Assembly: GCA_041649715.1 (NCBI GenBank)
Contig: JBAZMP010000003.1
Coordinates: forward strand, 36,155 to 100,154
DNA length: 64,000 bases
DNA from: Patescibacteria group bacterium
Lineage (GTDB): Bacteria; Patescibacteriota; Patescibacteriia; JAXHNJ01
Direction of reading: 5' to 3'
A program made the translations under genes and the position numbers. How positions within the stretch are numbered: the first letter of the stretch is position 1; every line of letters starts with the position of its first letter. The notes beneath the pieces were generated by a model, which worked only from the letters and a program-made list of their open reading frames with translations, was not told where the DNA came from and made no database searches. Positions 1 through 64,000 of the stretch are shown here, piece after piece.

Positions 1-1192
1 GGGGCAGATCAAGGGCAAGCTCAAGGAATTTCCCGTACAAACCGAGCAAAAAATCCACGGCGGTATTTTCCGTTTCCGGCGCCTTAATCCCGCCGCCCGG
101 CGGACCCTGATTATTGCCCTTGTCTTTCTTTTCCTCTTTTGCGCCAGCATCGTCATCATCGGACAGGTCCGGGAAGGGAACATTTCCGCCCAAGCGAAAG
201 AACAAATGATCAAGGATATTCATGATAAAACTTTTGCGGCCGGCACCGCCCTGACCTATGACGATCTTGGGGGGGCCAAAACGCTCATCGCCGAAGCGCA
301 GGACCTTCTTGGACAGCTGGCCAAAAAAATCGACAAGCAACAGTTCCAAGACCTGCAGAATGAAATTAACGAACAGTATGAAAAAACAAAGCTTGTCGTC
401 AATATCGCCAATCCCGATCTGCTCAAAGACTTAGACGTTTTAGACCCGCCGAATTCCGCCTTGGGAATTTTTTCCTTTGGCAATTTTCTTTATCTTTTTA
501 ACGGCGATGAGATCATCAAAATAGAACGGGAAAGCAAAGACGCGGAAACCCTAAAAACGACCCTTTCCGATATCGGCCTTTTTACCCTCGGCGTCAAGGA
601 AAACACCAACACCCTGCTTTTATACCAGAACAAAAATGGCGTGGTCGCCTACAATACCAACACGAAAAAGTTCTCCCCCTTAAGCATCACCTTTTCAAAC
701 CAGGAAACGAACATCATGGACTTGTCTTTTTATCAGTCCCGCTTTTATTATCTAGATATCAAGAACAACCAGATCTATCGCCACGCCGCGGCCGTCGGCG
801 GCTTCGGAGTAGCGACTCCCTGGATTACGGATTCAAATCTAAATGTCAGCGACGGTGTTTCCCTGGCGGTCGACGGCTCTATCTATCTGCTAAAGAGCAA
901 CGGCCAGGTCCTGGAATTAATTGCCGGCCGGCAGGTGGATTTCTCCTTGGATGAGATCGACCCCAAGCTGACGAAAGGATCAAAGATCTGGACTGATGAA
1001 GGCGCCGCCAATCTTTATATCTTAGACCCGGCCAACAAAAGACTGCTTCAATTCGACAAAAACGGCCAGTTGATAAACCAATACACCAGCGACCAATTCG
1101 CGGATCTGAAAGCCTTTACCGTGAGCGAAAAAGATAAAAAGGCCTATATTTTATCCGGCACAAAAGTATTTCAGATTGATTTGAATATATAG
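1..1192 (+). CDS. Hypothetical membrane-anchored protein, 5'-partial. The reading frame is open from window position 2, so the gene starts upstream of the window.
   Basis: Frame of ORF 206..1192 stays open back to nt 2 (GQIKGKLKEF...). It contains a TM helix (LIIALVFLFLFCASIVIIG) and is followed by a hairpin terminator. Confidence 0.5.
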   Translation, partial: GQIKGKLKEFPVQTEQKIHGGIFRFRRLNPAARRTLIIALVFLFLFCASIVIIGQVREGNISAQAKEQMIKDIHDKTFAAGTALTYDDLGGAKTLIAEAQDLLGQLAKKIDKQQFQDLQNEINEQYEKTKLVVNIANPDLLKDLDVLDPPNSALGIFSFGNFLYLFNGDEIIKIERESKDAETLKTTLSDIGLFTLGVKENTNTLLLYQNKNGVVAYNTNTKKFSPLSITFSNQETNIMDLSFYQSRFYYLDIKNNQIYRHAAAVGGFGVATPWITDSNLNVSDGVSLAVDGSIYLLKSNGQVLELIAGRQVDFSLDEIDPKLTKGSKIWTDEGAANLYILDPANKRLLQFDKNGQLINQYTSDQFADLKAFTVSEKDKKAYILSGTKVFQIDLNI

Positions 1193-1205
1193 ATACTGTC
1201 GAGAA

Positions 1206-1236
1206 GGGCGGATTCCCAAATCCGCCCGCGTTTTTT
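1206..1236 (+). terminator. Intrinsic terminator for the upstream + strand gene: hairpin gggcggatt-ccc-aaatccgccc followed by a T-run.
   Basis: Perfect 9-bp inverted repeat followed by gcgttttttg, 14 nt after the stop at 1192. Confidence 0.55.
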
Positions 1237-1242
1237 GTGGGT

Positions 1243-1272
1243 AAAAAAAGCGGCTCGCCTGACGAGCCGCGC
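1243..1272 (-). terminator. Intrinsic terminator on the minus strand (gcggctcg-cctgac-gagccgc hairpin plus T-run) for gene 1296..1967.
   Basis: 8-bp stem. An A7 run on the plus strand gives a T-run on the minus strand immediately 3' of the hairpin. Same stem sequence as the hairpin at 1973..1999. Confidence 0.45.
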
Positions 1273-1295
1273 AAAAGATCATTTGATATTTGGCT

Positions 1296-1967
1296 TCAAT
1301 CCTGACCTTCATTATCATCCTGGAGAAAACCGACGCCAAAGCCCTCGGTAAGAGAAGCCGGGCCGCGGCCAATCCCTCCGATATCATCCATGGGGATGCT
1401 GTTCCTGGAACCGGCCACGAAACGCTCCGTCGTGATCTCAAGGTTATCCCGCTGTCCGAGAATCAAACAAGATTGCATAATGATCCGGCACAAGACGCAG
1501 TCCAGCAAATGAGCGTTGATCTTCGCCTGAGTATCTTCGGGTAATACCTTCCTCTTCCGGGGCTTGGAAAACTCCTTTAGCTGCCCGAATGGGAAGTGAT
1601 CCGGACGGATCACATCGATCATGGTCACCATATCAGAACTTTGGCGGAATTCTTCCAAACAGTAAGGAAAACGATTTTCCTCCAGATTTTTCGCCAGGAC
1701 TTCAATCGATCGTTGGGCATCACCACTGCTCATAAAGAGCTCAAAGAACTCCTTGTAATCGAATATCCTGATCTTCAAAGCGACCAGGTGCCCCATCAGA
1801 GCGATCGAAGCGGAAGGAAGAATCTTCCATTCCTGAAGCATTTTTGTAAGGAACTCTTCCTGGCTCGGCGCATCATCAACCTTCACGTTTACCCCCTTGG
1901 AATCAGTTTGTGTGTCAAAACTAACTCTTTGTGAAAAAATATTAGCACTAAAATATAATCCTGTCAA
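1296..1967 (-). CDS. Hypothetical protein (no recognisable domain).
   Basis: 223-aa ORF bracketed by two related hairpin terminators. Overlapping plus-strand ORFs are shorter and judged to be shadows. Start codon uncertain. Confidence 0.35.
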   Translation of the reverse strand: MTGLYFSANIFSQRVSFDTQTDSKGVNVKVDDAPSQEEFLTKMLQEWKILPSASIALMGHLVALKIRIFDYKEFFELFMSSGDAQRSIEVLAKNLEENRFPYCLEEFRQSSDMVTMIDVIRPDHFPFGQLKEFSKPRKRKVLPEDTQAKINAHLLDCVLCRIIMQSCLILGQRDNLEITTERFVAGSRNSIPMDDIGGIGRGPASLTEGFGVGFLQDDNEGQD

Positions 1968-1972
1968 GTTTA

Positions 1973-1999
1973 AAAAAAGCGGCTCGCTGGCGAGCCGCT
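1973..1999 (-). terminator. Terminator-like hairpin (gcggctcg-ctgg-cgagccgc) with a T-run on the minus strand. Same stem family as 1243..1272.
   Basis: Identical 8-bp stem to the hairpin at 1250..1270. Preceded on the plus strand by A7. About 100 nt downstream of minus gene 2098..2325. Confidence 0.35.
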
Positions 2000-2097
2000 A
2001 TGTGTATTTGTGTCGTCCTAAAGAGATATTATTTTCCGATTTCTTCTTCCCCTTTTCCAAGACTTCCGGCTCTTTTCCCTTAGTAATGCGTTTTTCT

Positions 2098-2325
2098 TTA
2101 AGGGATGGGCTTGAATTTTTTCTGGATGAAATGACCAGGGGAAGGCGGATCATTCCAATTAAAGAATTTGCCGTCATCAAGCTTATCAGTACAGGCGTAA
2201 GGCAATTCAGTCTCCGGATCATAATGTATACCGGCCCATACGAAAACAGACGCGAATGTATCACCTTTTTTCAATATGACCGAAGAAGATATAGCACCGT
2301 TTATCACTGTAACAGTTACTGGCAT
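2098..2325 (-). CDS. Small hypothetical protein (75 aa).
   Basis: ATG preceded by GGAGGTG at 6-nt spacing on the minus strand. Confidence 0.4.
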   Translation of the reverse strand: MPVTVTVINGAISSSVILKKGDTFASVFVWAGIHYDPETELPYACTDKLDDGKFFNWNDPPSPGHFIQKKFKPIP

Positions 2326-2484
2326 CTCGCACCTCCAATTGTGTTAGCGCAAATTTGACAACGAGCAATTCCTCCACAAACACTTTAACAGAAAGCTGTG
2401 GTAAGTCAAGCAGAGGAAAAATCCGCGCAGGCGCAGAGGCCTGCGCTGTTTTATGGATTTACCGTCATGTTTATATAAAAAAAA

Positions 2485-2538
2485 CAACGCGGGTGTCTCC
2501 GTTCGGCCCGAGCTCACGGCCGAGGGCTGCCCGCGTTG
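2485..2538 (-). repeat. 54-nt GC-rich palindromic element (copy A). It acts as the rplL 3' terminator structure and is repeated in inverted orientation at 25682..25735.
   Basis: caacgcgggtgtctccgttcggcccgagctcacggccgagggctgcccgcgttg, 17 nt after the rplL stop. Nested inverted repeats followed by T-rich sequence on the minus strand. Confidence 0.5.
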
Positions 2539-2554
2539 TTATTGTAAAACGTTG

Positions 2555-2959
2555 TTATTTAAGCGTCACTTTGGCGCCGGCGGTTTCCAGCTTCTTTTTT
2601 ATTTCCGCCGCTTCTTCTTTGGAGGCGCCTTCCTTGACCACCTGTGGGGCCTTATCCACCAGATCCTTGGCTTCCTTCAAGCCTTTCTGGGTGATCTCGC
2701 GGATCACTTTGATGACCGCGATCTTATTGGCGCCACCTTCCGTGATTTCCACGTTAAAGGTGGACTGCTCTTCCGCGGCCGGTCCAGCCGCCGCGCCTGC
2801 GGAGGCCATCATCATCGGGGCCTGGGCCGAAACGCCGAATTTCTCTTCCAGCACTTTCACCAGTTCCGCCAAATCCAGGACCGAGAGTTTTTCAATTTTC
2901 TCGATCATGTCCTTAAATTTTTCCGGAACGGCCACTGTTTTCTTTTCTTCATCTGCCAT
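2555..2959 (-). CDS. rplL: 50S ribosomal protein L7/L12.
   Basis: Characteristic Ala/Glu-rich hinge ([16 protein letters not shown]) and a conserved C-terminal domain ([35 protein letters not shown]). Confidence 0.95.
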
Positions 2960-2986
2960 ATGTTTTTCCTTATTTAATTATATTAT

Positions 2987-3508
2987 TTAATGACTTTTTT
3001 CCTGGATCGCCTTGAGGACATAAACCAGCTTGTTCAAATTTCCTTTTAAAGTATTCACTAAACCGGTCACCGGGCTCTTGATGACGTAAACCAGCTTGTA
3101 CAGTAATTCTTCTTTACTCGGCAGCTTCGCCATCGCCAAGACCTGCTCTTTCCCAATAAGCTTGTTTTCAAAAATACCGCCGACCAACTTAAGATTTTCG
3201 TGGATTTTGGCGAATTCATAACACAATTTAGCCGGCATGACCTCGTCTTCCAGGCCGAACGCCAAAGCAAAGCCGCTCGTCAGTTCATCTAAATTTATGT
3301 CCATCTTTTTTTCCTTGAGGGCTTTTTTCAAAAGGGTTTTTTTGGCGACGAAATATTCCACCTTATTCTCCCGCAATGTTTTTCTCAATAGATTTATTTC
3401 ATTGACCTTGAGCTTCTCATAATTAACGAAAACCAGGGCTTTCATCGCCTCTAAGTCTTTGGCTAATTTCTTTATTTCCAGTTCTTTTTCCTGGCGTGTT
3501 TTTGGCAT
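2987..3508 (-). CDS. rplJ: 50S ribosomal protein L10.
   Basis: MPKTRQEKELEIKKL... is a typical L10 N-terminus, located immediately upstream of rplL. The track ORF starts at TTG 3532, but ATG 3508 is preferred. Confidence 0.9.
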   Translation of the reverse strand: MPKTRQEKELEIKKLAKDLEAMKALVFVNYEKLKVNEINLLRKTLRENKVEYFVAKKTLLKKALKEKKMDINLDELTSGFALAFGLEDEVMPAKLCYEFAKIHENLKLVGGIFENKLIGKEQVLAMAKLPSKEELLYKLVYVIKSPVTGLVNTLKGNLNKLVYVLKAIQEKSH

Positions 3509-3700
3509 AAAAAAGAGGTCTTGACACCGCAAGACCTAGACAAGCATGGAAGTTTAACTTCACGCTTCTGCCTCGGTAGGAGATTAAGCCCCATTGGGGC
3601 GCCTACGGTCTGCGGCCTAAATAATTTGTTAACTTATCCACATTATAACAGAGCTAAAAATAATGTCAAATATCCAAAAAAGAAAGGGCGGTAAAAAACC
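3509..3700 (-). promoter_or_regulatory. Putative rplJ (L10) leader region with a terminator/attenuator-like hairpin (aggtcttg-cggtgt-caagacct followed by T6) directly abutting the start codon.
   Basis: An 8-bp stem plus cttttttATG on the minus strand at 3509..3539, with further GC-rich hairpins at 3545..3620. L10 leaders acting by attenuation are established in Firmicutes. No SD is visible. Confidence 0.35.
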
Positions 3701-3727
3701 GCCCCGTAAACGCTATTCCCTGCCCCC

Positions 3728-4105
3728 TTAAGGGTAAAGAATCAGATACCAATCGCTTTGACCTCGACCAGTGTGGCGGAAACCGATGGGAACCAGGGCC
3801 CTCTTAATGAGAGTCCATTGCCAGTCGCTGGCGCCTCCCGGACTGACGGTTATTTCCGCGCCGCCTTTTCGGATCCGCTCATCATTCAGGCTTGGAATCC
3901 CAGGCTTAAAAGAGTAATTACCTTCCCAGGGCCGACAGTTCAAGGAGATATAACCCCCCTCATCCAAATCATGGAGAACCGGACCAACAACCAAAAGAGC
4001 TTGAATTGATACCCTGCCCTCAACATCCTTATCAATACTTGTCGGCAAACGGGACAATATACCGCGAAGCTGGCTTATCCTCTGACTATTCCGGCTTGGT
4101 TTCAT
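3728..4105 (-). CDS. Hypothetical protein (125 aa), GC-rich.
   Basis: ATG with AGGAGG at 8-nt spacing. It sits where rplA/rplK would normally be. No domain recognised. Confidence 0.4.
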   Translation of the reverse strand: MKPSRNSQRISQLRGILSRLPTSIDKDVEGRVSIQALLVVGPVLHDLDEGGYISLNCRPWEGNYSFKPGIPSLNDERIRKGGAEITVSPGGASDWQWTLIKRALVPIGFRHTGRGQSDWYLILYP

Positions 4106-4193
4106 GAAAACTACCTCCTGACAAAGCTTCCCCGTTATTCAAGCCAACTGTATATCAGTATTTTAGACTTACAACGAAAATAGTCAAATATTA

Positions 4194-4880
4194 TCAATCT
4201 ATAATCGTCCCTTTAAAGCCTTTTCCCTGCAAATAAGCCTTCAAATTAGGCAAATTCGTTCCTTTAATTATGATGACCCGCAAACCAATTTTCTTTGCCA
4301 GTTTCGAGGCCTCCGGATCAAAAGGCGAAGACATCCTCGGCTGCCATTTGGTGCCGATGATTTTCAGATAATCGGCCCACCTTACCTGCTTTAAGGGTTT
4401 GGCGTCCTTGAATTTCCGGGGATCTTTATCATAAACATAATCCTTGTCAAAAAGGTTGATCGCTTCATTCGCCCCAAATTGCTTGGCCAATAGCACCATG
4501 TCCTTGTCTGAAGAACAGCCGGGCTGCCAACCCGAACCAATGATGATCTTTTTATTTGTTTTTACCTTTTCGCAAGGGTTGTAAACGATTTTATCGTACG
4601 CGTAATCGGCAAACATCACTCTCACTAATTCCGCATTCATCTTGGTCGCCGCAATACCAAGCCAGTCGAGATCAATCGGTTTCACTTTACCAAAGGCTTG
4701 GGCTGCCTTATTGTATTCCCTGTTCACCCGGCCGCCGCCGCAAACGATGACAAACCGATGGCCCATTTTGACGAAAGAAAGAATCAGATCGCGGAATTTC
4801 TTTAAGAATTTGACGTTAATCTCGTCGGGTATGATAATCGAACCGCCCAAAGAAATAATAAATGTCTTCATTTTTTTCAA
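4194..4880 (-). CDS. pyrH: UMP kinase (amino-acid kinase family, short archaeal-like form).
   Basis: ISLGGSII, VCGGG and GSGWQPGCSSD motifs of the PyrH/amino-acid kinase fold. Length is 228 aa. Confidence 0.75.
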   Translation of the reverse strand: MKKMKTFIISLGGSIIIPDEINVKFLKKFRDLILSFVKMGHRFVIVCGGGRVNREYNKAAQAFGKVKPIDLDWLGIAATKMNAELVRVMFADYAYDKIVYNPCEKVKTNKKIIIGSGWQPGCSSDKDMVLLAKQFGANEAINLFDKDYVYDKDPRKFKDAKPLKQVRWADYLKIIGTKWQPRMSSPFDPEASKLAKKIGLRVIIIKGTNLPNLKAYLQGKGFKGTIID

Positions 4881-4940
4881 AGTTTAATATATTTAAGGGA
4901 TAATGTATAATTATAGGACAAATCTTAAAATCAATCAATC

Positions 4941-6413
4941 ATGAATATCCTTCCCTTAAGTTTCATTTTCCTCGGCGCCGGCCTTTTTTCCGTCGTCTAT
5001 TACAAATTAACGCCGGATAAAGAGATGCTCAAGGCCCGCCTGCCCAATAAGGTGGGGGCGGCCGGGATCATCCTTTGGCTGATAATCTGCGTGGCTTTTT
5101 ATTTTATCTTTAAGAACAGCCGCGGCTTTGAACGCACGGTCAGTATTTTTACCCTGCTCTTTGCCCTTCTTGTTTTTGAAACCTTTTTCCTGCTTTTGAT
5201 CCGCTGGTTTAAATCAAACCTTCTGGCCGTCTTAATCGCCCTGCTGGCCAGCGGGGTCTTATTCGCTTTTCATAATTATTATCCGACTTTCACTCTGCGC
5301 AACACCCTGATAATCCTGGGCACCCTGGGGGCCACTACCCTCTTGATAAAACTGAATTATCTGAAAACTTGGATTGTTTTCGGACTGGCTTTTCTCTGGA
5401 CCGGCTATGATATCTATACCACCCGCTATTTTTTGCCGAATGTCCTGGTCCCGGTCACCGAACCGCCAAAGACTTTCTTTTTCCCCTCCGTGATCACCGG
5501 CTCCGTCTCTTTGGGCAGCGGGGATTTCATTTTTCTGGTCCTTTTCACCCTTATTATTCTGAAAAAATTCGGAAAATTAGCCGCCTTAATCCTCGTTGCC
5601 GCCCAAACCGCGGGCTTGCTTTTTACCGGGTTATTTCTGGAAAGTGACTCCATCATCCCCTTCCTGGCGGTCATGACACCGATATTCCTGATTATATATT
5701 TAATTTTATTTATTAATTTAAAACCGAAAGAAAAAAATATGCTTAAGATCGGACACCGAGGGGCTTGCGGCTATGAACCTGAAAATACTCTTGCTTCTTT
5801 TGAGAAAGCCCTGGCTTTAAAAGTAGATATGGTAGAGTTTGATGTTTATGTCTGTAAAACCGGCGAAATTGTTATCATTCATGATGATACTTTAGAACGC
5901 ACAACCAATGGCCAGGGGTTGGTTTGGGAAAAAACATTTGGAGAATTGAGGGCCCTCGATGCCGGCCAAGGCGAAAAAATTCCCACTTTGCCGGAAATTC
6001 TGGATTTAATTGATAAAAAAGTAGCGGTAAATATTGAGTTAAAGGGGCCGGGTACCGCCAAACCGGTTGCCGACGTAATAAGAGAATATCTGACTAAGGG
6101 ATGGAAAAATGATCATTTTATCGTTTCCTCCTTTAATCTTGGAGAGTTAGATTCATTTTATCAACTTTTTCCGGATATAAAAATCGCCGCTTTGATAGAA
6201 AATGAACCAAAAGACTTAAAAAATTTTATCAAAGACAAAGGCTATTCCGCGATCAACCCCGGCTTAAAATTTGTCACCCGAGAATTTGTTAATCAGGTTC
6301 ACAAACTCGGTTTAAAAGTCTACGTCTGGACGGTTAATGAAAAAGAAGACCTTGAAAGAATGAAAAAATGGGGCGTTGACGGCGTCTTCTCTAATTATCC
6401 GGATAGAGTGTGA
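4941..6413 (+). CDS. Membrane protein with a C-terminal glycerophosphodiester phosphodiesterase (GDPD) domain.
   Basis: About 250 aa with multiple TM helices, then HRGACGYEPENTLASFEKA...EFDVYVCKTGEIVIIHDDTLERTTNG, the GDPD catalytic signature. Confidence 0.8.
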   Translation: MNILPLSFIFLGAGLFSVVYYKLTPDKEMLKARLPNKVGAAGIILWLIICVAFYFIFKNSRGFERTVSIFTLLFALLVFETFFLLLIRWFKSNLLAVLIALLASGVLFAFHNYYPTFTLRNTLIILGTLGATTLLIKLNYLKTWIVFGLAFLWTGYDIYTTRYFLPNVLVPVTEPPKTFFFPSVITGSVSLGSGDFIFLVLFTLIILKKFGKLAALILVAAQTAGLLFTGLFLESDSIIPFLAVMTPIFLIIYLILFINLKPKEKNMLKIGHRGACGYEPENTLASFEKALALKVDMVEFDVYVCKTGEIVIIHDDTLERTTNGQGLVWEKTFGELRALDAGQGEKIPTLPEILDLIDKKVAVNIELKGPGTAKPVADVIREYLTKGWKNDHFIVSSFNLGELDSFYQLFPDIKIAALIENEPKDLKNFIKDKGYSAINPGLKFVTREFVNQVHKLGLKVYVWTVNEKEDLERMKKWGVDGVFSNYPDRV

Positions 6414-6425
6414 TCTGTTATCATT

Positions 6426-7916
6426 TTGAGGAACAATCAGATGAAAGATTGGCTTAAGAAAAATAAATGGACAATTATTATTTTTATGGCCATTATTTTG
6501 ACGGCTGCTTTTTTACGTTTCTACCGACAGGCAGACTACATGACTTTTTTAGGAGATGAGGGCCGGGACGCCATGGCCGTAAAAAAAATATTAGTGGATC
6601 ATGAATTCCCCCTGATTGGCCCTCCCACTTCCTTTGGCAATATTCATCTTGGCCCTCTTTACTATTATATGATGGCGGCGGTCATGGCTATTTTGGGGCT
6701 TAACCCGGTGGTGGCCGCCGGAATGGTGGCCTTCCTGGGCGTAGCCACCGTCGCTATGATCTTTTATTTAGCCCGTAAGTGGTTTGGCCTTTACGGAGCA
6801 ATAATCGCTTCTTTTTTGTACGCCATTTCACCCATGACCATTATTCTTTCCCGTTCTTCTTGGAATCCGAACCCGGTGCCATTTTTTTCCCTATTAGCTT
6901 TTATTGGCCTGGTAAAAGCCCGGGAAAGCCATAATTATCTCTGGTTGATACTAACCGGTGCGGCCCTCGCTTTTGCCCTGCAAATGCACTATCTGACCCT
7001 TATTCTATTGCCACTTTTTGGTATTCTTTGGTTAATTGAATTGACCAGTCCTACTATTGATAAGAAATATTTTCGGGCAGGTACTATTGTCGCAATAATT
7101 GTATTTCTGCTATTAATGTCACCGCTGATAATTTATGACATGGAATATGATCAAGCTAATCTGCGCGCCTTCTTGGAAATGTTTACCGGTAGCCAAGTGA
7201 TAGGTTTAAATTTTCAAGCCGCGGCCTTGAATATTCCCACTATCTATTTTTTTAATTTAATCAATTTTTATATGGCGGGGGGAAATTTATGGCTGGCGGC
7301 TCTACCAGCTCTAATCATCCTGTTTTTTTCCTATAAAGGATTGAAGGATAAAAAAGACAAAAATTTTTGGGTATTTAAATCGTTAGGCATGTGGCTGGTG
7401 ATTGGTCTAATCGGTTTATCCTTGATCCGTCAAAGGATGAATGACCAATATCTGGAATTTCTAAATTTTGTCCCGTATTTGCTGCTGGGCGGGGTGATAA
7501 ATCTTGTGGCCAGAAGATACCGGCTTGCTATACTGATAATGTTGACTCTGTTTTTGGGATTTATTAATTTACAAAAAAATCCCCTTTTGTACCCGGCCAA
7601 CAAACAGTTGGCCAGAACCCAAGAAATTACTAAATTTATTATTGAACAATCAAATGATCAACCTTTTAATTTTGCCCTAATCCCCTACGGCGGAAATTAT
7701 GATATGGCCTATCAATTTTACTTGTGGAAATTTAGGGCAAACGTACAATCCGTTCTTTCGAATAAAACCAGCCAATTATTTGTCGTCTGTGAATATACCA
7801 TTTGCGAACCAACTACCAGTTCTATATCTGAAATATCAGCTTTTGGCGCAAGTAAAATTGTGGCGGAAAATAATATCAATGGTATAAGAATTTTTAGGCT
7901 AGGTCATGCTAACTAA
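6426..7916 (+). CDS. GT39/GT83-type (ArnT/PMT-like) membrane glycosyltransferase.
   Basis: Polytopic membrane protein with FLGDEGRDAMAVKKIL near the N-terminus, typical of dolichyl/undecaprenyl-phosphate sugar transferases. Confidence 0.7.
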   Translation: MRNNQMKDWLKKNKWTIIIFMAIILTAAFLRFYRQADYMTFLGDEGRDAMAVKKILVDHEFPLIGPPTSFGNIHLGPLYYYMMAAVMAILGLNPVVAAGMVAFLGVATVAMIFYLARKWFGLYGAIIASFLYAISPMTIILSRSSWNPNPVPFFSLLAFIGLVKARESHNYLWLILTGAALAFALQMHYLTLILLPLFGILWLIELTSPTIDKKYFRAGTIVAIIVFLLLMSPLIIYDMEYDQANLRAFLEMFTGSQVIGLNFQAAALNIPTIYFFNLINFYMAGGNLWLAALPALIILFFSYKGLKDKKDKNFWVFKSLGMWLVIGLIGLSLIRQRMNDQYLEFLNFVPYLLLGGVINLVARRYRLAILIMLTLFLGFINLQKNPLLYPANKQLARTQEITKFIIEQSNDQPFNFALIPYGGNYDMAYQFYLWKFRANVQSVLSNKTSQLFVVCEYTICEPTTSSISEISAFGASKIVAENNINGIRIFRLGHAN

Positions 7917-7991
7917 TCAAATAAATCGAAGGATAAAAAAGGGGCGCTTCGTAGGAAGCGCCTTGCTTTGTGTTGAAGGAACGTGACCGGA

Positions 7992-8698
7992 TTACCGGTA
8001 CAGGCTCTTGATCGCACCCCAGGTGCTTTCATCCACGGCGGTAGGCTGGCAAAAAATCTTGGCCACGATGCAACAGGCATCGAATAGCTCGCCGGAGGCA
8101 GCGCCGCATAAGAACGGCGGGTAATCAGCCAGCATCACAGTCGGATAACCAGTCTGCCATACCAGCAAAGCGTTGGAAATAGCATACTGAATCTGGCAAT
8201 GGGTACAATTGTCAAAAGTACCCATGAGGAGGATATTGCTGGTGACGCCGACGGGCGAACCGGCGACATAAGTCACGCGCGCCGCTACGTTAAAGTAGGT
8301 AACCAGGCCGGTGTAGTCGGTTGCACCGCTCCCCCATGATCCGGTACCGGAAAGCCAGAATTGACCGCCGGTGTAGTTGGTGGCGTAATCGATCCAGCCG
8401 TTACCGTAAACGTCAAAGTAACGAGCAGTTTCCACCGCTCCTTCGCTGGCCATGCCCCAAACCTTCCATTGTCCTCCGAGGACTGCGCCATCCCACGACT
8501 GGGCGTTTTCCGTATTGCCCGGCTGACCCGGTCCTAAACCTGCGCACCAGGCTTCCGAAGCCCGGCCGCCGATCATCGTACCGTTGTTTGTGGTGTATAC
8601 CCCATCCTTGGGCGCGTTGTAGCAGACCTGGCCGAAAGCCGGCGCGGCGAAAGCGAGAATCAGCAGACTGACAAGAATCAAATTCAATTTCTTCACGG
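7992..8698 (-). CDS. Secreted Gly/Trp/Tyr/Cys-rich hypothetical protein.
   Basis: Likely GTG start (VKKLNLILVSLLILAFAAPAFGQ signal peptide) preceded by GGAGG at 7-nt spacing. The track ORF extends to 8921 through a TTG. Coding GC is markedly higher than in neighbouring genes. Confidence 0.55.
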
Positions 8699-8866
8699 AA
8701 AAACCTCCGAGCGAAAAGCTTGTCGACCTAATGGCGAATTTAATAAAAGAGCGTTTTTTTACCCGTCCTCCTTCCTGTCTCATGTTATTCTTTTTACAAT
8801 CAAAAATTTCGGCGAGTAAATACAAAATAAACCAAAAATTGGTTTTTGTCAAGGGTAAAGTATTAA

Positions 8867-9904
8867 TCAGTCCAGATACTTCGCCTTGTTGGCGGCGTGC
8901 TCTTCGGCGGTCTTTGACCAAACCGTGGTGCCGTCTTTCTTATTCAAATAAAACAGATACTCATTGGGAGTGGGATAAATCGCCGCTTTGATGGAGGAAA
9001 GCGAAGGATTGCAGATCGGGCCGGGAGGCAAGCCCTTGTTTAAATACGTGTTATAGGCCGAAACGGTTTGTAGATCCTCAAGCGTCGGCTGCAAAGCGGA
9101 CTTGCCGGTGACGTAATTGACCGTGGCGTCAGACTGCATAGGCATGCCTATTTCTATCCGGCGGAAAAAAAGGTCGGCGGCCATTTTACGGTCAGCCTCT
9201 TTCCTGACCTCTTTTTCCAAAATTGAGGCCATGGTCACGATTTCAAAAATGGTCTTGTTCTGATTTTTTATTTCGGCGCGCAATTCTTCCGTTAACTTGC
9301 TGCCGAAATTATCCAGCATTTTTTTTATAATATCCTTGCCGGCAGAATCTTTAAAAATACGGTAAGTATCGGGGAATAAATACCCCTCCAAATCCACGGC
9401 TAGGCTTTTATCGGCTAAAAAAGTGTAATTTTCCTCGGGCAAGATCTCGCGGGAATTTTTTACCCCGGCCGCCGCCAGAAAATCGGCCTTAGAAATAATC
9501 TCCTGCTTTTCCAGATAATCTCCGATCTCCGTGTTCGTCCAGCCTTCGATTATTTTTATGGTCCGCTCGTTAGAAATAAGCTTCCCTTCGCTCAATATCG
9601 CCACTACTTGTTTGATGCTCATGTCCGTGGACAACTGATAGGTGCCGGCCTGCAAGCGGCTAGAAACCCCCTCGATAAAAGTATAAACAAAGAACGCCGT
9701 TTTATTCCTGATCAATCCCTTGGCAATCAGGACGTCGGCGATGACACGGGAACCGTCACCCTTATTGATGGTGATCTCTTTTTCCTCCGTAATTGAACTG
9801 GCCGGCGAGCTGATCAGATAGACGAAATAAAAAAACAGGCCGACAAAAACCAGACCGGCAATGCTGATGATAAGAATGGCGTTGGTTTTCCTTTTGTCTG
9901 CCAT
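8867..9904 (-). CDS. mltG: Endolytic murein transglycosylase MltG (YceG family).
   Basis: N-terminal TM, then a YceG-like domain (VIADVLIAKGLIRNKTAFFVY...GTYQL...). Good SD (GGAGGAA). Confidence 0.85.
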   Translation of the reverse strand: MADKRKTNAILIISIAGLVFVGLFFYFVYLISSPASSITEEKEITINKGDGSRVIADVLIAKGLIRNKTAFFVYTFIEGVSSRLQAGTYQLSTDMSIKQVVAILSEGKLISNERTIKIIEGWTNTEIGDYLEKQEIISKADFLAAAGVKNSREILPEENYTFLADKSLAVDLEGYLFPDTYRIFKDSAGKDIIKKMLDNFGSKLTEELRAEIKNQNKTIFEIVTMASILEKEVRKEADRKMAADLFFRRIEIGMPMQSDATVNYVTGKSALQPTLEDLQTVSAYNTYLNKGLPPGPICNPSLSSIKAAIYPTPNEYLFYLNKKDGTTVWSKTAEEHAANKAKYLD

Positions 9905-9905
9905 A

Positions 9906-10985
9906 TTATAGATATTCCTCCTTCTTTTTTTTCTTCAATATTTCCACGATATTCTTCACTTCCTGCGCTTTTTCCCGCGGACAAATCAATAAAGCGTCTT
10001 TGGTATTGACGATGATCATGTCTTCCACTCCCGCCGTGGCCACCAGCTTTTCCGAAAGATTATAGATAAGACTACCCTTAGTCTGGTAACCGACATGCTC
10101 GCCCAAGATGACATTTTCTTCAGCGGTTTCGCTCAAGACCTCTTTGACCGAACGCCAATGGCCGACGTCGGTCCAGCCGATATCGGCGGGCAGAACCAGC
10201 ATTTTTTCTTTTATCTTTTCCATCAGGCCGAAGTCGATAGAAATGGATTCAAGCCGGGCAAATTCACGTTTGACCGTGGCCTTTTCATTTTTCGTTCCTA
10301 AGGCGTTCTCGATATTTTTTAAAATGAGATAATGCCGCGGCAAATGTTTCCTGAATAGATTCAGCAAATGGTCCACCCGCCAGACAAAGATGGCCGGATT
10401 CCAGAGATAATTCCATTTTTTAAGATAGGATTCCGCGGTTTTCAGGTCCGGTTTCTCCACGAATCTTTTGGCGGCAAAAATCTTGTCTTGGCCGAATTTA
10501 TCTTTTTCATCGCCCATCTCGATATAACCGTAGCCTGTTTCCGGATAGGTGGGATTGATGCCGATCAAAAGCGTGTGGTCGGGATATTTTTTGAGCACCT
10601 TCTCGGCTGTCCTTAATATCCGGATATATTCTTTTTCATTTTTAATGTACTGGTCGGAATTGGCCATGGAAATTGTTTCACTGGGATTTTTTTTATGCAG
10701 GATGACCGCCGTCAGGCCGATCGCCCCGGCCGTGTTCCTGGCCGTCGGCTCCAGCACATAATTCTTTAAAGGCAGATTCGGAATCTGCTTTCCGATCAGG
10801 CGCAAATGCTTTTGGCCGCAGGAAACGTATATATCGGCCAGCGAAAATTCCCGGCGCAGGCGCTTAAAGGTTTTTTGGAGCAAAGTATCGTTGCCGATGA
10901 TTTTCTGGGCTTGCTTGGGCTTGCCCTGACGGCTAAGCGGCCAAAGCCTGGTCCCTCCGCCACCCGCCAATATTATTGCTTTCAT
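9906..10985 (-). CDS. manC: Mannose-1-phosphate guanylyltransferase (GDP-mannose pyrophosphorylase).
   Basis: MKAIILAGGGGTRLWPLS nucleotidyltransferase motif plus the C-terminal domain typical of ManC/CpsB. Confidence 0.8.
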   Translation of the reverse strand: MKAIILAGGGGTRLWPLSRQGKPKQAQKIIGNDTLLQKTFKRLRREFSLADIYVSCGQKHLRLIGKQIPNLPLKNYVLEPTARNTAGAIGLTAVILHKKNPSETISMANSDQYIKNEKEYIRILRTAEKVLKKYPDHTLLIGINPTYPETGYGYIEMGDEKDKFGQDKIFAAKRFVEKPDLKTAESYLKKWNYLWNPAIFVWRVDHLLNLFRKHLPRHYLILKNIENALGTKNEKATVKREFARLESISIDFGLMEKIKEKMLVLPADIGWTDVGHWRSVKEVLSETAEENVILGEHVGYQTKGSLIYNLSEKLVATAGVEDMIIVNTKDALLICPREKAQEVKNIVEILKKKKKEEYL

Positions 10986-10999
10986 ATGATTGGACGAAT

Positions 11000-11635
11000 T
11001 TAGCTCTTTTCTTTTTTCCCCTCAATCAATGGCACGAATTGAAAACCCGAAAATCTTTGTTCTTCAAAATCATCCTCACTTTTTTTGATCCTTAAAACCA
11101 TTTCTTGAATGTCCCGGCCGACCGGAATGACCAGTCTCCCGCCGATCGCGAGCTGATCGCCAAGCGCTTTCGGGATGCCGTTTATGGCGGCGGCCGCCAC
11201 CTGGATACAGTCAAAGGGGGCGAATTCCGACAGGCCGGCTGACCCATCGCCGCAGAACAATTCTATATTTTTGAATTTATATTTCTCCAGGTTTTTCTCG
11301 CCAAAAGTCTTTAACTGGGGTATCCTTTCCACGGCATAAACTTTTCCCTTTTCTCCCACCAAATAGGCGAGCAACCCCGTCGTCCAGGCCGAACCCGAAC
11401 CGACGTCCAAAACCTTCTCTCCTTCCTTTGGCTGCAATAGCTCCAACATAAAAGCGACGGTCAGGGGTTGACTATTGGTCTGACCGTAATTGATAGGCAG
11501 AGGGATATTTTCGGAAAAATCCTCCCTTAATTCCTCGGGCAGAAAATCCCGGCGGTGAATATTTAAAAAAGCCTCTATGATCTTAGGAGTTTTTAAATAA
11601 CCGTCGTCTATTAGCTTTTGGACTAATTGCTGCAT
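11000..11635 (-). CDS. pcm: Protein-L-isoaspartate O-methyltransferase.
   Basis: VLDVGSGSAWTTGLLA SAM-binding motif and overall PCMT architecture. Confidence 0.85.
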   Translation of the reverse strand: MQQLVQKLIDDGYLKTPKIIEAFLNIHRRDFLPEELREDFSENIPLPINYGQTNSQPLTVAFMLELLQPKEGEKVLDVGSGSAWTTGLLAYLVGEKGKVYAVERIPQLKTFGEKNLEKYKFKNIELFCGDGSAGLSEFAPFDCIQVAAAAINGIPKALGDQLAIGGRLVIPVGRDIQEMVLRIKKSEDDFEEQRFSGFQFVPLIEGKKEKS

Positions 11636-11941
11636 ATGATTGATGTATTTAATTTAACCTATTTTTGCTTTTTTGGCAAGGTAAGTGTTTTTAAAGGAAC
11701 AAGATGCAAGAGGCAAGTAACAAATATTTCAATAACCAATATTCAATTTTCAAACCGTTTGCCGACGAACAGTGTTTGGCTATTGGAATTTTGAATTTGG
11801 ATATTGTTTGTATCTTGTGTCACGGTAATTGTTTTTTATACAAACAAACTGGCCCAGAAAGAATAAATAAAACAACCATGGCAAAGAGCCTGAGAGGCTA
11901 AGCTAATAAGCCAAAACTTATTTCTGCTAAAAAATACCCCC

Positions 11942-11970
11942 TTGAAAAAAAATCCAAGGTATGCTATACT
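11942..11970 (+). promoter_or_regulatory. Sigma70-like promoter: TTGAAA, 17-nt spacer, extended -10 TGcTATACT.
   Basis: Near-consensus hexamers at ideal spacing, about 220 nt upstream of 12191. A hairpin plus T-run lies at about 12128..12160, so a short transcript is possible. Confidence 0.35.
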
Positions 11971-12190
11971 TATCTAGTAAAGATACTAAAATAAAAACAA
12001 AAACAAGATACTATCCTCCTCACAATCCTTTTTGGACGCAGGAGGTCTAAAACTAAAAGTACAATTTCAATTAGTATCTTTGCGGACAATCAGGTAACCT
12101 AGCGAAAATCAAGGGTGAAAAGTGTTTTTGAAAAAGAGCACTTTTTTATTCCTATAAATCGGCTCTTTTACGACTAAAATAAAAACAAAA

Positions 12191-12787
12191 ATGAAGACAA
12201 AATATTTAGAAGTTGAGGTTCTGCCTTTTTCTATTCTGCCGGAAAATAACCCGGGCTTCGCCATCCGGCATTTAAGCAAGGAGTACGATCCGACAAAGAA
12301 AAAAACCTTAAACTTGCAAAAAATATCGTTCTATTTATTCCGGACAACTTTTATATTATTGCTGGCTTTTTTCCCGCTTTTTTCTTTTGGGCAGATTACT
12401 TTCAAGCAGGAAATCATCAAACTCACCAATATTGAAAGAAACAGACAGCATCTTCCCCTCCTAACCGATAATCCCCTTTTAGACGCGGCCGCCTTGGCCA
12501 AAGCCAATGACATGATCGCTTTGAATTATTTCAGCCACACTTCGCCCTCTGGCCTTTCTCCCTGGAACTTCATCACCGAAAATGGCTACGAATATAAATT
12601 CGCCGGTGAAAACCTGGCTTTGGATTTTTCCGACCCCCAAAATGCGATGACCGCCTGGCTGCGTTCCCCGAGCCATCGCGACAATATCCTCGATCCGGAT
12701 TTCAAAGAAATCGGTGTGGCCGTGGTCAAGGGCACGGTAGAAAACCAAGAAACAGTCCTGGTCGTCCAATTTTTCGGCACGCGGTAA
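12191..12787 (+). CDS. CAP/SCP/PR-1 (YkwD-like) domain secreted protein.
   Basis: CAP domain motifs (NRQHLPLL, NYFSHTSPSG, GENLA, HRDNILDPDFKEIGVAVV). The N-terminal start is uncertain; a hydrophobic signal-like segment is present. Confidence 0.75.
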   Translation: MKTKYLEVEVLPFSILPENNPGFAIRHLSKEYDPTKKKTLNLQKISFYLFRTTFILLLAFFPLFSFGQITFKQEIIKLTNIERNRQHLPLLTDNPLLDAAALAKANDMIALNYFSHTSPSGLSPWNFITENGYEYKFAGENLALDFSDPQNAMTAWLRSPSHRDNILDPDFKEIGVAVVKGTVENQETVLVVQFFGTR

Positions 12788-12850
12788 AATAAAAGAAGAT
12801 ACCGTCGGATTAAGGGCAAAATCTGCCTCTTTTTATTATTCGCCCAATCC

Positions 12851-12879
12851 TTGACAAATTAAAATTTATTCATTACAAT
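12851..12879 (+). promoter_or_regulatory. Sigma70-like promoter (TTGACA, 17 nt, TACAAT) for the type IV pilus operon.
   Basis: Consensus -35 and a good -10 at 17-nt spacing, about 75 nt upstream of the pilB ORF. Confidence 0.4.
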
Positions 12880-12953
12880 AAACACACTTAAAACACCAAA
12901 ATAAAAAACAAAAATAAACCCTGTGAAAGCGTTTATTTTTTAAGATAAAAAAG

Positions 12954-14714
12954 GTGGCCTTATTCTCTTTTACCCTAACCGACAATCCCTACCGCCGGTT
13001 GGGAAAAATGCTGGAAAAAGAAAAAATCCTCCCAAGGAACGATTTTAAAGAAATCTTTGAGCAATCTAAAAAGGAAAACCGGCCGTTTTTAGCCGTTCTT
13101 TGGGAAAAAGAAGGCCTGCCGGAAGATAAATTGAACCAAGCCTTGGCCCGCTATTTCCGATTACCTGAAGTGCGCTTGCGTGAAAAAACCATTGATCCCG
13201 AGGTTTTAAACCTTATCCCGAAGGAAATAGCCGAGCATGGTTCGATCGTTATCTTTAAAAAAATAAAGAACATCATCTACGTGGCCACGACCAACCCGGA
13301 AAATAAGTTGGTCTTTAATTTTATTAAGAAGAAAACCGGCCTTGACCCGAAAATTTTCATCACCTCCCCGGCTGACCTGAAACAGGCGATAAAAAAATAC
13401 AAAACGGAGATCGCCTCGGAATTTGAGAAAATAATCGACGACAGCATCAAACAGGTTCTCAGCTTGCACGAAAACACGGAAAAACTCGCCCAAGTCGTCC
13501 CGACGATTAAAATGGTTGATACCATAATCGAACAAGCTCTTTTGCAGAACGCTTCCGACATTCATATCGAACCGGTCGCCGAAAAAATAAGCGTGCGTTA
13601 CCGGATCGACGGCCTCCTGCAAAAAATAGTCACTCTCCCCAAACAAATACTCCCGACCGTTGTCACCCGCATAAAAATTCTCGCTAACCTAAAAATTGAC
13701 GAGCACCGCCTGCCTCAAGACGGACGTTTTAAATTCGAATTCAATGAACGGCCGGTCGCCATCCGCGTTTCGGTCATGCCCACCCTCAACGGGGCCAAAG
13801 TAGTTTTGAGACTTTTGGATGTCAAGGAAAAACAATTCAGCCTCCGACGCCTAGGACTGAATGTTAAGGATTTTGTCACGGTCAAGAAAGAAATGATCAA
13901 ACCCCACGGCTTGATCCTCGTGACCGGGCCGACCGGCAGCGGAAAAACAACCACTCTCTATGCAATTTTAAGGATGCTGAATAAAGAAGGCGTGAATATT
14001 TGCACGATTGAAGACCCGATTGAATACGGCCTGGAAGGGATCAATCAAACGCAGATCAATCCCAGCGCCGGCTTAACATTTGCCTCAGGTTTGCGTTCTC
14101 TCGTCCGCCAGGACCCGGACATCATCATGGTCGGCGAAATCCGTGACTTGGAAACGGCCGACATGGCGATCAATGCAGCGATGACCGGCCATCTGGTCTT
14201 ATCAACCCTGCACACCAATTCCGCATTTCTTGTCATCCAGCGCCTGATCGAAATGGGTATTAAGCCGTTTTTGGCCGCTTCCGTGATCAATGTCGTCATG
14301 GGTCAAAGACTGGTGAGAAAAATCTGCCGCTTCTGCAAATCGCAAAGAGGGTCAGCCGAAAAAATCCTGGCCCAATACGGTGGATATTTCGACCTGGAAA
14401 ATGCCCTGGCAAAATTTAAACGACTTAAACTGCTTCCCCCGGTCGGCTATAACTCCCTTTCCGAAATTAAATTTGCCCACGGCAAGGGCTGCCCGAAATG
14501 CCACGGCACCGGTTATTTGGGGCGCATCGGCATCTATGAAATACTGAAGAACAGCTCCCATATTTACCAGACGATATTAAAAGATCCGACGGCCAACGCC
14601 ATCAAAAATGAGGCCTTGAAACACGATATTCTGACCATGACCGAAGACGGTCTTTTAAAAGTGCTAAAAGGTCAAACAACGTTTGAAGAGGTTTTAAGAG
14701 TAACTAAAGAATAA
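12954..14714 (+). CDS. pilB: Type IV pilus assembly ATPase (GspE/PilB family).
   Basis: N-terminal GspII_E domain, Walker A (GPTGSGKTTTLYA), Asp/His boxes and a C-terminal zinc-binding tetracysteine (CPKCHGTGY). The start may be the internal ATG near 13008. Confidence 0.9.
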   Translation: MALFSFTLTDNPYRRLGKMLEKEKILPRNDFKEIFEQSKKENRPFLAVLWEKEGLPEDKLNQALARYFRLPEVRLREKTIDPEVLNLIPKEIAEHGSIVIFKKIKNIIYVATTNPENKLVFNFIKKKTGLDPKIFITSPADLKQAIKKYKTEIASEFEKIIDDSIKQVLSLHENTEKLAQVVPTIKMVDTIIEQALLQNASDIHIEPVAEKISVRYRIDGLLQKIVTLPKQILPTVVTRIKILANLKIDEHRLPQDGRFKFEFNERPVAIRVSVMPTLNGAKVVLRLLDVKEKQFSLRRLGLNVKDFVTVKKEMIKPHGLILVTGPTGSGKTTTLYAILRMLNKEGVNICTIEDPIEYGLEGINQTQINPSAGLTFASGLRSLVRQDPDIIMVGEIRDLETADMAINAAMTGHLVLSTLHTNSAFLVIQRLIEMGIKPFLAASVINVVMGQRLVRKICRFCKSQRGSAEKILAQYGGYFDLENALAKFKRLKLLPPVGYNSLSEIKFAHGKGCPKCHGTGYLGRIGIYEILKNSSHIYQTILKDPTANAIKNEALKHDILTMTEDGLLKVLKGQTTFEEVLRVTKE

Positions 14715-14715
14715 T

Positions 14716-15924
14716 ATGCCCATTTTTTCCTATACCGGCCTGGATAAAAACAATAATTACGTCAAAGCCACCCTGGAGACAGGTAATCTTAAAAAAGCGG
14801 CCCAACTCCTGGAAAAAGAAGGAGTGATACTCGTTAATATCCAAGAAGAAAGAACCCTCAAAAAAACCCTAACCGAACGGCTATTTAACAACGTTACCCG
14901 CCTGGACAAGATCTTTTTCACGCGTCATCTTTCCACCATGCTGGAATCCGGCATTGCTTTGGACCAAGCGATAAAAATCATTGCCGAGCAGACAACCAAT
15001 AAAACCTTTAAAACCACCCTATACGACATCTATAAACGCCTGCAGGGCGGCGAATCATTATTCGAATGTTTGGCCGCGCACCCGAAATATTTTTCCAAAT
15101 TTTACATCAATATCATCCGGGTCGGCGAAAAAAGCGGAAAATTAGACGAAGTTCTGGCCCAGCTTCTGGAGCAGCAGGAAAGCGACTACGAGCTTATTAA
15201 CCGCGCCCGCGGCGCCATGGTTTATCCGGCGGTGATCATCAGCGCTCTTATTGTCATGGTCGTCTTTATGATGACTTTCGTCATTCCGAAGGTCACCAGC
15301 GTTTTGAGCGAATACCACGTCAAGCTGCCGCTGGCTACCCGCATCCTGATCGGCTTGAGCAATTTTATCCTTCATTACGGCTATTATGTTTTTCCCGCCT
15401 TGATTGTTTTGGTCTATCTCTTCTTAAGATGGATAAAAAGCAAAAAGGGCAAAAAACGCTGGGATGCTTTCCTCCTGAAAATCCCGCATTTAAAAAAGAT
15501 CATGGCGGAATTCAATCTTGCCCGCTTTGCCCGATCGATGAGCGCCCTGATGAAAAGTGGGGTGCCGATAGACGAATCCCTGGCTTTGGCGGCCGATGTA
15601 TCCTCTAACACTTTTTACGCCGAATCATTGGCTTCCGGCATCCAGTTTGTCCGCAAAGGAATACCCTTGGCTGAGATTTTAAAAGGCCACCCGAAGCTTT
15701 ATCCCCCTATCACCGTTCGCATGATCGAGGTGGGCGAAAAAACCGGCAAGCTCGACCACATGCTTTCCCGCCTGGCCACTTTTTACGAAAAATCCGTGCT
15801 CAATACGATTGCCAACCTCGCTTCGGTCATCGAGCCGGTTCTCCTGCTCTGCATCGGCCTGGCCGTGGCCTTTGTCGCCATTTCCGTCCTGACCCCCATT
15901 TGGAAATTTTCCGAAACCGTATAA
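14716..15924 (+). CDS. pilC: Type IV pilus platform protein (GspF/PilC family).
   Basis: Duplicated T2SSF domain architecture with 3 TM segments. Immediately follows pilB. Confidence 0.9.
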   Translation: MPIFSYTGLDKNNNYVKATLETGNLKKAAQLLEKEGVILVNIQEERTLKKTLTERLFNNVTRLDKIFFTRHLSTMLESGIALDQAIKIIAEQTTNKTFKTTLYDIYKRLQGGESLFECLAAHPKYFSKFYINIIRVGEKSGKLDEVLAQLLEQQESDYELINRARGAMVYPAVIISALIVMVVFMMTFVIPKVTSVLSEYHVKLPLATRILIGLSNFILHYGYYVFPALIVLVYLFLRWIKSKKGKKRWDAFLLKIPHLKKIMAEFNLARFARSMSALMKSGVPIDESLALAADVSSNTFYAESLASGIQFVRKGIPLAEILKGHPKLYPPITVRMIEVGEKTGKLDHMLSRLATFYEKSVLNTIANLASVIEPVLLLCIGLAVAFVAISVLTPIWKFSETV

Positions 15925-15947
15925 TTAATTAATTTTTTTATAATTTT

Positions 15948-16403
15948 ATGTCACATCTTAAAAAAGGTTTTACTCTCGTCGAAGCGCTCTCGGTGATCGG
16001 CGTTCTTGCCGTCCTGACGGCCATGGCGGTCCCGTCCTACGCCTCGATGAGAAAAAACGTGGTCTTCGGCAATACATTTCAAGAAATAGCCAGTGCCTTA
16101 AGAATGGCCCAGAATAATTCGATGACCGCTCAAGACGGCAATATGTGGGGGGTTAAATTTAATAATGACAGTTATATTATGCTGGAATGTAATGATGAAA
16201 ATTGTTCAAGCCCCTCGAATACAGACACCTATCCGGTCAGCGGCCTAAAAATAATCACGCCGGCCACAAATCCTATTATTTTTAACCGCCTATCAGGCAC
16301 TCTTTACGGGGCCGCGGTCTCCCAAACAATCGCCGTTGAGAATGAGGCGGGATCAAGTGTAAAGAATATCTTCGTTGAACCAAATGGAAAAATTTCCCCA
16401 TAA
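15948..16403 (+). CDS. Type IV (pseudo)pilin with a prepilin N-methylation motif.
   Basis: KKGFTLVEALSVIGVLAVL class III signal peptide with conserved Glu+5. Confidence 0.8.
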   Translation: MSHLKKGFTLVEALSVIGVLAVLTAMAVPSYASMRKNVVFGNTFQEIASALRMAQNNSMTAQDGNMWGVKFNNDSYIMLECNDENCSSPSNTDTYPVSGLKIITPATNPIIFNRLSGTLYGAAVSQTIAVENEAGSSVKNIFVEPNGKISP

Positions 16404-16848
16404 AAATATGCGGAATTCGTTTTCAATAAAAAATAAAGGCTTTTCCGTCGTTGAGATTTTGGTCGCCGTCAGTATGGCCGGTATTATGATCGTTTCCATA
16501 GGCGGTGCCCTGAATTCTATCCATAAATTGAACGCCAGGAGCGAAATAAATGAAAAAGCGATCGCCTACGCGAAACAAACCCTGGAATTAGTCACCGATT
16601 TGAAAAATCATGATTTTGACGCGGATTTATCCAGCGTCGACAGTCTCGCCCTGGAAACCGGGTTTACACGGCCAAGCCCCGCCGTGACCGTGACTCCTCT
16701 TTGCCGTGACGGCAACGGGAACATAATGTCCGCCTGCGGCGCGAGCGTGCCAGACGGCAAAACCGAAAAAGTAACGGTCATTATCCAGTATTCGGGAACG
16801 GAAAAAGCTAAATTATCGACTATTTTTACTGATTGGCGAATTCCATGA
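16375..16848 (+). CDS. Minor pilin-like protein (prepilin-type N-terminal domain).
   Basis: NKGFSVVEILVAVSMAGIMIV prepilin motif. The true start is probably internal (around 16408). Confidence 0.65.
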   Translation: MNQMEKFPHKNMRNSFSIKNKGFSVVEILVAVSMAGIMIVSIGGALNSIHKLNARSEINEKAIAYAKQTLELVTDLKNHDFDADLSSVDSLALETGFTRPSPAVTVTPLCRDGNGNIMSACGASVPDGKTEKVTVIIQYSGTEKAKLSTIFTDWRIP

Positions 16849-17366
16849 AAAAAGTATTCAAAAAAAATAACAAGGGATTCACCCTGATTGAGCTTCTAAT
16901 ATACATGGGCATTTCCACGATTATTGTCGTTGTTTTGACCAGCTTTATGGCTGATGTGTTAAAGAATGCGGCCAAGACAAAAATAACAAAAGAGGTGCAG
17001 CAGAATGCCAGATTTATTACGGCAAAAATTACCCAAGAAATAAGAAACGCCCAAAGTATTAATATCGATACTTTTGACCTTACCTTGAATAATAAAACTC
17101 TATTTTCCTTAAAAGACGACGGCGTCTATTACGATGATGATGTCAGCGACGCTGATCCGGCTTTAAAACTCACGAGCAACCAGGTTAAAATCAACCGAGA
17201 TGCTGACCCAAACGATCCTACGCAATATAATTCACAATTCAAGCCTGTCTCGGGCACAGTTTTTATCAAATTAACGGTGGAACAAGCCAGCCCCAATGCG
17301 AGAAGATCCGAGAGCAGCCAAATCACCCTTTCTTCAGCGGCTGTCCCAAGGGCCTCACTCTATTAA
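16833..17366 (+). CDS. Minor pilin-like protein (prepilin-type N-terminal domain).
   Basis: NKGFTLIELLIYMGISTIIVVVL prepilin motif. Confidence 0.7.
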   Translation: MANSMKKVFKKNNKGFTLIELLIYMGISTIIVVVLTSFMADVLKNAAKTKITKEVQQNARFITAKITQEIRNAQSINIDTFDLTLNNKTLFSLKDDGVYYDDDVSDADPALKLTSNQVKINRDADPNDPTQYNSQFKPVSGTVFIKLTVEQASPNARRSESSQITLSSAAVPRASLY

Positions 17367-17379
17367 ATACTTATTTGGC

Positions 17380-18843
17380 ATGAATATAAGGATATATAAA
17401 AATCAAAGAGGTGTCGTCGCCATTCTTACCTTATTGGCGGTTTCGGTTTTGGCTTTATTAATTATGACCACGATGAGCGTGCTGGCGGCGGATGAATTAA
17501 AAATGTCAATCTCAGAAAGAAATACGGAGAAAACCTTTTACGCGGCTGAGACCGGAATAAACGAGGCGTTGTATCGATTAAGCAAGGATGGTCTTCCCGC
17601 TAATTTTTGTTTATCCTTTGACGGAACTGCTATACCCTGTGCGAATTCCGAAAAAATTGAAGTGAGTTTTTCACTTGATCCAAATAATCCCTATAATCGC
17701 ATTATCAACTCACGAGCCCAAGATATCACCGGCAAAGAAAGAACTTTAAGTTTTACGGCCCAAACGAACAGTTATGCCGCCGGCTTGGATTTTGCCGTTC
17801 ATACTGGAACTGGCGGATTGGAAATGGAGAATAATACAAGGGTTTACGGAAACATTCACAGCAACGGGAATATCTACGGCAGTACCGGTGGCACACCAAA
17901 AAGCGAAATTTACGGAGACATTAAAGTTTCGGGCATAACCACTAATTTGGTCCAAACTTTTTCCTATGATCTACGTTATGCCGACAACACTCTTTTTAAA
18001 CACCTTAACGGAAATCTCCATGCTCATGAAATTGTTGATTCAAAAATCAGCGGCGACGCGTGCTACCAAATTATCAACTCCTCCACGGTTAGCGGTTCAT
18101 CAGAAGTATACGGCTCTAATCCCAATTGTATCAGTGATCCTGCTCCCGCTACTTTTCCCATTACTGATCCTCAAATAGAAAATTGGACAAATGAAATTAA
18201 AGACCATGTAAATGAGGCTATATTAAATGGAACGGGACAATTATTCCCAACAAATAAAACGGTAAATACCTCCGAAACTTGGGGTCCGACCAAGGTAAAC
18301 GGCAATCTAATTATTCAAGGCAGCCCCCAGGGAGTAAATAAGCTAGTTATGAATGATAATCTGTGGGTGATAGGAAATTTAGAAATACAAAATAACGGTC
18401 AGCTCACTTTATTCAAAAATATCTTGGTCAGCGGCAACATAATATTTTACCAAAACTCCACCATCAATCTTGACCCAAGCGTGGGTGAAAACGACGGTTT
18501 AATAATCGTTAATGGAAAAACTGAAATAAAAAACGTGGTTAGCATAAACGGATCAGGGAATAGTAAAAGTTCACTTATGTTAATTTCTACCAACAACTCT
18601 TTGGATACCGATAATCCAGCTATACTCGCTAACAATGTTTCTAATGGTGTTTTATACTATGCGAAAGACGGAAAAATAACCATTGATCAAAACGGCGATT
18701 TATGCGGCACTATTGCCCACACTATCCATTTGAAAAATGGGGCAACTGTTAGATATAAGCCAGACAAACAGATACTGGATATACCACCAAACGATGATAA
18801 TTATACTTTTGGTCCTGTGTCTGGTTCCTGGCAGGAAAAATAG
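17380..18843 (+). CDS. PilX-like large pilus-associated protein (N-terminal TM/pilin-like helix, beta-rich C-terminal region).
   Basis: MNIRIYKNQRGVVAILTLLAVSVLALLIMT resembles PilX N-terminal domains. It is the last gene of the pilus operon. The track ORF begins earlier, at 17296. Confidence 0.5.
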   Translation: MNIRIYKNQRGVVAILTLLAVSVLALLIMTTMSVLAADELKMSISERNTEKTFYAAETGINEALYRLSKDGLPANFCLSFDGTAIPCANSEKIEVSFSLDPNNPYNRIINSRAQDITGKERTLSFTAQTNSYAAGLDFAVHTGTGGLEMENNTRVYGNIHSNGNIYGSTGGTPKSEIYGDIKVSGITTNLVQTFSYDLRYADNTLFKHLNGNLHAHEIVDSKISGDACYQIINSSTVSGSSEVYGSNPNCISDPAPATFPITDPQIENWTNEIKDHVNEAILNGTGQLFPTNKTVNTSETWGPTKVNGNLIIQGSPQGVNKLVMNDNLWVIGNLEIQNNGQLTLFKNILVSGNIIFYQNSTINLDPSVGENDGLIIVNGKTEIKNVVSINGSGNSKSSLMLISTNNSLDTDNPAILANNVSNGVLYYAKDGKITIDQNGDLCGTIAHTIHLKNGATVRYKPDKQILDIPPNDDNYTFGPVSGSWQEK

Positions 18844-18916
18844 TTATCCACACCCCACTATTTTCGATTTTTCCTGTTTCCCAATCCCCTATTTTCATCC
18901 TCAAAATTACCCTCAA

Positions 18917-18950
18917 AAAATCGCCTTCCGCATGGGCGGTTTTTTAGAAA
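18917..18950 (+). terminator. Probable terminator of the pilus operon (ccgc-atgg-gcgg hairpin plus T6).
   Basis: Short GC stem followed by ttttttag, 75 nt after the stop at 18843. Confidence 0.3.
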
Positions 18951-19114
18951 AAATATCACCTCTTATTATCTCGACCAGGGGGAATTAAAGACGGCGCCCT
19001 TCTGGCCGAGGGTCAAAATTGGCTAATCGGGGTTATCCACATCCTCTTTCTCGGTCATAATATTTTTACTAATTTCAGCCAAAAGACCCAAAACGGCCAG
19101 ATTCCTTTTGCCCC

Positions 19115-19143
19115 TTGACAAAACTTGAAAAATGGTCTAAGAT
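19115..19143 (+). promoter_or_regulatory. Possible sigma70 promoter (TTGACA, 17 nt, TAAGAT) upstream of the adhesin gene.
   Basis: Perfect -35 and a moderate -10. It implies a long 5' UTR of about 270 nt. Confidence 0.25.
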
Positions 19144-19423
19144 AATATAAATTATACACATCGTTCTTTCACGCTTTTAAAGGAGGAAAGACAATATCGT
19201 TCTTTACGAAACATGATTGCACCTTAGAAAACCTTAGGAGGAAGGTTAGCTAAAACCAACAAAAAGTAGTAAAAAAGTAAAAACTCGAAAAAATCTAATT
19301 CATTTAAGGAAGTTCACTTAATTTGAGGTATTAAAAGGTTTTTATTGCTTTATGTTGGTTTTTTATTTAAAAAATTTAGATATATAGTATTTAAGTAAAA
19401 TTATTAAACGAGGAGATAAAAAA

Positions 19424-22400
19424 ATGACTAAAATCAATCTTATGCCGAAAAAATCCTGGAAGACAAAAGCCTTCAAAGCTTTAAGTATTGTTGCCCAGGT
19501 GACTTTAATTTTCCAGATGTCCTATTTGGGCGTCTTTTTCGCCCCGAAAACCGCGGAAGCGGCCGCCACCAGTCTTACCACGAACATCCTTTCGTGGCAT
19601 ATCCTTGGCGTGGACAGCAACAGCCCCGTGACTGACGGGCCGCATAAATTCCTTATCCAAGCCCGAATCGCCAATACCGGCGCTCTTCCGGCCACCGGCG
19701 TGCAAACAAATTTCGCTTTCGGCTCCGGGACGGCCAACGCCTATCTCAGTTTGGTTTCAAACGCCGCTTTTCCTTTGAACACTATCAATTCAGGCGCTCA
19801 TAAAGATGTCTTTTATGTCGTGCAAGTAACACCGCCGGCCACGCCGAACTCTCCGAGCAATCCGGTTTTTGATACCAGCCGACCTTTCACCATCACCGCT
19901 ACCTCTCCGGATTCAAGCAACGCTTCGGCCAGCCAGACCTTATACATCGAGCACATCCTTTCCCAGAGCAGAAATCACATTTTATCCTCAACTGTCATAC
20001 CGGCTAATCCCTTGGTCGGCCAGCCTTTCACTGTTCACGTGGAATATGAAACCGCCAGCACTTACTTGGACATCACGCCCCAGATGACCTACAATCCGGC
20101 GGTCGCCACTCTTGATTCCGTTACCACCCATTACGTGACAGACGGCGTGGATGAAAATGATATCTATTCCCAGGATCACGGCAATATTATCCATTCTGAT
20201 TTTCATTTCCGCGCCCAGAGCGCCGGCACGTTGAGTTTTTATTACACCGTTCTTGATCACTCCGGTTCCAGTTTCCATTATAACGACGATTTCAGCGACG
20301 CGATCATTGTCCCGGTGACCCCGCGGCAGAACCTGGAAAAATCCGTGGATAAAGCGACGGCCACGCCGGGTGAAACTATCACTTACACCTTGAAGTATTT
20401 CAACACAGGCAACATCGACCTGACCAATGTGGTCATCACTGATACCTACGACAGTCATTTTACTTTTACTTCCTCTAACCCTGCCCCGAGCGTCGGCAAC
20501 AACGTCTGGAATATCGGCACTCTGCCGGTGGCCGCGGGCGGAACGATCACCATCACGGGCACCCTGACCGGAGTTTTTCCGGCGGGCACGACTAAAGTGC
20601 ATAACTTGGCCGTCATGACCTCTGACCAGGTCGCGCCTGTTCAAGCGACGGCTGACACCACGGTCACGGCGGTCTGCGATTTAAACATAATCAAATCCGT
20701 CGATAAGGCGACGGCTTCAGTCGGTGACACTCTTACCTATACCCTCCGATACGAAAATACCGGCAACACGAAATGCACCGGCACCGGCGTCAAAGTTTAT
20801 GATCCGCTGGATACCTATCTGACCTATGTGACCGGTTCAAAACACATCACCATCACCAATGACGGCGGAAATTTAGGGACTGAACCCGGCCAAGGCGACG
20901 ATTATAACGGCAAAGCTAATATCCTGCTTTATAACGTCCGCGAAGTTGTCTCGGGTGAATACGGCGTCATTACCTTTCAAGCGACGGTAAATACTCCGAC
21001 GGTCTGCGGCGATTTTCAGATCCCCAACAAAGGCAAGATCTGGAGCAATGAAACCGCTTATATCTGGAGCAACGAAGTGAAAACCGATATCCACATGGAC
21101 TGCTACGGTTCGGTATCGGGCTATAAATTCAACGATTTAGACAAAGATGACAATAATAAAGAAACAGGCGAACCTGGATTACCGGACTGGGAAATTTGTC
21201 TTCTTAACGTAAATACTAAGGCGGAAGTTTGCACCACGACTGATGCGAACGGCTACTATAAATTCACCAGTGTTCCGTTTGGCAGTTATCAACTCTACGA
21301 AAAGCAGCAAACCGGCTGGACTCAAAGTTATCCCCTGGAAATTACAAATCCTGGCCAAGATTATAATTTCACTCTTGCCAGCCCCGTTGATCTGACCGGC
21401 AAGAATTTTGGCAATTACCGCAACAGCGGCAATTTAACGCTGGTAAAAGAAGTCATCAATAACAATGGCGGTACGGCCGTGGCTACAAACTGGACATTGA
21501 GCGCCACCGGCCCTACTCCAATTTCTGGAGCCGGAGGGGTTTCCGGTACGGTCATAGCGGGTACCTACGCCCTTTCTGAATCCGCAGGTCCTGCTGGCTA
21601 CCAGGCCAGCGCCTGGAATTGTATCGGCGGTAGCCAAACAGGCAACGACGTCACAATCAATGACGGGGATTCAGCCACCTGCAAGATTACCAATGACGAT
21701 ATCCAGCCGAAATTGACCGTGACCAAAATCGTGGTCAATGACAACGGCGGCACGGCGGTTATCGCTGACTTTCCTTTGTTTGTTAACGCAACGAGCGTTA
21801 CCTCCGGAGTACAAAACGGCTTTAACGCCGGCGCTTACACTGTTTCCGAAACGAATAAAAACGGCTATACCGGAGCAATCACCGGCGACTGCGCGGCTAA
21901 CGGTTCCGTCACTTTAAATGCCGGGGACGTAAAAACCTGCACCATCACCAATGACGATATTTCTGGCAAGATCTCAGGTTATAAACTCGACGATCAAGGG
22001 AACAAGCTTAACGGCTGGGAAATCTGTTATACGAAGCAAGATCTAATTTTACCCGACCAATTATCAGTCCAGATAACTCAGCCGATCTGCGTGCTTACGG
22101 GTGATGGCGACTGGCCAGATGGTTATTATGAATTTACCGGCTTATATGTTGGCGATTATGTGGTGTTTGAAAACTTGCTGTATGGTTGGACGCAACTTGA
22201 ACCACAAGGCGGAGTCCATAATATAACAGTCCAATCAGGAACTGACTCAAAAGACAATAACTTCGTCAACAGACTGAACGACTTCAATGTTGAAATCGTA
22301 AAATCCGCTCCCGCCACTGTAAATGCCGGAGAAAATCTGACCTATACCCTGGACTGGACTGTGACAGGCAATACTCCTGTTAATAACGTTATTATTTCTG

Positions 22401-23869
22401 ATGTTCTGCCGGCGAATACGACCTATGTTTCTGGCGGCGACAACTACGATTCTGCCACCAACACCGTTTCTTGGAACCTCGGCACCGTCAATCCGACGGA
22501 TAACGGTACGGTCTCCTTCACGGTCAAGGTCAACTCCCCGCTCTACAACGGCACGATAATCGATAATGAAGCGGAAATCTGCGGCGAAGCCCAGTTAGTG
22601 GCGGCCACTTTCGCTCTCCAGGCGCCGACACAGAAATGCGACGACGACGACACGTCGACTACGGTAAAATCTGGATTCAACGTCGACGTTGATAAAGACG
22701 GACCGCTGACCGGCAAACCCGGAGAGCAGATTGATTACACCGTCGTCTGGAGCACTTCTGGCAACTCCCCTATTGATAAATTAGTCATTACGGATAACTT
22801 ACCGGCTGACACCACCTTTGTTTCCGCAAGCAATGGCGGCGCGGAAAACAATGGCGTCATCACCTGGGATCTTGGTCCTCAAACCCCGGGCGTACACGGT
22901 ACCTTCACGGTTACTGTCACCCTGAACTCCAACTTGAATCCTGGCAACCAGGTAACCAACGAATCCGAGATCTGCGCTTGGGTGTTTGAAGCGCCAAGCG
23001 GAGAATTGATGGTCTGCGATAAAGACGACACCACTACTCTGATCAAGAAACCGATCCTCGCTATTGAAAAAACAGTTGACCTGGTCTTTGCCAATCCGGG
23101 CAATGTGGCCACCTATACGGTGACCATCACCAATACGGGCAACGAAACCGCTTATAATGTCGTGCTCACCGATACCTTGCCGGCTGGCTTCACCTTTGTG
23201 GAAAACGGCCTTGATACTAAATCCTGGTCCTTAGGCGACCTTGTGCCGGCTGACAGCGTCACCGTAAACTATGAAGTTACGGTCGGCAAAAATGTCACGG
23301 CTGGCTTTTACGACAACTTTGCGGAAGCCAAAGCCGACAACCACGGCAAAATCCACGATATCGCCAGTTTAGAGGTGAGGATTCCGAAAAAACAGTCCTC
23401 GGAAGCCTATCCTATTCTCACGATCGGAAAGAGCGTGGACAAAGCCACGGTCAATCCCAACACCCTCGTCAATTACACCGTGAAAATCGCCAATAAAGGC
23501 GAAGCGACCGCTTATAACGTAATCCTCACCGATAAGTTGCCGGCTGGCTTCACCTTCACGGATACGGGCTTGGGCCAAAAGACCTGGAATCTTGGCAACA
23601 TGACCCCCGGCACCTCCATTACCCTAAATTACGAAGTTTTAGTCGGTAAGGACGTCAAGTCGGGCGATTATAAAAACCTGGCCACGGTGAAAGCGGATAA
23701 TAATGATCCAGTCAGCGCTTCAGTAAACGTCAATGTCAAGCAAGGTGCCGTCTTGGGTCTGACCGGACCTAAATGGTATGAAATCTTCTATTATCTCTTG
23801 GGCCTGTTATTTGTCGCCGGTGGCATCAAAGCCTACCGCAAAATAAACCAGACAGGAGAGACTCGATAA
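19424..23869 (+). CDS. Giant (1481 aa) surface adhesin with multiple DUF11 ('conserved repeat domain') and CnaB/SdrD-B-like modules and a C-terminal cell-wall sorting signal.
   Basis: Signal/TM N-terminus and many DUF11-type repeats (e.g. ITYTLKYFNTGNIDLTNVVITDTYD, ATYTVTITNTGNETAYNVVLTDTLPAGFTF). The C-terminus is VLGLTG + hydrophobic helix + KAYRK. Strong RBS (GAGGAG). Confidence 0.8.
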   Translation: MTKINLMPKKSWKTKAFKALSIVAQVTLIFQMSYLGVFFAPKTAEAAATSLTTNILSWHILGVDSNSPVTDGPHKFLIQARIANTGALPATGVQTNFAFGSGTANAYLSLVSNAAFPLNTINSGAHKDVFYVVQVTPPATPNSPSNPVFDTSRPFTITATSPDSSNASASQTLYIEHILSQSRNHILSSTVIPANPLVGQPFTVHVEYETASTYLDITPQMTYNPAVATLDSVTTHYVTDGVDENDIYSQDHGNIIHSDFHFRAQSAGTLSFYYTVLDHSGSSFHYNDDFSDAIIVPVTPRQNLEKSVDKATATPGETITYTLKYFNTGNIDLTNVVITDTYDSHFTFTSSNPAPSVGNNVWNIGTLPVAAGGTITITGTLTGVFPAGTTKVHNLAVMTSDQVAPVQATADTTVTAVCDLNIIKSVDKATASVGDTLTYTLRYENTGNTKCTGTGVKVYDPLDTYLTYVTGSKHITITNDGGNLGTEPGQGDDYNGKANILLYNVREVVSGEYGVITFQATVNTPTVCGDFQIPNKGKIWSNETAYIWSNEVKTDIHMDCYGSVSGYKFNDLDKDDNNKETGEPGLPDWEICLLNVNTKAEVCTTTDANGYYKFTSVPFGSYQLYEKQQTGWTQSYPLEITNPGQDYNFTLASPVDLTGKNFGNYRNSGNLTLVKEVINNNGGTAVATNWTLSATGPTPISGAGGVSGTVIAGTYALSESAGPAGYQASAWNCIGGSQTGNDVTINDGDSATCKITNDDIQPKLTVTKIVVNDNGGTAVIADFPLFVNATSVTSGVQNGFNAGAYTVSETNKNGYTGAITGDCAANGSVTLNAGDVKTCTITNDDISGKISGYKLDDQGNKLNGWEICYTKQDLILPDQLSVQITQPICVLTGDGDWPDGYYEFTGLYVGDYVVFENLLYGWTQLEPQGGVHNITVQSGTDSKDNNFVNRLNDFNVEIVKSAPATVNAGENLTYTLDWTVTGNTPVNNVIISDVLPANTTYVSGGDNYDSATNTVSWNLGTVNPTDNGTVSFTVKVNSPLYNGTIIDNEAEICGEAQLVAATFALQAPTQKCDDDDTSTTVKSGFNVDVDKDGPLTGKPGEQIDYTVVWSTSGNSPIDKLVITDNLPADTTFVSASNGGAENNGVITWDLGPQTPGVHGTFTVTVTLNSNLNPGNQVTNESEICAWVFEAPSGELMVCDKDDTTTLIKKPILAIEKTVDLVFANPGNVATYTVTITNTGNETAYNVVLTDTLPAGFTFVENGLDTKSWSLGDLVPADSVTVNYEVTVGKNVTAGFYDNFAEAKADNHGKIHDIASLEVRIPKKQSSEAYPILTIGKSVDKATVNPNTLVNYTVKIANKGEATAYNVILTDKLPAGFTFTDTGLGQKTWNLGNMTPGTSITLNYEVLVGKDVKSGDYKNLATVKADNNDPVSASVNVNVKQGAVLGLTGPKWYEIFYYLLGLLFVAGGIKAYRKINQTGETR

Positions 23870-23873
23870 ATCC

Positions 23874-24566
23874 ATGGAAAAACCAGTGGAAAAAACTCCC
23901 GCCGAAAGCGATCCCCGCATTCGGCGGGAGAAAGGTAAATACAGATACTTGAAAATCGGGATAATAATTATTATCCTGGCGGGTATCGGAATTCTGGCCT
24001 ATCCTTTCATCCCCTCCTTAAAGTATGCTTTGAGCAAACCGGGCAATACCTACCCTTACGAAACGAGGTTGCTTTCAGGCAACATAAATCTTGAGGCCCT
24101 GCCGGTGAATAAAAATGTGAATCTTGGCTCTCTGCCGGATATCAAGACCTTAAAAAGAATTCCCGACGATAATCGGCTGGTCATCCCTAAAATCGGCGTG
24201 GATGTCGCTATCGTGGAAGGACAAAACGAAGAAACGGCCTTGCTTAAAGGCGCCTGGCGCAACCCGAAAACTTCCAACCCGGAAAATGGCGGCAATACGG
24301 TCATTTCGGGCCATCGGTTTCGCTTTCGGCCGCCGAATAACACCACCTTTTATCTTTTGGATAAACTGGCGGTCGGCGATACTTTCATCATTTACTGGAA
24401 AGGGGTAGAATACGATTATCAGATTTCGGAAACAAAGATTGTCGCTCCGACGGCAGTAGAAATACTTAATAACACGGCGAACTCCCAAGTAACCCTGTTC
24501 TCATGCACTCCCCTCTTTACCACCAGACAAAGGCTGGTGGTGATCGGACAGCTGGTTGAATGGTAA
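23874..24566 (+). CDS. Sortase family transpeptidase.
   Basis: N-terminal TM anchor, catalytic His (TVISGHR), TLFSCTP (TLxTC) active-site Cys motif and a downstream Arg. It starts 5 nt after the adhesin stop. Confidence 0.85.
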   Translation: MEKPVEKTPAESDPRIRREKGKYRYLKIGIIIIILAGIGILAYPFIPSLKYALSKPGNTYPYETRLLSGNINLEALPVNKNVNLGSLPDIKTLKRIPDDNRLVIPKIGVDVAIVEGQNEETALLKGAWRNPKTSNPENGGNTVISGHRFRFRPPNNTTFYLLDKLAVGDTFIIYWKGVEYDYQISETKIVAPTAVEILNNTANSQVTLFSCTPLFTTRQRLVVIGQLVEW

Positions 24567-24590
24567 ATTAATATTTAAATAGACAAAAAA

Positions 24591-25610
24591 ATGAAAAAAT
24601 TAATGCTGGCCATTACGCTTCTTGCTTTGGCGCTTTCGCCCATAAAGGGAGAGGCTAAAAATCACGGGGGCGTCGCCTCAATCGAAATTTCGCCTGTTAA
24701 CGGCGAAGTGAAGGCGGGAGAGAGTCTGACCCTAAGGCTTACCGCCAAAGACAGCGCCGGTCTGACTTGGGACATCTCGCCAAACGCTTATTTCCAAATC
24801 AATGACCCCCGCGGTTCCCTCAAGAATAATAAATATCTGGCCGGCAAAATCGGCACCTGGAATTTAAGCGTGACCTATGGTAATTTCAGCGCGAAGACAA
24901 CCGTCAAGGTACTGCCAGGCAACCTTGCCACTATCATCATAAATCCGAATTCAAAACCTGAAATCATCGATTTGGGAGCGACCAGAACTTTTAACGCCCA
25001 GGGTTTTGATAAGATGAATAACCTTTTGACAGGCTTGCTTTTTACCTGGTCACAGGAAGATGACTTAGGTGATATCAACCAAAAAGGCGTTTTTACCGCC
25101 AAAGACACCGGCGAGGGAAAAATAATCGCGAGCCTTAACGGTGTTTCCGGCTTCTCGGCCATAAAAGTCAAAGAAAAAACATTGTTGCCGGCGGCCGCGA
25201 ATACAACCAACACCAATACCGCCAGACCAACAACGGCCGTGAATACCAACGCCAATGATAATAATAACAGCAATGTCAACGGCCAGGTCGCCGGAGTGGA
25301 GACAGCCGCGGCCGCGGAAACGACGGAGACAAAAGATGAATGTAAAACGCTCGCCTGGTACTGGTGGGTTTTGATCATGCTCGCGTTTTTCGCCGTTTTG
25401 ATCCTCTATTACTTTTTAATCCGCAAATCAAAAGGCGGCTGGTGGTGGATTTTCCCGCTGATTTTAATAGCCGGCGTAGTCTGGCTCTATTACCAGTACT
25501 CCTGCAACAAATACGGCTGGTGGCCCTGGGTTTCCATCATTATGGCCATACTAATCTCACTTTTCCGGCCAAAGAAGTATTTTGAAGAGCCAAAATCTCC
25601 GACTTTCTAA
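24591..25610 (+). CDS. Secreted Big_2 (bacterial Ig-like) domain protein with a Trp-rich C-terminal double TM anchor.
   Basis: Signal peptide, two Ig-like repeats (IEISPVNGEVKAGESLTL..., IIINPNSKPEIIDLGATRTFNAQGFD...), an Asn/Thr-rich linker and two C-terminal TM helices. Confidence 0.6.
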   Translation: MKKLMLAITLLALALSPIKGEAKNHGGVASIEISPVNGEVKAGESLTLRLTAKDSAGLTWDISPNAYFQINDPRGSLKNNKYLAGKIGTWNLSVTYGNFSAKTTVKVLPGNLATIIINPNSKPEIIDLGATRTFNAQGFDKMNNLLTGLLFTWSQEDDLGDINQKGVFTAKDTGEGKIIASLNGVSGFSAIKVKEKTLLPAAANTTNTNTARPTTAVNTNANDNNNSNVNGQVAGVETAAAAETTETKDECKTLAWYWWVLIMLAFFAVLILYYFLIRKSKGGWWWIFPLILIAGVVWLYYQYSCNKYGWWPWVSIIMAILISLFRPKKYFEEPKSPTF

Positions 25611-25636
25611 ATATCATCAAATCTAAAAATACAAGA

Positions 25637-25668
25637 AAAACCTCTTCCTTTTGGAAAGAGGTTTTTCG
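25637..25668 (+). terminator. Intrinsic terminator (aacctcttcc-tttt-ggaaagaggtt followed by tttc).
   Basis: 10-bp stem and T-run, 27 nt after the stop at 25610. Confidence 0.55.
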
Positions 25669-25681
25669 GATATTAATGGCT

Positions 25682-25735
25682 CAGCGCGGACAGCCTTCGG
25701 CCGTGAGCTCGGGCCGAACGGAGACATCCGCGCTG
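25682..25735 (+). repeat. 54-nt GC-rich palindromic element (copy B). It is the inverted copy of 2485..2538 with compensatory stem substitutions.
   Basis: cagcgcggacagccttcggccgtgagctcgggccgaacggagacatccgcgctg; its reverse complement matches copy A at about 49/54 nt. Followed by ttatttcaatatt. Confidence 0.5.
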
Positions 25736-25803
25736 TTATTTCAATATTCCTGTTTATTTTTAAAAAAAATAACGCCGGTCTTGAGCGCCCGCGTTGTAAC
25801 TTT

Positions 25804-26619
25804 TTAGAAGATTAGAAAATATACAATCACGATTATCGCCAGGACTAACCGGTAATAGGCAAAAATATTTAGCGAGTGATTTTTTAAATAATTCAAAAGA
25901 AATCTGACCGCCCAGTAGCCGGCCAAGGCGGCGGCCAAAAATCCTAAGAGATAAATAATCATCTCATGACCGCTGAAAGAATGGGAAAATAGTTCCGTCA
26001 TCTTTTTCACCACCGCCCCGAAAATCACCGGGATAGAAAGCAAAAAGGAAAATCTCGCCGCTTCCTCCCTTTTCAATTTCTGGGTCATACCGGCCAAGAT
26101 GGTTATCCCGGAACGGGATACACCGGGTATTAAAGCGATGGCCTGGCACAAACCGATGATAATCGCCCCGTTTAAACCCATCTCTTTCAATCCTTTTGTC
26201 TTTTGGCTGTATTTTTCCAAAATCAGGAATAGAAGACCGACGAGAATCATCATGACTGCCACTAAAAATGGCGAGCGGAAAATCGTCTCGGCTTTATCTT
26301 CGAGTAAAAAACCGAATATACCGGCGGGAATGGCGGCCACTAAAATAAACCAGGCTAACCGCTGATTTTCGTCATTTTTTAAGTCCCACTTGACCAAGCT
26401 TTTGAAAAATGCGGACAAATAGGCTATAATATCCTTAGAGAAAAAAACCACCAGGGCCAAGAGGGTGCCGGCATGCAAGATCACGTCAAAGCTCAAGTCA
26501 TCCTGCAGCCGGAAATTTAGCAAGCGATGCAGAATGACCAAATGGCCGGAACTCGAGATAGGCAAAAACTCCGTCAGCCCCTGAATGCCTCCGAAAAAGA
26601 TTGAGTAAATATAGTCCAT
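25804..26619 (-). CDS. uppP: Undecaprenyl-diphosphatase (BacA/UppP).
   Basis: GLTEFLPISSSGHL and GVSRSG motifs; 8-TM architecture. Confidence 0.85.
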   Translation of the reverse strand: MDYIYSIFFGGIQGLTEFLPISSSGHLVILHRLLNFRLQDDLSFDVILHAGTLLALVVFFSKDIIAYLSAFFKSLVKWDLKNDENQRLAWFILVAAIPAGIFGFLLEDKAETIFRSPFLVAVMMILVGLLFLILEKYSQKTKGLKEMGLNGAIIIGLCQAIALIPGVSRSGITILAGMTQKLKREEAARFSFLLSIPVIFGAVVKKMTELFSHSFSGHEMIIYLLGFLAAALAGYWAVRFLLNYLKNHSLNIFAYYRLVLAIIVIVYFLIF

Positions 26620-26622
26620 AAA

Positions 26623-27060
26623 ATGATATATCCTAAATTAATACTTATTCCTTTGATCGTCGGCCTGATCAGTTTCGGCCTGAAGATCATTATTAAAGCG
26701 ATCAAGGGCACTTTTTCTTGGGAACTGTCGGCCACTTACGGCGGCATGCCCTCCATCCACACCGCCTTTGTCGTTTCTCTCTCTACCGTCGTAGCGCTCT
26801 ACGACGGGATTTTCAGCGCCACTTTCGCCATGTCTGCCATCTTCAGCCTGATTATCATCCGGGACGCCGTGGGTTACCGCCGTTACCTGGGGATCCATTC
26901 AAAAGTCTTAAACAGCGTCATCCAGGAATTACCCCACAAAGAGCGAGTAAAATTTCCGCCCCACCTCCAGGAACAGCTGGGCCACACGCCCTTACAGGCG
27001 GTGATCGGCGCCCTCATCGGTTTTATCGCGGCTATTCTTCTTTATATCATTATTCCTTGA
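26623..27060 (+). CDS. Divergent PAP2-family membrane protein (DUF212, acid phosphatase/vanadium-haloperoxidase-related).
   Basis: GGMPSIHTAFV and GYRRYLG motifs typical of DUF212. Confidence 0.6.
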   Translation: MIYPKLILIPLIVGLISFGLKIIIKAIKGTFSWELSATYGGMPSIHTAFVVSLSTVVALYDGIFSATFAMSAIFSLIIIRDAVGYRRYLGIHSKVLNSVIQELPHKERVKFPPHLQEQLGHTPLQAVIGALIGFIAAILLYIIIP

Positions 27061-27104
27061 ATCTAAAACTTGTTTAGTCCGGCCCTGGAAGAACGGGTCT
27101 TTTT

Positions 27105-27929
27105 TTATTTTTGACATTTTGGGCAATAAAATGTCCCTCGTCCGCCTTGGGCAATCCTTTCTACTTTGCCGGGGCACCGAAAACATTTTTTTCCTTTCCG
27201 GCCGTAGACTTTTAGGAATCGTTCAAAATCTCCTGGCTGACCATGAGCATCCAGGTAAGAATCAGCTGACGTTCCGCGCCGCTTTATTGAAGCCTGCAAC
27301 ACTTTTTTTATAGCCGAATACAGAAGCTGGCGTTCTTTTGGGGTTAGTGTTTTTACTTTCCGGGTAGGTTTTATTCTGGCATAATAACAGGCCTCGGCGG
27401 CATATATGTTCCCGATACCCGAAATAAAACCCTGGTCCATAAGCAAAGGCTTGATCGGCGCGTTTTTCTTTTTATCCAGCCGGGAATTGAAAACTTTAAA
27501 GGTAAAATCCTTATTCAAAGGTTCGGGCCCGTATTTCATCGTTTTAAACATCTCTTCAAGGCCACTTTTATCAAATATCTTGATGTAACCAAATTTTCGT
27601 AGATCATTAAAAAATAATTTTCGGCCATTATTCAGATTAAAAATTACGCGGGTAAATTTGTCCGGGGCGGCCGCCGCCTTCGAAATGATCAGCTGTCCGG
27701 TAATCTTCAGGTGAAATACTAGATATAGGCCGCCGGCCAGTTCCATAATTAAAAGCTTGGCGCGGCGGCCGACGCTTTTGATAATTTTGCCCTCTATTTT
27801 ATTCCTAAAAGTCCTGCCTAAAAAACCGACCGTCTTCGGCTCTAAAATTTCCACGGCGGTTATCTTTTTGCCGCGCAAGATTATATTCAAATCTTTTTTT
27901 ATCGTTTCGACTTCCGGTAATTCGGGCAT
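27105..27929 (-). CDS. mutM: Formamidopyrimidine-DNA glycosylase (Fpg/MutM).
   Basis: MPELPEVETI N-terminus (catalytic Pro2/Glu3), H2TH domain and a C-terminal zinc finger (CFRCPGKVERIAQGGRGTFYCPKCQ). Confidence 0.85.
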   Translation of the reverse strand: MPELPEVETIKKDLNIILRGKKITAVEILEPKTVGFLGRTFRNKIEGKIIKSVGRRAKLLIMELAGGLYLVFHLKITGQLIISKAAAAPDKFTRVIFNLNNGRKLFFNDLRKFGYIKIFDKSGLEEMFKTMKYGPEPLNKDFTFKVFNSRLDKKKNAPIKPLLMDQGFISGIGNIYAAEACYYARIKPTRKVKTLTPKERQLLYSAIKKVLQASIKRRGTSADSYLDAHGQPGDFERFLKVYGRKGKKCFRCPGKVERIAQGGRGTFYCPKCQK

Positions 27930-27930
27930 G

Positions 27931-28983
27931 TTATAACTTTTTTATTTCATTTAATAAACTAACAAGGATCTCTTTTTCTTTTACCGTTTTAATAATTTTC
28001 CCTTTTCTGAAAATAATCCCTATCCCTTTTCCACCGGCCACGCCGATATCCGCTTCCCTCGCCTCGCCCGGACCGTTGACGGCGCAGCCCATAACGGCAA
28101 TCTTAATCGGTTTTTTTACATCTTTGGTCGCTTTTTCCACTTTTTTCGCCAGAGAGATTAAATCAATCTGGGTCCGACCGCAGGTCGGGCAAGAAATAAT
28201 CTCCCGTCCTCTTTTTCTTAAATCCAGCGCTTTCAAAATCTCCCAAGCAACCCTTACTTCTTCTATCGGGTCTGCTGTCAGAGAAACCCTAATTGTACCC
28301 CCTATTCCGCTAGCCAACAAAGACCCTAAACCCACAGCAGATTTAATCGTCCCGGAAAATAGAGGCCCAGCTTCGGTAATACCGATATGCAAAGGATAAT
28401 CAACTTTTTGCGACAATAACCCGTAGGCCTCAATCGTTTGCGGCACATCAGTTGATTTAATAGAAATGACAATATTTTTAAAATTGAATTTTTCCAGAAG
28501 CCTGATATTTCTTAAAGCCGAATCCACTAAACCTTTGGCGGTAACATGTCCGTAATCCCTTTTAAGAATTTCTTGCTCCAATGAACCGCTGTTAACGCCG
28601 ACGCGAATGGGAATCCCTTCTTTTTTAGCCGCCAAAACGACGGCGGCGAGTCTTTCTTCCCCACCGATATTGCCAGGATTAATTCTAATTTTATCCACCC
28701 CTTGTTTAATTGATTCCAAGGCCAGTCGAAAATCAAAATGAATATCCGCGACCAAAGGGATATTTATCTGCTTTTTTATTCGGCCTAAAACTTTGGCGGC
28801 CGCCATATCCAAGACCGCCACCCGGACAATTTCGCAACCCTCTTTCTCCAAAGAATTAATCTGTTTAGCGGTGGCGGAAACATTATGCGTATCAGTACTG
28901 CACATAGACTGAACTAATATCGGATTTAATCCGCCGATTTTCCGGTTGCCGATTTTTATAACTTTCGTTTTTCTGCCAATCAT
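27931..28983 (-). CDS. ispG: 4-hydroxy-3-methylbut-2-enyl diphosphate synthase (IspG/GcpE), MEP pathway.
   Basis: TIM-barrel N-domain (VQSMCSTDT) and C-terminal 4Fe-4S cysteine motif (CPTCGRT...GCAVNGPGE). Confidence 0.85.
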   Translation of the reverse strand: MIGRKTKVIKIGNRKIGGLNPILVQSMCSTDTHNVSATAKQINSLEKEGCEIVRVAVLDMAAAKVLGRIKKQINIPLVADIHFDFRLALESIKQGVDKIRINPGNIGGEERLAAVVLAAKKEGIPIRVGVNSGSLEQEILKRDYGHVTAKGLVDSALRNIRLLEKFNFKNIVISIKSTDVPQTIEAYGLLSQKVDYPLHIGITEAGPLFSGTIKSAVGLGSLLASGIGGTIRVSLTADPIEEVRVAWEILKALDLRKRGREIISCPTCGRTQIDLISLAKKVEKATKDVKKPIKIAVMGCAVNGPGEAREADIGVAGGKGIGIIFRKGKIIKTVKEKEILVSLLNEIKKL

Positions 28984-29075
28984 ATATTTAATAATAGCTT
29001 AAAAAAAGAAGGGGGTAAAGCCGGAAAAAATTATCCTTACCCCCTTTTGTCTGTTCGCCTGATGAAAGAATGCCC

Positions 29076-29318
29076 TCAATCATCAAGAAAAGGACAATAC
29101 GTGCCCCGCTTTTCTCCGCGGGCGCATCTGACTAGGGCCACGCCAGGCTTGATACAAATAAGCGGAATCGCCGCTTCAACCGGCCTCGGGACAGTTAAAA
29201 CTCGCCTGCCCCTTTCTTTTCTCGTCCGGCCGATCTCCTTGGCCTTGTAACCCATGTCACGCAGTGCTTTACGGACTTGCTTCTCATTCGCCCCCTTCTC
29301 AAGAATCACATCCATCAT
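29076..29318 (-). CDS. Small hypothetical protein (80 aa) with a C-terminal Cys cluster.
   Basis: Strong RBS (AAAGGAGGTT, 2-nt gap, ATG). No family recognised. Confidence 0.4.
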   Translation of the reverse strand: MMDVILEKGANEKQVRKALRDMGYKAKEIGRTRKERGRRVLTVPRPVEAAIPLICIKPGVALVRCARGEKRGTYCPFLDD

Positions 29319-29494
29319 AACCTCCTTTAGGTAACATTTTGTGCTCCCACCTTATCAAATAATAAAACGAGTGTCAATATCTAAATAATACAAAAAAACT
29401 ATCTTCCCTGGCCGGGGTAGCAAAGACGCTTGTCTTATTTTAGAGTAAAGACAAATCCCCTTGCTACCGTGCGTCAAAAAAGATAGTCCAAAAA

Positions 29495-29668
29495 TTAAAG
29501 ATCCGCCGGCTTAACCGTGCTTCTTTTATTTTCTTTGCAGCGTCTGCAAGCTTCATCAAGCAACATCACTACTTTCTTATCCAGGGCATCGATCAATTCA
29601 CCGGATGTGTGACAACCCTTGGTTTTAATCGTTTCTTTTACTTTTGAGGCGACAACGAGATTGGCCAT
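29495..29668 (-). CDS. 57-aa histone-fold-like small protein (DUF1931-like). Not in the supplied ORF track because it is under 60 aa.
   Basis: Manual translation gives MANLVVASKVKETIKTKGCHTSGELIDALDKKVVMLLDEACRRCKENKRSTVKPADL. The pattern (VSxDA..L.....L...A...A...GRKTVK..D-like: KRSTVKPADL) mirrors archaeal histone HMf and bacterial DUF1931 single histone folds. Preceded by a G-rich SD-like GGGGGTG. Confidence 0.45.
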   Translation of the reverse strand: MANLVVASKVKETIKTKGCHTSGELIDALDKKVVMLLDEACRRCKENKRSTVKPADL

Positions 29669-29793
29669 TTCTTACACCCCCTTTCTGTCCTAATTATAGC
29701 GTCTTAATAAATAAATTAGATTATGGGTAAAGAGAATAATCTCTTTATTTCCCTTAATTCTAGCATATATTGACAAATCAAGGCAAAACAGCT

Positions 29794-30987
29794 TCAGTCG
29801 CGAAAAAGAATGCTTTCTTTGGAATATATTTTTGTGGCGATAACCACGGAAAGAACGGCAAAAACCAGCAAACTGCCTAAAGTGGCGACAATATGCATAG
29901 AATCATAAACGCCCATTAAATTTTCCTTAAAGAGCAAAACAGCATTAACCACTGGAATAAAATAATAGGCGGTAATGGGTTTAAATCCCGGATATGAACC
30001 TAGCAGGGCTACCGGCAGCACCGTCGCGATATAAAAAGGCATGACATAATTTTGGGCCTCTTTGTAGCTTTTGGCGAAGATGGCGACAGCCAGAAGCAGA
30101 CCGGCGAACATGATGGATAAGATGATGCCGATACCAAGCATCAGAAAAACCGTGGAAGGAGAAATACTGAATTCAAAAGCGCCCACACTTTCTCCGAAAT
30201 TCGGCGGCCAGATTTTAAAAGCGGCGTACATGCTCCCGATGGACAAAACCACGGAAGTAATGGAGGCGGTTGCCACCGCTAAAAATTTCCCGGTGACAAT
30301 CTTAATTCTTGACAAAGGGGTCAGAAGCAAAGCCTCCAGGGTTTTCCGCTCTTTTTCCCCCGCGGAAATATCAATCGCAATATACATGCCGCCGATAAAA
30401 GTAAACAAGACGATAAACATGGGCAGCAATAACCCCAAGAAAAATCCCCCCTTCTCTTTTTCCGAAGCCAAATCTTCCGGCTTAACGGTAATACTCTGCA
30501 ATAAACTTGGATCCAGGCGGGCCTCTACGAGCTTTTGACTGGCTAAAGCTTGATTAAAAACCACAAGCAAGCTACTAATTTTGCTAAAAGCGGTGGTAGA
30601 TTTGGTCTCCGTGCTTTTCTGCATTACCGCAATTTCCACCGGTATACCCGCTTTTATTTTTTCCTCAAAATCAGCCGGCGGAGTGACAATCACCTGTATT
30701 TCTCCGGTGTTTAATTTCCCCTTTAAATCACCGCCCCCGGTCTTAATTTCCACTTTATCCTGCGCTTGCAAAAAATTCACCAGGGAGGGCGCTTTTTCCT
30801 GGTTTTCTATGGCCACGACCGCCACCTGCTTTTCCGCCGATTTAATCTGCTCTTGCGCAATTTTCATACTGCCGATCATCATCAAGGGCATAAAAACAAT
30901 CGGCATGACAATAGAAACCATCAAAGTCCTTCTGTCCCTGATCGTATCTTTTAATTCCTTTTTCCAAACCGATAATATTTGTCTCAT
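29794..30987 (-). CDS. ABC-2 family transporter permease (NatB-like).
   Basis: N-terminal TM, large extracytoplasmic domain, C-terminal 5-TM ABC-2 permease region. 4-nt overlap with the upstream ATPase gene. Confidence 0.7.
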   Translation of the reverse strand: MRQILSVWKKELKDTIRDRRTLMVSIVMPIVFMPLMMIGSMKIAQEQIKSAEKQVAVVAIENQEKAPSLVNFLQAQDKVEIKTGGGDLKGKLNTGEIQVIVTPPADFEEKIKAGIPVEIAVMQKSTETKSTTAFSKISSLLVVFNQALASQKLVEARLDPSLLQSITVKPEDLASEKEKGGFFLGLLLPMFIVLFTFIGGMYIAIDISAGEKERKTLEALLLTPLSRIKIVTGKFLAVATASITSVVLSIGSMYAAFKIWPPNFGESVGAFEFSISPSTVFLMLGIGIILSIMFAGLLLAVAIFAKSYKEAQNYVMPFYIATVLPVALLGSYPGFKPITAYYFIPVVNAVLLFKENLMGVYDSMHIVATLGSLLVFAVLSVVIATKIYSKESILFRD

Positions 30988-31856
30988 TTTTTAATTACAA
31001 ATTCGTAAATAAGGACAAAAACAATGATAATGACAAAAATAATTATCCTACCCAAAGAATTTCTTTTGCCGAAATATTTCTTGAAAAATGATTGCTGACC
31101 CAAATTTTCCGCCTTTTTTCTCTCTGGTTCATAATCGGTTTCTTCGCCGACCTGTTTCACAAAAGCCTCTTCCAAATCGCGAGCACCTGTTCTATTTTTT
31201 ATATTATTTATTGTATCCACGGCCAGTATTTTCCCTTTGTGCATGATGGCCACTCGGTCGCAGAGCTTTTCCGCGTTGTACATTTCATGGGTGGACAATA
31301 TGACCAACTTGCCCTCACTTTTCGCTTTCTTCATGAATTCAATCACGGTCCGCGAGGCCAGAACATCCAAGCCCGCGGTCGGCTCGTCAAAGATAATCAC
31401 GGCCGGATCGTGGATCACCGAGCGGGCAATGGCCACTTTCTGCTTCATGCCGGTGGAAAACTTGCCGGCCCGCCGGTCGGCAAAACTCCTCATATTTAAA
31501 ATTTCAATAAGATAATTTATTCTTTTTTCTAACACCTCATCTTTTAGGCCATACAATTCCCCGTAATATCGCAGATTCTCCCTGGCGGTAAAACGGTCGT
31601 AAAGACCAATGTCGGTGGTCAGCAATCCCAAAGAAGCCCGCACTTGTTCCGGCTGCTTCTTTATGTCAAAACCATTCACTTCAGCCGTGCCAGAAGTGGC
31701 CTGCAAAACCGTGGCCACAACCCTGATGGTTGTGGTCTTACCTGCCCCGTTGGGCCCCAGCAAACCAAAAATCTCGCCGTCCTTAGCCTCAAAACTGATA
31801 TTATCAACGGCGGTGAAATTTTTGAATTTTTTGGTGAGATTAACGACTTTAAGCAT
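30984..31856 (-). CDS. ABC transporter ATP-binding protein (NatA-like) with a short C-terminal hydrophobic tail.
   Basis: Walker A GPNGAGKTTT, signature LSGGQ-like FSTGMKQK, Walker B IIFDEPTAGLD. Confidence 0.85.
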   Translation of the reverse strand: MLKVVNLTKKFKNFTAVDNISFEAKDGEIFGLLGPNGAGKTTTIRVVATVLQATSGTAEVNGFDIKKQPEQVRASLGLLTTDIGLYDRFTARENLRYYGELYGLKDEVLEKRINYLIEILNMRSFADRRAGKFSTGMKQKVAIARSVIHDPAVIIFDEPTAGLDVLASRTVIEFMKKAKSEGKLVILSTHEMYNAEKLCDRVAIMHKGKILAVDTINNIKNRTGARDLEEAFVKQVGEETDYEPERKKAENLGQQSFFKKYFGKRNSLGRIIIFVIIIVFVLIYEFVIKK

Positions 31857-31860
31857 AAGA

Positions 31861-32670
31861 TTATTTCACGCAAACGTCCCTTCGGTTAAAATACCACAAA
31901 CCGGCTAAAGTGAAAACGACAAAAACGCCCCCAAAAACCAGGACATCGGTAAAAACAATCGGTTTTCCGGCCAGAATATCCCCGCCGCGGTAATAATAAA
32001 ACAAGGTGTAATGCTTCAGCCAGGATATCTTTTCCCAATACAAAGCGACAAAATTCATGATGTAAAAAGCCAAAGTCAGGCAGGCGCTCAACGCGACCAC
32101 CTTGCCTTTATTCGAGGAGATGGCGGAAAAGAAAAAAGAATATCCGAAAATCGCCAGACTGAAAAAAAATAATACTGTCATCGTATTGACTATCGCGCTC
32201 CAGTTTACGACAATCGCCTTGTCCCAAAGACTGGGCAGCCAAAAACCCAAAAGAGTCGCTCCTTCCAAAATTAAAATCGCGATAATAAAAACCAAAATGT
32301 ACGTTAGGGCGATTTTCAGCCGGCTGATGGGCCGAGCCAAAAGCAGTTCAATCGTCCCCTTTTCAATGCCTTCCGCGATCATCCGGGCGGCAAAATACGC
32401 AATAAAAAACAAAACCACGATAATCCACATCAGGTTTAAATATTCCATTCCGATGTAACTGGTAAAAGTGAATTTGCCGGTAGCATCCACTCCGAAGGCT
32501 TTCATAAAAGCCTCGGGAAACTGCTTGATATATTCTTCAAGATTTAACCCTGACTTGGCAAACATCGGGTATAGAAGAGCCATCAGGAGGCTGTAAATAA
32601 GCAAGCCAAGGCCGTAACCTATCAGACTCCTTTTGTTGTCTTTTATAACCTTAGTAAACAAATTGAACAT
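31861..32670 (-). CDS. ABC-2 type transporter permease.
   Basis: 6-TM hydrophobic protein immediately downstream of an ABC ATPase. Confidence 0.65.
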   Translation of the reverse strand: MFNLFTKVIKDNKRSLIGYGLGLLIYSLLMALLYPMFAKSGLNLEEYIKQFPEAFMKAFGVDATGKFTFTSYIGMEYLNLMWIIVVLFFIAYFAARMIAEGIEKGTIELLLARPISRLKIALTYILVFIIAILILEGATLLGFWLPSLWDKAIVVNWSAIVNTMTVLFFFSLAIFGYSFFFSAISSNKGKVVALSACLTLAFYIMNFVALYWEKISWLKHYTLFYYYRGGDILAGKPIVFTDVLVFGGVFVVFTLAGLWYFNRRDVCVK

Positions 32671-32673
32671 TTT

Positions 32674-33555
32674 TTATTCTCCTTGGTAATACTTTAAAAA
32701 TACTTCTTCCAAATTAGGCTCGTTAAAATGTACATCCGAGATATCGTACTGCCCCAGTATCTTTATAATCTGATTGACTTCTCCGGTCAGATAAAGCTGC
32801 AGATATTTTTCTTCCTGAAGCTTGATTTCCACCCCGGGCAGTTTAAAATCCTGCGGCCGATAAGCCTGCCGGAAAAAAATTTCCACGATCCTGGTCTTGG
32901 CCTGGGAAAGCTCTTCCACGCTTTTTAAGGCAATCAATTTCCCCTCCTTTAAGATCGCCACCCGGTCGCAGATTTTTTCCACCTCGGATAAAATATGGGA
33001 AGACATAAAAATTGTCGTTCCTTCTTTTATCATTTCTTGAATGATTTTGTTAAATTCAATCTGGATTAAAGGGTCTAGACCGCCCGTTGGCTCGTCTAAA
33101 ATCAAAAGTTTGGGTTTGCCGGATAAAGCCTGCAGCACCCCGATTTTTTGCCTGTTGCCCTTTGATAAATCGCTGACCCTTCTTTTCAAATCGATATCCA
33201 ATCTCTCCGTCAATTCTTTCACCCACTCTTTATTCAAGCCGCCATAAAAAGCAGCCAGGAATTTTGTCAGGTATTCGCCGGAATAACGGTCATATAATTT
33301 GACATCACCCGCCAGATACCCTACTTTCTTCATTATTTCTACCCGACTTTTTTGGCAGTCAAGACCAAAGACAGAAGCCCTTCCTTCCGTGGGACGGATA
33401 AAACCCATCAGCATTCTGATGGTGGTTGTTTTACCGGCGCCATTAGGCCCTAAAAAACCGAAGATCTCCCCTTCTTTTACCTCCAGGTTAAGGCCGTCAA
33501 CCGCCTTAATTTTGCCGCGATCAAAAGTCTTTGTTAAATTTTCGGTTTTAATCAT
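32674..33555 (-). CDS. ABC transporter ATP-binding protein.
   Basis: Walker A GPNGAGKTTT, signature LSKGNRQK, Walker B LILDEPTGGLD. Confidence 0.85.
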   Translation of the reverse strand: MIKTENLTKTFDRGKIKAVDGLNLEVKEGEIFGFLGPNGAGKTTTIRMLMGFIRPTEGRASVFGLDCQKSRVEIMKKVGYLAGDVKLYDRYSGEYLTKFLAAFYGGLNKEWVKELTERLDIDLKRRVSDLSKGNRQKIGVLQALSGKPKLLILDEPTGGLDPLIQIEFNKIIQEMIKEGTTIFMSSHILSEVEKICDRVAILKEGKLIALKSVEELSQAKTRIVEIFFRQAYRPQDFKLPGVEIKLQEEKYLQLYLTGEVNQIIKILGQYDISDVHFNEPNLEEVFLKYYQGE

Positions 33556-33560
33556 AATGT

Positions 33561-33608
33561 TGTTTAAATTCTAAATTCTAATCTCGAAATCCGAAACAAT
33601 TTCTAAGC
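33561..33608 (-). repeat. GGATTT-family repeat element. This copy is the left inverted repeat flanking gene 33780..34436.
   Basis: Its reverse complement, gcttagaaattgtttcggatttcgagattagaatttagaattta, matches the right flank 34640..34700 (tttcggattt...agaatttaggattta) at roughly 80% identity. Confidence 0.45.
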
Positions 33609-33779
33609 ACTAATATTCCAAACTCTAGTTACTATCACCCGTCACCCTGAATTTTTTTCAGTGTCCCTATCGTTACCGTTGTTTTAACCAACTTAATGGA
33701 AGTAATAAGAGATAAACAGTGTTTTCAAAAGGCGATTTGTCAGTTACATAGCTTAAAGTTAGTCTAAATTTATTAACTA

Positions 33780-34436
33780 TCAGGATTGTATAAAATCATT
33801 ATCTTTATATTCTAAATCGTTAAAATAATCACACGAATATCCCAGTTTTTTTTCTTCACCGCCCCAGCTATTACATGTGGCTATTTTATTACCCTCTCTA
33901 TCATAGTATATCTCACCCATGTCTGTAACCCAAGCACTTACCTGATATATTCTGCCGTATTTTTTAGTATTCCAAGAAACAATTTCATAATGGTTATCTT
34001 CCCATAAATTCCATGAATTAGAACTATATTGACTTTTTATATTATTTACAACAGTCATGTTAACCTTATCATCATCTGTGTTTGACGAGGGTTTTTGAGT
34101 GAAAAGATATAGTACGACACAAATTATGCCATAAACTAACCCGATAAATAATAACGTCAGCAGTAGTGATTTAACGAGATTTTTTTTATTAATAAACACA
34201 AAATAACAAGAAATGATGTATATTGCTATTAGGTATATTAGATTAAAAATAATGAAGATTGGCCAAGAATCTGGGACAGCACCCATAAACATATATTTAT
34301 AAGTTGACAGACGAGATAAAAAACTCGCTTCAATTAAATCAGTAAAAAACCAGACGGCAACAACTGTAATTATTATTAGTCCAAAAAATATTAATAGTTT
34401 CTTTTTTACTGGTTTTAAAAATTTTAAGATGAACAT
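33780..34436 (-). CDS. Hypothetical membrane protein, strongly AT-rich, flanked by inverted repeats.
   Basis: 3 N-terminal TM helices plus a Trp/Tyr/Cys-containing C-terminal domain. Coding GC is about 30% versus about 47% in neighbours. Confidence 0.5.
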   Translation of the reverse strand: MFILKFLKPVKKKLLIFFGLIIITVVAVWFFTDLIEASFLSRLSTYKYMFMGAVPDSWPIFIIFNLIYLIAIYIISCYFVFINKKNLVKSLLLTLLFIGLVYGIICVVLYLFTQKPSSNTDDDKVNMTVVNNIKSQYSSNSWNLWEDNHYEIVSWNTKKYGRIYQVSAWVTDMGEIYYDREGNKIATCNSWGGEEKKLGYSCDYFNDLEYKDNDFIQS

Positions 34437-34631
34437 ATTATTATAACTTAATTATAAGTCGGGTAACTAGAGGTCTCGTCATACGACGGGGTAAAGATTT
34501 GCACTCAAAAATTTAAGATTCCCGCCCGCCAAAGCGAGCTGATATTAATTAGAGTTGCAGAAGGGTTTTTTATACAAAAGAGTTGTAAGGGCAGGAGATG
34601 CTGAAACAAGTCCAGCATGGCGCATACGGAA

Positions 34632-34700
34632 ACGGGTTTCGGATTTGGAATTTCGGATTTAGGATTTGTTTAGAATTTAGGATTTAGGATTTCGGATTTT
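34632..34700 (+). repeat. GGATTT-family repeat element with internal tandem 9-11 nt units. This copy is the right inverted repeat of the 33780..34436 cassette.
   Basis: gaaacgggtttcggatttggaatttcggatttaggatttgtttagaatttaggatttaggatttcggatttt. Degenerate tandem units with irregular period. Confidence 0.45.
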
Positions 34701-34705
34701 ACAAT

Positions 34706-35704
34706 TTAATACCAGTCAATGTTGAGAGAAGCGGCGCCCATATCAACGTTCATCTCAATCTTTTTCGTGGTTTGATCATAATTCTCCGACTGGTAAGTAT
34801 TGTCGTCCAATTTCTCAAAATCGGAAAGATCCTTGCTGGATACGCCGGAGTCAATTTTAACTTTAGCGCCGACATCTTTGGGCAGTAAAATATCCGTGGA
34901 CGAAGCCCCGGTCTCAAGGGTAAAAGTAACATCTTCCACTAAATTGCCGAATTTGATCTCGGCGGAAGTGGCGCCCGAATTAATTTCAAGTTTTGAAAGC
35001 ATCACTTGAGAAAAATCCAAATTCATGTCCATCGCCCCCACGCCCAGGGTCAATTCCAAAGGCACTTTATCCGTCAGATTAACCGCCAGATCATTACGGC
35101 TTGAGCCGAACCAGTTTGACCAATGACGATTGGCTTTTGTGGTAAGGCTGTAAGTTAACTTCCCGCCCGTTGTCTCTTTTGTGGTGGTTAATTCCGTTAT
35201 ATTCGAGTCTAACTGCCCGGCAATGAAAAATTGGGAGCCGCCCTTGATGGTCAGATTGCCGGCGCCGGCGTCCAGAGTAACTTCACCGCTGGTTATCTCC
35301 GGAACTAAAGTTTCCGAAAACTCATAGGTCTTCACTTCCCGGTTGGTATCCGGCCAAAATATGGTGCTAAAGACAATGCCGCCCACGATCAGAATGACAA
35401 CTATCCCCCCGAAAATTGTTCCCATTATCCCCCGCCGAGTCAGCATGGATAAGGCAATAACGATAAGAATGACCGGCCAGAAACGCCAAATATTTTCCAT
35501 ATTGACGGAAAACCAGCCGAAATTATTGCCTAAAAAAGCGATGCCGGCAAAAAGCAGTATTAAGGCCCAGAAAAACCGGCCCATATCCCATCCCTTGCGT
35601 TTGTCATAATGGTGGTGATAATGAATTTCTTTTGGTTCGACTGACGGTTCTTCTTTTTTTACCTCGTTTTGTGTTTGATTTTGTTCTGTCTTTTGCTCTT
35701 CCAT
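34706..35704 (-). CDS. LiaF-like membrane protein (N-terminal DUF5668-like TM module plus C-terminal DUF4097/'toastrack' putative adhesin domain).
   Basis: His-rich N-terminus, LILLFAGIAFL...WPVILIVIALSMLTRR TM pair, then a beta-rich C-terminal domain. Confidence 0.55.
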   Translation of the reverse strand: MEEQKTEQNQTQNEVKKEEPSVEPKEIHYHHHYDKRKGWDMGRFFWALILLFAGIAFLGNNFGWFSVNMENIWRFWPVILIVIALSMLTRRGIMGTIFGGIVVILIVGGIVFSTIFWPDTNREVKTYEFSETLVPEITSGEVTLDAGAGNLTIKGGSQFFIAGQLDSNITELTTTKETTGGKLTYSLTTKANRHWSNWFGSSRNDLAVNLTDKVPLELTLGVGAMDMNLDFSQVMLSKLEINSGATSAEIKFGNLVEDVTFTLETGASSTDILLPKDVGAKVKIDSGVSSKDLSDFEKLDDNTYQSENYDQTTKKIEMNVDMGAASLNIDWY

Positions 35705-35888
35705 AAATTTATTTATTTATAATATATATTGTTCAAATAAATATCTGATTGCTTCCCGAAGAGGATATAATATTAATAATAGTCCGAATAATATCCCCTG
35801 TTTCTTGCTGATAACACCGTATATTACCAGGAATATATCAGTGATTAATAGAGAGGCAAAGGCAATAATAAACGTCCACATAAAAAGG

Positions 35889-36452
35889 CTATTTTCTTCG
35901 AAAAATCATAAAAAGAGCGATCGCAATCAAAATCAGCGGCCAGAGCTTCCAGGAACCGATCATGTTCGCGTAAAAAATCAGGGATAAAACCGTCAAAATT
36001 GTGGCCGGGATCAACAAAGGTTTCATCGCCCTTTGCGAACCGAAATAAGTGACAAAAAAAGCCAGGCCGGGAACCAAGATAAAAGTCGGCCACAAATACT
36101 CCATATATTGCCAGCTGGCCGAATTCATGATAAAGAAAAACAGCCCCAGGAAAGTAAGAATTGAACCGGGGATCAATATTCCATAAAGCTTACTTTTTTC
36201 TCCGGCCACGAAAAACCAGACGAAAAAAGCCAGGCCGGGGACCAAAACGAAAATCGGCCACCAGTACTCCCAGTTCCAATTAGGCAGAAAATTAGCCGCC
36301 AAAAAAGCGACGCCCAATATCAACAAAATCACGGCGGGAAAAACGGTCGCTTTTTTGCCTTTTGGTTCTTCTTTTGTATTATTCTGTTCTTCCATTTTAT
36401 TATTTAATAGTTGATAATTATATTTGACACTAGACACGAAGACACCCGACAC
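35889..36452 (-). CDS. Membrane protein with two DUF5668-like (LiaF/PspC C-terminal type) TM-hairpin modules.
   Basis: Repeats of the ...FLAANF...WxxWWPIFVLVPGLAFFV... module, ending LWPLILIAIALFMIFRRK. Confidence 0.5.
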   Translation of the reverse strand: MSGVFVSSVKYNYQLLNNKMEEQNNTKEEPKGKKATVFPAVILLILGVAFLAANFLPNWNWEYWWPIFVLVPGLAFFVWFFVAGEKSKLYGILIPGSILTFLGLFFFIMNSASWQYMEYLWPTFILVPGLAFFVTYFGSQRAMKPLLIPATILTVLSLIFYANMIGSWKLWPLILIAIALFMIFRRK

Positions 36453-36505
36453 AATAAATTTTAAATGCTATTCTTCATGTCTTTATGTCTTCTTGTCTTC
36501 AAGTC

Positions 36506-36712
36506 TTATTTTTTTCGGCGAAAAAGCATCACTAAAGCAATAACAATTAGGATCACCGGCCAAAGCTTGCCGATATCAAAAGAGGTGATGTAGTTTTCCA
36601 GAAGAAAGAATATACCGATAGCCAGCAGGATAAGGGCGCCGGTGATGTTACGTTTATCATTCTTATTTTCTTTAACCGGCTGATTATTCTCTGGCTTTTG
36701 TTCTTCATTCAT
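36506..36712 (-). CDS. Small membrane protein (68 aa) with a single DUF5668-like TM hairpin.
   Basis: ILLAIGIFFLLENY...KLWPVILIVIALVMLFRRKK; same C-terminal module as its three neighbours. Confidence 0.5.
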   Translation of the reverse strand: MNEEQKPENNQPVKENKNDKRNITGALILLAIGIFFLLENYITSFDIGKLWPVILIVIALVMLFRRKK

Positions 36713-36735
36713 AAATTTTATAATTATTTAATAAA

Positions 36736-37221
36736 TTAGCTTCGGCGCCTAAAAAGCATGACTAAGGCCATTAATATCAGTATTACCGGCCAAAGCTTGC
36801 CCCAGTTTAACCAGGTGGTAAAATTTGCCGCCAGGAAAAACACGCCGATAACCAGCAGGATGATCGCGGGCCAAGCCCGGCGTTCAATTCTCTTTTTTTC
36901 TTCGGGCGTGCAGCATTCCTCCTCTTTTTTTTCGTCTTTGCTGAAAGCTTCTTTTATTTCTTCCGCTTTGCCCTTCACCTCGCTGGCAAATTGATTCACC
37001 GCTTCTTTGCTGCCGGCTTTGACGGCCTCACCCTCGCCTGGGTTTTGCGGCACGACAATCCACAGAATAACATAGGCCAAAACTCCGGCGCCGCCGGCCA
37101 GGACGATAACCACGAAAATAATTCGGACCAAGGTTACATCCAGATCGAAATACTCGGCTAAACCGGCGCAGACGCCGGCGATAATCTTGTCTTTGTTAGA
37201 ACGATAAAGTTTCTTGTCCAT
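36736..37221 (-). CDS. PspC-domain envelope stress protein with a C-terminal DUF5668-like module.
   Basis: LYRSNKDKIIAGVCAGLAEYFDLDVTLVRIIFVV is the PspC domain signature; C-terminal ...KLWPVILILMALVMLFRRRS. Confidence 0.75.
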   Translation of the reverse strand: MDKKLYRSNKDKIIAGVCAGLAEYFDLDVTLVRIIFVVIVLAGGAGVLAYVILWIVVPQNPGEGEAVKAGSKEAVNQFASEVKGKAEEIKEAFSKDEKKEEECCTPEEKKRIERRAWPAIILLVIGVFFLAANFTTWLNWGKLWPVILILMALVMLFRRRS

Positions 37222-37379
37222 GTTGGTAATTTATAATTAATAATGTATAATTTATAATTTTTCGTGATTCGGAAGATATGCCGATAGACCATTGACGATA
37301 AACGTAACCATTAACGCCGCCTGAGAACGAAAGGATAATATCTTAATATCTTAATCGCTTAGTCGCCCAATATCAAGCG

Positions 37380-38513
37380 CTACTGCGTCGTCTTCTCAAA
37401 CCGGAAAGTCTTCCAGGCGATTAAAAAAGTCACCACAATCCAACCCCCAAGCATCAGTAATTGCATCTTGATATCGCCCAGACCGGCGTTATTATTCGCC
37501 ACATCCCTTAACGCTTCAATCAGGGGGGTTAAGGGCAGATATTTAGTCACCTGGTAGACGGCCGGGGGTAAAACTTCAGAGGGATAAAAAACGCCGGACA
37601 AAAACATCATGGGCATAAAAACCGCCTGGGCCATGGCGCCAGCCGCGTTCACGGTCTTGGCGATTCCGGCGATAGTAAAGCCGATACTCAAGAAAATCAA
37701 ACTGCCCAAAAGAGACAATCCATACATCAAAAATATATTGCCGTAAAAATGCACATTATAGGCAAATTTTGCCACTCCCACAATCAGGCTTAACTGAATA
37801 ACCGCCAGAATCAAGTAGGAAAAAACCTGGGCTACCAGAAAATCGCGAACCTTCAAGGGGGTGGCCGTCAGCCTTTTAAGCAGCTTCTGTTCCCTGTATT
37901 TGACGATCTCCGAAGAAATGCCGATGATGGCGGCCGACATCACGGCCATGGCCATAATGCCCGGGGTAAGCATGTCAAGATACGAAATTTCCTTGGCCTT
38001 TAAACTCTCCGCTTTCATCACAAAACTTTTTGAAACACCGGCCAACTGAAAATTCACTTCGTCGATAAACTGGTTCAAGGTGCTTAATATAATGGAATTG
38101 GTCTGGACATTAGCCTCGTTGTAATAAACCTGTATATCGGTCGGAGTGGGCAAGGCCTGTGACGGGACAGCCTTAACATTAACCGCTATTTCCGGCGCTT
38201 TAAAGTTTTCCGGGATAACAATAACAAAATCCAGATCGCCCTGTTCCAATACTTTTTTCGCTTCATCAATGTTTGTATACTGGCTTTCTATCTGGAAAAA
38301 TTCAATCTTTTTCAAACCGTCGGCAAACTGGGCCGAAACCGGCGAATTGGCTTTATCAATCAGCGCCACTTTAGAGTGACCGATGTCATTAAAATTAAAA
38401 AGGCCGAAAATAACGATAAACATGGTCGGAAAAAGCAGGGTCCAAAACAAAGCCTGCTTGTCCCGAAAAGTCATTTTCAAATTGGCAACTAGCAATTTTC
38501 CGATAGTCTTCAT
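37380..38513 (-). CDS. ABC-2 family transporter permease.
   Basis: N-terminal TM, extracytoplasmic domain, 5 C-terminal TMs. 1-nt gap to the upstream ATPase gene. Confidence 0.7.
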   Translation of the reverse strand: MKTIGKLLVANLKMTFRDKQALFWTLLFPTMFIVIFGLFNFNDIGHSKVALIDKANSPVSAQFADGLKKIEFFQIESQYTNIDEAKKVLEQGDLDFVIVIPENFKAPEIAVNVKAVPSQALPTPTDIQVYYNEANVQTNSIILSTLNQFIDEVNFQLAGVSKSFVMKAESLKAKEISYLDMLTPGIMAMAVMSAAIIGISSEIVKYREQKLLKRLTATPLKVRDFLVAQVFSYLILAVIQLSLIVGVAKFAYNVHFYGNIFLMYGLSLLGSLIFLSIGFTIAGIAKTVNAAGAMAQAVFMPMMFLSGVFYPSEVLPPAVYQVTKYLPLTPLIEALRDVANNNAGLGDIKMQLLMLGGWIVVTFLIAWKTFRFEKTTQ

Positions 38514-38514
38514 A

Positions 38515-39435
38515 TTATTCCCTTAATTTTTTGCCGGTTAGTTCCAAAAAAACATCCTCCAGGTTGGCGTGCAATACTTCTTCATCCTGTATTTTGAATC
38601 TGTCTTTTTGCGCCAGGGCGATGATTTTCGGCAGAATCTCCGATCCGCGGGTAACCTTTAAGCTGTAAGAATGGTTCGGACCCTTATTCACTTCAAACAC
38701 GCCGGGAATTTCATTTATGTTTTCCAGACAAACTTCGCAATCAGTAGAAAAATTGATGACTGACGAAGCTTTTAGATTATGAATTAAGTTGACCGGCGTA
38801 TCCATGGCGGCAATCTTGCCTAAATCCATGATCGCCACCCGATCGCAAAGAACTTGCGCTTCCTCCATATAATGGGTGGTTAAAACAATGGTCTTTCCCC
38901 GGCTATTTATCTGCCGAATAAAATCCCAAATATTGTGTCTGGCTTGCGGATCAAGACCGGTGGTCGGTTCGTCCAAAAAGACGATTTCCGGATCATTGAC
39001 CAGAGTGGCGCAAATGGAAAAACGCTGTTTCTGGCCACCCGAGAGCTGACGAACCAATGATTTCTTTTTTTCGGTCAAACCGACGATTGAAAGCAATTTA
39101 TCTGCGTCCGCTTTCAAACCATAAAAAGAACCGAAGAGTTCCAGTATTTCCTTCAAGTTTAAATTATCAAAATAGGAAGAAGCCTGCAGCTGGACCCCGA
39201 TTTTTGACTTAACTCCGTCTAAATATTCATGCGTATCCATATCCAGGACATAGGTCTTGCCGGAGGTAGGTTTTTGAATCCCTTCAATAATTTCAAGACA
39301 AGTGGTTTTGCCGGCTCCATTAGGACCCAAGATGCCAAAAATTTCTCCTTTGCTTACGTCAAAGGAAATATTATCCACCGCGATCAAATCGCCGAACTTC
39401 TTGGTTAAATTTTCCACCCTGATGACTTTTGGCAT
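38515..39435 (-). CDS. ABC transporter ATP-binding protein (DrrA-like with C-terminal extension).
   Basis: Walker A GPNGAGKTT, signature LSGGQKQR, Walker B VFLDEPTTGLD. Confidence 0.85.
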   Translation of the reverse strand: MPKVIRVENLTKKFGDLIAVDNISFDVSKGEIFGILGPNGAGKTTCLEIIEGIQKPTSGKTYVLDMDTHEYLDGVKSKIGVQLQASSYFDNLNLKEILELFGSFYGLKADADKLLSIVGLTEKKKSLVRQLSGGQKQRFSICATLVNDPEIVFLDEPTTGLDPQARHNIWDFIRQINSRGKTIVLTTHYMEEAQVLCDRVAIMDLGKIAAMDTPVNLIHNLKASSVINFSTDCEVCLENINEIPGVFEVNKGPNHSYSLKVTRGSEILPKIIALAQKDRFKIQDEEVLHANLEDVFLELTGKKLRE

Positions 39436-39494
39436 TATCGTATTCCGAGATTTAGATCCGTGATTTTAATCTCGGATCTTGATTAGTTAATCGC

Positions 39495-39917
39495 TTAATC
39501 TTTCTTTTCCGTATAGTTAAGAACACCGCTCCACTTGGCCTGGCTGCCATCCGGATTAATCACGCCCAATATATAATGGCCGGCCGGCCAAGACGGCATC
39601 CAAGTCTGCAAATAGCCGGGATTAAAGACAAAAGCTTCTATTCTGATCATTTCCGGCGATTGTATAAATACTTTTGTTTCCCGCACAAAACCCGCCCCGT
39701 AAATGGTAATCTGCTGCTTGCCTTCCGTGGTTACCTCGGAGGGATAAACGTAGTCAATGCGCAAAGAGATATTATTTTCACCCTGATCTAGATTGACGGC
39801 TTGCCCTTGATTACGTCGGACAAAATTTAAATAGTCTCCCGACTTATTTCCCGCAAAACAACCAGTCAATATTACCGGTAAAATTAATGTACTAATAAAA
39901 AAAGCCAATTTTCTCAT
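39495..39917 (-). CDS. Hypothetical lipoprotein.
   Basis: Signal peptide with lipobox (ILTGC). Confidence 0.55.
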   Translation of the reverse strand: MRKLAFFISTLILPVILTGCFAGNKSGDYLNFVRRNQGQAVNLDQGENNISLRIDYVYPSEVTTEGKQQITIYGAGFVRETKVFIQSPEMIRIEAFVFNPGYLQTWMPSWPAGHYILGVINPDGSQAKWSGVLNYTEKKD

Positions 39918-39952
39918 TAGCCTATTTTAGCCTATTTTTCTATTTTTGACAA

Positions 39953-40438
39953 CTAAAAAAAGACCTGCCAAAGAAAGACCCCAACCATTATGAATATCAG
40001 GGATATTTTTGTCAATAACCCCGCTATAAACCCCAAAAAAGCGCCAAAACCGGCCCTAAGCGCGTGTTTTACCTCTTTGCCGGCTAAAAGGACTTCCAGG
40101 CAAAAAGCCCCTAAGATAGGGCCGATTATGAGGCCGGTGAAACCACCAATAGAAAGTCCAATTATACCCCCTCCTATGCCCCCTATAATCCCCCATTTTG
40201 AAGCGCCCATTTTCTTGGCGCCGTAGATCGTCGCCAAATAATCAAAAACATAAGCAAGAATAACCAGACCCAAAAAAATAATATTGGTGGCCAAAGAAAC
40301 CTTTTCAAAATGCGTGTAAGCGCTTAAAATAAAAATCCCCAGCCAAACTAAGGGTAGGTCGGGCAAGAATGGAAAAAACAAGCCGGTCATACCGGCGCAG
40401 ATTAATATTACGGTGATAACGATAATCAAAATATACAT
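39953..40438 (-). CDS. DUF456-family membrane protein.
   Basis: Gly-rich 4-TM small protein (GIIGGIGGGIIGLSIGGFTGLIIGPILG). Confidence 0.55.
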   Translation of the reverse strand: MYILIIVITVILICAGMTGLFFPFLPDLPLVWLGIFILSAYTHFEKVSLATNIIFLGLVILAYVFDYLATIYGAKKMGASKWGIIGGIGGGIIGLSIGGFTGLIIGPILGAFCLEVLLAGKEVKHALRAGFGAFLGFIAGLLTKISLIFIMVGVFLWQVFF

Positions 40439-40487
40439 CTATTTTTCGCTACCGCTAAATTTCTCGACAATAAAACTGACCGGATTC

Positions 40488-42509
40488 CTATCTGTCATAA
40501 TTCGCCAAAAAGTTTTCTCTATCGGTAATTTTGTTTATCTCACTAATCAACTGCTCGGTCAAAATCTGCGGTTCCAGTTTTCGCCATCTATTTTCGATAG
40601 CTGTTTTACGGAAAGTAATATTAATCAATGGCGTAATATCCATCAACTTTAATATCCATTTCAACCTTGTCGGTGTTTCATCGATATATTTAATATATTG
40701 GTCTCTTACAAGTTTTGAATAATATTCAACGAATTGTATAGAATACTCGATTGATCCACTTTCCCAAGTAATTCGGCTGATTTCATGTTTATCTTGAAGG
40801 GTCAATTTATTCTTGCCAATAAATTTGATGATTGTTTGTTTATCCTTTAGATTTACCCCGGGATTAAAAATCGTATATATGATCGGCAAAGTCAATTTTC
40901 CTTCCGCGATATCATTATGTGATGTGCTTTTCATTCCCTTGCTCAAGTCAGACATTTGTTCTGGAAAAATTAAATCGCCCAAATCGTTCCTGATCATCTG
41001 TACCAAACCGAATATTTTTGAGATATAAATGCAGGCGCTTTCTGTTTCTTTTTTATTATAAAACTGCGCCCCGACATTGGTTGATTTAACAGCCATGCGG
41101 CCTATCTCTTCATAAAAAGCCCCGCAAATGCCATAAATCCGGTTAAAGTATTTCTTTAAAGCCGATTCTAAATTATTTTCCTGGATAAACCCTAATAAAT
41201 CCTTATTATTTGTAAATGTTAAATCAATATCAATCGGCTGTCCTAAATACATTATATATTGGACATCATTCAGGGCTGAAAGTAACTGTTTAGATGGTTC
41301 TTCCTTATCTCTGGTTAATTCGTATAACAAAACTAATGAGAGACAATGACCTATTGCACCCAGCAAAAAAGCGTTTTTTCTGCTTCCAAATTTTTTATGG
41401 AGTGTTTTTTCTCCCTGGCGACTGTCAGAATCGTCAAAAACATCATCAATGGCGTAAGTATTCAGCCAATTATATATTTCGAGAATGGCGCCCATTTGAT
41501 AAACAAAACTTTCATGAAAATATTTTTGTGAGGCAATAATATGATGACTAACCAAATCATAAAGCTCAAAAAAGATCGTCGGCCGAGTTTTCTTCTTTCC
41601 TTGTTTTCTTCCTTGAATTTCTTGGGCCGGAATATTAAACCAGTAGGCTATCATGCCAGAAATATCCTTAATATTTTTCTTTCCCTCGAAATAACTTAAA
41701 TACTTGCTGATAGAATGATAAAGAAATGGAACCAAGCTATTAAAATCTTCCTCAATTATTTGTTTGACGATTTTCGCGCGTTCATATTCTAAATTACATA
41801 TTTGACGGTAAGTAAATGGAACATCGAATTTTGTTTTACTGTTTTCAAAAACTTTGGTATTCAAGGCATATTTATTATAATCCGCATATTCCCCGCTTTT
41901 CTCCAGAATTTTCGCCACCACTGATATATCCGCATAATGACGAAGCTCCTTATCAACAGAATAATTAATAATCCCCTCCCTGGCGTAAATGGATTTATAA
42001 TATTTATCCAAATACTCAATAATTTTATTCTCAAATTGATCTTTATTTTCACAATAAAGAACAGCCGTGTGCGTGAATTTATCATTGTTTTTGGCAAATT
42101 CCGAGACTTCTTTGCTGGTTGTCAATATGGCGCCGATACTAAAAGTCACCATCCACTGGGCTGAATAGTAATCAAGGTGTTCCAAATTTTCTACTAACAT
42201 TATTGTCGGTTTTTCCTTACCAATCGCATAGCCGCATTCCCATGTACTATCCGTTCCGGCCGCTCCATTATTCTCCGTGTCATACATTTTCATGTAAGCA
42301 AGTATGGCATTACATTTATTTATTTCGCCTAAATCTTTTGTCGCAATTCTAATGGGAATTTTTCTCTGATCGGAGTAGTCTTCATCGATCAAGGCGGGCT
42401 GAAACAAATCTAACTTTTTATTAAAGAATGGCGAATATTCATCTTTAAAATTTTGTCTCCATAACTTTATTCCTGACGCTAAGTATATTTTATATCTTGT
42501 TACTGGCAT
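40488..42509 (-). CDS. Fusion protein: N-terminal nucleoside 2-deoxyribosyltransferase-like (NDT/SLOG-fold) domain plus C-terminal trans-polyprenyl diphosphate synthase-like domain.
   Basis: N-terminus: KIYLASG...CNAILAYM...NGAAGTDSTWECGYAIGKEKPTIML (NDT signature DxGTxxExGyAxaxgKP). C-terminus: GKKKTRPTIF (GKxxRP), first Asp-rich motif AIDDVFDDSDSRQGEKTLHKKFG (cf. IspB LLHDDVVDESDMRRGKATANAAFG), second motif region MIRNDLGDL...HNDIAEGKLTLPIIY (SARM degenerated to NDxxD, then GKxTLP). The gene is markedly AT-rich. Confidence 0.6.
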   Translation of the reverse strand: MPVTRYKIYLASGIKLWRQNFKDEYSPFFNKKLDLFQPALIDEDYSDQRKIPIRIATKDLGEINKCNAILAYMKMYDTENNGAAGTDSTWECGYAIGKEKPTIMLVENLEHLDYYSAQWMVTFSIGAILTTSKEVSEFAKNNDKFTHTAVLYCENKDQFENKIIEYLDKYYKSIYAREGIINYSVDKELRHYADISVVAKILEKSGEYADYNKYALNTKVFENSKTKFDVPFTYRQICNLEYERAKIVKQIIEEDFNSLVPFLYHSISKYLSYFEGKKNIKDISGMIAYWFNIPAQEIQGRKQGKKKTRPTIFFELYDLVSHHIIASQKYFHESFVYQMGAILEIYNWLNTYAIDDVFDDSDSRQGEKTLHKKFGSRKNAFLLGAIGHCLSLVLLYELTRDKEEPSKQLLSALNDVQYIMYLGQPIDIDLTFTNNKDLLGFIQENNLESALKKYFNRIYGICGAFYEEIGRMAVKSTNVGAQFYNKKETESACIYISKIFGLVQMIRNDLGDLIFPEQMSDLSKGMKSTSHNDIAEGKLTLPIIYTIFNPGVNLKDKQTIIKFIGKNKLTLQDKHEISRITWESGSIEYSIQFVEYYSKLVRDQYIKYIDETPTRLKWILKLMDITPLINITFRKTAIENRWRKLEPQILTEQLISEINKITDRENFLANYDR

Positions 42510-42540
42510 AGATCAATTATACTGAAAATAGTCAATAAAA

Positions 42541-42966
42541 TCAAATAAAATCCGCTATATTTGAAATCTGAGAAGAATCACTTATTTTTTCGGCACGCCT
42601 TTTCTCCCATTCCCTCACTTTTTCTTCATTAAATCCAAAATAATGACCGATTTCGTGAAGAATAACTTTATGGATTAACTTCTTGATATTTTCTTCTTCC
42701 GGTCCGGCTAAACTCTCAATCGGTTTTTTAAAAAGAGTGATTTTATCCGGCAACACGCCACTGTAACCTCGGCTTCGCCGGGTCAAAGGTATTCCCTGGT
42801 AAAGCCCTAAAAGCAATCCATTAAATTTTATCCCCCGCTCTTGCAAAGTGGCAACTCGGGGCTCATCTTCTAAAACAAAGGCTAAATTCTCTATTTTTTG
42901 ACGCAAGGCTTCCGGCAAGGACAAAATCGCTTCATTGATATATTTTACAAACTGAACTTGATTCAT
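42541..42966 (-). CDS. Zincin-like metallopeptidase family protein (DUF1025/Zn-dependent protease-like).
   Basis: HEIGHYFG (HExxH) near the C-terminus of a 141-aa protein. Confidence 0.65.
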   Translation of the reverse strand: MNQVQFVKYINEAILSLPEALRQKIENLAFVLEDEPRVATLQERGIKFNGLLLGLYQGIPLTRRSRGYSGVLPDKITLFKKPIESLAGPEEENIKKLIHKVILHEIGHYFGFNEEKVREWEKRRAEKISDSSQISNIADFI

Positions 42967-43086
42967 TAAATTATTCTAGCATTTATTAACAAAAGTAAAA
43001 ACCTCGCCTTTTTCCACCCTAAAGTGAACTAAGACGAGGTTTCATATATCACGAAAGAGACGCTCTAGAAAGGACGTACAAATATG

Positions 43087-43644
43087 CTAACAGTCAAGGA
43101 CTTCCTCACGAACAGCCAAAAATTTGTTTTCTCCCGGTAACTTAACATCAAGCCACCAGCGCATCAAGTTCACTTTGCCGAACGGATCGGCGTCGAGTAA
43201 CGCAATAAAGTCATCCCGGACTGAACCACACAGAGCTATAACCGATTCTTCCTTATGTTCTTCAGGGTATTCCCTGACAAAAGTTTCGGCCTGGGCTCGG
43301 TCAGGACAACTTAGATGTCTGCGCTTGAATATTTTAAGCACTTCTCTGGGAGTAATTTCGGTGCTTACCGGGACTAATTCAAAAATCACTTTTTTCTTGC
43401 CTTTGCCCTTAATGGGAAAATCCTCTATCGTCGTTGGATTTCTGGATTTAGTCTGATTGCTTCCTTCAATCGATTGCCAACGCGGATCGTCGGAGTTTAC
43501 CTCGCAAACGAAACGCGGTTTGAAGACGAATAACTGAAGAAGTTCAATCCACTCGTCCAAACTACGCGATCCCTCTTGGACCATTTTGAGAGCCGAGGCT
43601 AGCAACTTGCCAGCTCGTTCCCAGGAATTCTTGCTGCTTCCCAC
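43087..43644 (-). CDS. Hypothetical protein (185 aa).
   Basis: GTG start with AGGAGG at 7-nt spacing. No domain recognised. Confidence 0.45.
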   Translation of the reverse strand: MGSSKNSWERAGKLLASALKMVQEGSRSLDEWIELLQLFVFKPRFVCEVNSDDPRWQSIEGSNQTKSRNPTTIEDFPIKGKGKKKVIFELVPVSTEITPREVLKIFKRRHLSCPDRAQAETFVREYPEEHKEESVIALCGSVRDDFIALLDADPFGKVNLMRWWLDVKLPGENKFLAVREEVLDC

Positions 43645-43942
43645 AGCTTTTCCTCCTGTCTAAGGCTTTCGCTACTAAACCGGACATGACGAATGACCGG
43701 CACTCCCATACCTTGGGAGATTTCGCGGCTTTGGCTTTGGTAGCCGCAGCGCCAACACCACTCCACTCAATCCTTACTAAAAGAGCCCGTAAAGAAGTGA
43801 GGTAGGCACTGCAGCCAAACTTGCCGATGAATTTTAAAAGAGTTTATTATATTCTCACGGATCCGCAATTCTGTCAATTTTAGCTTGTGGATAAATTTTT
43901 TGGTTATCTAACGTATAAATTATTAAATAGTCCAAGCCAGTT

Positions 43943-43972
43943 TCGGATTTTGAGTTTAGAATTTTTTATTTA
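43943..43972 (+). repeat. Third copy of the GGATTT-family element (gtttcggattttgagtttagaattttttattta), overlapping the 3' end of gene 43966..44226.
   Basis: Matches reverse-complemented 33571..33600 and 34640..34680 (tttcggattt-[ct]gag-[at]ttagaattt). Confidence 0.35.
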
Positions 43973-44226
43973 CGGATTCCCCTCTTTATCAGCTCCGCTT
44001 CAATGGCATGGGCCAGGCGGTTGCCGATCCCATCAATTTTTTCCAAACCCGTAAGCCAGGTGTGTTTATAAATCTCATCCGCTCCTTGATTTAAATTTTC
44101 TAAAGCCTTGGCCGCTTTTCTCAAAGAAATTACGCGAAATTTATTCTTGCCGGAAATCTCCTGTTTATCCGCTTTAGCGCGGAATACCGCGGCGATCTCA
44201 TAATTTATCTTCGGGTTATGTTCCAT
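43966..44226 (-). CDS. Helix-hairpin-helix DNA-binding protein resembling the N-terminal 8-kDa/HhH domain of family X DNA polymerases.
   Basis: NYEIAAVFRAKADKQEISGKNKFRVISLRKAAKALENL ... GIGNRLAHAIEAELIKRG parallels PolX N-terminal lyase/HhH segments. Confidence 0.5.
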   Translation of the reverse strand: MEHNPKINYEIAAVFRAKADKQEISGKNKFRVISLRKAAKALENLNQGADEIYKHTWLTGLEKIDGIGNRLAHAIEAELIKRGIRK

Positions 44227-44286
44227 AATTTAATCTTATCAGAAAAACAAAAAAAGCGTAAATAAGCGCTTTGAATAATTGAATAC

Positions 44287-45672
44287 TTATTCTTCCCGGC
44301 CCTTTTCCGGATAAACTACTTCTGGCTGTAGGCCTAAGGCTTTCCGCGGCCGACGACCTTTTTCATCTTTTCCCATAGTCCGTTCTAGAACTTCCTCTTT
44401 GCGGATTGACCCTAGGGTGATGCTTACTCCCTCTTTTTCCGCCTGCTCAAGCATTTCCGGCCGGAAGCCGGCGGGAGTGACCATAATAGAACCTTTATGC
44501 TCGTGCAAAACCTGCATCATTTTTTTCCCGTGCGGAAGAGATTCAAGCCCTACCATCGGCTCATCAATGAAGTTTTTGGTAATGGTGCGCGGCTCATCAT
44601 CCTTATCATAAAACGGTGATCTTGCCCCCATCTTCTTAAGAGGACCCGCCAGTACCTTCAGCTTCGGATACATTTCTCCTAACGGAATATATTGAAAAAC
44701 ATATCGCGGACCATTGCCTTTTATTTCTCCGCTTTGGGTTAATTCTTTCTCGCGTTCATCAAATTCGTAAGCGGCATCCGCCCGGACGAACTGTAGATTG
44801 ACTTTTGAACCGAAATTATACTGATCCAATAATTTCAGGACTTGGCCGACAAAATCTTTCTCGCGGTATTTTTCCTCGGCAGTGATTTTTGTGTGCAGAA
44901 AAATTTCCAATCCCCTTCTGGCCTGCCTGGGCGCCTGTACATCCTCGGGAACCAACTCTTTCACCATTTTTAAATATTCTTCCAAAGTCGGAGCGTTCTC
45001 AATATCCTTTTTATTATATGAATGAACCACTACCGGTTCGCCGTCAGTTCTCATTTTAATGTCGCACTCAAAACCGCCAATCCCCTTTTCCAAATTTTCC
45101 CGGGTTTTCTCCACTTTAAAGCGGGGATCTTTCAAGGCAAACATCAAGGGAGTATCCAGTCCCACTTTTTCCGCCAGCTTCATTAACTTTTCCGTGCCGG
45201 GCTTCGGTTCATCAAATTTTCCTCGGTGCAGGATAACGTTCCGACGCGGTAAATATTCGGAAACCATTCTTCGCAAAACATGGGCCTGCAAACGCCTCAT
45301 TAAAGTCGTTTCCAATCCCACAAAATCATTTCCCGCGCCTTCCGAGAATCCGCCGGCTTCTTTCTTTAAACTCTCAATCTCATCAGGAGATTTTTCCAAC
45401 TCTAAATCTTTGAGGACAAAATCAGAAGAAATTCTAAGCATGTTTTTTACCTCTTCCTCGTCAACCTTATTTCTATTCATCCACGCCTGGAAATCTACTT
45501 TTTCGGCTTTTTCTCCTTCACCCATATAAAAATACTGCCCCTTGAAATATTCGACGGGGTCAGAGTCAATTTTTGCTAATTCTTCTACTAAAACCTGGCG
45601 GTAGTTATCGCCTTGCGTTTTTTCAAACCACTCGGGTAAATTGGGTCTAAATTCGCGGTTTTCCGGATTCAT
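44287..45672 (-). CDS. Hypothetical protein with a central GDPD-like (PLC-like phosphodiesterase) segment.
   Basis: FECDIKMRTDGEPVVVHS resembles the GDPD E-x-D...DG.PVV.HD core, but with HS in place of HD. The rest is unassigned. Confidence 0.35.
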   Translation of the reverse strand: MNPENREFRPNLPEWFEKTQGDNYRQVLVEELAKIDSDPVEYFKGQYFYMGEGEKAEKVDFQAWMNRNKVDEEEVKNMLRISSDFVLKDLELEKSPDEIESLKKEAGGFSEGAGNDFVGLETTLMRRLQAHVLRRMVSEYLPRRNVILHRGKFDEPKPGTEKLMKLAEKVGLDTPLMFALKDPRFKVEKTRENLEKGIGGFECDIKMRTDGEPVVVHSYNKKDIENAPTLEEYLKMVKELVPEDVQAPRQARRGLEIFLHTKITAEEKYREKDFVGQVLKLLDQYNFGSKVNLQFVRADAAYEFDEREKELTQSGEIKGNGPRYVFQYIPLGEMYPKLKVLAGPLKKMGARSPFYDKDDEPRTITKNFIDEPMVGLESLPHGKKMMQVLHEHKGSIMVTPAGFRPEMLEQAEKEGVSITLGSIRKEEVLERTMGKDEKGRRPRKALGLQPEVVYPEKGREE

Positions 45673-45753
45673 GTATTTATCTTAGCACAAAACCTTAGCG
45701 CGTTTTATAGAAGAAGTCAAGGTTGATTATAACAGGATTTTATTCTATAATTT

Positions 45754-46149
45754 ATGAATATGGAACAGCCAAAAACTTCTCCGAAAATCCTGCGTGAATT
45801 TTACTTCTGGGCCGGCATCATCGCCACCATCACCTACCGGGCGATTATTGTTTTAAACAATTATTCCGCCTTCTGGGTGAAAATCTTCTGGTATATCGGT
45901 ACCATCGGCTTTGTCCTATATTTCTACCATCGTTATCAAATTTCGCATCGCCGGGACAAACTGGTGGACGAACACGATCTAGTCAACAAAGTGAGCGGCT
46001 TCAACGCCAGCGAGGACGATAAAAAAGCGATGACCTATATCTTTTCCACCCTTGCTTCCAGCAAGGAAAGATGGAATTACGTCGTTATCTTCGTGTCTTC
46101 CGGGATCGCCCTTGTCTTGGGCGTAATATATGATTTTATCCTAAAATAA
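45754..46149 (+). CDS. Hypothetical membrane protein (131 aa).
   Basis: 3 predicted TM helices. Confidence 0.45.
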   Translation: MNMEQPKTSPKILREFYFWAGIIATITYRAIIVLNNYSAFWVKIFWYIGTIGFVLYFYHRYQISHRRDKLVDEHDLVNKVSGFNASEDDKKAMTYIFSTLASSKERWNYVVIFVSSGIALVLGVIYDFILK

Positions 46150-46215
46150 TTTTATCAAGTAAAAAAGACCGACCCCAGATAGCCGGCCTTTTTATCTATT
46201 GATATCTAATAAATT

Positions 46216-47151
46216 TTAATCATTCTGACCCGCCTGATTTTGATTCTGGTTCTGATTCATGTTCCGGTTCTGATTCTGATTTTGGTTGCTATTCTGATTG
46301 GAATTAACGCTGGCGTTAGTGTTACTGTTAACATTCCTATTGGCGTTAGTGTTCGTATTCGCGTTGGTATTGTTGTTCAACCAGGAGCCAAGGCGTTCCT
46401 TGACCTTCGCTTTCACTTCCTGGCCGTAATTATTTACTTCATTTTTCACTTGATTCTTAAATTCCTTGGCCTCGGCCGTCCCCTGGACATGTTCAATGGC
46501 ATTCTCTATCCCTTTGGCCGAGTTTTCCATGGCGTTCAAGATCGCACTCTGGGCGCTTTCAGGCGCTTTATCATAAACTTCCTGCAAGACCGCTTGCTGC
46601 CGCGTCTCGTTTTCTTTCAATTTTTCTACCAGAGCCTCGACATCCTTGCCGCTATCCTTGGCGGCTTTTAGCTTTTCCACGACCTTGTCAATTTTAGCCT
46701 GAAAGCGGGGCGCCAATTTCTGGGCCAATTCACACTTGTCTTTCACTTCGCAGAGTTTTTTAAGCTCTAATATCCTCCGGTTGGCAAACTTGAGGTCTAG
46801 CTCGGCTTTTTTCTCATCCGAAAAAGCAAAAAACGATTGCACGCTTTCCCACCAGGTTTTTAAGAAATACAAAGGCGAATCCGGCAATAAAGTCACCTCC
46901 TCGTCCTGCTGCTGGCCGACAACTATCTTATTAACATTGCTGTTGCCATTAACGTTGACATTGGAATTTACGTTAGCATTTAGGTTGGCATTCAGATTCG
47001 CATTGGCATTTAGATTAACATTAGTATTGATATTTGTGTTTGAGTTCTGATTTTCATTGCTATTTTGCGTGGCAATCAAGTTGTCTTCGGCCGATAAAAC
47101 AAAGGGGCAAAGCAGGGCGGAAAAAAGAACGAAAATGAATAATTTTTTCAT
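46216..47151 (-). CDS. Secreted DUF5667-type protein with Asn-rich low-complexity termini and a central coiled-coil.
   Basis: Signal peptide; (N-x)n tracts at both ends (NANLNANLNANVNSNVNVNGNSNVN; NTNANTNTNANRNVNSNTNASVNSNQNSNQNQNQNRNMNQNQNQNQ); LPDSPLYFLKTWWE motif typical of DUF5667. Confidence 0.6.
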   Translation of the reverse strand: MKKLFIFVLFSALLCPFVLSAEDNLIATQNSNENQNSNTNINTNVNLNANANLNANLNANVNSNVNVNGNSNVNKIVVGQQQDEEVTLLPDSPLYFLKTWWESVQSFFAFSDEKKAELDLKFANRRILELKKLCEVKDKCELAQKLAPRFQAKIDKVVEKLKAAKDSGKDVEALVEKLKENETRQQAVLQEVYDKAPESAQSAILNAMENSAKGIENAIEHVQGTAEAKEFKNQVKNEVNNYGQEVKAKVKERLGSWLNNNTNANTNTNANRNVNSNTNASVNSNQNSNQNQNQNRNMNQNQNQNQAGQND

Positions 47152-47168
47152 AGTTTTTTTCTAGTTAC

Positions 47169-47477
47169 TTATCTAAATATTAAGTAAAATACCAGACAAA
47201 CTATAAATAAGATAAATATTACCGCCAAACTGATCAACAGGGTGAATATCGCCTCCTTATAGTTTTTTTGCAAAGCCAGGTAGACCGGATAGCCTAAAAC
47301 CAATAAACCCGAAACGGCGGCGCTGAAAACAAGGAGAGTCAGGACCAAAACACCCGTGAAAGCTCCTGATCCGGAAAACCATTTTTCCATCCCTTGCATA
47401 AAGAAAACGACTAAAACGATATAAACCACCTCCAAGACTCCACCCAGTATGCCAAATTTTAGACTTTTGGAATTCAT
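47169..47477 (-). CDS. Small membrane protein (102 aa).
   Basis: 3 TM helices. Confidence 0.45.
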   Translation of the reverse strand: MNSKSLKFGILGGVLEVVYIVLVVFFMQGMEKWFSGSGAFTGVLVLTLLVFSAAVSGLLVLGYPVYLALQKNYKEAIFTLLISLAVIFILFIVCLVFYLIFR

Positions 47478-47598
47478 GATGTTTTTAATTAAAATATTAA
47501 ATATATAAACTGTAAAGCGACGGCCTGTTTTGAATTTTGGATTTTAAGCATTTGATTTTGTTTTGTGCTTTGGATTTTGGAATTAGGGTTTGAACGAG

Positions 47599-47937
47599 CT
47601 ACATCTGGAAACTTCCCCTTTCCCCCATTTCCATTTCCAACCAATCTTTCCGAGAGTCATCCCACTTATAAGCCTTGAAAGTGTGGACAAATTCGTCTTT
47701 AGAATAAATATATTCCACCGTGGTATGACTGCCGATTCTCTTGGAGCCCAGGCCCTTTTTGTCTAAAACGACGGGATGAGTGACAAATTCAAGTTTCATC
47801 TTTCCCAAGGGGCCCTTGAATTCTAATATTTCAACTTCTCCGGGCCGGTCATCGCCTATAGGCTCCTTTCTCTCGTCGGTAACTTCAAAAGAATCCTTTA
47901 CCTGTCCCTTAATTCCTTCCCATTTTTCCTTGGTCAT
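47599..47937 (-). CDS. Hypothetical protein (112 aa).
   Basis: Clean ORF. No domain recognised. Confidence 0.45.
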   Translation of the reverse strand: MTKEKWEGIKGQVKDSFEVTDERKEPIGDDRPGEVEILEFKGPLGKMKLEFVTHPVVLDKKGLGSKRIGSHTTVEYIYSKDEFVHTFKAYKWDDSRKDWLEMEMGERGSFQM

Positions 47938-47972
47938 ATTCTTATAATATCACGAAAATGAAGAAAGTAAAA

Positions 47973-48539
47973 TTATCGCTGGAGTTTTTTCTCCCGCGCT
48001 TTCTGCGAATAAACGCACCCGCAGTAATGTTGGCGGTAAAAACCCTCTTCCTTCGCTTTTTCGCAGGAATGGCGGAAACCGTCATTTTTCTTAAAATCCC
48101 GGTCTAAATAACGCACGCCGTATTCCTCGGCTAATTTTTGCCCTGTTTTATTGATTTCAGCCGAGTTTTTGTACCGGGAAACAGTCAGAGTGGTGCCGAA
48201 AAAATCATAAGCGCCGGTGTGCGCGTAATTAGCCGCGATATCCAGTCTTTGCCAAAAACAGACCCTGCAGCGCTTCCCGCCCTCCGGTTCGTTTTCCAGA
48301 CCAGCCGTCTCTTTAAACCAATTTTGGGGATCATATTTATATTCCACAAAGTCAAAATGATTGTCTTCGCAATACCTTTTTATCTCGGCCACTCTTTTTA
48401 AATATTCTTCCAGAGGATGAATGTTTGGGTTATAAAAAAACGCCGTGATTTCAAATTCATCTTGAAGTTTCTCAAAGACATAAGCGGCGCAGGGCGCGCA
48501 GCAGACATGTAGCAATAATGATGGTATATAGTCAGGCAT
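47973..48539 (-). CDS. queH: Epoxyqueuosine reductase QueH (DUF208).
   Basis: LLLHVCCAPC motif and C-terminal Cys cluster (CRVCF...CGCVYS). Confidence 0.8.
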   Translation of the reverse strand: MPDYIPSLLLHVCCAPCAAYVFEKLQDEFEITAFFYNPNIHPLEEYLKRVAEIKRYCEDNHFDFVEYKYDPQNWFKETAGLENEPEGGKRCRVCFWQRLDIAANYAHTGAYDFFGTTLTVSRYKNSAEINKTGQKLAEEYGVRYLDRDFKKNDGFRHSCEKAKEEGFYRQHYCGCVYSQKAREKKLQR

Positions 48540-49278
48540 TTTTATTTTCCAATAACTTTTCCCAGTTGATTTTCAAAACGCCGTATATAATCAGAATCGT
48601 CGAAACCAGCGTTATTATTTCATTATAAAAATTTCCGTTTTCCAGACCCAGGCTGTTTAAACCCGTTTTACCCAGATAAAGAGTGGCGGCAATCATTATC
48701 GCTTTGCCCAGGAATCCCGGGATGAATGCCTTGATAAAATTATAGCGCACCAAGCCCAGGGGGATGAAAATCAGATCATCTGGCAAAGGCGTGAGTCCGA
48801 ATATAAAAATAAATAAAGGCGTGAGACGCGGATGACTCCTGATCCAAGCGTGGATTTTTTCGTACTTTTCCCGATGGTGTTTGTCCGTCAGGCGGCCGCC
48901 GGCATAACCCAACAGATAAGAAATAATTTCACCCAGGGCGGCCCCAAAACCTGAAAGCAGGGACAACCACCAAATATTCAAGCCCGCTGTGGCCAGTAAA
49001 AATACGAAACCGACATAAGGGACCATAATAAATAAACTGGCGCTGCCCACTAGGGAAATAACAAAGGCGCCTAAATAACCGTGAGCCCGGGCAAAACTTT
49101 CCAGGCGGGCATTGAAACCGTCAATATTATTCTGAAATTCCGGAAACAAAAAATAGATCAGGCCGTAAGCCAAGATCAATAAAAGAGAAATGATGAGAAA
49201 CCAGTCCTTGCCTTTCATACTTGATCGCTTAATATCGACTAACGGGATTAATTTACCAGAAACGGCCATTTTTTTCAA
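48532..49278 (-). CDS. DedA/TVP38 family membrane protein.
   Basis: GAALGEIISYLLGYAGG motif. Overlaps queH by 8 nt, so they form an operon. The true ATG is probably at 49269. Confidence 0.7.
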   Translation of the reverse strand: MKKMAVSGKLIPLVDIKRSSMKGKDWFLIISLLLILAYGLIYFLFPEFQNNIDGFNARLESFARAHGYLGAFVISLVGSASLFIMVPYVGFVFLLATAGLNIWWLSLLSGFGAALGEIISYLLGYAGGRLTDKHHREKYEKIHAWIRSHPRLTPLFIFIFGLTPLPDDLIFIPLGLVRYNFIKAFIPGFLGKAIMIAATLYLGKTGLNSLGLENGNFYNEIITLVSTILIIYGVLKINWEKLLENKNA

Positions 49279-49283
49279 GCCTA

Positions 49284-49311
49284 TTGAATTAATTTATAAA
49301 AACAATATAAT
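49284..49311 (+). promoter_or_regulatory. Candidate sigma70 promoter (TTGAAT, 16 nt, TATAAT) pointing into a 378-bp gene-free region.
   Basis: Good hexamers. It would drive a plus-strand transcript with no ORF, ending at the stem+T6 at 49422..49428 or the hairpin+T-run at 49620..49655. Confidence 0.3.
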
Positions 49312-49317
49312 AATAAC

Positions 49318-49428
49318 CAGTTCTTAGGAAATACCAAAACGGGCAAAACCAGGGAAAAATCGAAAAAACCTTCAATACTCCAGGGGAGGGTTCATCGACG
49401 TTTTCCAAAAGGGTTTTGCCCGTTTTTT
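49318..49428 (+). ncRNA. Candidate small structured RNA of unknown class (11-bp terminal stem cgggcaaaacc/ggttttgcccg closing about 60 nt, followed by T6).
   Basis: Perfect long-range 11-bp pairing (49340..49350 with 49412..49422) immediately followed by tttttt. It lies downstream of the promoter-like element at 49284..49311. No match to tmRNA, RNase P or SRP motifs by eye. Confidence 0.2.
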
Positions 49429-49656
49429 AAAGCCAAAAACCCCTTGATTTTTCCCTAAAAACCTGGTACAATACCAATAGAGAATACTTCTTGTGCCTCC
49501 TTCACCCCCATCGTCAGGAGAAACCTGCTTACTCGACGCTGAGCTCGTTTCTCCCCTGTACTAGAGGTAACGTTTCGGGCCAACCTCCTAAAACGTTACC
49601 TCATTTTTTAAAATAAAACGTGCTTGTTTCAGGCACGATTTTTATTTTTTTAAAAT

Positions 49657-50151
49657 CTACTGGTTATTCTTTACAAAAAAATCAAAATCTCTTTGTTTTA
49701 TTTTTCGCCACGAATCCTTAAAACGAGCCCGATTCCCCCATTGTCTTTTTATGAGAAAAAAGATCAGGCCCAGCGGTAAAATAAAAAGTCCTATTTTTTT
49801 AAAGCCAGTTCTTCGCAGCTTGCCTTTTAGGATCGGGCTTCTTGAACCGGCGAAAAACAGTTGGCCCCTGGTTGCCTCTAAAACTTTCTCTAAAAGCTTA
49901 GAGCCGATCTTTTTTCCCCGGTGTCTGTCAAAGACATAAATTAGGGATAATTCTGACCATTGTTTTTTTAGCCGGGTAACCGCGGTAAAACCAACCAGCT
50001 CCTCTTTATCATAAGCGAAAAAAAACTGCCCCCGCTTGATCATCCGCTTTATCTCATCAAACGAATAGGGGCTGAAATTCTCGTGCTCGGCCGTGACCTG
50101 GGCGATTTTTTTGATGTCTTCTTCGGATTTTATGGCCTGAATGATTTCCAT
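49657..50151 (-). CDS. GNAT family N-acetyltransferase.
   Basis: VFDRHRGKKIGSKLLEKV acetyl-CoA binding motif (R/Q-x-x-G-x-G/A). Confidence 0.7.
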   Translation of the reverse strand: MEIIQAIKSEEDIKKIAQVTAEHENFSPYSFDEIKRMIKRGQFFFAYDKEELVGFTAVTRLKKQWSELSLIYVFDRHRGKKIGSKLLEKVLEATRGQLFFAGSRSPILKGKLRRTGFKKIGLFILPLGLIFFLIKRQWGNRARFKDSWRKIKQRDFDFFVKNNQ

Positions 50152-50158
50152 CTTACTT

Positions 50159-51424
50159 TTACGGCTTAAAATATTTTTTACCCGTCAATCTCTTGGGCAG
50201 ATAATCTTGCTTGCCCTCTTCCGCGTCATAATCATGCGAATACTTATAATTTTTGCCATAACCCAGCTCTTTCATTAGATCCGTCACCGCGTTGCGCATA
50301 TTAAGCGGCACCGGTTCATTCAGAGTTTCCTGTACGTCTTTTTTGGCGGCTATCAAGCCCATATAGGTTGAATTATTTTTCAAGGCTAAGGCTAAATAGA
50401 CCGCCACGTGGGCTAAATTAATCTGGCACTCCGGCAAACCCACTTGGTCGCAGGCATTAAAACAAGCCGCCGCCAGGGGCAAAGCATTTGGATCAGCCAA
50501 AGAAATATCTTCCGAAGCGAAAATTACCATTCGCCGAGCAATATATAAAGGATCCTGGCCCGCCTCAATCATACGCGCCAGCCAATACAAAGCAGCGTCG
50601 GGGTCTGAACCCCTCATAGACTTGATGAAGGCCGAAATAATGTTATAATACTCCTCTCCCTTTTTATCAAAATATATCGCTTTGTGTTGCAAAGCTTCTT
50701 TAATATCCTCGAATTTAATATGACGAAAACCAGACTTGTCTGGTCGGGCCGCTTTGACGGCCAACTCAATCGCGTTTAGAGCGGAGCGCGCGTCACCGTT
50801 GGCCCCGGTTAAAAGCAAGCCCAAGGCCTTCTTCTCCAGCCTTACTTTATATTTACCCAAACCGACTTTTTGGTCTTTTAAAGCATTTTTGATAATTTTG
50901 CCCAAGTCATCTTCGCCTAAAGCTTCCAAGACGAAAACACGTGAGCGGGACAATAGCGGGGCGATCACTTCGAAAGAAGGATTCTCGGTGGTGGCGCCGA
51001 TAAAAACGATTATTCCCTGCTCCACGTGAGGCAGTAAAGCATCCTGCTGGGCTTTGTTCCAGCGGTGAATTTCATCGACGAATAAAATAGTGCGTTGGTT
51101 CTTAAATTTTCTTCTTTCTTTCGCTTCCTTAATGACATTCATTAAAACATCCTTGCCGGAAGTGACGGCCGAGATCTGGACAAAAACGCTTTTTGTCATG
51201 TGGGCGATGATCCGGGCCAACGTCGTTTTCCCCGAACCCGGCGGCCCCCATAAGATCAAAGAAAATAATTCGTCATTTTCGATCGCCTGCCTTAATATCT
51301 TTCCCTGGCCGACGATCTTTTCCTGGCCGGCAAAACCGGAAAAATCCCGCGGCCGCAGCCGGTCGGCTAAAGGCGCTTCACGGGCTAATTCTTTGTCTAA
51401 TTTTAGGTCAAATAAATCGGGCAT
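50159..51424 (-). CDS. rarA: Replication-associated recombination protein A (RarA/MgsA AAA+ ATPase).
   Basis: LILWGPPGSGKTTLARIIA Walker A, FVDEIHR Walker B/sensor, C-terminal MgsA domain. Confidence 0.85.
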   Translation of the reverse strand: MPDLFDLKLDKELAREAPLADRLRPRDFSGFAGQEKIVGQGKILRQAIENDELFSLILWGPPGSGKTTLARIIAHMTKSVFVQISAVTSGKDVLMNVIKEAKERRKFKNQRTILFVDEIHRWNKAQQDALLPHVEQGIIVFIGATTENPSFEVIAPLLSRSRVFVLEALGEDDLGKIIKNALKDQKVGLGKYKVRLEKKALGLLLTGANGDARSALNAIELAVKAARPDKSGFRHIKFEDIKEALQHKAIYFDKKGEEYYNIISAFIKSMRGSDPDAALYWLARMIEAGQDPLYIARRMVIFASEDISLADPNALPLAAACFNACDQVGLPECQINLAHVAVYLALALKNNSTYMGLIAAKKDVQETLNEPVPLNMRNAVTDLMKELGYGKNYKYSHDYDAEEGKQDYLPKRLTGKKYFKP

Positions 51425-51425
51425 A

Positions 51426-51974
51426 TTATTTGAAATAGTAATGTTTATATCCTTTCTTTTTCATCAGCATGGCATGGTATCTTAAATGCTTGATAAAATC
51501 TTTCTGACTAATGCCAAGTTTACAAAAAATATAGAGAATTTTGTTATTATTCTGTTGGTTGTCTTTGCCCTGTATTTCCACCTCGACAAAATTACCCAAA
51601 CCCCTAACTTTATCCAAACAGATCTCTGCGTTCCGATAAATATAGTATTCTCTTATTTTTTCTACCACCACAATTTTTTTGGCCCCTAACAGGTTCAAAA
51701 TCCTAGTCAGCATTCCGTAATCGTAAACAACTAATTCATTCTCCTCGCCGGCCGTGGCGCTGATATACCGATGATACTCCAGCCTCGCCTGACCGCTGAT
51801 TTTATCATAACGGGTACGCAAAACACCCCGACCTAAGGGAGTAAACCTCCTGGCCTGAGGTAAATAATAAGTATCAATCTGGTGCTTTATCACTTTCTTT
51901 CTTGCCCCTATTTTCCGAAGTCTAGACTTAACGGCTTTTAAATCCTTAGCCCTGGCTTTTATTTCAATTTCCAT
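51426..51974 (-). CDS. CYTH-domain protein (class IV adenylate cyclase/triphosphatase-like).
   Basis: MEIEIKARAKD N-terminal ExExK motif and later FVEVEIQG acidic motifs of the CYTH fold. Confidence 0.55.
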   Translation of the reverse strand: MEIEIKARAKDLKAVKSRLRKIGARKKVIKHQIDTYYLPQARRFTPLGRGVLRTRYDKISGQARLEYHRYISATAGEENELVVYDYGMLTRILNLLGAKKIVVVEKIREYYIYRNAEICLDKVRGLGNFVEVEIQGKDNQQNNNKILYIFCKLGISQKDFIKHLRYHAMLMKKKGYKHYYFK

Positions 51975-52049
51975 GACTATAATATTAACACTTTATTTAG
52001 AAAGAAAAAACCTCTGATTTTAAAGAGGTCATATTTATTTTTGTTTTAG

Positions 52050-52739
52050 TTAAGCGCCGAATCTGCGCTGCCTTCGGGAATATTCTGCAATCGCCTCATC
52101 TAAATCTTTCTCGCTAAAATCCGGCCAATGCTTCTTGATAAAATATAGCTCGGAATATGAGGATTGCCAGGTTAAAAAATTGGACAGCCTCATTTCTCCT
52201 GAAGTCCTGATGATCAGATCCGGATCCGGCATACCGGCCGTGTATAGATTTTCCGCGACCAGTTTTTCCGTGATTTTAACCGGGTTAATTTTTTTCGCCA
52301 CTATTTTTTTTACGGCGTCGATAATCTCCGGCCGGCCGCCATAGTTGATGGCGATATTCAAAATGCCGCGAGTGTTGTTTTTTGTCAATGCCATGGTTTC
52401 CCCGATCGCTTTCTGCAGATCTTTTGACAATTCTTTTATCCGCCCGATGACCTGGACTTTCACATTTTTTTTATGAAGGCTTCTGATATCGGTGGTTAAG
52501 CCGTGTTTCAGCAACCTCATCAGATAGGCCACTTCTTTTTTGGAACGGTTCCAGTTTTCCGTAGAAAAAGCGTAAACAGTCAGAATTTTAATCCCCTTCT
52601 TCAGGCATAAATCCCCCATTTTCATGATCTTGTCGTAACCCTTTTTGTGGCCGTACAAAGTCGGCAAACCGCGCGCGCGGGCCCAGCGCCGGTTACCGTC
52701 CATAATGATGCCTAAATGTCGAGGGATTTTTTCGGCCAT
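52050..52739 (-). CDS. uppS: Undecaprenyl diphosphate synthase (cis-isoprenyl transferase).
   Basis: HLGIIMDGNRRWA motif and FSTENW/RxxxE motifs. Confidence 0.85.
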   Translation of the reverse strand: MAEKIPRHLGIIMDGNRRWARARGLPTLYGHKKGYDKIMKMGDLCLKKGIKILTVYAFSTENWNRSKKEVAYLMRLLKHGLTTDIRSLHKKNVKVQVIGRIKELSKDLQKAIGETMALTKNNTRGILNIAINYGGRPEIIDAVKKIVAKKINPVKITEKLVAENLYTAGMPDPDLIIRTSGEMRLSNFLTWQSSYSELYFIKKHWPDFSEKDLDEAIAEYSRRQRRFGA

Positions 52740-52973
52740 AAAAAAGAATTTTTTCGTAATATTAATGGATTAGTTCTATTCTAACCGATATTTTTTGTTT
52801 GGTCAAGTAAGCCAAAATTTGACTAAAATAAGACCAGTTGATAGGATATTAATATCAAAAAATTTCTGGCGGGGTATGGCCTCGAAGGCATCGGCGCACG
52901 CTTCGCCCCGCAAAATTTTAACTCCATTAAAATTATACGGGGTAAAGGTGCGTTCAAGAAGAGCGGGTCGCAC

Positions 52974-53046
52974 CGGGGTATGGCCTAATTGGCAAGGCGC
53001 ACGCTTCGGGTGCGTGAGATTCTGGGTTCAACTCCCAGTACCCCGA
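52974..53046 (+). tRNA. tRNA-Pro (anticodon CGG).
   Basis: Manual cloverleaf: 7-bp acceptor with C1-G72, D-arm with G18G19, anticodon stem cacgc/gcgtg with loop ttCGGgt (U33, G37), 5-nt variable loop, T-arm ctggg-TTCAACT-cccag, A73. CCA is not encoded. Confidence 0.85.
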
Positions 53047-53293
53047 TGCGACCCGCTGGTTCACCCTGTCATACTATGGGGTGCCACGGGTTTATCCCGT
53101 GGCAACTCCCCCGGTACCCAATTATATTATTTCCTAAAAACAGCAAATCCTTCAAAAGGCTGTTTTTTATTTTAGAAATTCTAACAATTAAACCAAGCCA
53201 AGTATAATGTTTTTTGAAGCAACAAATCAGTAAGTCTGTATAAAAAATGCTTTTACAAAACGTTAAATTAGATATCATAAAAATAGACCGACA

Positions 53294-53322
53294 CTTGCAA
53301 AAATCGTGAAAATATGGTAAAA
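53294..53322 (+). promoter_or_regulatory. Sigma70-like promoter (TTGCAA, 17 nt, extended -10 TGgTAAAAT) for the 1243-aa gene.
   Basis: Good hexamers at 17-nt spacing, about 75 nt upstream of the ATG at 53400. Confidence 0.4.
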
Positions 53323-53399
53323 TATATTAATTCAACCTTAATTTCTTATCATACATATCTTAAAGCAAACTCTTATAAGTATTATATATTTTTACGGCG

Positions 53400-56300
53400 A
53401 TGAATGAAACTGGGGCAAAAGAAAACCAACCAGACGTTTTAGACGTTTTAGAAACAAGCGCTGAAGAACCAAAAAAGAAAGAAACGCAAGAGGATATCTC
53501 ACGAGATTCTCTCATTCCCCGGCTGTCTAACCAAAAAGCAGCCATGGATTTTAATATTGAATCAAGGGCGAGGTTAATCCAAAGTATTTTTCACTCTCTA
53601 GAAAATGGAGTTGAACCCGGTGTAACATTGCCAGAAAAGGAAATGCTAAAACCCGAGGCAGTACTAAGAAAAATTGAAAAAAACATATCTCGACTATCTA
53701 ATCCCACTATTGATGATATCTCGAGTGTGCTTACCTCCTCGGGCATGGAAATGGCTGGTATCAAGTCAGGTCTTCTTATCGATAGAACTAAAATCGAATC
53801 TCTTGCTAATGATAAAAAAAATCTAGGTGATAAAAATGATGAATTTTCCGCCAGATTGGCCGCCGAAGAGAAAAGAAATTTTTTTGTTAAAATATTCCGG
53901 GGGAAAATGAGACGGGAGTTGGCAGACCAGATTAAAGAAATATCCGTTCAAAGGACGAAAACTGAATTCCTGATTGAAGATAGCCAGTCAGCGGCTAATG
54001 ACACCGAAAGTGTAATAGAACGTATATCAAAGCTAAGACAAGACCTTTGCCTTAAAGCCTCTCAACAACTATTCCAGGAAGTAATTGAACAGTATAACCA
54101 GTTCCATGAAAATTTAACGACTCCCGAGGTAAAACAAGCGTTAAATAGCGATCTAATCGCCAAAGAAGTGGAACCAGCCCTTTGGATATTGATCTCCAAC
54201 GAAGATCTTACCGTAGAAGAGGCAAACGAATATATTGAACTCTTAAAAGCTCAGTTGGCCGAAGACAACCAAAGGCATTGGGATGAACCGCCCGAAAAAG
54301 AAGAAGTCAGGCGCCAGCGAAGAAAAAGAATAGAAGAACTTAACCAACAATCAGATTATCAGCTGAGAGATATCGGCAATCGAGTTGACCGCCAAGAATC
54401 TTTAGCGGCGGATAATCACTATAACGAGATATTTAATTTTCTGCTCCGGGAAGAAACAAGAAGCAAGGTAGAACAGCTCTATAATTCACTGAAAGATTCT
54501 TTAAGCCCTGAATTACAAAACGAATTTGAAAGAATATTTACTGAAAAAAACATGATTTTAGATAATAATAATTTACCAATTAAAGAATTCGACAGACTTA
54601 CGGGGCTGGAACGATGGCAGATCGTTAAAAATTTTACCAAAAATTCAAATATCATATCAAGAGAAACTTTTTCGCGTACGGAAAAAATCATCATCAACAG
54701 GCTATTCAAGGAAGAGCTTTTTCCCGGCGGCCGAGAATCATGGTCGGGAACCTACGCCGCGATAAAACTCGGGGCGCTTGAAAATCCCGAGGCATTACCG
54801 CTTATGCTAAGACACATTGAATCTTCAGGCGTCGGACATACTAATAATGCGGTCGCATATGAAATGGAAAAACTGATGCAAAAAAGCAATCCGACTGAAC
54901 TTCAACAAGTCTTGGAAGCTTTACCTAAAAATAAAAGAGCTTTACTCCAAACCATGGTTGACGAAAATTCATACATGAGCCGTTTCGGCCGTTGCAACTC
55001 TCGCTATATTACCTGCGATCTTTTGCAAAAAGGCGACATAACGCTTAAACAAGAACAATATGCGAAATTATTAGAAGAGACCGGACTGCCTGAAGAAGAA
55101 TTAGGGGAATTTTATCTTTTATTCGGAGACAGGGAAAAGATATTGGAACAAATCAAAAAAGTGTCTGAACTGGCGGGTGAAGATAAAAAACAAGCAATCA
55201 ATAATTATTTTGAAGTGCTAACTTCGTATATTGAGCCCGAATCCCCGGAATCTCTAAAAATCATTGATGCCTTGTCAAACGAATTGGAGGTTCCCAAAAC
55301 AGATCTTCTTGTTCGTTGCGTGGAAAAATTTGAGAAACCTCGCCGAAACCATATACTAAGAAAAGTGGTATCACCCGATGATAAGGATTATGCGAGCTTC
55401 CCTCTCGCTTTTTCCAAACTATATTTTGGCTTAGAAAAAGACTCTCTTGAAAAATTAGCTAAAGTTTATCAAACAAAAAGTTTACAAACCAGCAGCCTCG
55501 AAAGAGAATTTTTTCTTGAAGGGCTTTTATTACTCAAGGGGAAGGAAAACGGCAAAATCGTTCTGGATATTTTATTAGATAGATACAAAGGGGCAAAAGA
55601 TGATCCCAAAAGAATGAGACGCATATTTCAAACTCTTTCGACGCTTGATGGTTTTGGCGAATACGGCCTGGCGGTACCAAATCCAGACAAAGAAATGAAG
55701 ATAAACCAAGAAATCTTTAATCTGCAAAATCAATATTCACAAACACAAGATAAAGCGGGGCGAAAAGTAATAAAAAATCGGATTGAAGGGTTAAATAGCG
55801 ACCGGCAAAATCTGACGGGATTAAAAGGTATTGAAGACGCCATGATAGAAAAAGTGGTCTCGGTCGCGTGCCGACGGCTGGAATTACCGCCAGAATTTCA
55901 AAAAAAGATAGAGAATAATTTAGACGAGTTGCTGAAAAACGGCGTATTTGAAATAGTCCCAACTTTAGCGGGAAAATATGAAGAAAAGGACGAAAGAGAA
56001 ACTAAAAATCTTCTAAAAATAATAACTTCTCATATTATAGAAGGTGACTTCAAATCATGGCGATATTCACACGAGCGAAGCGAAAAACAATTATCTGGCT
56101 TGACAGAAGAACAAAAAGATTATTGGATAAAAGCATCAGAACCCGTCACTCTTGAAATCGAATCCTCTAGAGACGAGAAAGAAAAACGGGCAGAAGAGTT
56201 GAGGGCAGCCCAAGAAATAATTTTAAATGCCAAAGAGCATATAATAAATTCGCAACCGGACTTTGATTTTTCGAAAGAAAGAGCACGAACACTGACAGAA

Positions 56301-57131
56301 AAAACAAAGGAATTAACGGAAAAAATTAAATTAGCTACTTCTCCAGACGAAAAACAAAAATTGATTGCTGAAAAAAGGAATGCTCAAGCGATAGCGACAT
56401 TAATCAATGGCCTCCTGGAAATTGAAAACGCAACCCCGCAATCTTTCGCCCGCGAAAAAATAGTTACACAAGCTAGAGAATTATCCGAAAAAATGGTCGA
56501 GCTAAATATGCCGCTAGCCAATCTGGATTTGGAACAAATGGAGAAAATATTTACCGTTGGGGATATAAAAAGCGTAAAAGCTTACGAATCGGATGATCCG
56601 CTAACCTTACTAAATATAGGGGTGGAACCGCAAGAAACCTGCCAATCGTGGAGAAACGGAGGATTTAATGAATGTTTACTGGCTTATGTGGCTGATAGTA
56701 ATAAAAAGGTTATTAATGTCGCCGATGAAGAAGGCCGAATTATCGCTCGCAGCGTTATCAAACTTAATGATTACAAAAATGAAAACGACACCGAATCTAA
56801 AACACAGAAAAAAACTATACTTTTGGAAAAACCGTATTCTTTGCGGCCGAATATAGAAGTTTACCGCGCTTTTGCGCGCGTACTATTAGCAAAAGCCCAG
56901 GGTCTTGATTCTTCGATTACTCTAAGTAATGGCTTGGATCAAGACATTATCAAAATTTTTGAAGAAGAGGCGCGCGCTTTCGGATATGAAATAAATGAGG
57001 GTAAATTTGAGATTTATATACCGCCGAGCTTGAACAAATACGAATATAGCGATTCATTAGGCGGTAAAATCGAATGGTTTGACAGATATCAAACAATTAA
57101 TGCAACGACATTTGAAAAAATTAAGTCATAA
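53400..57131 (+). CDS. Large (1243 aa) cytoplasmic hypothetical protein. Lys/Glu-rich, predicted helical/coiled-coil, no recognisable catalytic motif.
   Basis: Uninterrupted 3.7-kb ORF with no signal peptide. AT-rich (about 38% GC). Immediately downstream of tRNA-Pro and followed (4-nt gap) by a Rieske protein gene. Confidence 0.6.
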   Translation: MNETGAKENQPDVLDVLETSAEEPKKKETQEDISRDSLIPRLSNQKAAMDFNIESRARLIQSIFHSLENGVEPGVTLPEKEMLKPEAVLRKIEKNISRLSNPTIDDISSVLTSSGMEMAGIKSGLLIDRTKIESLANDKKNLGDKNDEFSARLAAEEKRNFFVKIFRGKMRRELADQIKEISVQRTKTEFLIEDSQSAANDTESVIERISKLRQDLCLKASQQLFQEVIEQYNQFHENLTTPEVKQALNSDLIAKEVEPALWILISNEDLTVEEANEYIELLKAQLAEDNQRHWDEPPEKEEVRRQRRKRIEELNQQSDYQLRDIGNRVDRQESLAADNHYNEIFNFLLREETRSKVEQLYNSLKDSLSPELQNEFERIFTEKNMILDNNNLPIKEFDRLTGLERWQIVKNFTKNSNIISRETFSRTEKIIINRLFKEELFPGGRESWSGTYAAIKLGALENPEALPLMLRHIESSGVGHTNNAVAYEMEKLMQKSNPTELQQVLEALPKNKRALLQTMVDENSYMSRFGRCNSRYITCDLLQKGDITLKQEQYAKLLEETGLPEEELGEFYLLFGDREKILEQIKKVSELAGEDKKQAINNYFEVLTSYIEPESPESLKIIDALSNELEVPKTDLLVRCVEKFEKPRRNHILRKVVSPDDKDYASFPLAFSKLYFGLEKDSLEKLAKVYQTKSLQTSSLEREFFLEGLLLLKGKENGKIVLDILLDRYKGAKDDPKRMRRIFQTLSTLDGFGEYGLAVPNPDKEMKINQEIFNLQNQYSQTQDKAGRKVIKNRIEGLNSDRQNLTGLKGIEDAMIEKVVSVACRRLELPPEFQKKIENNLDELLKNGVFEIVPTLAGKYEEKDERETKNLLKIITSHIIEGDFKSWRYSHERSEKQLSGLTEEQKDYWIKASEPVTLEIESSRDEKEKRAEELRAAQEIILNAKEHIINSQPDFDFSKERARTLTEKTKELTEKIKLATSPDEKQKLIAEKRNAQAIATLINGLLEIENATPQSFAREKIVTQARELSEKMVELNMPLANLDLEQMEKIFTVGDIKSVKAYESDDPLTLLNIGVEPQETCQSWRNGGFNECLLAYVADSNKKVINVADEEGRIIARSVIKLNDYKNENDTESKTQKKTILLEKPYSLRPNIEVYRAFARVLLAKAQGLDSSITLSNGLDQDIIKIFEEEARAFGYEINEGKFEIYIPPSLNKYEYSDSLGGKIEWFDRYQTINATTFEKIKS

Positions 57132-57134
57132 ATT

Positions 57135-57464
57135 ATGAATTCGTTAACAACCTTATTAAAACAAGGCTTGATGTATCCCTATCGTTTTATCAAAGGCAGA
57201 GGTCAAAAAACTATGATTACTATCGATCAAATCAAACCTAACGAAGGGGCTATCGTCGAAGAACAAGGAAAGAAAATTGCCGTGTACAAAGATAACAGTG
57301 GCAACATCATAAAAATGTCGCCTGTCTGCACCCACCTAAGTTGTATTATCGGCTGGAATGAAACGGAAAAAACCTGGGACTGTCCTTGCCACGGTTCTCG
57401 CTTCGACGCTTCCGGCCATGTCATTAACGGCCCGGCCAAAAAGAATCTTGAGCCGAAAAACTGA
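57135..57464 (+). CDS. Rieske [2Fe-2S] domain protein (bc-complex-type cluster-binding boxes).
   Basis: CTHLSC (box I) and CPCHGS (box II) separated by 16 aa; GPA motif downstream. 109 aa with no TM anchor. Confidence 0.75.
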   Translation: MNSLTTLLKQGLMYPYRFIKGRGQKTMITIDQIKPNEGAIVEEQGKKIAVYKDNSGNIIKMSPVCTHLSCIIGWNETEKTWDCPCHGSRFDASGHVINGPAKKNLEPKN

Positions 57465-57486
57465 TTAATTTTAAAGTTTAAAAAAA

Positions 57487-57522
57487 GAAAGCCCCGATTT
57501 TCCGAGGCTTTCTTTTTTATAT
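57487..57522. terminator. Bidirectional intrinsic terminator (gaaagcc-ccgattttccg-aggctttc with A-run 5' and T-run 3') between the convergent Rieske and copA genes.
   Basis: 7-bp stem flanked by aaaaaaa and tttttt. Confidence 0.5.
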
Positions 57523-59739
57523 ATGCTTTTGTCCTCGGTATCCCTTCATTAGAAGCGCGTTCAAAACCACACTGACCGAAGAAAAAGCCATGGCGGCCGC
57601 GGCAAACGCCGGGTTTAAAAGCCAGCCGGTCAAAGGATATAAAACTCCCGCGGCAATGGGAATGGTAAAGATATTATAAATAAAAGCCCAAAAAAGATTC
57701 TGTTTGATTTTTTTCAGGGTATAATTGCTTAAATCCATCGCCTTTATCACCTGCCGCAGATCATCTTTGATTAAAATAATGTCTCCGGTTTCCATGGCCA
57801 CATCCGTGCCGGAACCTAAAGCCAGCCCCAAATCCGCCTGCGCCAAAGCTGGCGCGTCATTAATACCGTCGCCCACCATAGCCACTATTTTTCCGCCAGC
57901 TTGGAGTTTTTTGATTTCGGCGGATTTATCTTGGGGCAGCACTTCGGCTAATACCTTGTCAATTCCCACTTTTTCGGCGATCGCTCGGCCGACCCGTTTA
58001 TTGTCGCCGGTAATGATCATGACTTCCTTATTCATTTTATGCAGAAGATCGACCGCATCTTTTGAATTTTCTTTAAGAGTATCTGCGACACCAATTAACC
58101 CGATTATTTCCGAGTCGTGTGCGAGTATCATGGCCGTCTGCCCTTGATTTTCTAAAGCCGCCAGCTTATCCTCAACTAAGGAAAAATCAATCTCATTATC
58201 AAGCATTAATTTTCTGGTTCCTAATATAATATTATGATTGTTTAATTCGCCTGTAACTCCTTGGCCGGGTACCGCCTTAAAATTTTTAACCGCTGACATT
58301 TCAATTTTTTCTTCTTTCGCTTTTTTAACGATGGCTTGGGCCAAAGGATGTTCGGAATTATTCTCAATGGATGCGGCTATTTGCAGGATACTTTTAACCT
58401 TTAACTGTGAACTTGGAACCCGAAAAATTTCAGTGACAATCGGCTCTCCACGAGTTAAGGTGCCAGTTTTATCAAAAACAACCGTGTTAATTTTGTGGGC
58501 CGTTTCGAGAGCTTTGGCGTTTTTTATCAAAATCCCTTGTTGCGCGGCCAAACCCGTCCCCATCATTACCGCCACGGGGGTGGCCAGTCCCAAGGCGCAG
58601 GGGCAAGCGATGATTAAAACAGAAACCAGAACGGATAGGGCAAAAACTAAAGATTGACCGGCGATCAGCCAGACAATAAACGACAAAAGACTAAGGCCGA
58701 TTACGGCCGGCACAAAATAATAGGCGACTTTGTCGGCCAGGGCTTGAATCGGGGCCTTGGAGCCCATCGCCTCTTCCACTAAACGGATGATCTGTGAAAG
58801 CATAGTCGCTTCCCCGACCGCCAGGGCTTTTATTTTTAACACGCCGTTTTGATTGACTGTGGCTCCGATTACTTTGTCGCCGGCTCTTTTTTCTTTCGGC
58901 AGACTTTCGCCGGTAATCGCTTTTTCATCCACACTGGAATCACCTTCAACCACGACGCCGTCCACCGGGATTTTTTCGCCGGGTCTGACTAAAACAATAT
59001 CACCGATTTTAACTTCGTTTATTTTAATTCTTACTTCTTGGCCGTTTTTGATGATAACCGCTTCCTTTGCCTGTAAACCGGCCAGTTTTTTAACGGCCTG
59101 CCCCGTCCGGCCTTTGGTCAGGCCTTCTAGATATTTGCCTAACGAAATAAAAATCAAAATAAAAATTGCACTTTCATAATATATGGTAGGCATGCCAATG
59201 GATCCCTTGAGCAAGAAAATGACGGAAACAATTACGCTATAAAAATAAGCCACGACGGTGCCCATGAAAATCAAAGAATCCATGTTCGGCGATAATCTTA
59301 CTAATCCCTTGAGACCGGTGCGTAAAAGATTAAAATTTACGCTCATCACCATAGTCGCCAGAATAAATTCCGCATAAGGGCGGTAAGTCTCCCCTAAAAC
59401 CGGCAAACCGAGCATTTCTCCCATCACGAGATAAATAACCGGCAAGCCGAAAATCAGCGACAGGAAGAAACTTTTTCTTAATTTTTTCACGTCGCCGACT
59501 TCATGATGATGCTCGTGGCTATCCCCTTCCTCAACCACTCCATACCCCAGCTTCTTGATTTCCGACTTTATCTTATCCAGAGAGATCAAGTCCATATCAA
59601 ACTCTACTTGCGCTTTTTCCGAGGCGAAATTGATGTTAAAAAGTTTGATTCCCGGCATTTGGCGCAAAGCGTGTTCGATATTAACCGCGCAGGTCACGCA
59701 GCTCATGCCGGTTAATTTTATGCTGATTTTATGTATCAT
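57517..59739 (-). CDS. copA: Copper-translocating P1B-type ATPase.
   Basis: N-terminal HMA domain (GMSCVTCA), CPC motif ([13 protein letters not shown]), DKTGTLT phosphorylation site, [10 protein letters not shown]. The track ORF extends to 59841; ATG 59739 is preferred as it avoids overlap. Confidence 0.9.
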
Positions 59740-59743
59740 AAAT

Positions 59744-61120
59744 TTAGTTTTTCGCCACCACCTCAATGGTGCCGACCACCATCCCCATCCAGCAGCTGAA
59801 TTTGTATTTGCCGGCAGGCGGCGGCTGAAATTCCTTGACACTCGTTTTCCCGACCGTCAAATCGATCTGCCCGAGAAAAAGGCTTTTTCCAATCACCTTG
59901 TTGGTACAGCCCGAAGTGCCGGTATCCTGGATCTCCCAACGGACCGGAATTCCTTCTTTAACTTTAAAATAATTCGGGAAATAACCGGCGGCCGAAGCCT
60001 CCATTTTTATGACCTGTTTGCCGGAGATTACAGGCGGGAAACCATCCTCGCTGGCCTGCGCCTGATTATTGGTTTTAAAGTTTAAATTGTTCAAAGAAGG
60101 CCAGCCCAAAACGTTAAATTGAGCGTTGAGGTTAAATAAGGCGAAAAACAAGACTAATACCCCGGCGGTTTTCAAAAAAAGATTGGCAAACTTCTTATGA
60201 CTGAAGAATTTCACGCCAGCCAGACCGATCAACAATAAAGGAATGGTCGTGCCTAAAGCGAAAAAAAACATAATTAAAGCGCCCTGCCAGAAACTGCCGG
60301 AAAGTAGTGCCAAGCCTTGACTAGTGATGGTAAAACCGCAAGGCAAGAAAAAAGTGGCTGCTCCGGCCAGCAAGGGAAAATACCGACCTTTGAATTTTCT
60401 TTCATCGCTTAGACGGCTAGTCAAACCCTTGGGCAAAGAAAATTGAAAAGCTCTTAGAGCTTTTACGCCCAGCATCTGCAGGCCCAGGAGAAACATCAAC
60501 ACGGAAACCGCCATCACCAAAATAGAGGTGAAAGTCAGGGATATTTTAAGCTGACCGCCAAGCACGCCTAAAACACCGCCCAAAACCGCATAAGAAATCA
60601 GCCGGCCGGCGTTAAACATCAAATGCGGCTGTAATTTTTTAAAAGTGGAATCCGTCTGGCCGTAAAGATCCAGCCATTGCTTGGACAAAGACAATATAAT
60701 CCCACCGACTAAAGCGGCGCAGGAGGTCAGACCGGCAAGCCCCCCGAAAGCGAAAAAAGTGGGCAGCGAGGACTGCGCCTGGACATTAACTAAGGAGCTG
60801 AAGCCCAGACGGTTCAGCAGGAAGAAAAACAAGATTATTCCCAAAGAAATTAGAGAAATTTTCAAAATACTTGTCTTAGATTTTTCCCCCATATTTTCTG
60901 CTTCTAACTCAAAAAAAGTGTAGCCGTCTTTTTGAAAAAGTTTATTTAAATCCGCTAACGAGGGAATTTCCCCTTCTATCGCTGCCTGCTCTTTTTTCAA
61001 GGAAACATTAACTTTCTTCACGCCTTTGATTTCAGAGATTTTTCTTTCCACCAATAAAACGCAGGATGAGCAGTGCATCCCTTTGATTCCGTAGATCTTT
61101 TTCCGAGTATTAATTTCCAT
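59744..61120 (-). CDS. HMA-domain membrane protein with a DsbD/CcdA-like TM core and a C-terminal cupredoxin-like domain.
   Basis: N-terminal [11 protein letters not shown] motif, about 8 TM helices, and a C-terminal beta-rich domain with Cys/His/Met (GCTNKV...SCWMGMVVG). Confidence 0.55.
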
Positions 61121-61393
61121 TTATTTGTTGCTGATTTTAGTCACCTTTAAAATCTCGGCGATCATTTCCTGCTTTCTCTTTTCGTTTTTGGCGGCCATGG
61201 CCGTTTTAAAACAGGTATTCAGGTGATTCTCCATCAGCATCTGATGGGCGGATTTTAGTAATCCGATCACCGCCAGATTCTGCTGCATGATGTCGATGCA
61301 ATAGCGGTCCTCTTCAACCATCCTGATAATCTTGGCGATTACGCTTCCCGCTTTCTTGAAATTAATGAGCGCATTTTCTTTTTGGCTAATCAT
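61121..61393 (-). CDS. csoR: CsoR/RcnR/FrmR family metal-sensing transcriptional repressor.
   Basis: DUF156 architecture with RYCIDIMQQ...H...NTC (C-H-C metal ligands). First gene of the copper operon. Confidence 0.75.
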   Translation of the reverse strand: MISQKENALINFKKAGSVIAKIIRMVEEDRYCIDIMQQNLAVIGLLKSAHQMLMENHLNTCFKTAMAAKNEKRKQEMIAEILKVTKISNK

Positions 61394-61483
61394 AGATATT
61401 TTATTTATTAATTAACCTTATCCACACCCCCACCATAGGTATAGGTATAGTATAATCCCTAATAATGCGGCGGTCAAGTCCCC

Positions 61484-61600
61484 TGTTTAGATCGGATTAA
61501 GAATCCGATCTACTCGAACACGTACAAAATTGACTTGGTATTGCGTGAAGACGGGATTCAGAATCCCGCCAGCAGGGCAGGTCGGATTCTGAATCCGACC
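61484..61600 (-). repeat. Cluster of three related hairpins (gatcggatt-aagaa-tccgatc; gggattc-agaa-tcccgcc; ggtcggattc-tgaa-tccgacc) 3' of gene 61662..62996, members of the GGATT repeat family.
   Basis: Three perfect or near-perfect inverted repeats within 120 nt sharing a cggattc/gaatccg core. A T-rich tract lies at 61612..61650. Confidence 0.4.
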
Positions 61601-61661
61601 TTCTCAAATAAAAAAAGAAGACCCCTTTTTACGGAGTCCTCTTTTTATATCTATTTGTAAA

Positions 61662-62996
61662 TTATTTTTTCAGGAGGAAAGCGAGGCCGCTCAAACCGAT
61701 TAAAACGATCAAATAACTCGTGATATCGGTGCCGGCTTTGGGCAAAGTTTCCTCTTCTACTGTTTCAGCCGCTACCTGGGCGGTATCTTCCGCGCCGGCG
61801 ACCATACCTTCGACGACTTGATCTTTTATTTCGGTGGCGTTATCCGGTTGGCTGACAACGGCTGGCTCGTTCTTCGGCTCAGATTTGGGCTCATCTGAAG
61901 GAGCCGGTAAACCTTCTTCTTCCTCTTCTTCAACTGCTTCAACCACCGTATTTTCCTTATCATTATCTTCTGTCTCCTGATTTACGTCATTCGTATCATT
62001 ACCCTGGGGCTTAAGAAATTCATAACTCTGGCAAACGAAATCTGTATTGTAATAAAGCTCAAAAATTGCTTTGTCATTTTCATCGACAACTCCGCTCCTG
62101 TCAAAATCCGCTAACGAATTCTGGCCGGCCATATATTCGCTAAAGAAAGACAAGTCAGAAAGATTTACCTTGTAGTCGCCGTTAAAATCCGGGCAAAGAC
62201 CGACAAAATCTATTAGTCTTGACTCATCACAAGTAAAAGATTTGTGGAAATAGAGATTAAAAACCGCAAGGTCATAATCATTGACATAACCGTCGCCATC
62301 GAAATCGGCCAGCGCATGATAATTACCGGCGACGTTTATCTCCGAAGGATAATGACTGACAAACCAGGAGAAATCAGACAAATCAACTGAGTTAGATTCG
62401 TTGGTTTCCACAAAATTCGGAAAACAATCTAAGATTGGTTCTACCGGCGTGCTCACTCCCGTACCGACAGGCACAACGCAGACATAGTTCGTGTTGTAAT
62501 AAACCTCAAAGATAGCCGCGTCAAATTCGTCGACGTCGCCGTCCTGATCAAAATCGGCTTCACCGGTATTGTTTTCAGTTTTATAGGCGGAAAAATAACT
62601 AAGATCAGACAGATCCACAACTCCACTATTGTCATAATCCGGACAAAGAGTATTGAAGTTCGGCACATTCGGACAACCCGCAAACGGCTTGTTAGAATAA
62701 ATCTCAAAAATAGCCCGATCAAAACTATCCACATTACCGTCGCCGTTAACATCCGCTAAAGCATCATAATTGCCGCTTCCGTTTTCCACGGAAGGATAAT
62801 GTGTGCCGAAAAAGCCAAAGTCAGATAAATTGACGTTGCCGTCGTTGTTAAAATCCGGAAAACATCCTGTCCAAGGAGACGCCACCTGAGCCGAGGTTGA
62901 TTTAGGCGCCAAAAAGAGACCCAAGACCGTCATTGAAATGGCGAAAACCGCCACGCTGGCGATATTCAAGGCCTTACTAAGATTGATTTTTTTCAT
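61662..62996 (-). CDS. Secreted surface protein with four dockerin-like Ca-binding repeat pairs and a C-terminal LPKAG sortase sorting signal.
   Basis: Signal peptide; repeats DFNNDGNVNLSDFGFF / DVNGDGNVDSFDRAIFEIY, recurring four times; acidic linker; then EETLPKAG + TM helix + KK. Confidence 0.65.
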   Translation of the reverse strand: MKKINLSKALNIASVAVFAISMTVLGLFLAPKSTSAQVASPWTGCFPDFNNDGNVNLSDFGFFGTHYPSVENGSGNYDALADVNGDGNVDSFDRAIFEIYSNKPFAGCPNVPNFNTLCPDYDNSGVVDLSDLSYFSAYKTENNTGEADFDQDGDVDEFDAAIFEVYYNTNYVCVVPVGTGVSTPVEPILDCFPNFVETNESNSVDLSDFSWFVSHYPSEINVAGNYHALADFDGDGYVNDYDLAVFNLYFHKSFTCDESRLIDFVGLCPDFNGDYKVNLSDLSFFSEYMAGQNSLADFDRSGVVDENDKAIFELYYNTDFVCQSYEFLKPQGNDTNDVNQETEDNDKENTVVEAVEEEEEEGLPAPSDEPKSEPKNEPAVVSQPDNATEIKDQVVEGMVAGAEDTAQVAAETVEEETLPKAGTDITSYLIVLIGLSGLAFLLKK

Positions 62997-63185
62997 AATT
63001 TTTCCCTTAGATTAGCTAATTATTATTAAATATTTACTTACTTGTTATTTAGTTATTCTAAGCTAAAATAGATAAGATAATATAGTATAACCCGTTATGT
63101 TAGCGCAAATTTCATTTATTGTCAAGGGGGTATTAAACGAAGAAACCCTCGGCCGTTTCCCCGGCCTTCGGGCTCCTTCTATATC

Positions 63186-64000
63186 TTATTCGATTTTTAC
63201 TGAATTATATTTCTTGGCTACCGCTACCTTTCTAAAGCCGTAAGCGCCGAAAGCCGCCACCGTGATCACTAAGACATACATCAGGTAATCCGTGACATTA
63301 CTGCCCGCTTGGGGCAGGGTTTCGTCACCGGCCACTTCGCCTTCATCCTCGGCGCCTAAAACCGCCCCTTTCTTGGTAATCGCAACGTCGGCCGTGTCCT
63401 TGACCGGCTTAAGGTCGTCGGCGGAAACCTGGGCGGTATTAGTGTAGGTGCCAGGCGTAACCGTCGTGCCCGCGGTCACCGTGTAAATGAAATTCATCTC
63501 TTCTCCGACCTTCAGATCATTGAAGAACCAGGAGCCGTCTGAACCGTCGTCATAAGTGAAACCGGCCGGCATGTTGTCCGCTAACCGGACATTATAAGCG
63601 GTGGCGGTCCCTGTATTCTCTATGGTCACGATATAATTGATCTTGCTGCCGGGATAATAAGTGCCGGCTTCCACGGATTTTTCAATCGTGAGTTTGGGAG
63701 AGGTGATCTCCGGCGTTACCGGCGGAGGCAGAGGCTCGGGTTCCGGCTCCACAATGGTGCAGGTGGCCGAGCAGGTCTGGTCGCCGGTGGCACCATCGGT
63801 ATTATCACATTCCTCTGCGCCGTTCTTGATGTTATCGCCGCAGTACGGGACCGTTTCCAAAAGACATTGATCAGTGCAAGTTTGGTGCTCTCCGACGCCA
63901 TCCGTGTTATCGCACTCTTCCGCGCCGTTCTTGATGTTATCGCCGCAAGATGGCCCGGTTACCTCGGCGTAATCGCAAGCCGTGGTGCAATATTGGCAGG
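63186..64000 (-). CDS. Surface protein, 5'-partial: Myxococcus-type Cys-rich repeats (CGDNIKNGAEECDNTDG), a DUF11 domain and a C-terminal LPQAG sortase sorting signal.
   Basis: Frame open to the window end (…CQYCTTACDYAEVTGPSCGDNIKNGAEECDNTDGVGEHQTCTDQCLLETVPYCGDNIKNGAEECDNTDGATGDQTC…). DUF11-like ITKKGAVLGAED...; ETLPQAG + TM + RK tail. Confidence 0.6.
   Translation of the reverse strand, partial: CQYCTTACDYAEVTGPSCGDNIKNGAEECDNTDGVGEHQTCTDQCLLETVPYCGDNIKNGAEECDNTDGATGDQTCSATCTIVEPEPEPLPPPVTPEITSPKLTIEKSVEAGTYYPGSKINYIVTIENTGTATAYNVRLADNMPAGFTYDDGSDGSWFFNDLKVGEEMNFIYTVTAGTTVTPGTYTNTAQVSADDLKPVKDTADVAITKKGAVLGAEDEGEVAGDETLPQAGSNVTDYLMYVLVITVAAFGAYGFRKVAVAKKYNSVKIE

Follow-up and report, generated by a model that had tools for sequence, protein, structure and literature searches.

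The closest described systems are three prokaryotic histones of known structure. HLp of Leptospira perolatii (PDB 9QT0, 9QT1 and 9QT2) is a tetrameric face-to-face (FtF) histone that wraps ~60 bp of DNA and reorganizes the nucleoid of Escherichia coli (Hu et al., Nat Commun, 2025, PMC12701072), and its orthologue in L. interrogans, LA_2458, is essential and highly abundant (PMC12701072; PMC11390915). HTkC (TK1040) of Thermococcus kodakarensis is an archaeal FtF histone (PDB 9F2C; Schwab et al., Nat Commun, 2024, PMC11390915), and HBb (Bd0055) of Bdellovibrio bacteriovorus (PDB 8FVX, 8CMP and 9EZZ) is a dimeric protein that bends DNA (Hocher et al., 2023; Hu et al., 2024). Bacterial histones were characterized only between 2023 and 2025, HBb first and then HLp, and their known hosts belong to a few phyla. 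In the alpha3-truncated histones, alpha3 is 3 to 4 residues long and alpha2 is 4 to 5 residues shorter than in the nucleosomal histones, whose own features are an alpha3 of ~10 residues, the longer alpha2, a four-helix-bundle tetramer interface and the formation of hypernucleosomes (PMC12701072; PMC11390915).

The sequence logo of the FtF histones has five hallmarks, R48, N52, R54, T56 and D61 (Schwab et al., 2024, PMC11390915), which are equivalent to R49, N53, R55, T57 and D62 of HLp (PMC12701072). In the logo numbering, R48 and N52 make the contact between dimers and are missing from the bacterial dimer histones, loop L2 is shaped by the RD clamp, made up of R54 and D61, and T56 contacts DNA (PMC11390915). 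In the FtF structures, the interface arginine contacts the C-terminal residue or its carboxylate in the opposing dimer, which in HLp is F63 (PMC12701072; PMC11390915). The residues of HLp found in contact with DNA in the crystals are A13, S14, K15, K17, K21, T27, G29, T56 and T57 (PMC12701072). A basic N-terminal tail is common in bacterial FtF histones (PMC11390915).

A Conserved 57-Codon Gene in a Patescibacterium

The window analyzed here is the whole stretch of 64,000 nucleotides from a Patescibacteria group bacterium, and a 57-codon ORF on its minus strand is a genuine, strongly conserved gene, far more than a chance ORF. Its translation, MANLVVASKVKETIKTKGCHTSGELIDALDKKVVMLLDEACRRCKENKRSTVKPADL*, is exactly the peptide quoted in the initial annotation. 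According to the list of ORFs, it cannot be extended in frame, and the opposite strand has no ORF of at least 40 aa that overlaps it. The product has a predicted mass of 6.3 kDa and a pI of 9.2. The gene had been described as unannotated, which applies only to a track with a 60-aa cutoff: the exact protein is already called as a gene on a public 235 kb metagenome contig and is found in GenBank as MFA5070575.1, a hypothetical protein of Patescibacteria group bacterium.

An orthologue is located in a second Patescibacteria MAG (GCA_034520665.1; locus L001), in which the order of genes for ABC ATPase, ABC-2 permease, histone, GcpE/IspG, Fpg, DUF212 and BacA is kept. Between the window and L001 the histone shows 77% identity, and no other gene of this syntenic block is as well conserved, the six neighboring genes with which it was compared ranging from 48 to 71% (GcpE 71%, ABC proteins 68–69%, BacA 57%, Fpg 53% and DUF212 48%). 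The two histone genes differ at 11, 7 and 33 sites in the first, second and third codon positions, respectively, with a pN of 0.146 and a pS of 0.84 that is saturated, which indicates strong purifying selection. The GC and GC3 contents of the histone gene are like those of its neighbors. Because its identity is the highest of the block and its composition resembles that of the genes around it, the gene looks native, vertically inherited and strongly constrained, and not like a recent import.

Homology and Predicted Fold

When the single sequence was searched against the PDB, HLp (9qt0) was matched with an E-value of 1e-13 over residues 3–56, in which 54 residues are aligned free of gaps at 52% identity, followed by HBb (8fvx/8cmp) at ~5e-5 and HTkC (9f2c) at 7e-4; nucleosomal histones were not detected in this single-sequence search. 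A family profile built on an alignment of 121 sequences matched HLp at 1.2e-27, HBb at 1e-13 and HTkC at 1.5e-11, and the nucleosomal histones only at ~0.03–0.15 (0.15 for HMfA). The same alignment was used for a single-chain AlphaFold2 model (mean pLDDT 80.2), one of the checks that had been suggested for this ORF, and the model is a histone fold in which alpha1 spans residues 7–16, loop L1 17–24, alpha2 25–46, loop L2 47–53 and a single-turn alpha3 54–56. An alpha2 of 22 residues and an alpha3 of three residues make this the predicted fold of an alpha3-truncated histone. HLp (9qt1_A) is ranked at the top by Foldseek with a TM-score of 0.96 and an rmsd of 0.7 Å, and HTkC (0.91), HBb (0.88) and nucleosomal histones (~0.6–0.75) rank next. 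By sequence and by model, the ORF product is homologous to HLp, HBb and HTkC, and its predicted monomer fold matches that of HLp.

The Pfam models barely see this protein. With the single sequence, CBFD_NFYB_HMF (PF00808) reaches 16.8 bits against a cutoff of 21.4 (E=0.0083, residues 27–57), the Histone model 14.4 bits, which is below its gathering score, and DUF1931 (PF09123) 13.7 bits against a cutoff of 21.8 (E=0.074, 34 of 138 profile positions). All three histone models of Pfam are therefore below their gathering thresholds, and they cover only the C-terminal half of the protein; no NCBIfam model matched the single sequence. The initial annotation held that the lack of a significant profile hit would speak against a histone fold, and Pfam taken alone narrowly gives that outcome, but the PDB sequence search and the family profiles overturn it.

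Hallmark Residues and Class of the Protein

In the gap-free alignment, each position of the patescibacterial protein equals the HLp position minus six, and the FtF hallmarks are all present as R43, N47, R49, T51 and D56, which are invariant across the 121 relatives. R49-x-T51-x4-D56 has the right spacing for the RD clamp loop, RxTxxxxD, of histones; the stretch concerned, KRSTVKPAD, is the C-terminal GRKTVKxxD-like motif pointed out initially. R43 and N47 correspond to the dimer-dimer residues R49 and N53 of HLp. The chain ends with L57, one residue past D56, as it does in 121 of 121 relatives, and this exact chain end is consistent with the published contact between the carboxylate and the interface arginine. 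Eight of the nine DNA-contacting residues of HLp are identical and the ninth is conservatively replaced (T56 to S50), while the alpha1 lysines K9, K11 and K15 are conserved in the family.

Taken together, the sequence and the model identify the protein as an alpha3-truncated FtF bacterial histone, a class first defined by its torus-shaped homotetramer, which for this protein is predicted from the conserved interface residues only. The initial view of a bacterial single histone-fold protein that is likely to serve in the nucleoid agrees with the homology to three solved prokaryotic histones and with a model that superposes on HLp, the nucleoid role being the part that is deduced. The name "DUF1931-like" given at the same time is replaced by the FtF class. 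Because of the hallmarks, the fold and the thresholds, the HBb-type, DUF1931 and nucleosomal classes are rejected; in the case of the nucleosomal or CBFD_NFYB_HMF class, the bit score falls short of the cutoff and alpha3 has three residues. A metal or disulfide site formed by C19, H20, C41 and C44 was also considered and rejected, because family members differ freely at these positions, where the residues do not occur together in any consistent way.

HLp is the described system that the protein resembles most. Both share the layout of alpha1, L1, alpha2, L2 and a single-turn alpha3, the arginine, asparagine and arginine of the tetramer interface, the RD clamp, an L2 loop of N-K-R-x-T-V and the end of the chain one residue past the aspartate. 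They differ in that three residues precede the conserved core in the patescibacterial protein and approximately seven disordered residues do so in HLp. Two of the six named tetramer-interface residues of HLp are replaced (S52 to E46 and T61 to A55), both at the periphery of the interface, as are a leucine of the dimer core (L47 to C41) and M26 (to H20). The patescibacterial protein has three cysteines, which are variable across the family. The hosts also differ, a Patescibacterium in one case and a spirochaete in the other, and SMC, MAP and DUF350, the neighborhood of the Leptospira histone (PMC12701072), are absent here, where the neighbors are an ABC-2 transporter and ispG/fpg.

The likeness to HTkC consists of the alpha3-truncated fold, the hallmarks R48, N52, R54, T56 and D61 and the absence of a tail, which is shared by most archaeal FtF histones. 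HTkC is only ~33% identical, carries two inserted residues in L1, reads G-R-K-T in the loop where the patescibacterial protein has K-R-S-T, and coexists with dominant nucleosomal histones in T. kodakarensis. The nucleosomal archaeal histones HMfA and HMfB share the histone fold and the RxTxxxxD loop with a weak sequence signal.

Expression Signals and Neighboring Genes

The features of the locus are listed in Table 1. The candidate promoter is of sigma-70 type and reaches into the end of the ABC-2 permease gene upstream. Both of its hexamers and the TG are kept at loci L001 and L002, where the surrounding intergenic DNA has diverged, and the element may function as a promoter. The equivalent Shine-Dalgarno site, AAAGGAGGTG, is conserved at both loci. 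Downstream of the gene, the composite stem-loop has a folding energy of -40.8 kcal/mol (z = -6.24), and none of 200 shuffled sequences was as stable. Its inner stem, TAGCAAGG...CTTTGCTA, is identical at L001 and L002, and its outer stem differs there on both sides in a compensatory manner (ACTATCTT/AAGATAGT vs. CCTACC/GGTAGG). The motif occurs once in the window and is confined to close relatives; a plain small terminator is found instead at a more distant Patescibacteria locus, L004. The stem-loop matched no Rfam family at the gathering threshold and, when the threshold was permissive, gave only a chance-level match (E=0.8). Its role may go no further than termination, or it may serve as an mRNA-stabilizing or sRNA element. 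With these signals on both sides, the histone gene is probably transcribed as its own unit.

Table 1. Positions of the histone gene, its putative expression signals and other features in the window and at related loci.
Feature	Position	Strand	Remarks
Histone CDS	29495..29668	-	57 aa plus stop; predicted alpha3-truncated, face-to-face-type bacterial histone
Candidate histone promoter	29757..29786	-	-35 TTGCCT, 18-nt spacer, extended -10 TG-n-TAGAAT; consensus scan
Shine-Dalgarno-like site	29675..29684	-	AAAGGGGGTG, 6 nt before ATG; read from sequence
Long composite stem-loop, then seven T	29392..29489	-	Putative intrinsic terminator; would give the histone transcript a structured 3' end
Counterparts of the 3' stem-loop	L001 10180-10290; L002 440-550		
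80-aa basic ORF	29076-29318	-	Directly downstream of the histone gene; strong AAAGGAGG site; called in public assemblies
Three ABC ATPase and ABC-2 permease sets	within 29794-33555, 37380-39435	-	Flank the LiaF/LiaI/PspC cluster
Three LiaF/LiaI/PspC-domain membrane proteins	34706-37221	-	Envelope-stress type
Unusual fusion protein, 673 aa	40488-42509	-	Weak nucleoside 2-deoxyribosyltransferase-like N-terminal region and polyprenyl synthetase domain
Ribosomal protein L10 leader	3501-3633	-	Rfam RF00557, 60.3 bits
tRNA gene	52974-53046	+	Rfam
Histone-deacetylase-family gene (PF00850)	L001 5352-6380		About 3.6-5 kb upstream of the L001 histone gene
Y1 transposase (PF01797)	L001 9003-9539		Between the ABC-2 permease and histone genes; absent from the window

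The 80-aa ORF next to the histone gene has no significant Pfam or NCBIfam match and was rejected as a conserved partner, as it is non-homologous to the 69-aa gene found in that place at L001 (E=0.33). A link between the histone and the histone-deacetylase-family gene of L001 was treated as a coincidence, since PF00850 has no counterpart in the window or at the other fetched loci. Envelope-related genes are densely grouped immediately upstream of the histone gene. The L10 leader and one tRNA are the only Rfam matches at the gathering threshold in the window.

Proposed Mechanism and Alternatives

Based on the homology with HLp and HTkC, we propose that the protein is probably a minimal, tail-less FtF histone that is an orthologue-level relative of HLp, is native to a Patescibacteria (CPR) genome, is expressed from its own transcription unit and acts by an HLp-like mechanism. 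The histone-fold handshake would join two chains head-to-tail by way of their alpha2 helices, and a torus-shaped tetramer would arise when two such dimers close face to face, R43 and N47 of one chain then contacting R49 and the L57 carboxylate of a chain in the opposite dimer. The backbone of DNA would be contacted without sequence specificity by the N-terminus of alpha1 (A7, S8 and K9), by K11 and K15 and by the L1 and L2 loops (T21, G23, S50 and T51). Approximately 60 bp would be wrapped round the tetramer, and the nucleoid would be compacted as a result. The assembly of dimers and tetramers, the binding and wrapping of DNA and a nucleoid-associated role are thus all predictions by analogy with these two histones. 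The conserved contact residues in particular suggest that the protein may bind DNA non-specifically and wrap ~50–60 bp of it, although the affinity could be changed because the basic N-terminal tail is missing.

The same interface residues bear on whether the protein is instead a "bacterial dimer" histone of the HBb/Bd0055 type, which would stay a dimer and bend DNA sharply as HU and IHF do. HBb is a significant homologue (E=5e-5; TM 0.88) and an alpha3-truncated singlet, and it has the alpha1 S-K-V-K motif and the RD clamp in common with the patescibacterial protein. However, the dimer histones lack R48 and N52 (PMC11390915), and HBb has S and D in the places where the patescibacterial protein has R43 and N47, which do not vary among the 121 relatives. 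HBb carries a C-terminal extension (IVIDHL) past the aspartate, while in each of the 121 family members the chain has a single residue beyond it; HBb remains dimeric and bends DNA, which is not wrapped round it. By E-value the patescibacterial protein is eight orders of magnitude nearer to HLp than to HBb, and it groups with HLp in a rough neighbor-joining tree. We therefore consider an HBb-type protein improbable.

It has been cautioned that not every prokaryotic histone-fold protein need be a global organizer of the genome (Schwab et al., 2024, PMC11390915), and the fold could have been recruited to another job, as a specific regulator or a protein-protein adaptor like eukaryotic NF-Y/TAF, in which case the DNA contacts would be vestigial or sequence-specific. 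Some relatives are indeed labeled "NFYB/HAP3 family transcription factor subunit," though this is an automatic name. What makes such a recruitment very improbable is the near-complete retention of the DNA-backbone contacts of HLp in a basic protein that has no extra domain and no conserved adjoining partner gene, the small downstream ORFs of the window and L001 being non-homologous; in addition, no other gene of its block is as conserved, and a strong Shine-Dalgarno site, an extended -10 and a strong terminator are in keeping with high expression of a structural protein. The remaining alternative, a protein of the DUF1931 family like Aq_328 of Aquifex that possibly does not bind DNA, takes up the name given in the initial annotation. 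This name is understandable because the PDB entry of HLp was automatically named "DUF1931 domain-containing protein," and a DUF1931 match does exist, as described above, while 12 of the 121 relatives reach an E-value of 0.01 or better with the DUF1931 model. The match is some eight bits below the gathering threshold and aligns about a quarter of the profile. Moreover, DUF1931 proteins are pseudodimers with two folds per chain whose CLANS cluster lies well apart from the FtF singlets (PMC12701072), and the single fold of 57 aa found here contrasts with their two folds in a chain of ~110–140 aa. The Pfam threshold and the architecture effectively refute this alternative, and the HLp-like FtF histone is the reading that we retain.

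Distribution of the Family and a Possible Chromatin Role

A word-index search with the single protein retrieved seven close homologues and gave a misleading impression of rarity, as a search of the same kind with the profile retrieved 499 and an exhaustive search found 889 clusters at 50% identity (E <= 1e-3). The taxon-labeled relatives belong to Patescibacteria (67–77% identity), Andersenbacteria, Planctomycetota (~50–55%), Actinomycetota, Myxococcota and Bdellovibrionales, and many belong to DPANN archaea, including Iainarchaeota, Micrarchaeota and Woesearchaeota. In the rough neighbor-joining tree, which was built from 57 columns and carries no support values, the protein is found with other Patescibacteria, beside HLp and Andersenbacteria. 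The N-K-R-x-T-V loop is common to Patescibacteria, HLp and Andersenbacteria, and the DPANN group has N-G-R-K-T-V. PF00808 is reached at an E-value of 0.01 or better by only 26 of the 121 relatives, and it is because Pfam barely sees the family that the GenBank entry reads "hypothetical protein." The locus illustrates an annotation gap, in which no Pfam model captures the family, GenBank gives no better name and cutoffs for short ORFs drop the gene.

The three key papers name, in their main texts, Spirochaetota, Planctomycetota, Bdellovibrionota and Myxococcota as hosts of bacterial histones and leave the CPR unmentioned (PMC12701072; PMC11390915; Hocher et al., 2023). There is no mention of the CPR in the supplements of Schwab et al. 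(2024) and Hu et al. (2025), and no paper combining histones with Patescibacteria/CPR was found in our search of the literature. A supplementary table of Hocher et al. (2023) lists, undiscussed, singlet histone-fold proteins of Candidatus Andersenbacteria and of Patescibacteria group bacterium UBA6539. The occurrence of such proteins in the CPR is therefore already catalogued and is unstudied, and the locus adds a member to a known histone family; it represents neither a new kind of protein nor a new mechanism. What it offers is an apparently bona fide and vertically inherited FtF histone in an ultra-small, uncultured Patescibacterium, under tighter constraint than the housekeeping IspG. At 57 residues and tail-less, it is about the smallest natural version of a (predicted) tetramer-forming histone and, for that reason, a convenient construct for asking what suffices for the wrapping of DNA.

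That the protein is a principal chromatin protein of its lineage, as in Leptospira, in which HU is missing and the histone is essential, we regard as possible but doubtful. The native gene, its conservation above the rest of the block and the strong expression signals are compatible with such a role, as is the result that no HU gene was found by tblastn, with E. coli HupA and B. subtilis HBsu queries, in the 64 kb window, which is a fraction of the genome, or at the fetched loci. If the protein were abundant or HU absent, it would bear on how DNA is organized in CPR bacteria with tiny genomes. If it were a principal chromatin protein, some ultra-small, episymbiotic CPR bacteria would rely on histone tetramers, perhaps instead of HU, to package genomes of ~1 Mb, and the nearness of the CPR histones to the FtF histones of Leptospira, Planctomycetota and DPANN archaea would point to an exchange of chromatin proteins among co-habiting lineages.

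The top matches of the exhaustive search include proteins of a different architecture. P0121–P0135, P0138 and P0141 are ~118–150 aa long and contain two tandem FtF-like histone folds with the R...N.R.T....D signature in each half, which makes them natural "pseudodimers" of the alpha3-truncated/FtF type that are distinct from DUF1931. Two doublets, P0132 and P0152, have hydrophobic, signal-peptide-like N-termini (MRHLAISLALVLFASATSFAAGA... and MKQFVFLIILIVGFGVTSAAWAG..., respectively), which would be odd for a DNA-binding histone.

Follow-up and report, generated by a model that had tools for sequence, protein, structure and literature searches.

An A+T-rich orphan gene between the two halves of a palindromic heptamer repeat in a variable slot of a Patescibacteria genome

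Background

Patescibacteria (CPR) genomes are small and rich in orphan genes, and the ways in which they gain genes are poorly understood. The stretch of DNA analysed here (64,000 nt of a Patescibacteria MAG, hereafter the window) carries such an orphan, an A+T-rich gene at 33780..34436 that stands between two operons, with repeats of one family in inverted orientation at the outer ends of its non-coding flanks. A sequence-only reading of the window had taken this arrangement for a MITE/REP-like repeat that delivered or framed a cargo gene. The question raised by the locus is whether the repeat brought the gene to this junction or whether the gene entered a repeat that was already resident there.

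Several known systems bear on this question. Bacterial MITEs, e.g. the Correia elements of Neisseria, are non-coding, imperfectly palindromic sequences of approximately 100-160 nt that are present in high copy number in intergenic regions, are polymorphic, and carry promoter-like hexamers near their ends. In mobile insertion cassettes (IS231-MIC231 of Bacillus cereus), inverted ends surround a passenger gene and no transposase is found inside. The minimal mobile elements of Neisseria are cassettes swapped between conserved flanking genes by homologous recombination. The intervening sequences of rRNA genes and the rRNA insertions of CPR bacteria form a known class of extra rRNA insertions. Intergenic heptameric SSRs have also been described: in Xanthomonas the unit is GGGAATC, in Nostoc it is GGGGAYT (PMC4692102), and the unit TAACTGA is known from Beggiatoaceae, Cyanobacteria, and Bacteroidetes (PMC4679880). 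The STRR repeats of cyanobacteria are cited there.

Results

An orphan gene in the junction between two operons

The orphan gene, recognised from the ORF list and from its composition, lies on the minus strand and encodes 218 amino acids. Its GC content is 0.291 (GC3 0.251), compared with 0.42-0.50 (GC3 0.45-0.59) in the neighbouring genes, which bears out its earlier description as an AT-rich gene between two operons. The upstream boundary of the slot is a gene for a LiaF-like (toast-rack) membrane protein at 34706..35704 on the minus strand (Pfam LiaI-LiaF-like_TM1, Toast_rack_N, and LiaF-TM), the final gene of a PspC/LiaF-like envelope-stress cluster, whose synteny is kept in the related contigs L003-L007, L353, and L354. 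The downstream boundary is an ABC transporter ATPase gene at 32674..33555, also on the minus strand (Pfam ABC_tran), which opens an ABC-2 transporter operon.

Transmembrane helices at the N terminus of the orphan protein precede a small C-terminal beta domain rich in Cys, Trp, and Tyr; a single-sequence AF2 model of low confidence (pLDDT 58) likewise places helices before strands. Among 5.8 billion proteins searched, it matched only itself, Pfam returned nothing above cut-off, and PHROG gave no match. For residues 110-217, an exhaustive search detected two distant relatives (P0022, 52%; P0023, 41%), and the sole full-length homologue of the gene (42% identity) is on contig L128, which is without any heptamer-element repeat. 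The contigs bearing these relatives have a GC content of 31-33% and, taken with the low GC of the gene itself, suggest a foreign origin, probably from a lower-GC relative.

The gene is flanked by 224 and 269 nt of non-coding DNA. Between its stop codon and the left repeat (33628..33779, minus strand), a small hairpin of the 'CTGAA...TTCAG' type is found at ~33640-33668 (CACTGAAAAAAATTCAGGGTG on the minus strand); the segment as a whole is without counterpart in the relative L004, and all that L003 shares with it is a hairpin of similar style. Between the right repeat and the start of the gene (34437..34628, minus strand) are a small hairpin at ~34597-34620 (GCTGAAACAAGTCCAGC), a G+C-rich stem that leads into a T-rich run at ~34490-34535 (minus strand), and TATAAT hexamers at 34440-34456, immediately 5' of the ATG. 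A promoter for the orphan gene here is a putative one, since the promoter scan called no full -35/-10 site on the minus strand of this segment.

Left and right halves of a palindromic element flank the gene

The repeats on the two sides were found to be the left and right halves of a palindromic heptamer element, both matching the plus strand of one profile with a gap of 1001 nt of low-GC DNA between them; the profile was built from 34 unrelated metagenome copies only and is thus independent of the window. The left half (33562..33627, plus strand; nhmmer model 4-69, E 2.2e-10, 36.3 bits) consists of the units AAATTCT AAATTCT AATCTCG AAATCCG AAAC and so on. Read on the minus strand, it lies directly 5' of the start codon of the ABC ATPase gene (33555) and contains two TAGAAT hexamers, at 33573..33568 and 33580..33575. 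The ~60 nt before this ATG are conserved in the window, L003, and L004, with the core TTAGAATTTAGAAWTT.

The right half (34629..34702, plus strand; nhmmer model 68-144, E 8e-14, 47.5 bits) begins with an apex remnant, GAAACGGGTTTC, followed by ...GGATTT GTTT AGAATTT AGGATTT AGGATTT CGGATTT; 3 nt separate the end of this half from the LiaF-like stop codon, and in L004 and L353, a homologous arm follows the LiaF stop. The remnant, GAAAC-GG-GTTTC, matches AAACCGGTTT, the apex of the intact copies in L003. The best inverted pair of arms, 33566-33597 and 34636-34667, is 32 nt long and 81% complementary and, together with the two profile matches, upholds the claim that same-family repeats end both flanks in inverted orientation. 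The tandem unit of the right array, earlier put at 9-11 nt, is in fact 7 nt (TRF period 7, 9.4 copies; periods of 14, 25, and 32 were also found, as multiples). TAA or TAG recurs every 7 nt in the arms and closes all three reading frames. The arms can pair in a long-range RNA structure, and the minimum-energy fold of an 1181-nt transcript does pair them, which is trivial because the arms are complementary; nothing else was in favour of such pairing and the idea was dropped.

A family of ~135-nt imperfect palindromes

The family is an imperfect palindrome of ~135 nt with phased AAAnnCn heptamers in the left half and nGnnTTT heptamers in the right half. Copies keep the same order of units and the same mismatches between the arms, so that the palindrome is asymmetric and its two halves can be told apart. 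The outer 32 nt of the arms form 80.4% standard pairs in mirror alignment vs 54% when slid by one column. A structured-RNA family was considered and rejected: RNAalifold predicted 0 pairs, the pairing of the mirror helix (80.4%) equals that of shuffles (80.9%) and so gives no sign of covariation, and the mismatched columns are fixed. Rfam searches of the local region and of intact copies gave only sub-threshold generic hairpins (plant miRNA precursor), far below gathering scores.

More than 100 metagenome contigs carry the family. A 25-nt signature matched >120 metagenome contigs, compared with ~0.1 expected by our own estimate, and the left half, which was absent from the signature search, is as conserved as the right half. 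About one quarter of the signature matches are (TTTAGGG)n arrays of eukaryote type, which fit the signature through degeneracy, and a telomere-like origin was set aside. The sequence appears to be conserved across several candidate phyla as labelled in the MAGs, some of which are perhaps mis-binned. Copies are also found on 14 IMG/VR contigs.

In a census of 339 other loci (2.39 Mb), 97 full copies, 38 right-only, 14 left-only, and 31 other partial copies were counted. Copy density reaches three full copies in 17.7 kb of L003 and three each in ~10 kb of L349 and L350, with a range of 3-4 per 7-10 kb among L349, L350, and L210. The lengths of 86 full copies range from 94 to 264 nt (median 137 nt), and 43 of the 86 have inserts at model position 74, which total 793 nt; in L247, L250, and L281 the element is interrupted by 85-340 nt. 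The centre of the element is the point where length variation and nested insertions concentrate.

Nearly all clearly oriented copies (60/63) lie outside long ORFs. Family members also occur in rRNA genes: one enlarges the loop of a 16S rRNA helix by an insertion of 173 nt (L029), and another is inside a 23S rRNA gene (L347). At the ABC2-PspC junction, a full copy in L003 corresponds to a 9-nt spacer in L353 and to other sequence in the window and L004. These rRNA copies and the presence or absence at orthologous junctions point to an insertional behaviour of the family. Being short and non-coding, with terminal inverted repeats and polymorphic at orthologous sites, the family has several characters of a MITE, and the proposal of a MITE/REP-like multi-copy family was well founded in this respect. 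Inspection of the flanks of aligned copies revealed no consistent target-site duplication; the ends are ambiguous for this comparison because the arms are themselves tandem repeats. At the window locus no convincing duplication was found either, and the AAAC/GTTT that recurs at the borders of the insert sits in every arm.

The literature searched covers heptameric and small palindromic repeats in general; the element itself was not found there, and its exact strings led to unrelated papers only. The ~135-nt repeat is apparently undescribed, a negative literature search being no proof.

Other sites in the window

Arrays of the same unit type occur in the window six times at five sites, all intergenic, where Markov shuffles lead one to expect 1.07 and reach no more than 3. 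When one mismatch is allowed, the bare 9-mer TTCGGATTT is not enriched (47 matches vs 47.6 expected). The enrichment signal resides in the phased arrays, not in the bare word. The supposed tie to variable genes is loose, because copies of the family are carried by junctions of fixed gene content as well as by variable ones.

Besides the split copy, the profile matched two partial copies in the window, both of them weak. One degenerate partial copy is in the spacer between genes for 112 and 102 aa (47495..47593, plus strand; nhmmer E 1.7e-4), the L003 orthologue of which holds a complete copy (L003 1722-1870). The other is in a divergent intergenic region (11719..11809, plus strand; nhmmer E 1.3e-4 to 1.9e-4), where the array detector marked 11782-11802. 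A third copy previously reported at 43943..43972 consists of three degenerate units only and is not significant (profile E 0.6-1.4), and the cggattc hairpins at 61484..61600 and 39440..39490 do exist and give no match to the profile, so their membership in the family was not sustained.

As had been stated, no transposase is present: the called genes of the window at ~3-64 kb gave no Pfam match to a transposase or integrase. No RAYT is annotated in the window, and Rfam detected over the window only tRNA and an L10 leader, both away from the element.

Three states of one junction in close relatives

The window, L004, and L003 are close relatives and present three different states at one junction. 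In L004, an unrelated orphan gene of 205 aa, for which no relatives at all were found, lies between the same two halves, which repeat the left...right arrangement of the window with much shorter spacers. In L003 there is no gene in the slot, and only the half on the ABC side is present. In more distant relatives (L005-L007 and L354), the LiaF and ABC genes are 2 nt apart or overlapping. These comparisons mark the slot as variable and the gene in it as an insert specific to its lineage.

The sequence-only reading had proposed to compare relatives for presence or absence of the segment 33560..34705. The slot did prove variable; its ends and its cargo vary separately, since both halves persist in L004 around another gene and one half persists in L003 around none. 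The inserted genes of the window and L004 are both central, and they lie on opposite sides of the apex remnant, so that two events or a rearrangement would be needed. The ABC ATPase (ABC293) of the window is 88% identical to that of L004, L003 is 69% identical to both, and most other orthologues share 80-92%. These alleles do not follow the pattern of the flanking genes, which suggests a recombination boundary at the slot, with tracts that may reach into the flanks.

Discussion

The repeat frames the orphan gene, and nothing in the sequences compared shows that the repeat delivered it; of the two verbs offered at the outset, 'framed' stands and 'delivered' does not, given that the ends persist with other cargo or with none. 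We give about an even chance to the reading that foreign DNA was inserted into the centre of a resident copy of the MITE-like repeat. DNA would enter preferentially at the centre of the palindrome, the tip of a hairpin or cruciform, and a lower-GC relative would have supplied the foreign gene that landed there. Lineages would later have come to differ in the cargo of the slot through exchange or replacement, probably by recombination that reached into the conserved flanking genes. The two halves may have survived because each abuts a gene end, the ABC-side half with its conserved TAGAAT (-10-like) hexamers and both with their stops in all three reading frames. That the resident element came first is a step we infer, as an intact, unsplit element at the LiaF/ABC junction was found in none of the relatives compared.

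The arms could alternatively be two independent partial copies, if each spacer gained or kept its own copy or array and this decayed to one arm, in which case the inverted layout would be coincidental or the result of an orientation preference. Partial copies are indeed frequent beside the 97 full ones, the window itself holds two solo partials, arms directly adjoin stop codons at several other junctions, and in a wider sample converging gene-spaced arm pairs are no commoner than diverging ones. Even so we consider independent copies unlikely: both window arms reach the model centre, the right one retaining the apex and a few bases of the opposite arm, a profile search of the 150-190 nt beside each arm revealed nothing of the missing halves, and the same left...right layout recurs in L004. 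The matching breakpoints are weaker evidence than they appear, because half copies are common and alignments of solo arms end near the poorly conserved centre.

It is improbable, in our judgement, that the arms are host regulatory modules, i.e., an AAATCCN array after a stop codon and an NGGATTT/TAGAAT array before a start codon, selected as 3'- and 5'-end signals by which any incoming gene would be bracketed automatically. The roles proposed are three-frame stops, termination or transcript stability, and a -10 box or an unstructured leader. The conserved ~60 nt before the ABC ATG agree with such a function, although this conservation may partly be shared ancestry because the relatives are close (80-92% aa identity). 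Arms begin a few nt from stop codons, the groES stop of L237 is within the element, and stops in all three frames are present in 53-59% of arms vs 23% of shuffled arms. TAACTGA heptamers just upstream of start codons have also been proposed as regulator sites (PMC4679880). Copies inside rRNA genes and their presence or absence at orthologous junctions of close relatives argue against selected signals, however, as do the occurrence of both orientations relative to genes (<E< 22, >E> 9) and the scan of the window arms, which called neither a sigma-70 promoter nor an intrinsic terminator. As a secondary, domesticated role, regulation is compatible with insertion into a resident repeat.

A non-autonomous transposon in which the halves serve as terminal inverted repeats, moved as a unit with its gene by a transposase from elsewhere, seems to us quite improbable. 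The form would suit it, since a foreign, low-GC gene does stand between inverted ends of a mobile-looking family and no transposase accompanies it, and more distant relatives have an 'empty' junction with 2 nt between the flanking genes. Against this, ends and cargo do not come and go together; no gene-sized cargo was found in the 97 full and 52 half copies (~150 copies) of the 339 other loci; both cargo genes are singletons; and the orphan's full-length homologue in L128 has no repeats around it. A recognisable target-site duplication and a transposase in the window were likewise wanting.

Very improbable is a dedicated gene-capture site at the element centre, with a recombinase that targets hairpins or cruciforms and swaps single-gene cassettes in the manner of integron attC/attI over many intergenic copies; its footprint would be the two unrelated orphans centring one copy in close relatives and the AAAC/GTTT at both borders of the insert, and, if true, it would make the family one origin of the abundant orphan genes of Patescibacteria.

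The locus compares with known systems as follows. The heptamer element shares with Correia elements the size range, the absence of coding sequence, the imperfect palindrome, the high copy number (as seen in relatives and other contigs), the polymorphism, and the promoter-like hexamers near the ends, and it is likewise often located between co-directional genes, where co-transcription is expected. It differs in having no recognisable target-site duplication or known cognate transposase, and in its phased 7-nt units of conserved order, its apparent spread over several candidate phyla (by MAG label), and its copies in rRNA helices. REP/REPIN sequences (G+C-rich hairpins of 20-40 nt with a 5' tetranucleotide and a RAYT) were rejected, the element being ~135 nt, A+T-rich, and built of heptamers. 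With the heptameric SSRs it has in common the 7-nt tandem units, the intergenic position near start and stop codons, and a function that is not established, and SSRs occasionally form inverted pairs. SSRs are near-perfect repeats of a single motif in variable copy number, whereas the element is an ordered composite of fixed length, with two distinguishable halves and a centre that varies. Because its units differ in a conserved order within a fixed architecture, the element is more than a plain SSR. The general pattern (AAATYCN)x4 also matches many simple arrays in cyanobacteria, Acidobacteria, Verrucomicrobia, and others.

Inverted ends, a passenger gene, and no internal transposase are features that the window locus shares with MIC231. 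Unlike in MIC231, the ends of the slot persist whether the cargo is another gene or missing, and no second copy of the unit, target-site duplication, or cognate IS was identified. A mobile insertion cassette was rejected in view of the other cargo in L004, the single end in L003, the singleton status of both cargo genes, and the repeat-free homologue in L128; an integron cassette was rejected because the window has no integrase or recombinase Pfam match and holds a single gene and no array. The minimal mobile elements of Neisseria are similar in that one slot between conserved flanks holds unrelated genes or nothing, and the discordance of the ABC alleles suggests recombination tracts here as well. 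They differ in that the window cassettes lie inside a split palindromic repeat, with no evidence of natural transformation or donor alleles.

As it stands, the work presents a well-documented new repeat family and an ordinary indel, with no new mechanism. The locus is a concrete variable slot marked by an uncatalogued palindromic repeat that is conserved across many uncultivated lineages. If the element centre truly is a preferred entry point, the family would provide a handle on recently acquired genes in these genomes and a fresh example of small repeats shaping genome plasticity. At loci other than the window, the copies at the tip of the 16S helix in L029 and in the 23S rRNA of L347 resemble rRNA intervening sequences in being hairpin-like insertions.

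The orphan gene and its flanking arrays

Every gene surrounding the ORF at 33780..34436 (minus strand) lies on the minus strand. Upstream is a PspC/LiaF-like membrane-protein cluster whose last gene encodes a LiaF/toast-rack protein (34706..35704, -), and downstream an ABC ATPase/ABC-2 permease operon starts at 33555 (-). The ORF encodes 218 aa, has a GC content of 0.291 and a GC3 of 0.251 (neighbours' GC3 0.45-0.59), and is bordered by non-coding flanks of 224 and 269 nt. Judged from sequence comparison, the orphan protein is a real one: in a tblastn search a full-length homologue (residues 3-215, 42% identity) came from a contig of 31% GC, where no heptamer-element repeats surround it, and an exhaustive search found two distant relatives of the C-terminal domain. 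At low confidence, a single-sequence structure model predicted a small beta domain preceded by transmembrane helices; searches for a function gave no Pfam match above the cut-off and no PHROG match. One distant relative, P0023 (L129:5364-9546, also in L130 and L131; 33%-GC genome), sits in a row of approximately 8 small genes, none with a Pfam match, separated by a conserved 117-184-nt spacer (..AAAAAGTTCTGAAAGTACCCCATAGAGGACCCCA.., a terminator-like hairpin, then TGATATACT); the row resembles a series of repeated expression cassettes.

At their outer ends, both flanks consist of degenerate heptamer arrays, (TTTNGRA)n on the plus strand at 34637-34699 (TRF period 7, 9.4 copies) and the same type in reverse complement at 33562-33596, the best arm pair being 32 nt and 81% complementary. 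The sequence-only reading of an AT-rich gene framed by inverted repeats is real in outline, with its tandem unit of 9-11 nt corrected to 7 nt and its list of further copies revised. Phased heptamer arrays are enriched in the window (6 arrays at 5 sites vs 1.07 expected, all intergenic), and the plain 9-mer of the originally proposed motif shows no enrichment there. In a family profile HMM trained on 34 metagenome copies, the left array (33562-33627, + strand, E 2.2e-10) corresponds to model positions 4-69 and the right array (34629-34702, + strand, E 8e-14) to positions 68-144; by this profile, the two arrays are the putative halves of one element copy. The profile also found two weak partial copies that had been overlooked (11719-11809 and 47495-47593), gave no significant score to a supposed third copy at 43940-43969 (E 0.6-1.4), and did not match the cggattc hairpins once thought related. 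Three short perfect hairpins GGATT(C)-N2-3-(G)AATCC follow one another at 61484..61600, downstream of a terminator-like hairpin of canonical form; by profile this small-hairpin repeat is distinct from the heptamer element and unrelated to it. Immediately 5' of the PspC start codon lies another kind of heptamer array, (TAATTTA)n (37227..37260; 4.9 copies); in L003, a close relative, the orthologous spacer contains a full element copy.

The element family

In L003 (GCA_043812155.1), inverted arrays lying close together fill three spacers between co-directional genes and fold as long hairpins whose apex is AAACCGGTTT; the right arms of the three barely differ from each other or from the right array of the window (GTTTAGAATTTAGGATTTAG...). 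Full copies were located by the profile at L003:8421-8554 (E 7e-30), 5378-5514 and 1722-1870. A 25-nt signature, GTTTAGAATTTNRGATTTAGKRYTT, matched at least 120 metagenome contigs, with ~0.1 expected by chance according to our own estimate. Eukaryote-like (TTTAGGG)n arrays were excluded; long and degenerate, they make up about a quarter of the listed signature matches (L235, L239, L260, L323, L329, L340 and others) and are probably eukaryotic telomeric or subtelomeric DNA with a chance resemblance to the signature. The remaining matches share ~135 nt in two halves around a variable centre, the left half reading AAATYCT AAATTCT AATATCT AAATCCT AAAC AAATTCAAA... and the right half ...TTTGAATTT GTTT AGAATTT AGGATTT AGTGCTT AGGATTT; the left half, which lies outside the search pattern, is conserved equally well. 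With the broader pattern (AAATYCN)x4, plain heptamer arrays also emerged in large numbers, from cyanobacteria, Acidobacteria, Verrucomicrobia and other groups; these are an instance of the intergenic heptameric repeats already on record (PMC4692102, PMC4679880).

Among 339 other loci (2.39 Mb) there are 97 full, 38 right-only and 14 left-only copies, several contigs carrying 3-4 copies per 7-10 kb. Length variation is concentrated at the centre, with inserts at model position 74 in 43 of 86 copies. Some centres are also interrupted by 85-340 nt of other small repeats, and no other copy in these loci holds a gene-sized insert. Other small-hairpin families ('CTGAAACAAGT..CAG', 'CCTGAGC..GAAGG', 'GTCATTCCGGGCTTGACCCGGAATCC') are found repeatedly across these contigs and also nest within element copies (window 34597-34620 and 33640-33668; L003:11040-11150; L247, L252, L255, L341, L349).

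Of the clearly oriented copies, 60 of 63 are located outside long ORFs; copies run in either orientation with respect to the flanking genes, antisense (as in the window) being commoner (22 vs 9). A copy fills the groES-groEL spacer at L237:2410-2510 (also in L249), where, in L237, the groES frame enters the left half and ends at one of the element's TAA triplets. Another (L029:73-217) forms a 173-nt insertion at the loop of a 16S rRNA helix, where the loop of the bacterial model is 5 nt (~position 210), and a third lies within a 23S rRNA gene (L347 ~1470-1625; model 434-1560 spans the copy). The ABC2-PspC junction is occupied by a full copy in L003 and by a 9-nt spacer in a fourth relative, L353. 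These intergenic locations, the two orientations, the groES and rRNA sites and the presence/absence difference together point to insertional, MITE-like behaviour, and the earlier MITE/REP-like label is reasonable.

A structured RNA was rejected (RNAalifold found 0 pairs; the mirror helix is 80.4% paired vs 80.9% in shuffled controls), several columns of the mirror helix being mismatched in most copies. Since no Rfam family and no match to the sequence in the searchable literature were found, the family appears to be uncatalogued; the kind of repeat, small, palindromic and intergenic with heptameric periodicity, is already known. In IMG/VR, 14 viral-classed contigs carry copies, some 3-4 each (L210, L219, L151, L173, L192 and others); these could be vehicles of spread or misclassified CPR DNA.

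State of the slot in relatives

Syntenic contigs were found through homologues of the LiaF-like protein. Identity to the close relatives L003 and L004 (a Logan assembly) is 80-92% for most orthologues and just 61% for the LiaF-like protein itself, and the slot between the LiaF-like and ABC ATPase genes differs among all three genomes. The window has the 218-aa gene; L004 has an unrelated 205-aa gene (BLASTP E 17), a singleton in the protein database, between halves at 11007-11071 (model positions 9-73) and 11764-11828 (model positions 70-143); L003 has no gene but 176 nt with two small hairpins, and only a half copy ahead of the ABC gene. In the more distant L005-L007 only 2 nt separate the LiaF-like and ABC ATPase genes, which overlap in L354. 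The L353 contig ends 29 nt past the LiaF-like stop codon within an AAATTCC-type array (2719-2747), as if the assembly had broken at the repeat.

The slot-adjacent ABC ATPase is 88% identical between the window (32674..33555) and L004 (11843-12721), whereas the L003 allele (11215-12096) is 69% identical to both and closer, at 77%, to that of L005 (10978-11856). Because this allele is discordant with the neighbouring genes, a recombination boundary is placed at the slot, which suggests a recombinational replacement ending there.

Proposed history of the slot

In the most economical reading, incoming low-GC DNA would have split, at its centre, a copy already resident at the LiaF-like/ABC boundary; later the slot's cargo would have turned over between lineages, both halves being retained because each adjoins a gene end. 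About 60 nt of the ABC-side half, containing TAGAAT hexamers, are conserved in three genomes, and arms with stops in all three reading frames are commoner among the real copies than after shuffling; both points are no more than suggestive. Read in gene orientation, the window's apex remnant precedes the insert and that of L004 follows it, which hints at separate events near the centre, the arms being too repetitive for proof. That two copies each decayed independently to one arm remains as a rival to the splitting of one copy, as does a purely regulatory role for the arrays. Transposition of ends and cargo as one unit fits least well, because the ends persist with different cargo or without any, each cargo gene is a singleton, and neither a duplication nor a transposase turned up. 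The sequence-only reading was correct on framing and on the lack of a transposase (the called genes over window positions ~3-64 kb have no transposase or integrase Pfam match), and unsupported on delivery.

Two further genes distinguish the window from L003 and L004. A 185-aa gene (43087..43644), between HHH_8 and Zincin_1, is window-specific, the counterpart position holding no gene in L004 and a histone-deacetylase gene in L003. The 673-aa gene at 40488..42509 (-), with a nucleoside deoxyribosyltransferase-like N-terminus and a polyprenyl synthetase (GC 0.34, GC3 0.35), is absent at the syntenic position in both relatives and is a probable second insertion.

Follow-up and report, generated by a model that had tools for sequence, protein, structure and literature searches.

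What would a nucleoside-processing domain and an isoprenoid synthase do in a single polypeptide? CPR bacteria and DPANN archaea depend on hosts and have a minimal metabolism, and hardly any of the enzymes specific to their lineages are understood. The question is raised by one gene in a 64,000-nt stretch of DNA from a Patescibacteria group bacterium (GCA_041649715.1, contig JBAZMP010000003.1, positions 36,155 to 100,154), hereafter the window, whose ATG-started reading frame was predicted to encode a nucleoside 2-deoxyribosyltransferase (NDT)-like domain followed by a trans-polyprenyl diphosphate synthase-like domain (Table 1). Here we show that its product is a conserved, undescribed two-part enzyme, and we weigh the chemistry that it may carry out.

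Table 1 Features of the fusion gene, with positions in the window
Feature	Position	Strand	Residues (aa)	Remarks
NDT-like/trans-IPPS-like fusion protein, whole ORF	40488..42509	-	673 plus stop	
N-terminal NDT-fold domain	42015..42509	-	1-165	
NDT signature GTDSTWECGYAIGKEKP	42207..42257	-	85-101	E91 (42237-42239) lies opposite the nucleophilic catalytic Glu of NDTs in the alignment
Junction motif YLDxYYRSIYxRxGxINYxVD, then extra helical extension	41610..42014	-	166-186 (41952-42014), extension to 300	
trans-Isoprenyl diphosphate synthase-fold core	40680..41609	-	301-610	
Region I, GKKKTRP	41580..41600	-	304-310	Canonical GKxxRP diphosphate-binding Lys/Arg; aligned to GGKRIRP and similar
First Asp-rich motif, DDVFDDSDSRQ	41415..41447	-	355-365	D355/D356/D359/R364 invariant
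RIYGICG	41121..41141	-	457-463	Canonical 'KT' Lys/Thr replaced by invariant I461/C462; R457 invariant; HMM and MAFFT alignments
Altered second Asp-rich region, QMIRNDLGD	40974..41000	-	504-512	Canonical FQxxDDxxD replaced by QM-I-R-NDxxD, family-invariant
KGMKSTSHNDIAEGKLTLP	40884..40940	-	524-542	Canonical GK..g.D..eGK.TLP region; K527, D533, G537, K538 invariant
Family-specific C-terminal extension	40491..40679	-	611-673	Invariant ETPTR..KW, F633, W642
Sigma-70-like promoter, TTGATT-17-TATAAT	42516..42544	-		Consensus match only; ends 7 nt before the ATG

The fusion is a recurrent architecture of CPR and DPANN genomes

Full-length homologs at 40-79% identity number more than 50 and make up 52 protein clusters drawn from assemblies of NCBI, JGI, ENA and Logan. 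They come from many CPR lineages and from genuinely archaeal DPANN contigs, and the fusion enzyme was found only in these ultra-small symbiotic bacteria and archaea. The family is rare, with 107 matches among 1.84 billion representatives and 19 genome loci among 185,579 species genomes. The probability that the two-domain frame is an assembly or sequencing chimera, an outcome that the original prediction had left open, is practically negligible: besides the recurrence in these clusters and genomes, the halves are in frame and contiguous at 23 of 25 metagenome loci, the junction motif is invariant, and an AF2 model packs both modules together (pTM 0.87).

The same pair also exists as separate genes. 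In two independent assemblies (L029/L030), the genes for an NDT-like protein and for a stand-alone C-module (identity 28.5% across 438 aa, E=1e-36) share 26 nt, a gene arrangement that offers Rosetta-stone evidence for the pairing of the modules. No published description of an NDT domain with a prenyl synthase, or of an NDT with UbiA, was found in the literature searched, and the Patescibacteria isoprenoid and nucleoside papers within it do not describe the fusion. Database entries read 'polyprenyl synthetase family protein' only or, at JGI, carry an automatic double name. The original impression of an undescribed combination stands.

As first noted, the gene is AT-rich: its GC content of 0.344 is the second lowest among the 57 genes in the window, which average 0.444 (sd 0.042), and its GC3 is 0.353, compared with 0.493 in the flanking genes. 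It is also a GC outlier in loci L012, L005 and L008. Given this low GC and the patchy spread over CPR lineages and DPANN archaea, the proposed horizontal acquisition is plausible, on grounds other than flanking repeats. A GGATTT-family repeat had been pointed out about 1.4 kb away; a repeat does lie at 43939-43965, where it is merely a 26-nt imperfect tandem (TRF score 40) that is not conserved in the family, and it carries no weight because no partner copy flanks the fusion gene. Searches for direct or inverted repeats bracketing the gene found none.

The flanking DUF456 gene and zincin-like peptidase gene are as originally described (Pfam profiles DUF456, E=3e-35, and Zincin_1, E=3.6e-26), and they are peculiar to this window rather than conserved features of the family. 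All-vs-all clustering of the ORFs at 20 loci gave no neighbour common to more than four of them, and we therefore dismissed a conserved operon or system; a divergent upstream TrmB-family regulator occurs only at L029/L030, L003 and L014. No second trans-IPPS gene was found in the 64-kb window or in the locus flanks. The promoter match directly ahead of the ATG, where no obvious Shine-Dalgarno sequence precedes the frame, suggests transcription from a promoter of the gene's own, giving an mRNA with hardly any leader.

The N-terminal domain retains the NDT nucleophile

Fold searches confirm a flavodoxin-like NDT fold for the N-terminal domain. The window protein itself scores slightly below the Pfam cutoff for Nuc_deoxyrib_tr (E=2.3e-5, 25.0 bits against 28.8), whereas the N-domains of its homologs exceed it (P0054, 31.6; P0059, 44.4; P0060, 33.2 bits), and precomputed PF05014 matches are present for most homologs. 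The assignment to the NDT type holds, and the signature quoted in the original prediction is present. In this region, which reads GTDSTWE, the counterpart of E91 in 2a0k and 6qai is the Glu of 'TAFEVGCA' and 'TAFELGYA'. E91 is invariant in 39/39 sequences together with Y9, D87, W90, G93 and Y94. Compared with the sugar/base-binding Asp of classical NDTs, D87 is invariant yet displaced by two residues. The fusion has an Asp-to-Glu spacing of 4 in place of the 6 found in PF05014 NDTs, DNPH1/Rcl, the CMP hydrolase MilB and YtoQ. Position 67 is Asp in 37 of the 39 members and Asn in the window protein.

Further marks set this NDT-like clade apart from these relatives, namely W17, F21, Y25, W90, Q118-W119-M120 and H147, as does its partnership with a prenyl-diphosphate enzyme. 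Because the Glu nucleophile is kept, the predicted substrate of the N-domain is a (deoxy)nucleoside or nucleotide, whose N-glycosidic bond it would cleave or exchange. Membership in the LOG family was not found: PF03641 gave no match at E<=1, and the LOG motif PGGxGTxxE is absent from the fusion.

The C-terminal module is a remodelled enzyme of the trans-IPPS fold

The C-terminal module has the all-alpha class I isoprenoid synthase fold of the IPPS type in fold searches, and it scores 58 bits with the Pfam polyprenyl_synt profile (PF00348; cutoff 27, E=1.1e-15), which bears out the second domain assignment. No named synthase type fits the module, since the NCBIfam equivalog models give at most 34 bits against cutoffs of 275-600. 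The helical extension up to aa 300 belongs to this module: a stand-alone C-module (P0053) begins at the junction motif, whose invariant residues are Y166, Y170, S173, Y175, R177, G179, N182, V185 and D186, and the extension helices are modelled at pLDDT >90. Canonical FPPS, GGPPS, OPPS and SPS (PF00348) lack this ~135-aa N-terminal extension and the ~60-aa extension at aa 611-673, as well as the NDT-like domain.

Within the core, the three quoted canonical elements (GKxxRP, the first Asp-rich motif and the GK-TLP region) all lie at verified coordinates. The Asp residues of the first motif, DDxx(xx)D, are invariant in 39/39 sequences; in region I, K307 and R309 are invariant and K306 is kept in 37/39. 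In contrast to the canonical synthases, four positions deviate in every one of the 39 sequences. The second Arg of RRG is replaced at 365 (34 Q, 5 S), KT has become IC, the Phe-Gln pair is replaced by invariant Q504/M505, and the second Asp-rich motif reads N508-D509-L-G-D512 in place of DDxxD, with the Asn invariant in 39/39. The IPP/allylic-diphosphate site thereby lacks the second RRG Arg, the KT Lys and Phe-Gln, whereas the region I residues remain. The altered second motif had been noted in the original prediction and is real; it is not specific to the fusion, however, as the nearest stand-alone relatives share NDxxD. Of three such stand-alone relatives examined, two have radical-SAM(/SPASM) genes, and not lipid genes, beside them. 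Canonical synthases also differ at the chain-length-determining positions -5/-4, where the fusion carries the polar invariant pair N350/T351 between invariant W348 and Y352, which speaks against a long, hydrophobic tunnel for the product.

Chrysanthemyl diphosphate synthase, reportedly described by Rivera et al. in 2001 as an irregular terpene synthase derived from FPPS, offers one comparison. It is a plant enzyme, close to FPPS and without an NDT domain, and we know of none of the fusion's other substitutions in it. A preprint mentions it as an IPPS-fold enzyme in which NDXXD replaces DDXXD and the chemistry has changed (bioRxiv 10.1101/169417).

A second comparison is with the Trp prenyltransferases ComQ and PalQ, which have in common with the fusion an IPPS-type fold, an intact first Asp-rich motif and an Asn-Asp start of the second (PMC5331326; PMC10853753). 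ComQ requires ND (or GD) at this start, and an N-to-D exchange 'drastically decreased' prenyl transfer to Trp (PMC5331326). By the published motif description, the fusion shows all three hallmarks (IPPS fold, intact first motif and an ND/GD pseudo-second motif). It differs in keeping the fifth Asp of the second motif and in having an NDT-like partner domain in place of a peptide substrate.

Paralogs of the NDT-like domain accompany UbiA prenyltransferases

At L020-L025 and L034, the genes for stand-alone paralogs of the N-domain (33-50% identity) are separated by only 8-12 nt from those for UbiA prenyltransferases. Among the contexts examined, the NDT-like clade partners exclusively with prenyl-diphosphate-using enzymes, except at L026, the sole context without such a partner, in which the gene lies last on its contig. 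The best match of the UbiA genes is a PRK12875-type 'prenyltransferase' model rather than the DPPR synthase model, and one shows a weak likeness, far under the cutoff (E=4e-7), to decaprenyl-phosphate phosphoribosyltransferase. Their clusters also contain a conserved ORF of ~70 aa and an Lnt-like membrane enzyme. A further cluster protein of 400-430 aa, with no strong Pfam match, was considered as a hidden C-module and rejected; it has no BLAST similarity and is PaaK/FlxY-like instead. The split-gene form and these UbiA-linked paralogs strengthen the original idea of nucleotide-isoprenoid chemistry.

Proposed function and competing explanations

The two modules are probably obligate partners in one prenyl-transfer pathway. 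Module 1 (aa 1-165) would use E91 to process a (deoxy)nucleoside or nucleotide glycoside. Module 2 (aa 166-673) retains the Mg2+/allylic-diphosphate site, through DDxxD, the region I Lys/Arg, GQxxD, K527, D533 and K538, and has exchanged four positions that serve IPP and the third metal in chain-elongating synthases. We infer the acceptor, the chain length of the donor and the order of steps as follows. Module 2 would ionise a short allylic diphosphate (DMAPP, GPP or FPP) and pass the prenyl group, in a ComQ-like manner, to an acceptor other than IPP, which may be a nucleobase, nucleoside or nucleotide bound in module 1. The part of module 1 would be to provide the base or else to free the prenylated base from its sugar. 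As a specific mechanism, this nucleobase or nucleotide prenylation coupled to N-glycoside processing is a tentative proposal, analogous to cytokinin synthesis, in which LOG acts after IPT. In that pathway, including the fused IPT-LOG of Claviceps, a prenyl transferase is combined with an N-glycosidase of the SLOG/NDT class that frees the prenylated base. The logic is the same and the analogy functional only: IPT has a P-loop fold and is homologous to neither module of the fusion.

A possible, if rather unlikely, alternative is that module 2 is an ordinary short-chain FPP/GGPP synthase for bactoprenol or archaeal lipids, to which an independent salvage enzyme or nucleotide-sensing regulator has been fused for co-expression. 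Against it, four near-universal catalytic or IPP-site positions are invariantly altered, and the catalytic Glu of the fusion partner is invariant. A coincidental fusion also leaves the UbiA pairing of the same NDT-like clade unexplained, and the rarity of the family means that this is not a general housekeeping synthase of CPR. It is improbable that module 2 instead prenylates a peptide or protein in the manner of ComQ/PalQ, with the NDT-like domain as a non-catalytic scaffold or substrate recruiter. The ND pseudo-second motif would fit, as would the ~70-aa ORF of the UbiA clusters and the radical-SAM/SPASM genes and strings of small ORFs around the nearest stand-alone NDxxD relatives. Against it, neither a conserved small ORF nor a peptide-maturation gene adjoins the fusion at the 20 loci, where a search for a comX-like precursor or comP/comA likewise gave no conserved neighbour, and the NDT site, in which Glu, Asp and Tyr are invariant, favours glycoside catalysis over a scaffold.

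Catalysis by NDTs proceeds via a covalent glycosyl-Glu intermediate, which alternative acceptors can resolve. The NDT-like domain might thus take a (deoxy)ribosyl or phosphoribosyl moiety off a nucleotide, place it on a polyprenyl (di)phosphate that module 2 holds or makes, and yield a prenyl-phospho-sugar carrier lipid, an outcome resembling decaprenyl-phospho-ribose. This we consider quite improbable. The partners are always polyprenyl-binding enzymes, and the Lnt-like enzyme and the UbiA paralog with faint phosphoribosyltransferase similarity point the same way; to our knowledge, however, phosphate acceptors are without precedent in NDT-family enzymes, the UbiA genes fit another model better than DPPR synthase, and the AF2 model of the fusion has no membrane segment. 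Very improbable, finally, is the defence or toxin role raised in the original prediction, here understood as an anti-phage effector that depletes nucleotides, and it finds no footing in the data. No PADLOC model matches the fusion protein or its four neighbours, no conserved neighbour or sensor gene accompanies it, and no relatives were found in IMG/VR viral contigs, INPHARED phages or PLSDB plasmids, which, with the lack of bracketing repeats, led us to reject carriage by phages, viruses or plasmids. The only PHROG match is to a generic NDT family (1e-5), and in the fold search NDT matches clearly outrank TIR matches for the N-domain.

Implications

The nucleotide-prenylating reading can be carried further, to a conjunction that we regard as unlikely to hold in every part. 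The fusion would be the first trans-IPPS-fold nucleobase or nucleotide prenyltransferase wired to an NDT-class N-glycosidase, a non-homologous analogue of IPT-LOG shared laterally between CPR and DPANN, making a prenylated purine- or pyrimidine-type molecule for dealings with the host, with a sister system of UbiA and a stand-alone NDT-like protein.

What we describe is a tightly conserved accessory enzyme common to two domains of life, in which a nucleoside-processing domain is physically joined to a remodelled prenyl-diphosphate enzyme, while a paralogous system pairs the same domain with UbiA. This pairing suggests chemistry between nucleotides and isoprenoids that was not known before. If the proposed chemistry is true, prenyltransferases would gain a new class and episymbionts a new family of nucleobase-isoprenoid metabolites, possibly signals or membrane-anchored nucleobases, and the ComQ rule by which ND in the second motif denotes transfer to an acceptor other than IPP would be extended. 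CPR and DPANN symbionts must scavenge both nucleotides and isoprenoids. Even if module 2 were a plain FPP/GGPP synthase, its obligatory pairing with an NDT-like domain would still indicate that nucleotide salvage and isoprenoid supply are linked in a way not recognised so far.

Results

The original prediction of a nucleoside 2-deoxyribosyltransferase (NDT)-like N-domain (module 1, aa 1–165) fused to a trans-isoprenyl diphosphate synthase (IPPS)-like C-module (module 2, aa 166–673) holds for both halves, and every motif it quoted is present, with coordinates confirmed by translation. Pfam polyprenyl_synt matches aa 303–574 (E=1.1e-15, 58 bits, cutoff 27) and Nuc_deoxyrib_tr matches aa 18–112 (E=2.3e-5) at 25 bits, slightly below its 28.8 cutoff. 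In the PDB, the N-domain profile also matches Trypanosoma brucei NDT (E=0.007), with E91 falling on the nucleophilic NDT Glu in 'TAFEVGCA'. A confident AlphaFold2 model was built from 39 family sequences (mean pLDDT 87.4, pTM 0.87). Fold similarity of the C-module to real synthases far exceeds that to MoeN5 (16), UbiA (13.5) or class I terpene cyclases (about 11), and Foldseek concurs. Both folds are thus real; by fold and profile the protein is a member of PF00348, and by fold with a borderline profile score a member of the NDT superfamily. It fits no named synthase: NCBIfam equivalogs of named prenyl diphosphate synthases all stay far below their cutoffs (best 34 bits versus 275–600).

Coordinates of features in the window and in related loci (L0xx)
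Feature	Position	Strand	Remark
Fusion gene	40488..42509	-	ATG-initiated, 673 aa
NDT signature GTDSTWECGYAIGKEKP	aa 85-101	-	
GKKKTRP	aa 304-310	-	
DDVFDDSDSRQ	aa 355-365	-	
QMIRNDLGD	aa 504-512	-	
KGMKSTSHNDIAEGKLTLP	aa 524-542	-	
Codon 67	42309..42311	-	Asn
Zincin_1 gene	42541..42966	-	GC 0.385, GC3 0.359
Lowest-GC gene	33780..34436	-	GC 0.291, GC3 0.251
Asn-rich ORF	46216..47151	-	
GGATTT repeat	43939-43965		26 nt, imperfect tandem
Stand-alone NDxxD genes beside radical-SAM(/SPASM)	L031:5977-8035; L032:2852-5789		
aEF-1beta (EF1_GNE), CDC48-type ATPase	L017:12243-12497 and 5113-7434		
aEF-1beta (EF1_GNE)	L007:4903-5265		
GatD	L004:8201-9559		
Recurring CPR cluster	L020:3018-10467; L022:1150-8338; L025; L023/L024:2236-10377; L028; L034		
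Divergent TrmB-family regulator	L029:6602-7369; L003:8456-9208; L014:3-623		

We compared the 39 aligned family sequences with canonical synthases. The C-module keeps, invariant or nearly so, region I (K306/K307/R309), the first Asp-rich motif with the next Arg (D355, D356, D359, R364), GQxxD (Q424, D427), and K527, D533 and K538 of the GK..D..GK.T region. Four near-universal chain-elongation positions are replaced in all 39: the second Arg of RRG by Q365 (S in 5 sequences), KT by I461-C462, FQ before the second motif by Q504-M505, and the first Asp of that motif by N508. In FPPS structures, the canonical residues at these positions touch IPP, the allylic diphosphate and the third Mg2+. Chain-length positions -5 and -4 are polar (N350, T351), with invariant W348 and Y352 on either side. 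At the second motif and at the IPP site, the C-module departs from bona fide chain-elongating synthases. Chrysanthemyl diphosphate synthase is, beside ComQ, a second instance of NDXXD with altered chemistry. ComQ, an IPPS-fold enzyme that acts on Trp of ComX as a prenyltransferase, has kept the first motif and needs ND (or GD) at its pseudo-second motif, where N to D loses activity (PMC5331326; PMC10853753). Because of these precedents and the replaced residues, prenyl transfer to a non-IPP acceptor seems somewhat favoured over ordinary chain elongation.

NDxxD, the altered second motif that the original prediction noted as NDLGD, is not unique to the fusion: the closest stand-alone relatives, ~350-aa proteins of DPANN archaea such as Micrarchaeia, share DDxxD...RQG and RNDLxD. 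In two of three contexts their genes neighbour radical-SAM(/SPASM) genes and runs of small ORFs instead of lipid genes, in an arrangement of RiPP-like appearance, which suggests ComQ-like peptide prenylation in archaea. A further DPANN group of polyprenyl-synthase-like proteins (alignment A3: P0069, P0073, P0074, P0078, P0081) keeps QIxNDIxDFVPP, including NDxxD, but both the first Asp-rich motif and the RRG segment are gone; its members are probably subunits that lack catalysis or work differently.

Across the fusion family, D87, W90, E91, G93, Y94, Q118, M120 and H147 of the N-domain are invariant, as is Y9 in the 37 sequences covering it, and W119 occurs in 38 of 39. Y9, D87, W90, E91, G93 and M120 stay invariant when stand-alone paralogs are added, and conservation of this kind speaks for catalysis, not a spacer role. 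Enzymes of the NDT family break or swap an N-glycosidic bond by way of a glycosyl-Glu intermediate. Two features temper this reading. Relative to classical NDTs, the Asp-Glu spacing is two residues shorter. Position 67, opposite the Asp of 'CDAVIAD' in the alignment with NDT 2a0k, is Asn in the window's protein and Asp in 37 of 39 relatives, a change that may alter or weaken the predicted activity in this organism.

The identical protein (P0001) is found in an index of 5.8 billion proteins as 'polyprenyl synthetase family protein [Patescibacteria group bacterium]', beside 51 further clusters (593–724 aa, 39–79% identity, 87–100% coverage) from NCBI, JGI, ENA and Logan assemblies. An exhaustive HMMER search of 1.84 billion cluster representatives gave only 107 matches, which makes the family a rare one. 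The fusion occurs at 19 loci of the genome collection, in Buchanan-, Vogel-, Doudna-, Magasanik- and Kuenenbacteria, Paceibacterota, Kazan and bins labelled archaea or Gammaproteobacteria, and a metagenome scan added 25 loci, with the halves contiguous and in frame in 23. This recurrence rules out a sequencing or assembly chimera, the refutation originally envisaged, to near certainty. Three of the contigs labelled archaeal (L017, L007, L004) are truly so (DPANN), since they encode aEF-1beta, a CDC48-type ATPase or GatD; the family is therefore common to CPR bacteria and DPANN archaea. The domains join at an invariant motif, YLDxYYRSIYxRxGxINYxVD, and the junction is not a loose linker. Separately, L008 and L009 mirror one another on a single public contig, CAIOLF010000046.1 (position x corresponding to 109075-x), probably a palindromic or hairpin assembly artefact.

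A split version exists in L029 (GCA_041645165.1) and in L030, an independent Logan assembly. Here the gene of a 168-aa NDT-like protein shares 26 nt, in a different frame, with the gene of P0053, a 493-aa stand-alone C-module that starts at the junction motif (28.5% identity to the window's C-module over 438 aa, E=1e-36). The upstream protein carries DCAFEIG, a more canonical motif, and its kinship with the N-domain of the window's fusion is distant, so the pairing has survived deep divergence. Stand-alone N-domain homologues form about 25 clusters (~170 aa, 33–57% identity), and in L020, L021, L022, L025, L023/L024 and L034 the gene lies 8–12 nt from that of a UbiA-family prenyltransferase. 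Most of these loci carry a recurring cluster with one or two PRK12875-type UbiA enzymes, an Lnt-like acyltransferase, a PaaK/FlxY-like aryl-CoA ligase, a HAL/TAL-like ammonia-lyase and a ~70-aa ORF; L028 keeps the Lnt-like and ligase genes, its upstream side ending at the contig edge. In L023/L024 the UbiA/NDT-like/lyase cluster interrupts the otherwise conserved ribosomal protein operon, separating the L5 gene from that of S14. L026 is the only examined context without a prenyl-enzyme partner, and there the gene sits at a contig end. Members of this NDT-like clade are thus consistently found with an enzyme that ionises a prenyl diphosphate after binding it.

As originally described, the fusion gene is AT-rich and flanked by DUF456 and Zincin_1 genes. 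Its GC of 0.344 is the second lowest of 57 window genes (mean 0.444, sd 0.042), and its GC3 is 0.353 against 0.493 in flanking genes. It is likewise a low-GC outlier in L012 (z = -4.0), L005 and L008, and ordinary in L001, L002, L004, L015 and L017. These outliers, the coexistence of 65% and 41% identity subfamilies in Buchananbacteria, and the crossing between bacteria and archaea fit repeated lateral transfer followed by amelioration. The predicted horizontal acquisition is plausible to that extent, but the GGATTT repeat 1.4 kb away was given no weight because it has no counterpart beyond the gene; no repeats were found bracketing the gene, and no relatives that would indicate a vehicle turned up in IMG/VR or in phage and plasmid collections. 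That absence, with zero PADLOC matches for the protein and its neighbours, makes the suggested defence or toxin role very improbable. The adjacent upstream Zincin_1 gene may have arrived together with the fusion gene, its GC being likewise low; it neighbours the fusion in no other locus. The lowest-GC gene of the window is a further foreign-DNA candidate. Another ORF encodes an Asn-rich low-complexity protein with NxNxN repeats at both ends and a signal-peptide-like N-terminus, over 6/12/18-nt tandem repeats.

All-versus-all clustering of ORFs from 20 loci found no neighbour shared by more than four, so the fusion gene is solitary. A candidate promoter, TTGATT-17-TATAAT, ends 7 nt upstream of its ATG. 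A divergent TrmB-family regulator upstream of the fusion or split pair in just three lineages, absent from the window, hints at small-molecule-controlled expression.

Discussion

We propose that module 2, using its first motif together with N508/D509/D512 and Mg2+, would bind a short allylic diphosphate, ionise it, and alkylate a nucleobase, nucleoside or nucleotide presented by module 1. LOG acts after IPT in cytokinin synthesis, releasing the prenylated base from its sugar; module 1 would either make the free base acceptor or act in this LOG-like way, although IPT-LOG resembles the fusion by logic only. A membrane UbiA enzyme would take module 2's role in the sister system. Folds, conservation, the fusion/split relationship and gene adjacency are observed; donor, acceptor and step order are inferred, and this specific nucleobase mechanism is a tentative one. 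An ordinary FPP/GGPP synthase carrying a salvage or regulatory NDT domain is favoured by the retained region I and the very close fold similarity to real synthases; the four replaced positions count against it, and it is slightly less likely than the nucleobase mechanism. Peptide prenylation of the ComQ type, with the NDT-like domain as scaffold, would share the ND feature, yet ComQ's genetic context is missing around the fusion gene, and we consider it improbable; (deoxy)ribosyl transfer onto a prenyl phosphate is slightly more so.

Literature searches on the domain pair, on NDT with UbiA and more broadly turned up no account of either the fusion or an NDT-UbiA association. The recurring UbiA/NDT-like cluster of CPR bacteria appears undescribed and seems to specify a pathway whose product is prenylated, phenylpropanoid-derived and possibly N-acylated. 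That the fusion represents a new enzyme class is a realistic if less likely prospect; its architecture, built from known superfamilies, is new and conserved, its active-site residues are remodelled, and its two modules are probably obligate partners in one prenyl-transfer pathway.
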